Assembly (NCBI GenBank): GCA_000004695.1
Contig: CM000152.2
Location: 5,824,001 to 5,888,000, forward strand
Length of the DNA: 64,000 bases
DNA from: Dictyostelium discoideum
Lineage: Eukaryota
Direction: 5' to 3'
Part shown: positions 1 through 64,000 of the stretch, in pieces
Layout: each line of letters opens with the position of its first letter
How positions within the stretch are numbered: position 1 is the first letter of the stretch
The notes under the pieces: generated by a model
Told to the model about the DNA's origin: nothing
What the model saw: the letters and a program-made list of their open reading frames with translations, nothing else
Databases searched by the model: none
Made by a program: the position numbers and the translations under genes

Positions 1-25987: not shown

Positions 25988-26358
25988 TTTTAAAAATAAT
26001 TTAATATGAATAATTAATTATTTAATTATATAAAATGGTTATTATAATAAAATTTAATAAAATACATACTTTGTAAAAATGCTTCTTTTTTTTGTTTTCT
26101 TTTATCTTTTTTTGAAATTAATTGTGGTCTTTTATCTATATGTTTATTTTCATTATTATTATTATTATTTTCATTATTATCATTATCATAATCTAGTTTA
26201 CCACTTGGTATTATATTTTTATTTAATGATTTAAAATTATTTGCAAGTGTTGATGTATCTAATTTAATTGAAGGTATATGAACAAATGATGTTTTCTCCG
26301 CTTTTGCAAATTCATCCTCTACTTTATATTTTTTAGTTTCTTTTGTTTCTTTTGGCAT
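25588..26358 (-). CDS. Candidate two-exon gene (26070..26358 and 25588..25946) for a basic protein, possibly SLX9-like (ribosome biogenesis).
   Basis: ORF 26026..26358 (MPKETKETKKYKVEDEFAKAEK…) has a GTATGT donor after CAAA at 26070. The only in-frame acceptor is an AG at 25947-25948 that follows a 40-nt poly(A) run. The join gives …EAFLQKFNPSLKLQKKKQQDDDESNDGLGMGGVLSSIDLL…KKMSLKEANQYKNVLSHPSFKANPFATLQEHLANS…. The HP(S/A)FKANPFAT(L/I)(Q/R)EH motif recalls the Slx9 family; this is a from-memory resemblance. The acceptor is unusual because Dictyostelium introns normally end T-rich. Confidence 0.35.
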
Positions 26359-26861
26359 TTTATTTTATCTTTTATAATGAATCTTTATTCTTTTTTTTTT
26401 TTTTTACAGCAATATACAATTTGGTTTTTTTTTTAAAAAAAAATAAATAAAAAAAATAAAAAAAACTGATTCGGCCATCGTTTTTTTTTTTTTTTTTCTC
26501 TTTTTTTTTTTTTTGTGCAAAAAAAAAAAAATAAGAAAAAAATAAAAAAAAAATAAAAAATCCAAAATTCAAAATTCAAAATCCAAAATCCAAAATCCAA
26601 AATCCAAAATCCAAAATAATTTCCAGTGTTTTTAAAAATAGAAAAATAGAAAAATAGAAAATTTTAAATGTATGAAAAGAAATGGTAATAAATGATTTTA
26701 TTAATTTTTCTTTTTTAATTAGTTAGGGCTCATCGATTTTCTGTTTTTTTTTTTTCTTCTTCTTTTCTATTTTTTTTTTCAGTTTGGTTCAGTTAGGGAA
26801 ATAAATATTTTTGTTATTATTGTTTTGTTACTATTAGTTTTTTTTTTTAAATTTTTTTTTA

Positions 26862-29669
<2,808 letters not shown>

Positions 29670-29687
29670 ATTAATTAAAATGGAGGG

Positions 29688-29740
<53 letters not shown>

Positions 29741-30988
29741 TAAAAAAAAGTTTGGTGGTCACCTCTTTTTCTGTTTGTGATTTTTTTTTTTTTTGTTTTT
29801 ATTTTTATTTAATTTTAATTTAAATTTTAATTTTAATTTTTTTTTTAATTTTTTTTTTGGGATAGAAGTCGAATTGCCGAAACGATACGAGTCTCTAAAT
29901 GAAAATAGGGCTGACAAAAATAAAAAAAGCGAAAAAAAAAAATAAAAAAATAAAAAAAAAAGAAAAAAAAAGAAAAAAAAATAAAAAAAAATCAAAAAAA
30001 GAAAAAAAAAACTGGTTTTGGAATGGAACCTACTTTTTAATTTTCTTTTGTTTTTTTTTTTTTATTTTTTTTTAAAGAAAAAAAATTTATTATTTTTTAT
30101 TATTTATTATTTATTATTTATTATTATTAATTTATTATAATAAAAGCTTTTATTTCTTTTTTTTTTTTCCTTGAATGATGAAAAATGAGAATGAAAAAAA
30201 AAAAAAAATAAAATAAAAAATAAAAAAAAAAAAAAAAAAATAATTGAAAGTAACAGTCCAAAAATTTTTTTTTTTATTTTTTTATTTTTTTTTTAATTTT
30301 TTTATTTTTTTATTTTTTTGGTGGGGGAAAAAGTCCACAAGCATAAAATTTTTTTTTTTTTTTGACAACAGATATTTTTTTTTTGTATTTTTGTTTAATA
30401 TACAATACAAATTTTTTTTTTTTTTATTTAATTTTAAAAAATAAATTATATTACTATTATTATTATTATTATTATTGAAACTACTATTTTTTAATGTAAT
30501 ATTCGCGAATCCGTCCTAAAAATATATTTTTTTTTTTGGGCATAGATTTTTTTTTTTTAATCTTTTTTTTTTTTTTCAAATTTTTTTTTTTTTTCGCATC
30601 CAAAAATATCTCATTGGTGATTATTTCCATTATAATAATTAAATCATTTCAATTTAATATATAAAAAAAAAAAAAAAAAAAAAAAAAATTATAAAATAAT
30701 TAATAAAAAAAAACAAAAACTGAAAAATAAATAACCAGTTTTTGTTTATTCAATAATATATAAAATCTAAAAAATATACGAATAATATGCAAACTTATTT
30801 GAATTCAATCCTCTCCCCTGTCTCACTTGTTTATTAAAACCATATATAAATTTTTTTTTTTTTTTTTTTTTTATCTATATTTAATAAAAATAAAAATAAA
30901 TATTAAATAATAAATATTAGATGATAATATATTAATTCTTTTTTTTTTTTTTTTTCCAAAAACCAAAAACCATCCACACAAAAACATC

Positions 30989-31028
<40 letters not shown>

Positions 31029-31097
31029 CTTTTCGAATTTAATTTTTTTTTTTTATTTTTTTATTTTTTTTAACACACACAACCAATAATAAAAATA

Positions 31098-34238
<3,141 letters not shown>

Positions 34239-34324
34239 TAAACATTTTATTTATTTATTAATTAATTAATTTATTTATTTAATTGTTTTTTTTTTTAAAT
34301 TTTTTTTTATTTTTTTTTATTTAT

Positions 34325-35386
34325 TTATTCTAATAAAATACACCAATCAATATTTGGTTTAATTGTTTTTGAATTATTTAAAGTTGAAACAGCCATATGA
34401 CCAGCAAAGAATTCTGTATTATATTCAGTACCATTATCATCGATTTTAACAGGTACAAAGAGGAAACCTCTTGGGACGTCATTGGTATTGACAAAGATCC
34501 AATCAGTGTTGAATTTTCCTCCTCCAAATTCATGTCTTTCTTTATTTTTACCCATCCATTTACCATCATTATCAAAAACACAGAAAGCTGTAATCCAACC
34601 ACTGATATAACGTGGACCTGAGCCTGCACCTTCTTGACTGGCAATACGATTCCACCATTCAATATCTGGTTTACCATTGACGGAACTAATGATTTTATCA
34701 ATGATTGGTGAGAGCATTTCAGACCAATCTTTCATAACTGAACCATCTTTATTATCTTTGAAATCAAATTCTTTTAATTTTTCAATTCTATTCTTTATAT
34801 CGACCCAATCATCGAGGGTACCCTCTAATGTTACCTCTGGTAAACCACACATTAAACACATTTTAAAGTCAAAGTAACTTTTAACGGTTGCCATTAATGC
34901 AATTGATGCTGCCATTGTATCGTTTGGAGTTGTAGTTGAAAATGGTTTGTTTGCCCATTCTCTAATTGATGGATCTTTGATATTCTTTTCAATTTCTTGA
35001 GTCATTCTAATGGTTAATGATTGATAATCTGCTGTCATCAATTTTCCACCACCCCTTACTACCAATTGTTTTTTTCCTTGGAAATCAACAATCTTACTTC
35101 TTAATTGTTCAGCGTTGGCATTTAAATATGACGAGAATTGTACCAAAATTGCCATCCAAATATCATCTGGACGAATGATTAAAGAATGGTGATTTGAATA
35201 CGCAATGAACGAACTTAAAACAAATGAATTACCGCCTACACTCTTTGAAATACCTTCTTTGATACTACTTCTAACTACTTTTCTTTCTGGTTCATTTGGT
35301 TTACCACCATACAATTTTTGGTGTGAAAAATCTAATCCTTTGAATTCACTCTCTCTTACATTTGCTACTTTAAATGTTATAGACAT
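34325..35386 (-). CDS. Conserved hypothetical globular protein (353 aa), possibly DUF4419-type.
   Basis: Clean non-repetitive ORF. Normal amino-acid composition unlike its neighbours: MSITFKVANVRESEFKGLDF…IRPDDIWMAILVQFSSYL…WWNRIASQEGAGSGPRYISGWITAFCVFDNDGKW…. The family call is a from-memory impression, not a computed match. Confidence 0.5.
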   Translation of the reverse strand: MSITFKVANVRESEFKGLDFSHQKLYGGKPNEPERKVVRSSIKEGISKSVGGNSFVLSSFIAYSNHHSLIIRPDDIWMAILVQFSSYLNANAEQLRSKIVDFQGKKQLVVRGGGKLMTADYQSLTIRMTQEIEKNIKDPSIREWANKPFSTTTPNDTMAASIALMATVKSYFDFKMCLMCGLPEVTLEGTLDDWVDIKNRIEKLKEFDFKDNKDGSVMKDWSEMLSPIIDKIISSVNGKPDIEWWNRIASQEGAGSGPRYISGWITAFCVFDNDGKWMGKNKERHEFGGGKFNTDWIFVNTNDVPRGFLFVPVKIDDNGTEYNTEFFAGHMAVSTLNNSKTIKPNIDWCILLE

Positions 35387-35629
35387 TGTTGTTATTGTTC
35401 TGCTGTTGTTGAAAAAATGGAATTAATAAAAAAAAAAAAAAAAAAATTTATATAGTTAATAAAAAACAAAAAAAACAAAAAAAAAAAAAACAAAAAAAAC
35501 AAAAAAAAAAAACAAAAAAAAAAAATTAAAATTTAATTTAAAAAAATAAAATAAAAAATAATTTAATTGAAAATTACTTTCTCGGGTGGGAAATTCAAAG
35601 TAAAATTTCGTAAGGTCCGAGCGTTGAAA

Positions 35630-35665
<36 letters not shown>

Positions 35666-35830
35666 AAAATAATAGTTTTTTTTGGAATTTGGACTCATTT
35701 GTTTTTGTTAATTAAAAACATTTAATGATTTTTTTTTAATTAAAAAAATAAAAAAAAAAAAAAATCTTTTAATTTTTTTTTACAATTGTAAAAATACCTT
35801 ATCTAATTTTAATGTTGTATAATAATTTAT

Positions 35831-37526
35831 TTATTTATGATCTCTTTCAATTACTTGACATGACCATTGTTTTGGTCTAATTGAATTAATTGTAAAAGCT
35901 TCTTCTGATATTGGTGTATTGTCAATTGGTTGGAATTCAAAAGACTGGAATAATCTAGAGAATATAATAAACAATTCATCGATAGCAAATGACATGAATG
36001 GACATGTTCTAATACCAATATCAAATGTCATATGAAGGATTTCAGGATTATCACCAATGTAACGATTTGGATTGAAAGTTAATGGGTCTTTGTGATATTG
36101 TGGATCAAAGTTGAATGAATGTGCATTTGGTATGATTAATGTACCAACTGGAATAGTATAACTTTCACCTTTGGCACTACATTCATGTTTTAAAACAATT
36201 GGATCATTAACAACACGTGAAGCAATAATAGGTTGAATTGGTCTTAATCTATGAATTTCTTTAATTGATGCATTTAACAATGGATACTTTTGTTTATCAA
36301 CTAAAACTGGTAATCTAATACCAACATCTAATAATTCTGTACGTATTCTATCTTGCATCTCTTTTCTATTTGTCATCATTAATGTAAACCAGTCCTGTAT
36401 TTATATAAACAACAAAATAATTAGTAACTATTGTTTGGGTAGCACTTTCACATTAATGTATAATTACCATTGTTCTAGCAGTTGATTCAGTACCACCTAT
36501 AAACATATCCATTAAGAAATGTGGCAAATGTTCATATGTAATTAATTTTGGTTCATCTTGATCTAATATACAATTTATCATATGATCTAATGCACATTTT
36601 GGATTATTTCTGTCGTGTTGTTTTAAATATTTCTCTAAAAATGGTTTAACCAATGCATACATTTCTTTAACTACACCATCAATATCTTTATACTGTTCGG
36701 TCAATCGATAATTTACAAATTAATAAATTATACATACTACACTATTAATAATAATAATAAATAAAATACATACACTTGTAAATATTTCAAATATTGGCAT
36801 TAAATCTGATGCTTTTTGACAACTTGCAATTATTTTTTCAGTACACACTAATAAAGAATCAATTAATGGATCAGTAAATTCTAAATCTGTACCAAATTGA
36901 AAATTGAAAATAATACTAATTGTAAGTCTTTTAAATTCAGGCTCCAATGTAACCTATACAAATAAATAAATTAATATGTGTGCAGTTGTAATTTATATAA
37001 TTATTATTGATTTGATGGTACATACGATATTATTATTTGATTTGATTAATTTTTTAATATGATTTTCAAATTTTAAATATTGAGTATGAAATATTTTATC
37101 CAATACTTGTTGACCCATTTTATTTTTTGAAAATGAAATTACAATGAATGATCTTAACTTTTTCCATTCATCAGGACTACATCCTAAAATACTTTTACCT
37201 TGAGCGTATCTTTTAATTGATGGTGTATGAAATCTTTCGAAAACACTATCACTTTGTTCTATTACAACTTGTTTAATTAATTTTGGTGAATTTAAAACAA
37301 TACAATCATGTTGACCAAATTTAATGAAATAAAAATCTTTATATTTGTCATAAAATTTATCAAAACTTTTATGAAATCTTTCTTTATCAAATGCATATAA
37401 TGCACCTAATAATGGTAAATTGAATGGACCTTGTACTTTTCGTAAATCATTTTTACCACCATTATTTAATAAATATTTATTTACAAAAATTACTGTTAAA
37501 ATTATTATTACTATAGTTAATATCAT
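35831..37526 (-). CDS. Cytochrome P450 monooxygenase, four exons: 37026..37526, 36774..36953, 36468..36692, 35831..36394. 489 aa.
   Basis: Exon 1 has an N-terminal membrane anchor MILTIVIIILTVIFV plus proline hinge LRKVQGPFNLPLLGALY. Donors are GTATGT (37025), GTATGT (36773) and GTAATT (36467). Acceptors are TATAG (36954), ACAG (36693) and ATACAG (36395); all junctions are phase 0. Exon 3 carries the I-helix FIGGTESTARTM. Exon 4 carries ExxR-like and heme-binding FDIGIRTCPF. Total coding length is 1470 nt. Confidence 0.8.
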
Positions 37527-37726
37527 TGTGTGTTATTATTAATTTATTGGTTTTTATGAATATGAAAAAAAAATAATAGTGGTCTGTGTGTGTTTAAATA
37601 TAAAAAAATTTCATTTTTAATTGAATAAAAAATAAAAAAAAAAATAAAAAAAAAAAATAAATAATTTTAAATAAATTTAATTTTTTAAATTATTATTATT
37701 ATTGAATTATATTTATTTATTTTGAA

Positions 37727-37765
37727 TGTTGTAGGGAATTTTCAATAAAATTTCACTACACAGCG
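37727..37765. repeat. Left arm of a perfect 39-bp inverted repeat (tgttgtagggaattttcaataaaatttcactacacagcg).
   Basis: The exact reverse complement recurs at 38982..39020. Neither flank extends the match. Confidence 0.8.
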
Positions 37766-38981
37766 TTCATCATCATCCATTGGCATATTAATAATATTAA
37801 CTGGTAATAGTAATGGCGAATCTAATTGTTGTTGTTGTGGTGATGTTGTTGTTTTTGTTGTTGTTGAAGAAGATGAAGAAGATGAAGAAGATGAAGATGA
37901 TCTTAATTGCAGTGGTTGTAGTTGATTTATTACATTCTTCAATTGGTTCCTCTGGAATTGCATGCTTCAGTTTCTTGTTTAGTTAATTCTTTACTTGGTT
38001 TAATTTCTTGTAAAATTTGACTAGCCGTTGTTACATTATGTTGATTTAAATCTTGTGAGGAAGATAAAGAATTCTCTGCATTAACTTTTAATTGTAAAAT
38101 ATCAAATGGTGATAATACTTCAGGTGCTTCATCAATCATTTTGGATGATTGTTACTATTATGTTGTTGTTGTTGTGATGATGATGATATTGATAATGATC
38201 AAGATGAAGCTGATTGATGATTTTTTCTTTCTTTACCAAGGAAATCAGTTGATCAATTCAAAGAAGAATTTAATTTTGGCATCATATTGCACCGACTGAT
38301 GGTTTGCGTTGAATAAAACTTGTTGATCTGGTGATGATGGTATACCCCTAATTGTTGGGGATTATCCAACTGATACACTTGTAGTAGTATTACCACCAAT
38401 ATTATTACTACTAGTATTTAATGGAGTTGGAATTGGTGTCGATGCACTACTTAATGATGGTGAAGATTGAGCTGATGATATCACATTATTATTATTATTA
38501 TTTATTTTTTATTATTGATAACAACTGGAGTAACACTTAGAATTGTTTTGAAAGAAACCTTCACTATCTAATTTTGCTGCTTTTGTTCTTTCATCTTTTG
38601 AAATTAATACCCAATTAGTATTTTAATTTTGGTAATTCATTAATAACAAATAATATAAACTCTTCACATTTCTTTTAAATTAAATTATTTTCAAATGATA
38701 AATATTTGAAGTTTTAGATTTCTTTAATGTTTGTTATTTGTTGTCCTTAAATTGAAAATATGAAAATAAAAAAAAAATGAAAAACAAAAACGAAAAAAAA
38801 AATGAGAAAAAAAAAAAAAAAAAAAAAAAAAACAATAAAAAAACTTAAATAGAACTAATAATCAAATAAAAGATAATTTAATAAACTTTATTTGTTTTTT
38901 TGAAAAAAAAAAAATTTAGGGTCAGTGATTTTTTTTTTTTCACTACGCTACTGTAGTGAAATTAAATAATAAAATTCACTG
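37766..38981 (-). pseudogene. Decayed coding sequence (S/T/N-rich, multiple frameshifts and stops) lying between the 39-bp inverted repeats.
   Basis: Minus-strand translation gives protein-like segments (…SAQSSPSLSSASTPIPTPLNTSSNN…, MIDEAPEVLSPFDILQLKVNAENSL…, MQFQRNQLKNVINQLQPLQLRSSSSS…). These sit in three different frames with internal stops. The last ORF terminates inside the left IR (…CVVKFY*). No consistent splice solution found. Confidence 0.3.
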
Positions 38982-39020
38982 CGCTGTGTAGTGAAATTTT
39001 ATTGAAAATTCCCTACAACA
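38982..39020. repeat. Right arm of the 39-bp inverted repeat. Preceded by a 22-bp direct duplication (cactacgctactgtagtgaaatt / cactgcgctgtgtagtgaaatt).
   Basis: Direct reading of the sequence at 38941..39020. Confidence 0.8.
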
Positions 39021-39090
39021 ATTACAAAGTCGTATTATAAATTATTACGTTTCAGAATTATTTTCAAATCAAGAAGAATCATCTCAAACA

Positions 39091-39633
39091 ATGATTGATA
39101 CAGTTGAACGATTTCAAACAAATCATCAAACAATACCATATTTTGAAGACGTTAGGCCATTAACGGAAGGTTCATTCAGTAAAGATGGTTGTTGGATGTT
39201 AAGTAAATCTCAATGTTTAACAGTAGATCAACAACCATACTATAATGATGTTGGTTTGGGATTGGATTGGATTGTTGATTTGTACACAAAGACCACATTA
39301 AAAATGATTTATACAAATCCAATTGAAAGATCAAAAACAAGCGAAGAATATTTATGGTTACAAACTGTTTCACCAACAATTATGACATTTGGATTAGACA
39401 TTGCCACATTCTATTTTTCCTATTATTTAGCAAATCAAGAATGGTCAACTCTAGTTTTAACTTCAATTTTATCAGTCTCTTGTGTATTATTACTATTAAT
39501 TTATGTTGCTTTATTTAGACCATATTTAAAGTTCCTTAGAGTTCAACATATTCATACATTGGCTTTATTAAGACTTGCTCCTGATGATATTAGGTACATG
39601 GAAATTAGTGATAAAATAATTGGTGAAGATTAA
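39091..39633 (+). CDS. Hypothetical 180-aa protein with C-terminal hydrophobic segments.
   Basis: ORF starts immediately downstream of the right IR arm. Normal composition. Two predicted TM-like stretches (IMTFGLDIATFYFSYYLA, LVLTSILSVSCVLLLLIYVALF). No family recognised. Confidence 0.35.
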   Translation: MIDTVERFQTNHQTIPYFEDVRPLTEGSFSKDGCWMLSKSQCLTVDQQPYYNDVGLGLDWIVDLYTKTTLKMIYTNPIERSKTSEEYLWLQTVSPTIMTFGLDIATFYFSYYLANQEWSTLVLTSILSVSCVLLLLIYVALFRPYLKFLRVQHIHTLALLRLAPDDIRYMEISDKIIGED

Positions 39634-41572
39634 AAAAAATACATAAAATAAATTATTTCTCAAATTGTAAAAAAAAAAGATTCACATTTTAAATTTGCAA
39701 CACAAATGAAATAGGTTGTAAATTTCACTGCCTTTTTTATTCTTTTGTTTATTCAACACTACTATTTTATTATTTAGTTTTTTTTAATTGTTTTTTTAAT
39801 ATCAAATTAATTTTTCATTCCTCAAAAAATATTAAATTTATAATTCCTTCAGGATCAATACAAATACCATTTGAAGATGGAAGATGAACCACTTTCTCCA
39901 TCACACATTCTCGATACGTTGGTGAATAATAGTAATTTTAAAAAAGATTTTAATAATGACACAGCATTAGTGATTTAGAATTTTTAGCAATTGATGGTAA
40001 AGATGAAATAAAAATAAATAAAGATACTAAAATTTTATAAAAGTTAACTTTTGGGTACAATGAAAAGAGTGAATTAAGAATTCTTTTTTTTTGATAATTC
40101 AACAGACATTTTTGCTGATGCATGAAATTGTGTGATTAATTGGTCAACTGATTCTCTTTCATATATGTTAATTGATGATTCTTGTGTTGGAAAATACATT
40201 TCGTCAATAATTTTAAATGGTGGTGAGCGAGGTGATATAATTTCAAAAATTATTCAAATTGTTGAAAACCATTCATCTTTTATAAATGATTTTTATTCAT
40301 CTGGCAAAGAAATTGATAGTAGTAATATGATAAACTGTGTTAAATTATTGGCATATCAATTTGGTTCAATTCAAGGTGGAATAGATTCCAAAATTGTTAT
40401 TCAAAAATATAGATACAAGAACTGGAACCAATTGGTATATTTTAAACCAACTGGTAATATTAAAATTTTAAATGTCAATTAAATCAATCAAAAGGTTTTC
40501 AATTGGGATGGTTTTACAAATAAAGATAGTCAAGGGTATTTTTTAATTGGATCATCATATCTTGTAAAATAATGATATTGACAAGATAAAGAAATTAAAA
40601 CAAATAGAGAAATTATAAAAAAAAGAATATAATATACGAAGAAGATACTCGAGATTATGAAGATATCATTGATCCAGAAAACATAATTCAAGATGAAAAG
40701 GATCAAGATTATGATTATGATTAAATTACTGAAGAATCTAATTTTGAAGAAAATCAAATTTAATAAATAAATAAAAAAAATTATGATATACAACAATGAT
40801 TTGGTTTTAAATATATTGTTATTATATTTTGGACTATTGTCACATATGTAATATTATCGATTATCTAAACCTCGATATAAATTTAATAAACTCCAAATGT
40901 AAAATATACAGATAAAAAATTGAATTTATAAACAGGTAATAAAATATGGGATAAACAGGAAATTATATTAAGATCAAGTTCATTTATATAAATATTTTAA
41001 AATATGGAAATCATGACATTCCACTACGAATATGTGAGCTAACAATGTTATGAATTTGGTGAACGATAATCCTCTCCCATCACCGCTGAAAACTATATTG
41101 TCATTACTAATATTGTTCATTATTACTATTATTTATGTTTTATTTTACCTAATTATTTTTTTTTTTTTTATTTTTATTTTTTTTTTATTTTTTAAATTTA
41201 TTATTACGCACGATATTTGTTTTGATCAACTGCTATGTCACCAAATGTAATAACCACTGTTAATCTATTAATTACAGAATTATGTTATTAAGGTCTAAAC
41301 TTACTAAATGAATTACACACTACAAAGATTATGTTTTATAAATATGATGAATGATCGACCACTTTATTTAATGTTATTTTATGTGTATTTATACTCTTAT
41401 GTTTTATGCTAGCTAATCATTACTCGTTGCAATAGAACCTTCTAGAAAGCATGTTGATTCATTAAAGATATTTATTGATTACTTGAAAACCTTACGAAAC
41501 ATCGTAACCCTAACTTAACTATGTACGAAACCATGTTTTTTTTTTTTTTTTTTTTTGAATGTACGAAACCAT

Positions 41573-41897
41573 TTTTTTTTTTTTTGAATTGGATAACGCA
41601 ATTATTATTTGCTTCTCCTTGAGATGCTAGATCTCATTTTATTTTTTTTTTTTTTTTACAGGGTCTTTTTGATTAAAACATCTTTTTTGTCCAAACTTTT
41701 TTCTAAATCTTTTTTTATTTTATCGTCTGGTTCGTGATTGATGTTTATGACGTATTTGAATTGTTTTTTTTTTAATTGAGTTTTATCCACAATTTCGCTT
41801 ATTTTTTGTAGGCATTTGTGTTGCTTAATATTTGTGGTGTTGTTTGTGATTTTCATTTTATTTTCTTTCTATCTTTTTTATTTTTCTGATTAACTTG

Positions 41898-41939
<42 letters not shown>

Positions 41940-43645
41940 TTATAGAAAGTACTGAGTGAATTATTGTATTTTTTGAGATGTTTAGGAAGTTCTATTGCGG
42001 GTGTTGATGATGATTTGTGACACCCCTTGTCCTGTTTTATCAATTGGTGCGTGGTGTGTTATTTTGTTTTTATATTGTTGATTTATTGAGTAAATTTTAT
42101 TTGTTTTTATATTTGTTTCAGTTAGAAGTGCTGCGTCCAGCTTGTTGTTGTCTAAAACGGTGTTTATTATGCTGGCAGATTGGATGGTATTGGATCCTTG
42201 GACGTTCCAAACACCTATTCTTATTGTGTTTTTCTTTATAGTTTTATTTGGGGTAGATTTTTATCTACCTTTTGAAGTTTCTGGTTTATTTTGTCTTCTA
42301 ACTGATCTTTACTTTGTTCATTGTGTTGTTGGTCTTGTGTGTTTGTGGGGTTTTTTGATTTATTGATTTGTTTTAGAATTTCCTTGTTGAAGTTGTCTAT
42401 ATCTTCATCCATTTTTGTTTTTATGCTTTTTTGTCCATATTCACCCAATTTTGGTTTGACTGGTGTTTTGTTGGTCTTGTTTGTTTTGTCTTGTTGTTTC
42501 TTTTTTGGTGTGTTTAACAATTTACTTGGTGAATCGATAATTTTCGATGGTGTACCATAGGTTGGGCTGAAACTCATGATATGTTTTATTGGAGAGGAGA
42601 AGAACCATTGATTTGAAGGGATTGAAAGTGGGAATTCTATTTTTCTTATTGCATCAGTGTTTGGGCTGGTGAAGTCGAAGATATCATTTGCCTCTCTAAG
42701 TTTTTCTTCCGTTGTTAGTCCCTTTGTTTCGCCGTGTTGTTTTATTGGTGTATTGTATGGAGATGGTGGTTCGATAGGTTTTTCTGATTTTGTTTTAATT
42801 TCTTGATTGTTTATCGATTGGGTATTGATCTCATTCTCTATTCTTGTTAGTTCATCTACGTTTTCTAGTGATGCTTCTATTACCTTTTGAGCTGTATCAT
42901 CTAGGGCCATAAATGTTTTATCATTAGATGAGGATGTGATTGGTGGGATAATGATTGTTCTTTTTCCTTGTTTTGGTATTTGTTCTGATGTAGATTGTGG
43001 TTGTTGTTCATCTGATTGTTTTTTATTTTTGTTTTCTTCTTGATTTTCTGGTAATGAGGTTTGATCTCTCCATCCTTTGTTGGAGTGTCCAATTAATGTT
43101 AGATTGTCTAGTTCAATGATAGTGTCAAATTCTTCTACGACTCTTTTCACTGTTTTGATAATTAGAGTTTCGCCTTTAATTTCTGATTTAATTAGTTTAC
43201 ATCCTTCATTTTCTATTACCCATTCTATTTCATTGTGGTATTTATACCAATCAAAATCTCTGCATCTATTTTTTGGTCTTATAGTGGTTATAAATTGTCC
43301 TTTTAATTCTGCATCAAACATATTTACAAAATAGATTACTGTACTAATACTGTCTGTGAGAATTTTGAATGTATTATTACTTTTGATTAAAACATCTTTT
43401 TTGTCCAAACTTTTTTCTAAATCTTTTTTTATTTTATCGTCTGGTTCGTGATTGATGTTTATGACGTATTTGAATTGTTTTTTTTTTAATTGAGTTTTAT
43501 CCACAATTTCGCTTATTTTTTGTAGGCATTTGTGTTGCTTAATATTTGTGGTGTTGTTTGTGATTTTCATTTTATTTTCTTTCTATCTTTTTTATTTTTC
43601 TTTAAAAAGTTAAAAATCTGGAAATTTTCTAATTAACTTGGTTCC

Positions 43646-43689
<44 letters not shown>

Positions 43690-43955
43690 TCTTTTTTATA
43701 TGAAAAATGAAATAATCAAAAAAAGAGATTGTTGTTGTTGTTTGTTTTTTTCGATCTGATTATTTTTTGCTTTTTTTTTGAAAATTTTGCTACGCAAAAT
43801 TCTCAAAACGAAACAAATAATAAATTACAATAAAGTAAAAAGATGGCTTTTTAAAATAGTTTATTTATTTATTTATTTGTTTTTTAAGTCTTTTTTATAT
43901 GAAAAATGAAATAATCAAAAAAAGAGATTGTTGTTGTTGTTTGTTTTTTTCGATC
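41573..43955 (-). mobile_element. TRE5-A (DRE) non-LTR retrotransposon, ORF2-deleted form (TRE5-A.2-like). Element 5' end lies 52 bp upstream of tRNA-Val. Flanked by 16-bp target-site duplication gaatgtacgaaaccat.
   Basis: Minus-strand order: two tandem A-module copies (43689..43758 and 43878..43950 are near-identical); B-module; intact ORF1 (43570..42236); about 280 nt ending in the pre-3'-UTR sequence (…cgcaatagaacttcctaaacatctcaaaaaatacaataattcactcagtactttctataaata) with ORF2 missing; oligo(A); a 3' B-module copy including the first 66 codons of ORF1 (41856..41659); then the C-module terminus (…agaccctgt(A)n taaaatgagatctagcatctcaaggagaagcaaataataattgcgttatccaattc) and the final oligo(A) at 41573..41584. 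TSD copies at 41557..41572 and 43957..43972. Module assignments follow published TRE5-A architecture as recalled. Confidence 0.8.
42236..43570 (-). CDS. TRE5-A ORF1 protein (444 aa).
   Basis: Intact ORF MKITNNTTNIKQHKCLQKISEIVDKTQLKKKQFKYVININHEPDDKIKK…. The same N-terminal 60-66 aa recur at 41656..41856 and 45082..45264 as part of the 3' B-module copies of the two elements. Confidence 0.8.
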   Translation of the reverse strand: MKITNNTTNIKQHKCLQKISEIVDKTQLKKKQFKYVININHEPDDKIKKDLEKSLDKKDVLIKSNNTFKILTDSISTVIYFVNMFDAELKGQFITTIRPKNRCRDFDWYKYHNEIEWVIENEGCKLIKSEIKGETLIIKTVKRVVEEFDTIIELDNLTLIGHSNKGWRDQTSLPENQEENKNKKQSDEQQPQSTSEQIPKQGKRTIIIPPITSSSNDKTFMALDDTAQKVIEASLENVDELTRIENEINTQSINNQEIKTKSEKPIEPPSPYNTPIKQHGETKGLTTEEKLREANDIFDFTSPNTDAIRKIEFPLSIPSNQWFFSSPIKHIMSFSPTYGTPSKIIDSPSKLLNTPKKKQQDKTNKTNKTPVKPKLGEYGQKSIKTKMDEDIDNFNKEILKQINKSKNPTNTQDQQHNEQSKDQLEDKINQKLQKVDKNLPQIKL

Positions 43956-44007
43956 TCGAATGTACGAAACCATGTACTATGATTCATCACAAAAAAAATA
44001 TCAATAT

Positions 44008-44081
44008 GTTCGGATGGTGTAGTCGGTTATCACGAATCCTTAACACGGATTAGGTCGTGGGTTCGATTCCCGCTCTGAATA
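44008..44081 (+). tRNA. tRNA-Val (anticodon AAC).
   Basis: Cloverleaf: acceptor GTTCGGA/TCTGAAT+A. A-box GGTGTAGTCGG. Anticodon stem AATCC/GGATT with loop TTAACAC (U33, AAC, A37). T-arm GTGGG-TTCGATT-CCCGC (B-box GGTTCGATTCC). Terminator TTCTTTTT immediately 3'. Confidence 0.85.
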
Positions 44082-44113
44082 CTTCTTTTTAAAGAACCGA
44101 TTATAGATCGCAT

Positions 44114-44123
44114 GTTCGATTCC
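44114..44123 (+). promoter_or_regulatory. External B-box (ex-B, GTTCGATTCC) 33 bp downstream of the tRNA-Val at 44008.
   Basis: Exact B-box copy within gatcgcatgttcgattccctatttt. Extra downstream B-boxes are a known Dictyostelium tRNA-gene feature. Confidence 0.6.
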
Positions 44124-44880
44124 CTATTTTGATTATGGTGTTAAAAAATACAAAAAAAAAAAAAAAGAAAAGAAAAAAAAATTATGTAATAATAAAATTT
44201 GCTTTTATAAAATTTTTAATTAATTTAAAATAAACAAATTAAAATATATACATTTAATTTTTTTTTTTTTTTATTTTTAATTTTGAAAATTTCATTTCAT
44301 TTTATTTTTCTACAAATAAAATTAAATTTTTATTTACAATTTATTTGTTACTGTAATCCTGAATAACAATAAATAGGGGAAAAAATAATTTTTTAATTTG
44401 AATAGTCACTATTTTATTTATTTTGAAAAAAAAACTTAAATTTTTGTAATTTTGATAGTCAATAAATTGAGTGAATTAGTATATTAATAAACAATATCGA
44501 ATATTAAAACATCAAAAGAAAATAAATAAATAAATATCATTATCGTTAAAAAATAAAATTGTGTACAAATAAACGAGTATTTCAAATAATATTATTAAGA
44601 GATAAATTTTATATAAGTTTATTTTTAAAGTGTTCAAAGGGTCACATATTGTATTGATATACAAAATATTATAAATATTCCATATAAGTTGGAGTACGAG
44701 GATCTTTACAAATGTAATAAAGTTTGTTTTTAAAATTGAGAATAATAAATAATTCCAAATGGAATAATTTTATAAATTATGATTATATTTAATTAATACA
44801 TGTTTAATTATTATCTTTATATATTAGATTATCTCTTAATATTGTGTATTACTCGAGTTGATTGAATAAACTTCTAAAAT

Positions 44881-45013
44881 AAGTGTCTTTTTTTTGAATT
44901 GGATAACGCAATTATTAGTTGCTTCTCCTTGAGATGCTAGATCTCATTTTATTTTTAATTTTTTTTTTTATTTTTTTTTTTTACAGGGTCTCTAAAAGAG
45001 GGGTTAGTTTACT

Positions 45014-45052
<39 letters not shown>

Positions 45053-45340
45053 CGAATTTTGAATTGTATTATAACTTTTGATTAAAACATCTTTTTTGTC
45101 CAAATTTTTTCTAAATCTTTATTTATTTTATCGTCTGGTTCGTGATTGATGTTTATGACGTATTTGAATTGTTTTTTTTTTAATTGAGTTTTATCCACAA
45201 TTTCGCTTATTTTTTGTAGGCATTTGTGTTGCTTAATATTTGTGGTGTTGTTTGTGATTTTCATTTTATTTTCTTTCTATTTTTTATATTTTTCTTTAAA
45301 AAGTTAAAAATCTGGAAATTTTCTGATTAACTTGGGTTCC

Positions 45341-45403
<63 letters not shown>

Positions 45404-46080
45404 TTATGGAGAGTACTGAGTGAATTATTGTATTTTTTGAGATGTTTGGGAAGTGCTATTGCGTGAAGAGGTGAGTTCCATTGTCTGCTAAATTTTAATA
45501 GCTTTAGCGAGATTAATGAGTCTAATTTATTTTGTTCTTCTGGCCGTTGCTTTGATTTGATTCTTAATGTTTTGTTTATAACCGCTTGTGTCCTGTCCCA
45601 TGGAGCTCTTTGTGTTTTAATTAGTTCACGTATGACTTGTTGTCTATGAATTACTATTTCTATTTCATCGTGGATGAGTTTGTTTCTTTTGTGCCAAATT
45701 TTTTCGAATATAATAGCTATTAAATTGGCTATTAGTGCAATTTGTAGATGGTTTAAAATCTTAACATTCCAGGTGTGAGTGGTGTGTCCACACTTGATTA
45801 AGGTGTAGTTGAAGATTTCTTGTGTGTTTTTGATGTGGGCTTTGCAGTTGAAGAATATATGTTCTGAAGTCTCATCTTCCCCACACTGTTTGGCATGTTG
45901 CATATTTTTGGTAGTGCTTTCAGTGTGTATCTCCATAATAGGTCTCTACCTTTCATGTTTATTATTTTTTTAATTTCTATAAATGGAAGGTGTTTGCTAT
46001 TGATTTTGGTCATTATTTCTTTTTGGCCAGGAGTTGGTATGAATTTGTTGTGTTCTGGAGATTGGGTTGTCATCCTCGTA
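44881..46080 (-). mobile_element. TRE5-A, 5'-truncated within ORF2: ORF2 3' end, 3' B-module copy, C-module and oligo(A). Flanked by 16-bp TSD taaaataagtgtcttt. Truncated 5' end lies 47 bp upstream of the second tRNA-Val.
   Basis: TSD copies at 44865..44880 and 46081..46096. Minus-strand order: ORF2 C-terminal region with frameshift (46080..45400, zinc-knuckle-like …CGEDETSEHIFFNCKAH…); oligo(A) 45345..45400; B-module tail plus ORF1 first 60 codons (45264..45082); oligo(A); C-module terminus identical to that in element 1 (…gcgttatccaattc); terminal (A)9. Confidence 0.75.
45400..46080 (-). pseudogene. Truncated, frameshifted 3' portion of TRE5-A ORF2 (reverse-transcriptase C-terminal cysteine-rich region).
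   Basis: Two overlapping ORFs in different frames (45798..46073 and 45400..45936). C-x-C…H…C knuckle (…LPKICNMP… and …KQCGEDETSEHIFFNCKAHIK…) typical of the LINE ORF2 C-terminus. No start codon; the element is 5'-truncated. Confidence 0.7.
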
Positions 46081-46127
46081 TAAAATAAGTGTCTTTATTT
46101 ATTTCTTTAAAAAAAAAATATCAATAT

Positions 46128-46201
46128 GTTCGGATGGTGTAGTCGGTTATCACGAATCCTTAACACGGATTAGGTCGTGGGTTCGATTCCCGCTCTGAAT
46201 A
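46128..46201 (+). tRNA. tRNA-Val (anticodon AAC), second copy identical to 44008..44081.
   Basis: Identical 74-nt sequence. Same 17-bp upstream flank (aaaaaaaatatcaatat). Terminator TTCTTTTT. Same downstream spacer plus ex-B box. Confidence 0.85.
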
Positions 46202-46233
46202 CTTCTTTTTAAAGAACCTAATATAGATCGCAT

Positions 46234-46243
46234 GTTCGATTCC
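46234..46243 (+). promoter_or_regulatory. External B-box (GTTCGATTCC) 33 bp downstream of the second tRNA-Val.
   Basis: Same context as at 44114. Confidence 0.6.
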
Positions 46244-46256
46244 CTATTTATTCTTA

Positions 46257-46289
46257 TTAGGTCGTGGGTTCGATTCCCGCTCTGAATAC
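46257..46289 (+). other. Orphan tRNA-Val 3' half (nt 42-74, ttaggtcgtgggttcgattcccgctctgaatac) followed by a T-run. A third B-box-like GGGTTCGATTCC lies at about 46320..46331.
   Basis: Exact match to the 3' 33 nt of the tRNA at 46128. No 5' half, so non-functional as a tRNA. It does supply another B-box. Confidence 0.6.
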
Positions 46290-46597
46290 TTATTTTTCAA
46301 ATTTAAATTGTTAAATAGTGGGTTCGATTCCGATCATGTAAAAAAAACCTCTCTTCGCATCAAAAAACCAAATTATTTTTTTTAGAAATTTATCTTTTTT
46401 TTTAATTTTTTTTAATTAAAAAAAAAAATAACCCTAAAAAAACCAAGAATAAAATAGATTAGAAAACAAAAAAAAACTTTTTAAAAAAAAAAAATTGTGA
46501 GAATAAGAAATAATTTAGAAAATAAAAACAAATATTAATAAATATCACCAAGAGTCTATTTTTATTTTTTTATTTTTCATTAAAAAAACAATAAACG

Positions 46598-47224
46598 ATG
46601 GAAATTAATAGTAACAAAATTGAAAAGTTATTTTTTGAAGTTTATAGAAATTTTTATTTAAAAGATATTATATTTAATCATTTAAGAATTTATAATGAAA
46701 ATACAAATAGAATTTTTAAAAATTGTGAAAAATTAAGACAATACTCACAAAAACACTATATTATCAAAGATGACTCTGAATCTATAGATTTATATGATAA
46801 CTTTTCAATATTATCTTTATTAGATATTGAATGTTTAACATTAAATAATAATTATTCTCACTCAATAGAATCATATGATTTACCAAAATCTTTAAAAAAA
46901 ATTAAATTTGGAAATAATTGGAATCATGGAATTAATTTAAAAAATACAAATATTGAAACAATAATTTTTGCTAATAATTATAATAAAAAATTAAAAGCAG
47001 GTGATTTACCAGATTCTTTAAAGGAAATTGTTTTTGGTTATTATTATTCACAGTGTTTAGAAATTGGAAGTATTTCATCACAGGTTGAAAAAATTACATT
47101 TGGTAATAATCCTTTAGTGGTCGGTATTATTCCAAGTAGTTGTAAGATTTTAAAATTGGGTGGTAAATATAATCATAAATTTGAAGTTAGTAAAAATGTC
47201 ATCCCTGAAGGAGTTGAATGGTAA
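46598..47224 (+). CDS. FNIP-repeat protein, 5' portion. Downstream FNIP-repeat coding continues about 47290..47757 in a different frame with no canonical splice joining them; this may be a disrupted gene.
   Basis: N-terminal …LFFEVYRNFYLKDIIFNHLRIYN… is typical of Dictyostelium FNIP proteins. Repeats: LPKSLKKIKFGNNWNHGINL / LPDSLKEIVFGYYYSQCLEIG. A GTAAAT donor sits at 47221, but every downstream AG gives a stop. The downstream frame FNYHYNKELLIGSIPPNVTYLSFGNSF…LPSSLTHLIFGDSN…IPDSVKYLYFGSKFTN… is clearly FNIP-like but has no start codon. Confidence 0.5.
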   Translation: MEINSNKIEKLFFEVYRNFYLKDIIFNHLRIYNENTNRIFKNCEKLRQYSQKHYIIKDDSESIDLYDNFSILSLLDIECLTLNNNYSHSIESYDLPKSLKKIKFGNNWNHGINLKNTNIETIIFANNYNKKLKAGDLPDSLKEIVFGYYYSQCLEIGSISSQVEKITFGNNPLVVGIIPSSCKILKLGGKYNHKFEVSKNVIPEGVEW

Positions 47225-47999
47225 ATCTAAAGTATTTAATTGTTGATTCCAATATGTACAAAAATAAATTACTTCAATCTTTTTTAATGATTTAATTTAA
47301 TTATCACTATAATAAAGAATTATTAATTGGATCAATACCACCAAATGTAACATATTTATCATTTGGTAATTCATTTACAAATAATAATTGTAAAATAAAA
47401 GCAGGTATTTTACCATCAAGTTTAACTCATTTAATATTTGGTGATTCAAATATTGAATTATTAAAAGGTTCTATACCAGATAGTGTCAAATATTTATATT
47501 TTGGTTCAAAATTTACAAATAATAATAAATCATTTAAAAATGTATTACCAAATAATCTTTTACATTTAGAATTTAAAAATATAAATTTTCAATTCCCAAT
47601 TTATGAAAAACCTCCAAATTCTATTTTAAAAAATAATTATATACCACTGATACCAAAAAGAAAAACTACTTTTTCAGAGATACTAGGAAATTCAATTTTA
47701 TTAATTTTTTATATCACTAGAGCTATATATGAATCTATTACTGGAATAACTGATTAAATTAAATAATTTTAGAAAAAATAAAATAAAAAATAAAAGAGAT
47801 ATTAAATATTAAAAAAATAAAATAAAAAAATAAAATAAAAAAAAAAATATTAAAAAATCTATTAATTCAATAATATAATATTTAATTTAATATAATTTAT
47901 ATATTTTTTTATATTTTATTTTTTTAAAATATATTAAAAATTAAATTAAAAAAAATAAAATAAAAAAATAAAAGAGATATTAAATATTAAATAAAATAA

Positions 48000-48436
48000 T
48001 TATTTATTTTTTATTTTTAAAAATAAAATTAAATTTAAAGATATTAAATGATTTATAATAGTTTGATTTGAATTAAAACATATAATTTCTTTTAAAGTTG
48101 AAGGTATTGAATTTTCAGTTAAACCAATTGGAAAAATTGAAGATCCAATAAAAGTTAAAGATTCTAAATTTGGTGGTAATAAAGATAGATTAATTTTACA
48201 ATCTTTATCACCATTAATTGTTAAATGTCTAATTGAATTTAATTTTAAAAAATCATTTTCAACATCAATATTATTATTATTATTATTATTATTATTAAAA
48301 TTAAATGGTAATGAAAGTGAAGTTATACTATTAATATTATAAATTGAACTTAATTTAAAATCTTCATGTTTTCCAATAAAATTTAAATTTGATAAAGTTA
48401 AAGGTAATTTTGAAAAATAAAATTCATTATAAGTAG

Positions 48437-48512
<76 letters not shown>

Positions 48513-49811
48513 AGTCAAATTAATATTTTCATTTGGATTGTATTTTTTAATTGAATAACTAATGAATAAAGTTGTTATATTATCATTAAATTCTAATGGT
48601 TTTGAATAATCTCTATTTAAATTATGAATTGATAATTCATTTAAAATTGGAATATTTGGAATTGATTTAAAATTTGGATAAAATAATTGAGAGAATGTAT
48701 AATTATTTGTATTATTATAAATGAATTTTAATTTATTTAAAGATTTTGGTAAAGTATTTAAAAATAAAAAATTATTTTCATTTTTATAATTTAAAATGAA
48801 CCAATCAAAATCAATTTTTAAAGTATTAATTGAAGTATTTTTTATTAAATTTAATTTCGCAGCACCACTACAATTTTTAATTTTTAAAGTTTTAATTGAA
48901 TTTGGTATAATTCCAATACCATTACCACTACCATTATCACTACCACTACCATCATCACCATCATCACCATCATTAATTAATTTTTGATTTAAATTTTTAA
49001 TTGTTAAATTTGTTATTGAATTTGGTAAACAATCTTTTTCCAATATAAATTTATTTTTATTAGTACTTGAAATTTTAATTTTCTTTACACCATGGGGTAT
49101 TAAAATATCTTTTAATTTTTGATTGAAATTTAAACCAAATTCAATACTATATAAACCATTTTTATCATTATCATTACTCTTTATTATACCACTTTTAATA
49201 TTAATGAAATCTTTATCTGTTAATTTTATTCTTTTAATTGGATACTTTATATATTGATCAAATTCATTCTTTTCAAAATTAAATGTTGTTCGATTCGATT
49301 GATCCAATATAAAAACCAATGGATACATTCCAAATGAATCAAGTAAATCACCAATTATCGTATGTTTTTGAAATTTTGAACATGTTAATTTTTTAATATG
49401 ATTTGGTAATTTTTTAATAAATTCTTCATAATCTCTATTAATATGAATTGATTCAATATTATTTGATAATAAAAATTCATTATTATTATTATTATTATTA
49501 TTAATATTATTATTATTATTTTCATATAAATCAAAATTAAAACCATATGGAAAATGAATTTCTTTAATTGAATTTGGTAATTCATTTTTTAATAATATAA
49601 ATTCTTCATATCTTATTGAATTACTAATTTCAACTGATCTTAAATAATCTTTAAATTTATATTGATTTACTTGTTTAACCTTTTCAAATACTCTTTTATG
49701 ATAATGTATATTATATAATTTAACATGTAATAATATTTCTTTTTTAATTACATAATTTCTCCATAATTTAAAAAATAATTTATCATTATTATCATTATTA
49801 TTATCGTTCAT
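48000..49811 (-). CDS. FNIP-repeat-containing protein (603 aa).
   Basis: N-terminus …KLFFKLWRNYVIKKEILLHVKLYNIHYH… followed by degenerate about 22-aa FNIP repeats (LPNSIKEIHFPYGFNFDL, IPNSIKTLKIKN, LPKSLNKLKFIYNNTNN, LPPNLESLTFIGSSIFPIGL). N- and G/D-rich spacers. Confidence 0.7.
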
Positions 49812-49961
49812 TATAAATTATAGAGTGTGTTTATATGATTATATTTTATGAAAAATCAGAAAAAGAAAAGAAAAAAAAAAAAAAAAAAAAAAATGCGAAA
49901 AAAAAAAAAAAAATGAGAAAAAAAAAAAAAATCTGATCAGATATTTTATATTTTATATATT

Positions 49962-51519
49962 TTATTTATTTTTTATTTTTAAAATATTTAAAAATTTATC
50001 AATATTTAAACTATTTAATAATATATGATTTGTATTATTAATTGATAAATTTGTTAAAGATTTTGGTAATAAATCGAAATTAATTATTGGATTTGAATCA
50101 TTTAATATTAAAGTTGTTAAATTATTTGGTAAAATTGAGCAATCTCTAGTTAAATGTTGATTAAATCTTAAACCACATTCAAAAGTTGTAACTGATAATG
50201 GAATTGTATTTGGTTGAATTGGTTGATTAAAAAAGTAACCAAATTTCAATTGCTTTAATTTTGAACCAATTTCAAATGATTGTTCATTAATCTCTCTATT
50301 GAAATAAGTACCAAATTCTAATATTTCAATTGTTGATGGTATTGATGATGGTAATAAATCAAATGATATATTATCAATCTTTAAATATTTAATTGATTTT
50401 GGTATCTCTCCAATTTCAATTCTTCTCTTTAATGGTAATAAATGTAAATTTATTAAATTTTCATTATCACCACCACCACCAATAAAATTAGTATGAGCAA
50501 TTATTAAAGTTTCTAATGACTTTGGCAATAAATTTAAATTTAATGCTTTTGTAAATAATATACCAAATTGTAATGTTTTTAATGATTTTGGATATAAATT
50601 ATTATTATCATTACTAATCTCTATTGGTTGATTAAAAGTATTACTAAATTTTAAAAATGTTAAAGAATTTGGTAAAATATTGATATTAAATGGTTGATTA
50701 AATTGTTGACCCATATCTAAATATTCTAAAAATGGAGGTAATGAACCAATTTTTAAAGTATGATTAAAATTTGATGATAAAATTAATTTCTTTAAACCTA
50801 ATGGTAAACAACGTTTACCAATTTTATGATTCCAAGTAAAACCCATACTTAAATGAGTTAAACTATCTGGTAAAATTCCTTTTCTAATCTTTTTATTATA
50901 TTTATAACCTAATATTAATGTTTTTAAATTATTTGGTAACCAAGTTTTTGGTTTACTATTATTATTATTATTATTTTCAGATTCTTGTGATTCTTCAGAT
51001 TCTTCAGTTATATCATCACTATCATTATCATCATCATCATCACTATCACTATCATCACCAACTTGATTACCCTTTTTATTATATTTAATTTCAAATGTAT
51101 GATTAAAATGAAATGAAAATTCTAAAAAGGTTATTGAATTTGGTAATTGATTTAATTTAATTTTTTGATTGAATTCGTTATTAAAAATTAATGATTTTAA
51201 AGTAATTGGTAGTGATCCAATCATAATCTCACTATTAAAATGTGTGCCTAATGATAATGATTCCAACGATGATGATGGCAATTGATTAACTTTTAATTTA
51301 TGATTATAATCATTACCAATGATTAAATGTTTAACTGATTTTGGTATTGCTCCTTCTTGTATCCTATGATTACCATTTGATCCCATTGATAATGTTTCAA
51401 TTGTTTTTGGTAATGAATTAGTTTCAATAATTTGATTATACGTCGATTCATTGAATAATAAAGTTTTAAAATTTTTATTATTTTTTGGTAATAATAAATT
51501 GTCGTGGTTGTTGTTGTTC

Positions 51520-51605
<86 letters not shown>

Positions 51606-52110
51606 GATTTTCTTTTGAAAATGTTTACCAAATTTAATGGATTTTAAATTCTCTAATTTTGAAAATACTGATTGTCCATCACTATCATTTAATGGTGCTA
51701 TTGTTGAATTGAATTTTGAACTAAATTCAATTGATTCTATGGTTGGTACATATTTTATTAGTAATGATAAATTATTAGCTGTTATCTCTCCATTACTATC
51801 ATCTAAAAATTGTGGACATGATATTGCTTTATCTGTCTTTATTAATATTGATCTTAGGTAATCTTTATATCGATAATTCTTTAATTCATGTAATGTAAAT
51901 TCCCTTTGATGGAAATGAATATTATATAATTTTAAATGATATTGAATTTGATTTCTAATAATTTCATTTTTAAAATAAATTTCTTTAAATTTTTCACTAT
52001 TATCAATATTATTATTATTATTATCATTATTATCATTATTATTATCAATACTATTGGTAATTTCTTCTAATTCTAAATTTTCAGAATTTATTATTACTTT
52101 ATCTTTGATT

Positions 52111-52183
<73 letters not shown>

Positions 52184-52256
52184 CATATGAATCATCACTT
52201 TTTTTAATTTTATCTTTTTTATTGATTTTATTTTTTATGTTTTTGTATATGTTCAT
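49962..52256 (-). CDS. FNIP-repeat-containing protein (764 aa).
   Basis: Same N-terminal family signature (…FKEIYFKNEIIRNQIQYHLKLYNIHFHQ…YRYKDYLRS…). More than 15 FNIP repeats (LPKTIETLSMGSNGNHRI, IPKSVKHLIIGNDYNHKL, LPNSITFLEFSFHFNHTF, LPDSLTHLSMGFTWNHKI, LPNSLTFLKFSNTFNQPI …). Paralogue of 48000..49811. Confidence 0.7.
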
Positions 52257-53015
52257 TTTTTTATTTTTTAATTTTTTTTTTTTAAAAAAATTTGTGTATA
52301 TGATGTGTAATTATTGTATAATGAAAAATAAATATTTATTCTATAATTATTTAATTATTGTAATGACCATGCTTTGTAAAAAAAAACATTAAAAACACAA
52401 AAAAAAAAAAAAAAATTAAAAAATAAAAATAAAAAAATAAATATTAAAAATTCGTTGTGGGTTATATATATAGTTTAAATGAATGGCTTATATGAATTAA
52501 AAAAAAAATTAATAAAAAAAAATAAAAATAAAAATAAAAAATAAAACAAAAAAAATAATAAAAAAAAAAAAAAAAATTTATTTTGAAATCGGTTGGCGGA
52601 AATCTTGAAATGTGAACAATTTCATTGAAAATGAAATTTTACAGATTTGAACAGAAAAAAAATAAAAAGGCATTATTAAAAACTAATCAGCAAAAGTCAG
52701 AAATACAACAAAGATAAAAAAAAAAAAAAAAAAAAAAAAAAGAAAAAAGTAAAAATTAATTCAAATAAATTGATTATATATTAGTAAATAACAATTATTT
52801 TAATATTTAAAAATAATAATAAAAAATATTTTATTAGAAAGAATTAAGTTAAAAAAAAAAAAAAAAAAAGTATACAATGAGTATTACCAATAAGTATTTT
52901 TTTTTTGGTTATGGAAAGTAAAATTTTTTTTGAATTGGTTGGCTATGGAAAGTAAAATAACACTTTAAAAAAAAAAAAAGTTATTTTCTGAAAAATGACA
53001 TTTGTTATTATTTAT

Positions 53016-54111
53016 TTATTTATTTGGTTGTGGAGTAACACGTAAATAGCTCTTTATCTTTGGGAAACCCTTTGGGAATAATTTTTTGGCATCTTCATCA
53101 AAGACAGTTGGGACAATTATACAATCATCACCATCAACCCAATCAGCTGGTGTTGCAACTTTGTATTTGTCAGTCTAATAATATAAAAAAAAAAAAAAAA
53201 ACGAAATAAAATTTAGTTAATAAAAATAAAATAATAAATATTAATCTTATTTTTTTTTAAAATATTATTTACTTACCAATTGGAATGAATCTAAAATTCT
53301 TATAATTTCATCTTTTTTTTTTTTTTTTTTTTTTTTTTTTCCTTTCCCTGGGAAAAATTAAAAATATAATAAAATAGAGTTAATATTAAATAAAACTTTT
53401 TTTTTAAAAAAAAAATAATATAATAAAAAAAAAAAATGATTAACATACTAAAATTACGACCAGTTGAAGCTGGAAGAGTTATTTGAGCTCTTAAACGTTT
53501 ATCTGGTGAAATAAAGAAAACTGAACGAACTGTAAAAGTGTTATCGGCATTTGGATGAATCATACCATACAAATCAGCAACTTTTCTATCTTGATCAGCA
53601 ATAATTGGATAGTTAATTTTAACTTTTTGAGTTTCTTCAATATCTTTCATCCATTCCAAGTGATCTTTTACTGAATCAACTGAAAGTGCAAGAATTTTAC
53701 AATTTCTTTTTTCAAATTCTGGTTTTAATTTTGCTCTTTAATATTTAAAAAAGATTGTTTTTAAAAAGTTTGAAAAAAAAAATAAAAAAAATAAAATAAA
53801 AAGTTAATAATAGTTTTTAAATTAATTAATTTTTTTTTTTTTTTTTGAATTTTAAAAAAAACATACAATCTACCGAGTTCAGTGGTACAAATTGGTGTAA
53901 AATCTTTTGGATGGGAAACAAATAAACCCCAGCTATCACCTAATGTTTTATAAAGGTTAATTTGGCCAACACTTGAGTCTTGTGAAAAATCTGGAACTAC
54001 ATCACCAATTCTTAAAAAGTTACCAACTGGTGAAAAATTTGATTTACTTGGTGCTCCTGTACAGAATGATCTAATTAAAATTGATTTATTGACTTGTTGA
54101 ATTCTTGACAT
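53016..54111 (-). CDS. 1-Cys peroxiredoxin (Prx6-like) with N-terminal extension. Four exons: 53867..54111, 53449..53735, 53277..53311, 53016..53174.
   Basis: Exon 1 contains the peroxidatic motif …FVSHPKDFTPICTTELGRL. GTATGT donor at 53866 and AAAG acceptor at 53736 (phase 2) give LAKLKPEFEKRNCKILALSVDSVKDHLEWMKD…. Exon 2 ends …PASTGRNF at GTATGT (53448). Exon 3 (35 nt) reads NEIIRILDSFQL then GTAAGT. Exon 4 reads TDKYKVATPADWVDGDDCIIVPTVFDEDAKKLFPKGFPKIKSYLRVTPQPNK*. Collinear with Prx6-type 1-Cys peroxiredoxins as recalled. Confidence 0.8.
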
Positions 54112-54156
54112 TTTTTTATTTAGTTTTTCTTTATAAAAAGAATTATTGTGTGATTA

Positions 54157-54193
<37 letters not shown>

Positions 54194-54210
54194 GAAGTGA
54201 TGGAGATATT

Positions 54211-54241
<31 letters not shown>

Positions 54242-64000: not shown

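Follow-up and report, generated by a model that had tools for sequence, protein, structure and literature searches.

In Dictyostelium discoideum, the DNA transposons that have been described (Tdd, DDT and thug) account for 1.5% of the genome, and their proteins are unlike known transposases (PMC5633606). Two of them, TDD-4 and TDD-5, belong to the Ginger2/Tdd group, for which TGTNR termini have been reported; the arms of these two elements are 260-297 bp in length and their target-site duplications 5 bp, while arms of 45-297 bp and duplications of 4-5 bp are described for Ginger2/Tdd in general, together with a non-autonomous element of 252 bp, Ginger2-1N1_NV (PMC2836005). Thug-S, thug-T and DDT-A/B/S were described as 'putative DNA transposons' by Glockner et al. 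2001, according to the summary in PMC5633606, and the ORF of thug-S has an 'intron' in which the multicopy hairpin miRNA_can_D3 is found (PMC4894637).

The locus described here, at positions 37727-39020 of a 64-kb window (the whole stretch of D. discoideum DNA that was analysed, 64,000 nucleotides of AX4 chromosome 3 as identified by exact look-up of its ORFs), is probably a new or uncatalogued member of this set of DNA transposons. It resembles Tdd/Ginger2, a group with known short non-autonomous derivatives, in its host species, its terminal inverted repeats and its TGTNR...YNACA ends, and differs from the published description of that group in that its arms are 39 bp long as against 260-297 bp in TDD-4 and TDD-5 (and just below the range of 45-297 bp), that a 5-bp duplication and an integrase/DDE domain are both absent, and that its reading frame is an orphan. 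When compared by description with the thug and DDT elements, it is similar in being specific to D. discoideum, in its low abundance and in an ORF that resembles no known transposase; since the proteins of D. discoideum transposons are unlike known transposases (PMC5633606), an orphan ORF between inverted ends is in character for this genome. The microRNA of thug-S speaks against identity with that element, since the window contains neither arm of miRNA_can_D3 even when 3 mismatches are allowed.

Two more general classes also offer points of comparison. As in Pack-MULE-type elements, a fragment of non-functional coding sequence, with a counterpart elsewhere in the genome, lies between short inverted ends; the locus nonetheless departs from Pack-type and MITE-like elements in lacking a target-site duplication and Mutator-like features, and its 1.3 kb is large for a MITE. 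Elements of the latter kind are usually shorter than 800 bp, non-coding, present in high copy number and flanked by a target-site duplication, whereas this one is 1294 bp long and coding-like, with no duplication and no evidence of high copy number. A foldback or MITE-like element carrying captured coding sequence, one of three explanations proposed in an earlier sequence-only reading of this DNA, is the best favoured of the three, on the strength of the discrete and perfect inverted ends, the TG...CA termini, the subterminal palindromic repeats, the second copy of the interior and the decay of the ORF. Finally, a duplicated, non-processed pseudogene would share with the locus a paralogue (here DDB_G0278667), frameshifts and stops, and a parent that is only partly present; the locus differs from an ordinary pseudogene in its perfect inverted repeat with TG...CA ends, and in that the model of the 'parent' itself was apparently built over broken sequence.

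Terminal arms and subterminal palindromes

The two ends of the element, at 37727-37765 (left) and 38982-39020 (right), are exact reverse complements of one another at 39 of 39 positions, and together span 1294 bp. This 39-bp sequence was found twice in the window and never in 100 shuffles, which upholds the two exact inverted arms described in the sequence-only reading; no third copy is present in the 64 kb at up to 3 mismatches, and in our own scan of the window the pair was the sole exact inverted repeat of at least 20 nt outside low-complexity sequence. The left arm reads TGTTGTAGGGAATTTTCAATAAAATTTCACTACACAGCG, and its outer end, TGTTG, fits TGTNR; the termini of the element as a whole (TGTTG...CAACA) thus display the TGTNR...YNACA pattern of Ginger2/Tdd, a correspondence that was spotted post hoc and for which a rough estimate of the chance probability, in the local base composition, is about 0.01. 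The arms are exact over 39 bp and 93% identical over 46 bp, and an extension of the repeat beyond 39 bp was rejected, as the next 7 bp outward agree at 4 of 7 positions, which is the level expected by chance.

Target-site duplications of 2-9 bp were sought at the flanks and none was found, the sequences adjoining the element being TTGAA on the left and ATTAC on the right; a weak 3-bp AAT is the sole possible duplication, and only if the arms are counted as 38 bp. The left flank TTTATTTTGAA and the right flank ATTACAAAG, joined in the absence of the element, constitute the predicted empty site. Beyond the window, the 39-mer found no match in approximately 63 kb of other Dictyostelium DNA; its core, as would be expected, was also without a match in JGI metagenomes and in the genomes of prokaryotes.

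The perfection of the arms is not, in itself, a sign of constraint. At a nucleotide divergence of 2-3% between copies (our own estimate, derived from approximately 94% amino-acid identity between the interior and its relative), 78 bp would remain unchanged with a probability of about 0.4, such that chance alone would leave perfect arms in some 40% of cases, and no selection on the arms is needed.

The right end of the element contains two copies of a subterminal palindromic repeat, both read on the plus strand. The first, TTCACTACGCTACTGTAGTGAAATT, lies at 38939-38963, inside the element and outside the 39-bp arm; the second, TTCACTGCGCTGTGTAGTGAAATT, lies at 38975-38998, and its 3' half belongs to the right arm. 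Each copy forms an imperfect palindrome of the structure TTTCACTAC-N-GTAGTGAAA, and the two, of 25 and 24 nt respectively, repeat one another directly but imperfectly, being identical at 22 of 25 positions and situated 36 bp apart. Folded as DNA, the right end is predicted to form two adjacent hairpins (-15.5 kcal/mol, z = -4.8). The sequence-only reading had noted a 22-bp direct duplication with short hairpins at this position; both the repeat and the palindromes are present, while the length of 22 bp gives way to the imperfect units just described. The palindromic motif was found nowhere else in the 64-kb window, and the left arm contains only its outer half and loop, so that the ends are asymmetric, with two palindromes on the right and half of one on the left. 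Repeated subterminal palindromes are a type of feature that is bound by transposases. A further proposal of the earlier reading, that of a palindromic, hairpin-ended DNA element, applies only loosely, inasmuch as two short palindromes are present at the right end.

The element is also present in an independent D. discoideum assembly, GCA_054883475.1, in the same orientation as in the AX4 reference, with identical arms and a single poly-T difference. Logan short-read contigs from two samples place the right arm beside DDB_G0282503, again with the orientation unchanged; these contigs break at the arm or in poly-A, and begin at window positions 38991 (L002) and 38978 (L003). We infer that 38991 is where a k=31 graph would branch if an inverted repeat reached outward as far as 39020. 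Because the repeat is recovered in an independent assembly, and because the short-read contigs break at the arm, the inverted repeat is real, and an artefact of assembly is ruled out.

One of the two short-read samples further indicates that the right end is variable. In contig L003 (SRR26869268, positions 1-45, corresponding approximately to window positions 38978-39020), palindrome copy 1 runs straight into the outer portion of the arm, such that one 36-bp unit is present as opposed to two, and the exact inverted repeat in that sample would be approximately 34 bp in length. The single palindrome unit in SRR26869268 implies that the subterminal duplication is polymorphic.

The decayed interior and its relative on the same chromosome

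With a G+C content of 26%, the element stands above the 21% of the window. Read along the minus strand, the right arm with its two palindromes is followed by a T-rich spacer (38701-38938, 13.9% G+C), which is promoter-like or intron-like in character, and then by approximately 960 bp of 28.7% G+C. The spacer ends in AG directly before the codons KCEEF, at which point homology to the protein DDB_G0278667 begins.

The decayed reading frame occupies 37742-38674 on the minus strand and passes through frames C, A, B, A and C in turn, with several stops in frame and at least three frameshifts. When the element is scored by a codon-usage log-likelihood for which 21 long ORFs of the window served as the training set, a single frame at a time gives a positive value: frame A at 38680-38380, frame B at 38320-38260, frame A again at 38140-38050, and frame C at 37960-37840. 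At least 17 stops are present in every frame of the element. A single positive frame that switches along the element, combined with stops in all frames, indicates that the coding impression is genuine and that the ORF is broken, in agreement with the minus-strand coding character, interrupted by frameshifts and stops, that had been read from the sequence alone. Past the region of homology to DDB_G0278667, coding-like sequence continues in another frame up to a stop within the left arm; the final ORF (37742-37963, minus strand) terminates at 37742-37744, eight codons into that arm, where the earlier reading had also placed its end.

Exact look-up identified a 66-aa fragment of the interior (37939-38139, minus strand) as the AX4 gene DDB_G0282771 (Q54SF0), which belongs to a cluster, at 90% identity or more, with DDB_G0278667 (Q54Y89, 316 aa), a gene on the same chromosome. 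The previous assertion that nothing is annotated at this locus was accordingly wrong in part, and the search that it had recommended for a parent gene has yielded a parent or paralogue in DDB_G0278667. With that homologue in hand, the alternative raised at the time, in which the interior would have no protein homologue in any frame and its coding impression would be compositional, does not apply.

Comparison of the element with DDB_G0278667 as a protein sequence places at least two copies of the interior in AX4. Residues 172-316 of that protein match window positions 38674-37942 at approximately 94% amino-acid identity, distributed over three frames of the minus strand: (i) residues 172-193 correspond to 38674-38609 in frame C, with 19 of 22 residues identical; (ii) residues 194-215 follow in frame A (22/22); (iii) residues 216-249 lie in frame B, with a TGA in place of a serine codon and an 18-nt indel in a serine tract; and (iv) residues 250-316 return to frame A (64/67), ending at a stop common to both copies after ...ACNSRGTN. 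Relative to the DDB_G0278667 model, the lesions therefore consist of the TGA that replaces a serine codon and two frameshifts, and the presence of a recognisable paralogue alongside disabling mutations is what characterises a duplicated pseudogene. Residues 1-171 of DDB_G0278667 are encoded nowhere in the window, and neither blastn nor tblastn detected a paralogue of the interior elsewhere in it.

The DDB_G0278667 model contains two 'introns', which are represented here by segments of 164 nt (25% G+C) and 148 nt (36.5% G+C), both of them full of coding-like sequence and stops; the G+C content of the two immediate flanks was measured at 9.5% on the left and 22.9% on the right. We infer from the sequence that these 'introns' are not real, and that the second copy is broken at the same places. 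As the segments are unlike real introns, both copies appear to descend from a sequence that was already broken.

As judged by sequence comparison, the interior is an orphan restricted to the D. discoideum lineage. A full HMMER search with the 66-aa fragment against 1.84 billion representatives returned only the fragment itself and a spurious bacterial repeat protein; no Pfam domain was detected in the ORF fragments or in DDB_G0278667, and no relatives of protein P0008 were found in metagenomes. Rfam searches returned only sub-threshold noise, and the gene identifiers of the locus were not mentioned in the literature that was searched.

Annotation of this region differs between assemblies. GCA_054883475.1 (L001:4653-5050) carries a 122-aa gene at window positions 37742-38139 on the minus strand, where AX4 has the 66-aa DDB_G0282771. 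No canonical GT-AG intron that would give a 122-aa product was found at 37742-38139, and the product of the sole GC-AG candidate (29 nt) is absent from the protein collection, as are, by exact look-up, eleven guessed 122-aa variants and a set of guessed read-through ORFs. Nor does that collection contain any of the remaining small ORFs of the element.

Origin of the element

The reading that we prefer, and which we regard as about evenly balanced between right and wrong, is that 37727-39020 represents a dead, low-copy DNA element bounded by terminal inverted repeats, either a non-autonomous, internally deleted derivative of a cut-and-paste-type transposon or an element of the Pack type with a captured host-gene fragment. 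The abrupt and perfect arms, the TG...CA ends, the repeated palindrome, the repeated interior and the orphan ORF all speak for such an element; against it stand the lack of a target-site duplication, the shortness of the arms, the asymmetry of the ends, and the absence of any further copy of the 39-mer from the sequences that were searched.

Under this reading, the layout of the element would comprise a right arm with two palindromes as candidate transposase-binding sites, an AT-rich leader, an orphan ORF directed leftward, and the left arm. In the past, an enzyme of the DDE/integrase type (similar to that of Tdd/Ginger2) that recognises TG...CA ends would have acted in trans to excise and insert it. 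Internal deletions, for which abortive gap repair is a putative source, would have cost the ORF its first 171 or so codons and the left palindrome its inner half, and the element would now be immobile and decaying between two divergently transcribed genes.

A more specific form of the same reading is put forward only tentatively, and we consider it rather unlikely as a whole: that the locus belongs to an uncatalogued, D. discoideum-specific family with short TGTNR-type ends, moved in trans by an integrase-like transposase of Tdd/Ginger2, whose copies have been mis-annotated as DDB_G0282771 and as the C-terminal half of DDB_G0278667, and whose outward ends now lie in the promoter regions of the P450 gene and its neighbour.

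The strongest alternative to a transposon takes its evidence in part from the surroundings of the element, which sits between a cytochrome P450 gene (35831-37526, minus strand) and DDB_G0282503 (39091-39633, plus strand, identified by exact look-up), the two being divergently transcribed; on the far side of the P450 gene lies DDB_G0282767, a DUF4419 gene (34325-35386, minus strand; exact look-up, AX4 chromosome 3). Were the element removed, the starts of the P450 gene (37526) and of DDB_G0282503 (39091) would be separated by 270 bp in divergent orientation. An apparently intact gene had previously been noted to begin 70 bp outside the right arm, and an ATG-initiated ORF does begin there, at 39091. 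The intervening 70 bp (39021-39090, plus strand) themselves carry no stop in the frame of the DDB_G0282503 ATG and are coding-like in that frame, scoring 0.58 bits per codon (within the top 5% of random windows) versus 0.30 for the ORF of that gene, and the open frame enters the right arm. This in-frame continuity suggests that the element abuts a reading frame that was once longer, and the annotated DDB_G0282503 may be its 5'-truncated remnant.

Comparison with related genomes was complicated by the absence of the entire neighbourhood. Three assemblies, GCA_054859205.1 (D. cf. discoideum), GCA_054859385.1 and GCA_054859355.1, which are approximately 79-96% identical to the window over aligned syntenic segments, all lose synteny at window positions 35,754-35,781 or thereabouts (within 30 bp of each other) and regain it, at the same locus, in the tRNA-Val region at approximately 44.0-46.3 kb. 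A block of 8-10 kb (approximately 35.8-44 kb), in which the element lies together with the P450 gene, DDB_G0282503 and the gene after it, is thus missing from the syntenic locus in all three, and in two of them LTR retroelements are found at the position of the block. The absence of the whole block in three assemblies marks a rearrangement-prone, lineage-specific region, and means that no clean empty site is available.

These observations bear directly on the possibility, which we regard as real but improbable, that no transposase was involved, and that a break in the DNA separating the P450 gene from DDB_G0282503 received a partial copy of a host gene similar to DDB_G0278667, taken from its 3' half (part of an intron plus the exons downstream), with the 39-bp inverted copy arising from a template switch during repair at a quasi-palindrome near 38985. 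Such an origin would account for the missing target-site duplication and for the disrupted reading frame of the right flank, and would sit naturally in a block that is absent from three related assemblies and prone to rearrangement; it is also consistent with the homology to DDB_G0278667 beginning exactly after the AG that ends an AT-rich, intron-like stretch, with the first 171 residues of that protein missing from the window, and with the position of the right arm's inner edge (38982), no more than 3 nt from the middle of the second palindrome, where a switch would naturally occur. It requires, however, that TGTTG (TGTNR) at the outer end of the copied tract be a coincidence. The pseudo-introns and the common stop, for their part, suggest that the source was already broken, which would suit a repeat family as well as it suits a duplicated pseudogene. 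Inverted junction duplications of such neatness are rare in comparison with elements that carry terminal inverted repeats, which again counts against this origin.

The third explanation of the sequence-only reading, in which a once-functional gene was flipped by recombination between pre-existing 39-bp inverted sequences, cut off from its regulatory context, and then allowed to decay, gained no specific support and is very hard to credit: inverted repeats are able to mediate inversion, and the ORF is dead with a stop inside one arm, yet the promoter-like leader and the ORF both lie between the arms, so that flipping would leave the ORF intact; the lesions are internal frameshifts and stops, with none at the arms; the orientation is unchanged in GCA_054883475.1 and, at the right arm, in the two Logan contigs; and several lesions are apparently common to the second copy, which would place the decay before the duplication. 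Equally improbable is the idea that the arms form a common cis-regulatory module, kept identical by selection and facing outward toward the P450 gene (200 bp from its ATG) and DDB_G0282503 (70 bp from its ATG), for while both are oriented alike relative to the gene that they face and are perfectly identical although the interior has decayed, the motif occurs nowhere else in a gene-rich 64 kb, 78 bp of perfect identity is no surprise given how old the copies are estimated to be, and the repeated interior is left unexplained.

If the preferred reading, that of a dead transposon, is correct, then two 'hypothetical protein' models are pieces of a dead repeat and should be re-labelled in the reference annotation of a major model organism, a low-copy family connected through its ends with the integrase-type Tdd/Ginger2 elements joins the short list of DNA transposons in D. 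discoideum, and a handle is provided on the enzyme that moves the orphan-ORF elements of this genome. Were the template switch correct instead, the locus would be a neat case of palindrome-triggered switching at a duplication junction. With either outcome no major concept is changed, and the element is worth cataloguing without representing a new kind of biology.

The surrounding block

Sequence at 41,500-46,300 is composed of repeated units. When compared with the other assembly, 221-bp segments at 41667-41887 and at 43381-43601 are matched at 100%, and the segment at 45076-45295 at 98%, by the same stretches. The same block contains two tRNA-Val(AAC) genes, at 44008-44082 and 46128-46202, and ORFs of 444 and 178 aa without a Pfam match. 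In D. discoideum, tRNA genes are the landing sites of TRE and DGLT-A retroelements. If the transposon reading holds, the lineage-specific block near these tRNA genes would also offer a small case of how a gene-poor patch is assembled in a very compact genome.

Just 3' of DDB_G0282503, a 116-aa ORF (40132-40482, plus strand) displays a sub-threshold Pfam match to the C-terminal domain of terpene synthase family 2 (E = 0.005, 17 bits against a cut-off of 23.7). As this ORF lies 2.6 kb from a P450 gene, it may be what is left of a pairing of terpene synthase and P450.

Follow-up and report, generated by a model that had tools for sequence, protein, structure and literature searches.

TRE5-A (formerly DRE) is a non-LTR retrotransposon that, according to published work, integrates 47±3 bp upstream of tRNA genes in a strict orientation and with extra 5′ nucleotides; a single extra G is often found at its 5′ end. 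The duplications described in the literature are 10–16 bp and variable in length. The element is modular, with an A-module of 200 bp and a B-module of 290 bp at the 5′ end and B and C modules at the 3′ end, and it is the 3′ B-module that sets TRE5-A apart from TRE5-B and TRE5-C. The published ORF1 is unrelated to other ORF1 proteins and starts inside the 5′ B-module, while ORF2 has endonuclease, reverse transcriptase and zinc-finger-like domains. The subtype TRE5-A.2 is non-autonomous; it has the organization AB-ORF1-BC, with ORF2 deleted, and is ~2.4 kb long. Published in vitro data suggest a contact between the ORF1 protein and TFIIIB.

Natural TRE5-A occupancy has been put at 98 of 405 tRNA genes, with 91 of the 98 occupied genes being re-targeted. 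In the TRE-TRE tandems that have been described, the newer element lies in the same ~47-bp window and the older copy is displaced and uninterrupted (Spaller et al. 2017, PMC5391098; Barth et al. 2022, PMC9012585). The genes ValAAC-14 and ValAAC-15, which have de novo integration counts above zero, have themselves been re-targeted experimentally (Spaller et al. 2017, PMC5391098; Barth et al. 2022, PMC9012585). The tandems, the integration window, the range of duplication lengths and the re-targeting, including that of these two genes, are already known, and the natural locus that we describe here bears out the earlier experiments with tagged elements.

In mammalian L1 and other non-LTR retrotransposons, severely 5′-truncated or poly(A)-only insertions occur. 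Tail-only insertions of the L1 type have a target-site duplication around the tail and few or no element bases, and 5′ microhomology is possible. In Dictyostelium, by contrast, the tRNA gene dictates the position, with the result that successive events stack and their order can be read.

We analysed a window of 64,000 nucleotides from chromosome 3 of D. discoideum AX4. The G+C content of the window is 21% and homopolymer runs are abundant. Two tRNA-Val(AAC) genes lie on the plus strand, at 44008–44082 (gene 1; ARAGORN, and Rfam with 57.9 bits) and at 46128–46202 (gene 2; ARAGORN and Rfam). The first-pass annotation had described two identical plus-strand genes, and both programs agree with this, the 75-nt sequences being identical. 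The unit that the genes have in common is 139 bp long (43991–44129 and 46111–46249, 98.6% identical). Judging by the chromosome and by the equal spacing of 2,120 bp from gene 1 to gene 2, these are presumably the published ValAAC-14 and -15. A B-box scan also found a second B-box-like motif at 44114, downstream of gene 1. Each gene stands head-to-head with the 5′ end of a TRE5-A on the minus strand, and the tails of these elements are tRNA-distal. We think it very probable that the arrangement arose from three independent events of TRE5-A target-primed reverse transcription at the two adjacent genes.

The element beside gene 1 (copy 1; 41586–43957, minus strand, 2,372 bp in the self-BLAST module map) is of the subtype TRE5-A.2, with the order AB-ORF1-BC. 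Read from its 5′ end, it comprises ~1.35 A-modules with a 200-bp period (43686–43957; 199–200 bp in self-BLAST), an A36 tract (43650–43685), the 5′ B-module (~43360–43649), an intact ORF1 of 444 aa (42236–43570), a 3′ remnant of ORF2 (~41938–42000), an A38 tract (41900–41937), the 3′ B-module (~41667–41899) and a shortened C-module (~41586–41666). A poly(A) tail of 13 A follows (41573–41585), or of 14 A counting the ambiguous T at 41572. The 291-bp B-module is found twice by self-BLAST, with 221 bp of it 100% identical, and the start codon of ORF1 is inside this repeated module, so the 3′ B copies code for an identical N-terminus. ORF1 is 100% identical to the D. discoideum AX4 protein DDB_G0282507 and is multi-copy; it matched no Pfam family in a Pfam scan, in agreement with the literature on ORF1. 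As expected for TRE5-A.2, ORF2 is gone except for ~60–100 nt of its 3′ end. Over 2,380 bp, copy 1 shows 99.2% identity with a TRE5-A.2 that neighbours tRNA-Thr at locus L003, and since the ~1.35 A-modules and the shortened C-module are both present there as well, they are traits of the subfamily. A gap of 50 nt separates the 5′ end of copy 1 from position +1 of gene 1, and this full-length end probably carries a single extra G. The insertion is flanked by an exact 16-mer, gaatgtacgaaaccat, at 41557–41572 and, on the tRNA-proximal side, at 43958–43973. This pair had been recognized before, with the second start placed one nucleotide away, at 43957.

The element beside gene 2 (copy 2; 44896–46080, minus strand, 1,185 bp in self-BLAST against copy 1) is a 5′-truncated derivative of TRE5-A.1. 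The C-terminal zinc-finger region is all that survives of its ORF2, as a frameshifted stretch of the last ~680 bp that runs to 46080. This is followed by an A57 tract (45345–45401), a B-module of 291 bp (45054–45344), an A38 tract (45015–45052), the C-module (~44896–45014) and a tail of 5 A (44891–44895), or of up to 8 with the terminal T's of the duplication. In self-BLAST the B and C modules are 96–98% identical to those of copy 1. The ORF2 fragment matches multi-copy D. discoideum proteins with a UniRef name beginning 'Reverse transcriptase z...', and the homology of copy 2 to P0008 reaches the extreme 5′ end; a Pfam scan of the ORF2 fragments gave no useful match. Here the flanking duplication is an exact 16-mer, taaaataagtgtcttt, with exactly two occurrences in the window (44875–44890, and tRNA-proximally 46081–46096), the first of which had been listed 10 nt off, at 44865. 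Within the window, the 16-mers of both insertions are confined to their flanks. The gap to position +1 of gene 2 is 47 nt. The head-to-head placement 47–52 bp upstream proposed in the first-pass annotation is thus right for both copies, with the qualification that the '5′ end' of copy 2 is a truncation point inside ORF2 and not a genuine element start.

Structure, position and the published description all point to TRE5-A as the family of these copies. They are like it in their placement 47–50 nt from the gene with the 5′ end toward the tRNA, in the modules AB-ORF1(-ORF2)-BC with a duplicated B of ~290 bp, C and poly(A), in an ORF1 that belongs to no Pfam family and in duplications that fall inside the 10–16-bp range. 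We see no essential difference, as the A- and C-module features of copy 1 are shared with the L003 copy. Further, nearly identical copies for comparison were taken from another D. discoideum assembly, with no full-length TRE5-A.1 among them. Four lie ~47–50 nt from tRNA-Ile, tRNA-Thr, tRNA-Leu and tRNA-Leu, and a fifth lies ~68 nt from tRNA-Glu, as measured from its BLAST start. The copies in the window finish at the 3′ end with ...gcgttatccaattc/ccaattc and A(n), and these five with the same letters or with the close variants tattc/ccattc. At L003 a TRE5-A.2 has inserted immediately next to the 5′ terminus of an older, truncated copy.

Beyond the tail of copy 1 the target is present a third time, as the first-pass annotation had observed. 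The sequence atgtacgaaaccatg at 41521–41535 is an exact 15-mer match to 43960–43974, which overlaps the tRNA-proximal gaatgtacgaaaccat. It is followed by exactly 21 T on the plus strand (41536–41556), and then by 'ga' (41557–41558). On the minus strand we read this homopolymer run as the A21 tail of an older insertion, with 'tc' as its whole body. The core 14-mer ATGTACGAAACCAT is present at 41521, 41559 and 43960 and nowhere else in the window. In low-complexity AT-rich DNA, here a window of 21% G+C with many homopolymer runs, chance repeats or an assembly artefact come to mind. This idea is refuted by 100 shuffles, none of which had three matches to ATGTACGAAACCAT even with 2 mismatches tolerated, and by a D. 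discoideum assembly of independent origin (GCA_054883475.1; locus L013) in which the four junctions are the same base for base, including the T21/T14 lengths; we regard it as extremely improbable. Nor is the segment 41536–41572 internal to the element, as copy 2 and the five copies outside the window run straight from their 3′ ends into unrelated flanks.

Two events account for every base at gene 1, starting from an empty site that reads ...aact/atgtacgaaaccatg/tacta.... In the first event, the DNA would have been nicked ~33 nt upstream of the tRNA gene and reverse transcription primed on the poly(A) tail, stopping after the ~2 nt 'tc', which were possibly joined via 'at' microhomology. The product would have been A21 and 2 nt between the copies of the 15-bp duplication, 48 nt upstream of gene 1. 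In a second, later event a TRE5-A.2, without ORF2 and mobilised in trans, would have entered the same window 1–3 nt away. This event would have duplicated 'ga' and atgtacgaaaccat, thereby placing 2 nt of the first insert in both copies of the duplication, and moved the older remnant 2.4 kb off; the outcome would be a TRE-TRE tandem with a distal member that is nearly all tail. The 'tcg' ahead of AGATCGAAAAAAAC would on this reading not be templated element 5′ sequence. Since 2 nt of the first insert are present in both copies of the second event's duplication, the first event is the older one. The third event would have placed a copy with its truncation point in ORF2 at a distance of 47 nt upstream of gene 2, with a 16-bp duplication. 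The tails at the locus are A13–14, A5 and A21, with duplications of 16, 16 and 15 bp, respectively. As for the targeting, the literature suggests that the ORF1 protein would contact TFIIIB bound upstream of the tRNA genes, and that the ORF2 endonuclease and reverse transcriptase would then integrate the element ~47 bp upstream, with its 5′ end toward the tRNA.

The sequence at gene 1 can also be parsed as atgtacgaaaccat(g), T21 and ga, followed by atgtacgaaaccat, T13 and ga. On this basis TRE5-A.2 might have inserted once, duplicating 14 bp (atgtacgaaaccat), and ~38 bp, i.e. target, poly(T) and ga, might later have been duplicated in tandem through replication slippage or unequal exchange at the 3′ junction, which would give the third target copy without a second retrotransposition. 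Homopolymer-rich DNA slips easily. That said, three coincidences would be needed. The g at 41535 would need a mutation, yet the original target, on the tRNA-proximal side, continues with this very base (43974). [quoted passage not shown] A duplication at the 3′ junction also cannot explain the similar structure at locus L004, which is tRNA-proximal and ~900 bp from the tail of an older element. We consider this course very unlikely.

The first-pass annotation had proposed two successive events at one nucleotide position, with one site used again and the earlier copy 'reduced' to its poly(A). Two successive retrotranspositions into the same window remain our preferred reading; the cuts are offset by 1–3 nt and so are not strictly at the same nucleotide, and the older insertion, which is indeed almost tail only, most likely owes its shortness to 5′ truncation during integration. 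Other histories were considered and rejected. A single event with template switching would require a second pair of nicks to place a full target copy between two tails. If T21 were younger than the TRE5-A.2, it would have inserted 2.4 kb from the tRNA gene, outside the targeting window, and its 'ga' recurs in the duplication on the tRNA side. The later deletion of a longer older element by recombination is less simple, as the remnant is intact at either junction and there is no homology by which to delete exactly to 2 nt before the tail.

The 'tc' of the remnant would either come from the TRE5-A C-module (...ccaattc), as its final 2 nt, or be untemplated. At this locus the link between TRE5-A and the A21 tract is one of 2 nt, or 4 with the microhomology, and another poly(A) RNA ending in ...TC, or untemplated bases, would fit equally. 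At L004 the order is gggacaaccacatg, ccaattc, A23 and gggacaaccacatgg, 47 nt from tRNA-Leu, and this tail-only structure adjoins an older truncated copy. It would be an independent case of the structure at gene 1, with an unmistakable C-module end of 7 nt, and together with the 2 nt at gene 1 it suggests that the A21 remnant is of TRE5-A origin. With only 'tc' left next to the tail, the first of the two events could be attributed to a poly(A) end, from a cellular mRNA or from another TRE (e.g. TRE5-C), that the TRE5-A machinery had inserted in trans, or to an aborted reverse transcription with untemplated bases; the literature has the C-module ending TRE5-C too, and untemplated 5′ bases are frequent. 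Against this, the 2 nt agree with how TRE5-A ends, the placement 48 nt upstream, the orientation and the 15-bp duplication are all TRE5-A-like, and the L004 remnant has 7/7 nt of the canonical ccaattc, in contrast to the ccattc of its older neighbour. A source other than TRE5-A seems to us very unlikely. With TRE5-A as the source of both insertions, the pair resembles the published tandems in that the older member is displaced and uninterrupted, and differs from them in that this member is cut to ~2 nt and A21.

An intermediate allele (A21 only) or an empty allele was not recovered in look-ups via the genes on either side. Via the upstream gene, which codes for 180 aa, a second assembly has the same allele and other contigs are short, ending before the site; via the downstream FNIP gene the contigs are 1.3–1.6 kb and end at the tRNA repeats. 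Searched for homologues, the 180-aa neighbour gave no match but itself, and hence no orthologous locus in a sister species.

The locus serves as a textbook illustration of position-specific TRE5-A integration, where three dated events can be read at a pair of tRNA genes within 4.6 kb of the reference genome. The A21 remnant can be recognized by its flanking duplication only, and repeat annotation would miss such insertions. As tail-only insertions escape annotation, the natural TRE5-A counts per tRNA gene (98/405) are lower bounds. It is possible, although we propose this tentatively, that tail-only TRE5-A insertions (0–7 element bases and poly(A), flanked by a duplication) are a frequent product of integration that goes unannotated. 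In that case, the regions upstream of Dictyostelium tRNA genes would be an ordered record that holds more integration events than annotation shows, and marker-based assays would be blind to the tail-only ones. The copy at 52924–52938, near which there is no tRNA gene, would then suggest that some abortive events are not guided by tRNA genes.

Just two tRNA genes are present in the window, gene 1 at 44008-44082 and gene 2 at 46128-46202 on the plus strand, and both encode tRNA-Val(AAC). Their sequences are identical, their starts lie 2,120 bp apart, and the unit common to both loci is only 139 bp long (-17 to +122). Judging by chromosome and identical spacing, they are most likely ValAAC-14 (chromosome 3, 5868008-5868081) and ValAAC-15 (5870128-5870201) of Table S2 in Spaller et al. 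2017 (PMC5391098), and the window then most probably spans about chr3:5,824,001-5,888,000. The three columns of de novo integration counts in that table are non-zero throughout, 107/273/10 for ValAAC-14 and 14/461/10 for ValAAC-15. Upstream of each gene lies a minus-strand element with its tail distal to the tRNA gene, and the distance from tRNA position +1 is 50 nt for the first element (copy 1) and 47 nt for the second (copy 2). TRE5-A is known to integrate within a 47±3 bp window in strict head-to-head orientation (PMC5391098), with target-site duplications of 10-16 bp (PMC9012585).

Copy 1 (41586-43957, 2,372 bp) is a TRE5-A.2 with an intact ORF1, and copy 2 (44896-46080, 1,185 bp) is a TRE5-A truncated at its 5' end, with the last ~680 bp of ORF2 still present ahead of B and C. 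We base these assignments on the module map, which fits the published architecture of a 200-bp A-module, a 290-bp B-module that recurs in the 3' UTR, an ORF1 start in the 5' B copy and a C-module at the 3' end. The arrangement is AB-ORF1/ORF2-BC in TRE5-A.1 and AB-ORF1-BC in the non-autonomous TRE5-A.2, and the 3' B-module is missing from TRE5-B and TRE5-C (PMC3159450, PMC5391098). In a self-comparison of the window (21% G+C), a 221-bp block at 41667-41887 recurs at 43381-43601 with 100% identity and at 45076-45295 with 98%. Over the whole repeated block (43360-43685 versus 45054-45380) identity is 97.6%, the element 3' ends (41578-41658 versus 44888-44970) are 96% identical, and the far 5' part of copy 1 has a 199-200-bp period (43660-43757 versus 43860-43956). 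The start codon of ORF1 falls inside the repeated block, and the 3' block copies encode the same N-terminus, MKITNNTTNIKQHK... The 444-aa ORF1, on the minus strand at 42236-43570, matches DDB_G0282507 of D. discoideum AX4 with 100% identity; a Pfam search with it returned no family, in agreement with the literature. The ORF2 fragment of copy 2 matches multi-copy D. discoideum proteins (UniRef name beginning 'Reverse transcriptase z...'), and its homology to one comparison protein, P0008, extends to the 5' extremity (MTTQSPEHNKF... versus MTNQFPEHNKF...). This fragment is frameshifted, so copy 2 looks older than copy 1.

Internal A tracts of 36-57 nt in element sense (41900-41937, 43650-43685, 45015-45052 and 45345-45401) sit exactly at the module borders A/B, ORF2/B and B/C. 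Each module has the look of a unit closed by a tail, which would suit an origin of the composite UTRs by template switching or serial retro-insertion. Copy 1 (43686-43957) and a 99%-identical TRE5-A.2 at L003 (5909-6198), a TRE5-A locus of a second D. discoideum assembly, both carry ~1.35 tandem A-modules, and in both the C-module is cut to ~80 bp and joined to the B-module at 'acagggtct/ttttgattaaaac'. Both features seem to mark a single young lineage of TRE5-A.2.

At gene 1 the target is present three times. A copy reading atgtacgaaaccatg (41521-41535) is followed by a T21 run (41536-41556), the duplication gaatgtacgaaaccat (41557-41572, and again at 43958-43973), a T13 run (41573-41585) and the body of copy 1, from 41586 ('gaattggataacgc...') to 43957. 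The 14-mer ATGTACGAAACCAT occurs at 41521, 41559 and 43960, with no further match in the window when two mismatches are permitted; none of 100 shuffles reached three matches, which rules out chance repeats. At gene 2, TAAAATAAGTGTCTTT is found exactly at 44875 and 46081 in the window. An assembly artefact is ruled out by the same locus in the independent assembly GCA_054883475.1 (99.56% identical over 20.6 kb), where junctions and homopolymer lengths are the same. The first-pass annotation had described 41.5-46.1 kb in this way, with 16-bp duplications, a triple target and the T21 tract, and of its positions only 43957 (now 43958, off by 1) and 44865 (now 44875, off by 10) have to be moved.

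It had also raised the possibility that 41536-41572 is internal to TRE5-A. Across five further TRE5-A loci of the second assembly (L002, L003, L004, L016 and L017), most copies terminate in '...gcgttatccaattc' + A(n), with close variants in L003 ('...gcgttattc') and L004 ('ccattc'), and then run into unrelated flanks; the segment is therefore not internal element sequence. The element lies ~47-50 nt from the tRNA in the same orientation at tRNA-Ile (L002), tRNA-Thr (L003) and tRNA-Leu (L004 and L017), and the L016 copy beside tRNA-Glu begins ~68 nt away, a figure that is a BLAST alignment start.

Gene 1 was most likely hit twice. The rebuilt empty site reads ...ccctaacttaact/atgtacgaaaccatg/tactatgattcatcac...(tRNA). 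On this reading, a first event duplicated the 15-mer atgtacgaaaccatg (16 with an ambiguous T) around 'tc' + A21 in minus-strand sense, and 48 nt separate the 5' junction of this insert from the tRNA. In the second, TRE5-A.2 became flanked by duplicated gaatgtacgaaaccat, made of 2 nt of insert 1 and 14 nt of target. Because 'ga' occurs in both copies of this second duplication, insert 1 was present before TRE5-A.2. It is distal to the newer element, as predicted by the rule for TRE-TRE tandems that newer copies land beside the tRNA without integrating into the older one (Spaller et al., PMC5391098). The first-strand nicks fall after 43974/43975 (event 1) and after 43972/43973 (event 2), and on the second strand the nicks are separated by 2 nt. 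The annotation had invoked successive retrotransposition at one nucleotide: the two events stand, but it was the same few bases that were reused. Its observation is confirmed and its interpretation supported, once two of its wordings have been slightly changed and two of its coordinates put right.

The bases 'ga' are also those that open 'gaattgg...', which is the element end '...ccaattc' in reverse complement, and the match grows to four bases when the target's 'at' is counted. Extreme truncation may thus have been followed by 5' joining with the help of microhomology. As only 2 nt of the remnant are left to judge by, a non-TRE5-A source of the A21 tail keeps a small probability.

A single insertion, followed by tandem duplication of target + T-run + ga, would reproduce the gross pattern. 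We regard this as very improbable, as it requires three coincidences (g at 41535, plus g and a at 43958-43959) and three extra 5' bases on the element; an internal A-module repeat (...aatc/agatcgaaaaaaac) suggests instead a templated 5' end AGATCG preceded by one extra G, and such an added G is often seen (PMC3159450). It also fails for L004. There, at 47 nt from tRNA-Leu(CAA), one finds gggacaaccacatg + ccaattc + A23 + gggacaaccacatgg + an older 5'-truncated copy (...ccattc A9) + tgggacaaccaccagg. This tail-only insertion keeps 7/7 nt of the canonical end and is bordered by a 14-bp duplication of a target already used by the older copy; in contrast to the window, the tiny copy is the newer member. 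At L003 a TRE5-A.2 99.2% identical to copy 1 directly abuts an older truncated copy at the latter's 5' end, and the duplication here is tcgaattcatgaaa. The L003 and L004 structures show that serial use of one site is recurrent at natural loci.

Serial TRE5-A insertion at tRNA-Val genes is known biology, here in a reference genome. [quoted passage not shown] 2022, PMC9012585). Truncation at the 5' end is typical of the elements (PMC3159450); the one detail for which we found no published statement is truncation to a bare tail, and it is the logical extreme of the known process.

Some smaller features accompany these loci. Four copies of the rare 8-mer TACGAAAC are present in the window. Three of them belong to the duplication copies and the last lies another 31 bp upstream (41493-41507, cttacgaaacatcgta versus tgtacgaaaccatgta), with no A/T tract between that site and the other copies; a still older event may have left it there as a fourth, degenerate target copy. 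Additional B-box-like motifs, GTTCGATTCC, lie 3' of both tRNA-Val genes (44114-44123 and 46234-46243). Downstream of gene 2 the 3' half of the tRNA is also repeated as a 42-46-nt copy (46256-46301), and there is another B-box (46322-46331), so that locus 1 has two B-boxes in total and locus 2 has four. At L017 (10780-11030), immediately 3' of a further tRNA-Val(AAC), several short pieces of the C-module end (…ataattgcgttatc, …gcgttatccaatt, gcgttatccaattc + A15) alternate with 'T12-13 acct...' sequences. The last tail is followed by 'tataggtttttt', matching the 5' flank of the TRE5-A at a tRNA-Leu 3 kb away, and the whole looks like an element that is composite or was interrupted.

Away from tRNA genes, CCAATTC+A8 at 52924-52938 (element sense minus) is the third exact match in the window to the TRE5-A 3' end plus tail, against a chance expectation of 0.03. 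The surrounding 52905-52957 reads ttggttatggaaagtaaaa + T8 gaattgg + ttggctatggaaagtaaaa and resembles a tail-only insertion flanked by a 17-19-bp duplication, although it can also be read as a tandem duplication plus an 8-nt indel; no tRNA or other Rfam RNA was found within reach. L002 339-356 (minus) is the other candidate for a short insertion of a C-module tail remote from tRNA genes: none is called nearby, and the locus's only tRNA is at 7893. Here CCAATTC + A11 is preceded by 18 unrelated bases, and a 17-bp repeat, gggatcaaacaaattta, is present on both sides.

Follow-up and report, generated by a model that had tools for sequence, protein, structure and literature searches.

Upstream of a tRNA-Val(AAC) gene, the 64,000 nucleotides of Dictyostelium discoideum AX4 chromosome 3 analysed here (the window) contain a TRE5-A retrotransposon with an open ORF1 and a large deletion in ORF2. 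Does this element belong to the non-autonomous subfamily TRE5-A.2 (formerly DREb), or is it a new derivative that lost ORF2 at this site? An earlier interpretation made from the letters alone (the sequence-only reading) had proposed a TRE5-A.2-type derivative with intact ORF1 and no functional ORF2, and every published defining feature of the subfamily that could be tested at this locus was found. We are therefore highly confident that the feature at 41573-43955 is a complete TRE5-A.2 copy, a non-autonomous deletion derivative of TRE5-A. The subfamily is already known, having first been reported in 1992, the ORF1 of this copy is already catalogued in the AX4 reference genome, and the copy matters little beyond its correct annotation.

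Layout of the element

The element lies on the minus strand and consists of 2371 nt (43956..41586) plus an A14 tail; the span proposed earlier coincides almost exactly with these limits (43956/7..41572). [quoted passage not shown] The published features of TRE5-A.2 are an AB-ORF1-BC layout, a large deletion of ORF2 and a deletion at the B/C junction (PMC3159450). The AB-ORF1-BC layout and the ORF2 deletion were both recognized here: from 5' to 3', the element is composed of an extra G, a 199-nt A-module, a 71-nt partial A-module, an A36 run, the B-module with ORF1, ORF2 codons 1-79, the deletion junction, the last 64 nt of ORF2, an A-run, a shortened B-module, an 81-nt remnant of the C-module and oligo(A) (Table 1).

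Table 1. Features of the TRE5-A.2 copy and its flanks (window coordinates; TSD, target-site duplication)
Feature	Position	Strand	Basis
tRNA-Val(AAC) gene, integration landmark	44008..44082	+	ARAGORN
tRNA-proximal TSD, (A)TGGTTTCGTACATTC	43958..43973	-	pairs with 41557-41572
Extra G at 5' junction, outside the 199-nt A-module period	43957	-	sequence inspection
Complete A-module, 199 nt, plus-strand promoter and 5' UTR	43758..43956	-	199-nt repeat period; also in L003
Partial second A-module, first 71-72 nt	43686..43757	-	100% identical to 43886-43956
Internal A36 run between A-modules and B-module	43650..43685	-	similar run before the B-module in L003
5' B-module, 290 nt, with ORF1 start codon at 43570	43360..43649	-	duplicated extent in 3' B-modules equals published 290 bp
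ORF1, 444 aa, uninterrupted	42236..43570	-	100% identical to DDB_G0282507 (D. discoideum AX4)
ORF2 5' remnant, codons 1-79, N-terminal part of APE endonuclease	42001..42236	-	alignment to relatives
ORF2 deletion junction, out of frame, stop 5 codons on	41999..42001	-	L001/L011 alignments end at 42001
Last 64 nt of ORF2 with stop codon	41936..41999	-	alignment to el2, L002, L005
A-run before 3' B-module	41900..41935	-	sequence, alignment to el2
3' B-module, lacking about 8 and 29 nt internally and the terminal 21 nt on the 3' side	41667..41899	-	repeat comparison, el2 alignment
C-module remnant, 81 nt, three-stem 3' hairpin	41586..41666	-	el2 alignment; fold
Oligo(A) tail, 13-14 nt	41572..41585	-	sequence inspection
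Distal TSD, (A)TGGTTTCGTACATTC	41557..41572	-	identical in L006
TC + A21, putative older truncated TRE5-A-type insertion	41536..41558	-	interpretation of sequence, repeats and L006
Outer repeat, CATGGTTTCGTACAT	41521..41535	-	pairs with 43960-43974 as TSD of the putative older micro-insertion

The untranslated regions show the modular build of TRE5-A, with an A-module of 199 nt, a B-module of 290 nt that is duplicated at the 3' side, a C-module remnant and A14; the published sizes of the A- and B-modules are 200 and 290 bp, respectively (PMC3159450). At the 5' end, two 71-nt segments 199 nt apart (43886-43956 and 43687-43757) are perfectly identical. They correspond closely to the two A-module copies that had been placed at 43689..43758 and 43878..43950 and described as near-identical tandem modules around a unique spacer. 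The repeats are thus real, with identity perfect over 71 nt, whereas the spacer proved to belong to the first 199-nt A-module, of which it supplies the other 128 nt, and the 5' UTR therefore consists of one full A-module followed by 71 nt of a second. A tandem is begun, but only to the extent of 1.36 modules, which is the standard 5' UTR of the family. The opposite order, a truncated A-module followed by a full one, was rejected: two independent copies begin no more than 7 nt from a common position, and this position marks the beginning of the repeat unit. The abstract of Marschalek et al. from 1992 reportedly describes proximal ends with "one or multiple A modules". An A-module-like match at 37608-37750 was rejected as AT-rich low-complexity DNA.

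The junction between the flank and the element reads ...ATTC g AGATCG, and the junction between the two A-modules ...AATC AGATCG. Complete TRE5-A copies carry extra G residues that are thought to be cap-derived (PMC3159450), and the G at 43957 probably has the same origin.

At the 3' side, 221 nt of the B-module (41667-41887) are 100% identical to the 5' B-module (43381-43601). The deletion specific for TRE5-A.2 at the B/C junction was reported to be 72 bp and to leave ~87 bp at the 3' end of the C-module (PMC3159450). In this copy 81 nt of the C-module are kept and the gap is 84 columns in the alignment to a neighbouring TRE5-A.1-type copy (el2), which agrees with the published values only approximately; the difference between 84 and 72 nt is attributed to a long variable A-run in el2. 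The latter copy is 5'-truncated and lies 2 kb away, at 44889-46080. The 3' 54 nt of the C-module are predicted to fold into three stems (-11.3 kcal/mol, z = -3.1). Residues T15, C26, A35 and C38, the nucleotides mutated in the C-module hairpin needed for retrotransposition (PMC3159450), are all present and, in the predicted hairpin, paired as published.

The ORF2 deletion and its origin

Loss of about 3 kb of ORF2, as claimed by the sequence-only reading, was borne out, and the loss amounts to 3.1-3.2 kb, with alignments to ORF2-bearing relatives stopping at 42001. Subtracting the 2371 nt of this element, and the 72-nt and 37-nt deletions, from the 5647 nt published for TRE5-A.1 yields a loss of ~3.17 kb, which matches the ~3.13-3.19 kb measured on two of these relatives, L011 and L001. 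The reference was the intact ORF2 (1142 aa) of the D. cf. discoideum locus L011, in which the RVT_1 domain occupies residues 495-736 and APE residues ~11-190. The 5' remnant aligns to residues 1-79 of this protein, codons ~80-1121 are lost and the last ~20 are kept; homology to ORF2 3' ends (el2, L002 and L005) begins at 41999. For mapping the breakpoints, the ORF2 of the sister species (~78-85% nucleotide identity) and D. discoideum copies with truncated 5' ends were used, which gave a resolution of ~3 nt. The element has lost the reverse transcriptase region and most of the APE domain, as expected for TRE5-A.2, and has no intact ORF2 of the TRE5-A.1 kind, with APE, reverse transcriptase and zinc finger. 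The remnant gave no hit in a Pfam scan. It lacks an ATG, because TAAAG stands where a relative has TAATG. The earlier statement that ORF1 is followed almost at once by the terminal ~70 nt did not hold: between the ORF1 stop codon (42236-42238) and the junction (42001/41999) there are 236 nt, which represent ORF2 codons 1-79, and only then do the last 64 nt of ORF2 follow.

A search with the ORF2 5' remnant yielded only two short D. cf. discoideum fragments and no full-length ORF2 protein of AX4, and the ORF2 C-terminus retrieved only fragmentary gene models. No full-length TRE5-A.1 was present in the five D. discoideum loci reached by way of such fragments (L002, L004, L005, L009 and L010), all of which hold 5'-truncated copies of the A.1 type. 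Exact scans with a word from the ORF2 start in metagenome and prokaryotic-genome collections, and with a C-module word in these and in viral collections, gave no match.

Whether the deletion belongs to the family or to this locus was decided by comparison with an independent copy, L003 (5909-8278). This copy comes from another D. discoideum assembly, where it lies next to a tRNA-Thr gene; it is colinear with the window copy and 99.1% identical to it, whereas its flanks and tRNA gene are different and it has a target-site duplication of its own, ATCGAATTCATGAA. A further locus, L006, is the ortholog of the present one in a second assembly and agrees with it in element, junction and A14-TSD-TC-A21-TSD arrangement. 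The ORF2 junction, which is the same in L003 and L006, reads CACCCGTAATAG in L003 and CACCCGCAATAG in the window copy, and the junction word CATCATCAACACCCG is identical in these two. The deletion breakpoints are hence those of an independent copy, which favours assignment to TRE5-A.2. Since L003 also shares the B/C deletion and the 5' UTR, these are family traits and not a local or new deletion. The 79 retained ORF2 codons and the 1.36-module 5' UTR are common to independent copies, and so can be regarded as traits of the TRE5-A.2 master.

These comparisons suggest that the window copy arose by retrotransposition of RNA from an already deleted master and not by deletion in place. The alternative, that the site first received a full-length TRE5-A.1 from which ORF2 was deleted afterwards, giving a novel locus-specific derivative, could appeal to a short microhomology (CAC/C) that the junction may carry, as a local deletion would. 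We regard it as extremely improbable, because the copy at the tRNA-Thr gene, with its own target-site duplication, shares with the window copy the ORF2 junction, the B/C deletion and both internal losses (8 nt and 29 nt) of the 3' B-module, and four rearrangements common to two unrelated loci must be inherited from a deleted master. Equally little credence can be given to the idea that the structure is an assembly artefact, i.e. a collapsed or chimeric TRE5-A in a repeat-rich reference. The mismatches between the two assemblies do concentrate in TRE5-A copies (the ORF1 patches described below and the B-module of el2), and therefore one of the assemblies contains some repeat-related error, but the whole 20.6-kb locus is colinear in the independent assembly at 99.56% identity, and both the triple repeat and the element with its junctions lie within it.

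A retrotransposon retaining ORF1 without ORF2 has a parallel in the mammalian HAL1 ("half-L1") elements. Like TRE5-A.2, these are LINE derivatives that rely on the ORF2 protein of an autonomous partner; unlike it, they belong to an unrelated lineage, have an unrelated ORF1 and do not target tRNA genes. Within Dictyostelium, the autonomous TRE5-A.1 (DREa, 5.65 kb) shares with the window copy the A-, B- and C-modules, ORF1, the target preference and the 3' hairpin, and differs by its ~1140-codon ORF2 (APE, reverse transcriptase, zinc finger) and complete B/C junction. From described TRE5-A.2 the window copy differs in nothing structural: length (~2.4 kb), layout, deletions, position relative to the tRNA gene, intact ORF1 and C-module hairpin all agree, as do the junctions with those of another copy. 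Its peculiarities are six private missense codons in ORF1 and the TC+A21 sequence that it abuts.

The TRE5-A.2 subfamily was reported to depend on the TRE5-A.1 ORF2 protein in trans (PMC3159450, PMC5391098). According to the literature, the A-module would drive transcription of a plus-strand RNA, from which the ORF1 protein would be made; the reported contact of this protein with TFIIIB on the tRNA gene would direct integration. Endonuclease and reverse transcriptase, absent here, would be supplied in trans by full-length TRE5-A.1. These enzymes would recognize the C-module hairpin and the poly(A) tail and, at a nick ~47-50 bp upstream of the tRNA gene, make a DNA copy of the RNA by target-primed reverse transcription. 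The engineered reporter TRE5-Absr offers a close analogy: it also has ORF1 without ORF2, is mobilised in trans by endogenous TRE5-A.1 and forms tandems at already occupied tRNA genes (PMC3159450, PMC5391098). It differs in being synthetic and in carrying a resistance cassette and, in a later version, the actin6 promoter instead of the A-module.

State of ORF1

The uninterrupted 444-aa reading frame noted earlier was confirmed. Its product is 97% identical to the main cluster of AX4 ORF1 proteins, as expected for a TRE5-A ORF1, and contains no Pfam domain detectable in a Pfam scan, as the literature leads one to expect. Exact-protein look-ups with this ORF1, with the main AX4 cluster and with a flanking 603-aa ORF returned no match from an index that seemingly lacks AX4. 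The dN/dS ratio was 0.22 against a copy from the sister species; the Nei-Gojobori value of 0.33 obtained against L003 derives from only 12 differences in 8 codons and is not meaningful. Recent activity, which had been deduced from the intact ORF1, can be accepted in a relative sense only, the insertion being common to two D. discoideum assemblies.

The six private missense codons are clustered in two patches (43260-43266 and 43232-43239), where RCR and YHN replace the consensus MYT and SLT in a stretch conserved between species; therefore the "intact" ORF1 may not mean a functional one. The private codons are absent from the same locus in the second D. discoideum assembly and may be an error of the reference. 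That they are genuine AX4 mutations, which altered or inactivated ORF1 and left the copy a decaying relic, is an explanation to which we give a minor though real share of probability. The changes appear in the deposited AX4 protein as well as in the window, they lie inside the conserved stretch, the two assemblies are separated by only ~6 substitutions over 17 kb of non-repeat sequence, and the newer assembly may have been polished toward the consensus. Against this explanation, MYT/SLT is present in the orthologous copy as well as in the independent L003 copy, and ten changes crowded into two patches of 7-8 nt, when the rest of the 2.4 kb is nearly identical, look more like a local error of sequencing or assembly. 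Taken with the discordant B-module in the neighbouring el2 copy, the two discordant clusters in ORF1 point to possible repeat-associated errors in one assembly, a matter of concern to users of DDB_G0282507 as ORF1 reference.

Target-site repeats at the tRNA-Val gene

The element is flanked by a target-site duplication of 15-16 nt, which together with the 3' oligo(A) conforms to target-primed reverse transcription. The 13-mer core of the duplication, TGGTTTCGTACAT, is present three times in the window, where chance would predict 0 occurrences, the third copy lying beyond a TC+A21 stretch, whose TC is part of the later TRE5-A.2 duplication. The 5' copy of the repeat and the inner 3' copy share the ending ...ACATTC, the outer copy reads ...ACAT|AG, and the C-module ends in ...AATTC.

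TC+A21 can be interpreted as an older TRE5-A-type insertion cut down to its last 2 nt and tail. The account toward which we lean, with considerable reserve, is that a TRE5-A integration 48 bp upstream of the tRNA-Val gene was aborted after 2 nt plus poly(A), giving TC+A21 its own 15-bp repeat, and that the site was later re-used 2 nt away. This reading rests on two nucleotides (TC) and the geometry of the repeats, and presupposes that CATGGTTTCGTACATTC followed by an A-run is not ancestral. Landing 2 nt from the earlier event would create a minimal TRE-TRE tandem and explain the three copies of the target repeat.

A rather less probable explanation of the A14-TSD-TC-A21-TSD arrangement is that only one insertion took place and that a 38-nt unit, consisting of A-run and TSD, was afterwards copied by slippage or tandem duplication. 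Taking into account that the two 3' repeat copies are 38 nt apart, that 27 nt are 96% identical and that A-runs are prone to slippage, such an origin has some appeal. A simple duplication would, however, produce identical units, whereas at this locus the inner copy has TC after it but no C at its start, and no TC follows the outer copy; the same TC is found in the repeat copy at the 5' junction. Two successive insertions, by contrast, need no extra mutations and put the events at distances of 48 and 50 nt from the tRNA gene, both within the range known for integration (PMC5391098).

If two insertions did occur, the same tRNA gene was targeted again within 2 nt, with only TC and poly(A) left of one member of the tandem. 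Should near-zero-length insertions be common, A-tracts with 13-16-bp direct repeats ~47 bp upstream of tRNA genes would represent past TRE5-A attacks; repeat annotation misses such footprints, so that estimates of the integration rate would be too low. TRE-TRE tandems have been documented at tRNA genes targeted more than once (PMC5391098), and the L003 locus shows one as well.

Assignment of the element to TRE5-A.2

TRE5-A.2 elements are defined by the structure AB-ORF1-BC, by a large deletion in ORF2 and by the loss of 72 bp from the B/C region, after which 87 bp remain at the 3' end of the C-module (PMC3159450). The element in the window, in which the G+C content is 21%, measures 2371 nt when the tail is not counted, and its 5' end lies head-to-head with a tRNA-Val(AAC) gene, 50 nt upstream of it (see table). 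The 444-aa ORF1 product is 100% identical to DDB_G0282507, a hypothetical protein of D. discoideum AX4, which places the window in the reference genome, probably on chromosome 3. For the B/C region a 5'-truncated A.1-type TRE5-A copy in the same window served as internal reference. Aligned to this copy, the element lacks 84 columns at the B/C junction, a gap stretch that includes a variable A-run, and keeps 81 nt of the C-module. The 3' 54 nt of the C-module have a predicted fold with three stems (-11.3 kcal/mol, z = -3.1), in which T15, C26, A35 and C38, numbered from the 3' end, are present and paired as published; these are the four nucleotides that were mutated in the hairpin test (PMC3159450).

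Features of the TRE5-A.2 element and its surroundings (window positions)
Feature	Position	Strand	Remark
Truncated A.1-type TRE5-A copy	46080-44889	minus	contains the 3' end of ORF2 and complete B- and C-modules
Second tRNA-Val(AAC) gene	46128-46202
tRNA-Val(AAC) gene	44008-44082	plus
Extra G	43957	minus	first nt of element
A-module, complete	43956-43758	minus	199 nt
Second A-module	43757-43687	minus	first 71 nt only; 100% identical to 43956-43886
A36 run	43685-43650	minus
B-module, 5' copy	43649-43360	minus	290 nt; contains ORF1 ATG at 43570
ORF1	42236..43570	minus	444 aa
ORF2 5' end	42236-42001	minus	236 nt
ORF2 deletion junction	42001/41999	minus
ORF2 3' end	41999-41936	minus	last 64 nt
A-run	between ORF2 end and 3' B-module	minus
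3' B-module, shortened	41899-41667	minus	41887-41667 100% identical to 43601-43381
C-module remnant	41666-41586	minus	81 nt
A14 tail	directly 3' of C-module remnant	minus

An independent copy adjoining a tRNA-Thr(AGT) gene was taken from another D. discoideum assembly, GCA_054883475.1 (locus L003). Colinear with the element over 2378 nt (99.1% identity), this copy is flanked by a target-site duplication of its own (ATCGAATTCATGAA). Its ORF2 junction and B/C deletion are those of the window copy, as are two deletions of 8 nt and 29 nt in the 3' B-module and the 5' UTR made of one A-module and a partial one. The same rearrangements at unrelated loci show that what was copied was the form already carrying the deletions. 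The breakpoints thus favour the A.2 type proposed in the sequence-only reading, and the element is a known TRE5-A.2, correctly identified there; anything mildly new is confined to the TC + A21 footprint and the assembly-discordant bases described below. The tandem A-modules reported in that reading held in part: sequence of a second module is present, but it is a 71-nt 5' fragment next to one complete module, and the same is found in L003. Since the 5' starts of the two copies are at most 7 nt apart, the repeat unit begins at AGATCG..., giving one full module and the 5' fragment of a second; this arrangement is the normal 5' end of the subfamily and nothing particular to the window copy. At L003 5909-9254 the TRE5-A.2 copy is directly joined to an older A.1-type copy with a truncated 5' end, so that the two make up a TRE-TRE tandem; the C-module of the TRE5-A.2 copy lacks 5 nt (CCAAT) immediately before the tail.

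Extent of the ORF2 deletion

Two D. cf. discoideum loci, L001 and L011, provided ORF2-bearing sequences for comparison. ORF2 of L011 is intact (1142 aa), with Pfam RVT_1 at residues 495-736 and a weak endonuclease match at residues 11-190. The ORF2 remnant of the element aligns with residues 1-79 of this protein at 85% identity. The nucleotide alignments to L001 and to L011 both end at window position 42001, and 5'-truncated D. discoideum copies match with their ORF2 ends from 41999 on, on the 3' side of the gap. The deletion therefore removes codons ~80-1121. Its size is ~3.13 kb measured on L011 and ~3.19 kb on L001, in agreement with an independent estimate of ~3.17 kb obtained by subtracting from the published TRE5-A.1 length of 5647 nt (PMC3159450) the 2371 nt of the element and the smaller deletions (72 nt and 37 nt). 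The earlier figure of about 3 kb of missing ORF2 was therefore right, whereas the near-direct passage of ORF1 into the terminal ~70 nt, also stated in the sequence-only reading, was wrong by the 236 nt of ORF2 5' sequence in between. The junction is out of frame, with a stop 5 codons downstream, and the remnant has no start codon: the sequence at the ORF1 stop (42234-42238) is TAAAG in all three TRE5-A.2 copies of D. discoideum, which gives no ORF2 start, whereas in D. cf. discoideum the ATG of ORF2 and the stop codon of ORF1 overlap (L001 8175-8179, TAATG; L011 9728-9731). Downstream of the B-C end of the TRE5-A-like element in L001, an A-module-like and then a C-module-like stretch follow (12465-12592). 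This arrangement resembles the "BC.ABC" distal ends that were reportedly described in the early DRE literature.

Integration beside the tRNA gene

The A-module promotes plus-strand transcription, the ORF1 protein makes contact with TFIIIB on the tRNA gene, the endonuclease and reverse transcriptase of ORF2 are supplied in trans by TRE5-A.1, and recognition at the 3' end requires the C-module hairpin (PMC3159450, PMC5391098, PMC5633606). With A-module, open ORF1, hairpin and tail present, the window copy has every cis part needed. The extra G at its 5' junction matches the cap-derived G reported for complete copies (PMC3159450).

In the whole window the 13-mer TGGTTTCGTACAT is present at three places, all of them next to this element (0 expected by chance). 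Beside the tRNA-Val gene the repeat reads CATGGTTTCGTACAT-TC and leads into the extra G and then the element (43958-43974); 3' of the element the order is A14, TGGTTTCGTACAT-TC, A21, CATGGTTTCGTACAT and unique DNA (41521-41574). At the orthologous locus of the second assembly (L006) the order A14-TGGTTTCGTACATTC-A21-CATGGTTTCGTACAT is identical. The simplest account of the triple repeat would be two insertions: first TC + A21 alone, 48 nt from the tRNA gene, which duplicated 15 bp (the C-module, for comparison, ends in ...AATTC), and then TRE5-A.2, 2 nt away, which duplicated (A)TGGTTTCGTACATTC. Both proposed insertion points fall within the published 47+/-3 bp window. TRE tandems are documented at previously targeted tRNA genes (PMC5391098), and the L003 copy is also part of a tandem at a tRNA gene, in which the older partner is longer. 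Duplication of an "A-run + repeat" unit by slippage could likewise yield a triple repeat, but it is the weaker explanation because it leaves the shared TC unexplained.

The truncated A.1-type copy lies 47 nt upstream of the second tRNA-Val gene, with AGACACTTATTTTA as target-site duplication and a frameshift near 45890 in its zinc-finger region. Both tRNA-Val genes are contained in 139-nt blocks (43991-44129 and 46111-46249) that are 98.6% identical, each with a B-box-like GTTCGATTCCC ~30 nt downstream of the gene; the region after the second gene (46250-46332) contains another GGGTTCGATTCC as well as a copy, 39 nt long, of the tRNA 3' end. Extra B boxes have been described for Dictyostelium tRNA genes, and the GTTCGATTCCC and GGGTTCGATTCC words look like such boxes.

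ORF1 and differences between assemblies

ORF1 differs from that of L003 in eight codons, two synonymous and six missense. The missense changes form two patches, aa 102-104 (RCR vs MYT) and aa 111-113 (YHN vs SLT), made up of 10 nucleotide changes, five each at 43260-43266 and 43232-43239. Consensus residues stand at both patches in all other AX4 ORF1 clusters, in the sister-species protein and in the orthologous copy in GCA_054883475.1. The patches may be true AX4 mutations, an error of the reference or a product of consensus-polishing in the newer assembly. Between species, the ORF1 dN/dS of 0.22 indicates that the family overall is under constraint. Recent activity, claimed from the intact ORF1, is only loosely supported: copies differ by ~0.2% when the patches are excluded, but the insertion is common to both assemblies.

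The window and L006 are colinear over 20.6 kb at 99.56% identity, and L006 has the same element, junction and flanks. Beyond the TRE5-A copies there are only ~6 substitutions in 17 kb; within them, mismatches are concentrated in the two ORF1 patches and in the B-module of the truncated A.1-type copy. This B-module shows 18 substitutions between the assemblies (window 45073-45339 vs L006 15966-16231) with nearly identical unique flanks, and is near the family consensus in the window and diverged in L006, a pattern suggestive of mis-assembly of the repeat, or of gene conversion, in one of the assemblies.

What the first reader, a model, noticed from the sequence alone, without database searches (positions are those of the whole stretch)
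46202..46340. Extra tRNA-derived B-box copies downstream of the second tRNA-Val: ex-B box, orphan tRNA 3' half and a third B-box
Downstream of tRNA-Val at 46128 there is the standard ex-B box (46234). After it comes an exact copy of tRNA nt 42-74 with its own T-run (46257..46294), and then another GGGTTCGATTCC (about 46320). The first tRNA copy at 44008 has only the ex-B box. A stack of three TFIIIC-binding B-boxes could be a hotspot for TRE3-type downstream-targeting elements, or a remnant of a tandem tRNA array.
Basis: seen in the sequence. Interest (0 to 1): 0.5.

Follow-up and report, generated by a model that had tools for sequence, protein, structure and literature searches.

The report
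Displaced tRNA-Val 3′ end after paralog-templated insertion
Behind one Dictyostelium discoideum tRNA-Val gene, an 87-bp patch copied from the neighbouring twin gene has pushed the gene's own 3′ half and its own downstream TFIIIC-type box out of place; this is a lineage-specific repair scar, and no retrotransposon has landed downstream of it.

Summary
Downstream of tRNA-Val(AAC) at 46128-46201 lie an ex-B box (46233-46243), an exact copy of tRNA nt 42-74 (46256-46288) and a third perfect B box (46320-46331). A second D. discoideum assembly and five short-read assemblies carry the same sequence.

The labels need reversing. In three related assemblies (ACTFIR, ACTFIW, ACTFIY) the orthologous gene is intact. 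It is followed directly by the sequence that in AX4 follows the orphan, including the "third" box. So the orphan plus third box are the native 3′ end and native ex-B of this locus.

The new material is 87 bp: tRNA nt 42-74, then 48 nt that are 46/48 identical to the flank of the twin gene 2.1 kb upstream (including its ex-B), then a 6-nt filler (ATTCTT).

The best explanation is a break in the gene repaired using the twin as template. Synthesis overshot into the twin's unique flank, and the end was then joined non-homologously.

The orphan has no A box and is not a gene. No TRE3, Skipper-2 or DGLT-A element lies downstream in any of the five assemblies. Both genes carry TRE5-A elements upstream with intact 16-nt target-site duplications.

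Verdict: an ordinary kind of event that is unusually well resolved here. Interest is low to moderate.

The parts
44008..44081 (+). tRNA-Val(AAC) gene, locus 1 (proposed donor)
   Evidence: ARAGORN; Rfam tRNA 57.9 bits; identical to all 9 other Val-AAC genes examined
44082..44129 (+). Type-1 trailer of locus 1: T5 terminator plus ex-B box (TGTTCGATTCC at 44113-44123)
   Evidence: Orthologous to the locus-1 flank of ACTFIR/ACTFIW: trailer 65-70% identical (null mean 48%, max 64%), and homology continues to 44217 and then 44431-44843
46128..46201 (+). Full-length tRNA-Val(AAC) gene, locus 2, with A box TGGTGTAGTCG at 46135 and B box at 46180-46190
46202..46249 (+). Copied type-1 trailer (T5 terminator plus ex-B at 46233-46243). 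This is the novel, locus-1-derived part of the 87-bp insertion
   Evidence: 46/48 identical to 44082-44129. The pre-ex-B trailer is 94% identical to locus 1 but only 57-66% to type-2 flanks. Absent from locus 2 of ACTFIR, ACTFIW and ACTFIY
46250..46255 (+). 6-nt filler ATTCTT at the single novel junction (CCCTATTT|ATTCTT|ATTAGG)
   Evidence: Not present in the donor, which continues TGATTATGG, nor in the tRNA
46256..46288 (+). Orphan tRNA 3' half (nt 42-74). It has an internal-type B box with GTC signature (46267-46277) and no A box
   Evidence: Exact identity. It is the start of the colinear syntenic alignment to sister loci (L009 9663 matches window 46256; L011 13419-13339 matches 46256-46335 at 91%). 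No A-box motif lies 32-57 bp upstream. Not called as a tRNA by ARAGORN or Rfam
46289..46319 (+). Native type-2 trailer of locus 2 (CTTATTTTT terminator-like run plus spacer)
   Evidence: 76% identical to the locus-2 trailers of ACTFIR and ACTFIW; null mean 48%, max 64%
46320..46331 (+). The 'third B box', which is the native ex-B box of locus 2 (GGGTTCGATTCC, followed by GATC)
   Evidence: Orthologous to the only ex-B at locus 2 in ACTFIR (…CATGGGTTCGATTCCGATC…), ACTFIW (…CATGGGTTCaATTCCGATC…) and ACTFIY (…TGTGGGTTCGATTCCTGATC…). It lies 54 bp from the orphan's B box, against 52-55 bp in all other genes
44891..46080 (-). 5'-truncated TRE5-A element (ORF2 C-terminus, B-module, C-module, poly(A)), 47 bp upstream of tRNA 2, head-to-head
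   Evidence: 16-nt TSD TAAAATAAGTGTCTTT at 44875-44890 and 46081-46096. Modules are homologous to those of element 1. ORF2 Cys/His C-terminus
41573..43957 (-). TRE5-A.2-like element (A-A-B-ORF1-[ORF2 deleted]-B-C-poly(A)), 50 bp upstream of tRNA 1, head-to-head
   Evidence: 16-nt TSD GAATGTACGAAACCAT at 41557-41572 and 43958-43973. 199-bp A-module repeat. ORF1 is DDB_G0282507. The structure matches the TRE5-A description in PMC3159450 and the TRE5-A.2 description in PMC5633606
46598..47224 (+). First exon/ORF of FNIP-repeat gene DDB_G0282511, used as the synteny anchor
   Evidence: Pfam FNIP; 100% identical to the AX4 protein

Best explanation
The stack of B boxes is the scar of one recombinational repair event in the D. 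discoideum (AX4/ACTFIT) lineage.

Ancestrally each of the two neighbouring tRNA-Val(AAC) genes had its own trailer and its own single ex-B box: type 1 at locus 1 and type 2 at locus 2.

At locus 2 an 87-bp segment was added. It consists of tRNA nt 42-74, the first 48 nt of the locus-1 flank (terminator plus type-1 ex-B), and a 6-nt filler. This displaced the gene's native 3' half, trailer and ex-B 87 bp downstream.

The most likely mechanism is as follows. A break or collapsed fork inside or next to tRNA 2 was repaired by strand invasion into the identical twin gene 2.1 kb upstream. DNA synthesis ran through the tRNA end and 48 nt into the donor's non-homologous flank. The extended end was then joined to the other broken end at nt 42 by end joining, with filler ATTCTT, instead of annealing in register.

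Shown: the orthology of each piece, the derived state, a single novel junction, and an intact gene. Inferred: the break, the repair pathway, and locus 1 rather than another type-1 paralog as donor.

Functionally, the full gene keeps its A box, B box, T5 terminator and an ex-B at the canonical +33. The orphan is a solo internal-type B box, like an ETC site, and is not a transcription unit. The native ex-B now sits at +119.
For: 1. Synteny. The sister alignment L009 9663-11251 to window 46256-47838 begins at tRNA nt 42 in the sister and at the first base of the orphan in AX4. ACTFIR 13419-13339 matches 46256-46335 at 91%, and the alignment then continues into the FNIP gene.
2. Locus 2 in ACTFIR, ACTFIW and ACTFIY is an intact tRNA with one ex-B of the 'third box' type and no orphan.
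3. The AX4 locus-2 proximal flank is 46/48 identical to the AX4 locus-1 flank. The type-1 flank is orthologous at locus 1 in ACTFIR/ACTFIW, with homology continuing beyond it.
4. In the trailer identity matrix, AX4_1 vs AX4_2 is 94% and the orphan vs FIR_2/FIW_2 is 76%. Cross-type values are 54-70% and the shuffle null has mean 48%, max 64%.
5. Gene distances give (ACTFIY,(AX4=ACTFIT, ACTFIR/ACTFIW)), and the insertion occurs only on the AX4/ACTFIT branch.
6. There is only one novel junction, and it carries a 6-nt filler.
7. Both AX4 genes share the derived 5' box TATCAATAT, against TATCGATT(A) in all six outgroup genes. This shows the two loci exchange sequence.
8. No A box serves the orphan, and ARAGORN and Rfam do not call it a tRNA.
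Against: The repair pathway itself leaves no unique signature, and a two-step route gives the same end product. Other Val-AAC genes elsewhere in the AX4 genome could not be searched, so another paralog with a type-1 flank could have been the donor. The copied flank differs from locus 1 at 2 of 48 positions, so the event is not very recent or the donor was slightly different. Flank relationships in the outgroup ACTFIY are shuffled: its locus-1 trailer is type 2 and its locus-2 upstream flank resembles ACTFIW locus 1. The history of the gene pair is therefore more complex than simple one-to-one orthology. TFIIIC binding to any of the boxes is inferred from sequence only.
Confidence: 0.75

Rival explanations
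1. Two-step route. Unequal homologous crossover between the two identical tRNA genes first made a triplet, whose middle gene had the locus-2 upstream flank and the locus-1 downstream flank. A ~2.1-kb non-homologous deletion then ran from +48 of the middle gene's flank to nt 41 of the third gene and left the orphan.
For: It yields exactly the observed structure. [quoted passage not shown] Flank shuffling among the paralogs in ACTFIY and ACTFIW suggests crossovers at the tRNA genes do occur.
Against: It needs two independent events, the second of which must end precisely inside the third gene. No triplet state is seen in any of the five assemblies.
Confidence: 0.17
2. The stack of three downstream B boxes is a selected functional module, either a TFIIIC landing pad or a TRE3-type integration hotspot, rather than a neutral scar.
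For: All four boxes match GTTCRAnYC perfectly. TRE3 can key on the internal B or ex-B box and inserts 40-150 bp downstream (PMC5911963). The ex-B core is conserved across lineages while the flanks diverge.
Against: No TRE3, Skipper-2 or other element lies downstream of either gene in any of the five assemblies. The arrangement is confined to one young branch, and sister lineages function with one ex-B. ACTFIW even carries a core mutation in its only locus-2 ex-B. Only 258 bp separate the third box from the FNIP gene start.
Confidence: 0.04
3. Simple local tandem duplication of an 87-bp unit (tRNA 3' half plus trailer plus ex-B) by replication slippage, followed by divergence of the copies.
For: Period of 86-87 bp. 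The B-to-exB spacing repeats (53 and 54 bp).
Against: The two units' trailers belong to different orthology classes, one 94% identical to locus 1 and the other 76% identical to sister-lineage locus 2. They are only 59% identical to each other, which is within the shuffle null (mean 48%, max 64%), while the adjoining tRNA parts are 100% identical.
Confidence: 0.02
4. The orphan is an RNA-mediated retro-copy of the 3' part of a pre-tRNA-Val transcript, 5'-truncated and ending at the Pol III terminator.
For: Identity to the gene ends near the T-run. Active non-LTR elements are adjacent.
Against: The orphan is colinear with its native downstream flank in three outgroups. The segment that is actually new includes 48 nt beyond the terminator, which a Pol III transcript would not contain. 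There is no target-site duplication around it.
Confidence: 0.01
5. Assembly artefact in a repeat-rich, AT-rich region.
For: Short-read contigs break inside the repeated tRNA sequence.
Against: Two independent chromosome-scale assemblies are identical across both junctions. Five short-read contigs confirm the orphan-to-third-box junction.
Confidence: 0.01

Closest known systems
Dictyostelium external B box (ex-B) downstream of tRNA genes
   Same: A B-box consensus GTTCRAnYC lies a few tens of bp behind the gene and lacks the GTC signature of internal boxes. Ex-B boxes are reported about 41 bp downstream of 66% of tRNA genes (PMC3159450). Both 46233-46243 and 46320-46331 fit, and each is orthologous to a single ex-B in related lineages.
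   Different: Two ex-B boxes of different ancestry plus an internal-type box are stacked at one gene. The native ex-B has been moved from +33 to +119.
Ectopic (interlocus) gene conversion / synthesis-dependent repair with non-homologous resolution (templated insertion)
   Same: Donor sequence from a nearby paralog is copied past the end of homology. There is a single novel junction with a short filler, and the recipient sequence is duplicated at the join.
   Different: The pathway is inferred from the product only. Here the copied segment happens to carry a complete Pol III terminator and an ex-B, so the gene stays fully equipped.
Extra-TFIIIC (ETC) sites: solo B boxes bound by TFIIIC without TFIIIB or Pol III
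   Same: The orphan carries a perfect internal-type B box but no A box at 32-57 bp. In D. discoideum, solo B boxes are poor TRE5-A targets (PMC5391098).
   Different: It sits 87 bp behind an active-looking tRNA gene rather than alone. Occupancy has not been tested.
tRNA gene pairs and triplets with identical anticodons in D. discoideum
   Same: Two identical Val-AAC genes lie 2.1 kb apart in direct orientation (PMC8163159).
   Different: The orphan is not a decayed third gene. It is the native 3' half of the second gene.

Membership tests
Dictyostelium ex-B box | B-box core GTTCRAnYC on the tRNA strand, downstream of the gene | tested here: met
   46234 and 46322 both read GTTCGATTC
Dictyostelium ex-B box | Lacks the internal-type GTC signature 5-7 bp upstream of the core (PMC3159450) | tested here: met
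   46234 (ATC GCAT) and 46322 (ATA GTGG) lack it. The orphan box at 46268 has it, so it is internal-type and not an ex-B
Dictyostelium ex-B box | Located a few tens of bp (about 41 bp) behind the tRNA coding end | tested here: met
   46234 is 33 bp behind the gene. 46322 is 34 bp behind the orphan's end (121 bp behind the full gene) and is orthologous to boxes 32-35 bp behind intact genes in three outgroups
Dictyostelium ex-B box | Binds TFIIIC | not testable with these tools
   Needs ChIP or footprinting
Functional tRNA gene (tested for the orphan) | Cloverleaf-forming full coding sequence | tested here: not met
   Only nt 42-74 are present. ARAGORN and Rfam call no tRNA there. The only hit is a 14.9-bit T-arm fragment, below the gathering score
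Functional tRNA gene (tested for the orphan) | A box 32-57 bp upstream of the B box | tested here: not met
   No TRRYNNARYNG, TRRYNNARNNG or TNNNNNANNNG motif in that interval
TRE3 / Skipper-2 insertion downstream of a tRNA gene | Retroelement sequence 40-150 bp (TRE3) or 8-23 bp (Skipper-2) downstream | tested here: not met
   46340-47820 aligns colinearly with ACTFIR (88.7%) and ACTFIY (81%) with no insertion. No RT-like ORF lies downstream of either gene
TRE5-A (upstream elements) | 44-54 bp upstream of the tRNA, opposite orientation, A/B/C modular UTRs, ORF1 of about 51 kDa, target-site duplication | tested here: met
   Distances are 50 and 47 bp, on the minus strand. 199-bp A-module repeat; B and C modules duplicated; 444-aa ORF1; 16-nt TSDs. 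The family name rests on the published structure, not on a named database hit
Remnant of a tandem tRNA array / triplet | An additional gene copy once occupied the orphan's position | tested here: not met
   Three outgroup assemblies have exactly two genes. The orphan is colinear with the second gene's own flank. A transient triplet cannot be excluded

The most novel reading that the evidence does not exclude
Ex-B boxes of Dictyostelium tRNA genes are born and renewed by partial copying of the tRNA's own 3' end into its downstream flank, after which everything except the TFIIIC-binding core decays. The AX4 orphan would be a fresh example.

ACTFIY locus 1 offers an independent one. Its 'ex-B' is a near copy of tRNA nt 47-74 plus the first two trailer bases (about 30 nt, 2 mismatches). 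All Val-AAC ex-B boxes examined also keep tRNA-specific T-stem bases (TCG / TGG) outside the generic B-box core, and they share the gene's own 'T' at the variable position (GTTCGAtTCC).
Probability: 0.25. Interest if true: 0.55.

Novelty: new member of a known kind. Interest (0 to 1): 0.3.

Why it matters
The case shows at base-pair resolution how identical, closely spaced tRNA genes in a compact genome exchange sequence, and how such an exchange can create extra solo TFIIIC-type sites.

It also provides a natural allele series for asking what ex-B boxes do and whether TRE3 or TFIIIC respond to box number and spacing. D. discoideum has four boxes at this locus, close relatives have two, and one relative has a mutated ex-B core.

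It cautions against treating the box nearest the gene as the ancestral one. The possible link between tRNA 3'-end copies and the origin of ex-B boxes would address an unexplained feature found at about two thirds of D. discoideum tRNA genes.

Tried and rejected
- A self-BLAST without masking was swamped by low-complexity hits and was redone with dust masking.
- Exact-pattern scans for the tRNA-Val 3' half found nothing in JGI metagenome contigs or GTDB prokaryotic genomes. Other Val-AAC loci of the AX4 genome therefore could not be sampled.
- AX4 reference proteins (P0001, P0002, P0004, P0007) are not indexed for contig look-up. The plan to sample many tRNA loci through TRE5-A ORF1 copies failed.
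- The one TRE5-like ORF1 locus obtained from another species (L013) had no clean tRNA gene.
- The primary ex-B papers and the genome paper (PMC1636787, PMC1352341, PMC311061) are not held. Secondary statements were used instead.
- An early idea that the copied cassette began 25 bp upstream, with a 31-bp deletion relative to ACTFIY, was dropped. ACTFIR showed that the proximal upstream flank of AX4 locus 2 is native, and ACTFIY's upstream flanks are shuffled.
- Microhomology-only joining (GATTA shared by the donor flank and tRNA nt 40-44) does not reproduce the observed junction, which carries ATTCTT instead.

Full report
**Source and context.** The window is 21% G+C. Its ORFs are 100% identical to D. 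discoideum AX4 proteins DDB_G0282507 and DDB_G0282511, which sit on a 6.36-Mb record. ARAGORN and Rfam find two tRNA-Val(AAC) genes on the + strand, at 44008-44081 and 46128-46201.

**Observation.** GGTTCGATTCC with at most 1 mismatch occurs 8 times in the window against 0.18 expected. Six of these are at the two tRNA loci. Behind gene 2 lie, in order:
- a T5 terminator;
- an ex-B (TGTTCGATTCC, 46233-46243);
- an exact copy of linear tRNA nt 42-74 (46256-46288), followed by CTT, A, T5;
- a perfect GGGTTCGATTCC at 46320-46331.

Gene 1 has one ex-B only. The block from 25 bp upstream through the tRNA to +48 is 96.6% identical between the two loci. The orphan's trailer does not align with the trailer of the gene in front of it beyond the B-box core. 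A second D. discoideum assembly (L010, GCA_054883475.1) is identical over the entire feature. Five Logan short-read contigs begin in the orphan and run through the third box. The sequence is therefore real.

**Comparative evidence.** Using the neighbouring FNIP genes as anchors, I retrieved the syntenic locus from three further assemblies: ACTFIY ('D. cf. discoideum', L009), ACTFIR (L011) and ACTFIW (L012). Each has exactly two Val-AAC genes, and all ten genes are identical in sequence. Nucleotide identity of a shared 764-aa gene gives AX4 = ACTFIT (100%), ACTFIR ~ ACTFIW (98.6%), AX4-ACTFIR 96.8%, AX4-ACTFIY 95.9% and ACTFIY-ACTFIR 95.1%. ACTFIY is therefore the outgroup. None of the three has an orphan.

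Their locus 2, the gene next to the FNIP gene, is an intact tRNA followed directly by a type-2 trailer and one ex-B. In ACTFIR this reads CTCTTTTTTAAAATTTAAATTGTAAAAATCATGGGTTCGATTCCGATC. That matches AX4's orphan trailer and third box, CTTATTTTTCAAATTTAAATTGTTAAATAGTGGGTTCGATTCCGATC. BLAST puts the colinear alignment start exactly at the orphan's first base: L009 9663 matches window 46256, and 9663 is nt 42 of the sister's intact gene. ACTFIR 13419-13339 matches 46256-46335 at 91%.

Their locus 1 (ACTFIR and ACTFIW) carries the type-1 flank …AGATCGCATGTTCGACTCCCTATTTTGAT…, orthologous to AX4 44082 onward. Homology continues into AX4 44217 and 44431-44843.

A trailer-only identity matrix (+1..+33, excluding the B-box core) separates the two types:
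- AX4_1 vs AX4_2: 94%;
- orphan vs FIR_2 and FIW_2: 76%;
- AX4_1 and AX4_2 vs FIR_1 and FIW_1: 65-70%;
- cross-type comparisons: 54-70%;
- shuffle null: mean 48, sd 6, max 64.

**What it is.** AX4 locus 2 therefore reads as native tRNA, then an 87-bp insertion, then native sequence:
- …CACGG [ATTAGG…GAATA | CTTCTTTTTAAAGAACCTAATATAGATCGCATGTTCGATTCCCTATTT | ATTCTT] ATTAGG…GAATA CTTATTTTT…GGGTTCGATTCCGATC…
- The bracketed 87 bp are new: tRNA nt 42-74, 48 nt of the locus-1 flank (46/48 identical), and a 6-nt filler.

Because the 33-nt repeat is exact, the insertion point can be drawn anywhere within it. There is only one truly novel junction, CCCTATTT|ATTCTT|ATTAGG at 46249-46256. The 'third' box is the native ex-B, and the 'orphan' is the native 3' half.

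**Mechanism (inferred).** A lesion in or beside tRNA 2 was repaired from the identical twin gene. Synthesis overshot 48 nt into the donor's unique flank, and the end was captured by end joining with a filler.

Independent signs that the two AX4 loci exchange sequence:
- Both share the derived 5' box TATCAATAT, where all six outgroup genes have TATCGATT(A).
- Flanks are shuffled among paralogs in ACTFIY and ACTFIW.

It is established knowledge from yeast, not tested here, that tRNA genes are replication-fork pause sites and recombination-prone.

A two-step alternative gives the same product and cannot be excluded: unequal crossover to a triplet, then a 2.1-kb deletion. Triplets are reported in this genome (PMC8163159). 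Simple slippage duplication, an RNA-mediated copy and an assembly artefact are each contradicted by the flank orthology and the independent assemblies.

**Function.** The full gene retains its A box (46135), B box, T5 terminator and an ex-B at +33. The orphan's B box is of the internal type, with the GTC signature (criterion from PMC3159450). No A-box-like motif lies 32-57 bp upstream, even with the most permissive pattern (distance range from PMC5391098). Neither ARAGORN nor Rfam sees a tRNA there. By sequence it is a solo TFIIIC-type site, and binding is untested.

**Retroelements.** Nothing is inserted downstream of either gene. AX4 46340-47820 is colinear with ACTFIR (88.7%) and with ACTFIY. 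According to the literature:
- TRE3 inserts 40-150 bp downstream, keyed on the B or ex-B box;
- Skipper-2 inserts 8-23 bp downstream;
- DGLT-A inserts 13-33 bp upstream (PMC5911963; PMC5006619).

The hotspot idea is therefore plausible in principle but unsupported here, and DGLT-A would not be expected downstream.

Upstream, both genes carry TRE5-A elements head-to-head:
- A TRE5-A.2-like copy at 41573-43957 has the structure A-A-B-ORF1-B-C and TSD GAATGTACGAAACCAT, 50 bp from tRNA 1.
- A 5'-truncated copy at 44891-46080 has TSD TAAAATAAGTGTCTTT, 47 bp from tRNA 2 (structure).

**Comparison and novelty.** Ex-B boxes, tRNA gene pairs, TRE5-A targeting and paralog-templated repair scars are all known. 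This is a new, well-resolved instance of a known kind.

The more novel reading is that ex-B boxes arise from partial copies of the tRNA 3' end. It is supported only anecdotally:
- the ACTFIY locus-1 ex-B is a near copy of tRNA nt 47-74 plus the first two trailer bases (about 30 nt, 2 mismatches);
- tRNA-specific bases flank the ex-B cores.

It could not be tested genome-wide with the available tools.

**Verdict.** The finding is a lineage-specific 87-bp paralog-templated insertion. Interest 0.3.

Noticed in passing
L009 7285-7314 (ACTFIY locus 1): The ex-B position is occupied by TCGTGGGTTCGATTCCCaCTCTGAAaACT, a near copy (2 mismatches) of tRNA nt 47-74 plus the first two trailer bases. This is a second, independent tRNA-3'-end copy downstream of a Val-AAC gene. 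Other lineages have GATCGCATGTTCGAYTCCCTATTTT at that position.
   Followed up: partly
L012 ~15815-15870 vs L009 ~9545-9605; L009 7257-7289: Flank shuffling between paralogs. The ACTFIW locus-1 upstream flank is 71% identical to the ACTFIY locus-2 upstream flank (null max 62%). The ACTFIY locus-1 trailer is type 2. This suggests crossovers or conversions with the tRNA genes as exchange points.
   Followed up: partly
window 43999-44007 and 46119-46127: Both AX4 genes share the derived 5' flank TATCAATAT, while all six genes in the three other lineages have TATCGATT(A). This is concerted evolution of the 5' consensus box.
   Followed up: partly
L012 ~13357-13368 (minus strand): The only ex-B of ACTFIW locus 2 has a core mutation (GGGTTCaATTCC). 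An ex-B can therefore decay in a natural lineage.
   Followed up: no
window 41521-41586: At the 3' end of the TRE5-A.2-like element the target-site sequence occurs twice, separated by a T21 run (ATGTACGAAACCATG-T21-GAATGTACGAAACCAT-T14-C-module). It looks like an earlier insertion at the same site, truncated to its poly(A) only.
   Followed up: no
window ~35800-41500: A block containing a cytochrome P450 gene and other ORFs lies between DUF4419 and tRNA 1 in AX4/ACTFIT. It is absent from that interval in ACTFIY (L009) and ACTFIW (L012).
   Followed up: no
L011 17084-21683: ACTFIR has an LTR-retrotransposon gag-pol ORF (18122-21683) just upstream of its locus-1 tRNA. RVT_1 ORFs (13654-15284) sit head-to-head about 50-200 bp upstream of its locus-2 tRNA. 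These are lineage-specific retroelement insertions at the same tRNA pair.
   Followed up: no
L011 13160-13339: A ~180-bp (ATAATA/AATAAT)n microsatellite is inserted directly after the locus-2 ex-B in ACTFIR and ACTFIW. It is absent in AX4.
   Followed up: no
window 44431-44557 vs L011 16511-16636: A 126-bp segment downstream of tRNA 1 is inverted between AX4 and ACTFIR (80% identity on the opposite strand).
   Followed up: no
window 54550-55689: A 228-bp tandem repeat (91-93% identity between units) corresponds to a polyubiquitin gene.
   Followed up: no
L013 9680-9870: Upstream of a TRE5-like ORF1 in ACTFIZ there is only a solo B-box-like GGTTCGAATCT and a tRNA-like stretch on the other strand. 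ARAGORN and Rfam call no tRNA, so this may be a degenerate target gene.
   Followed up: partly
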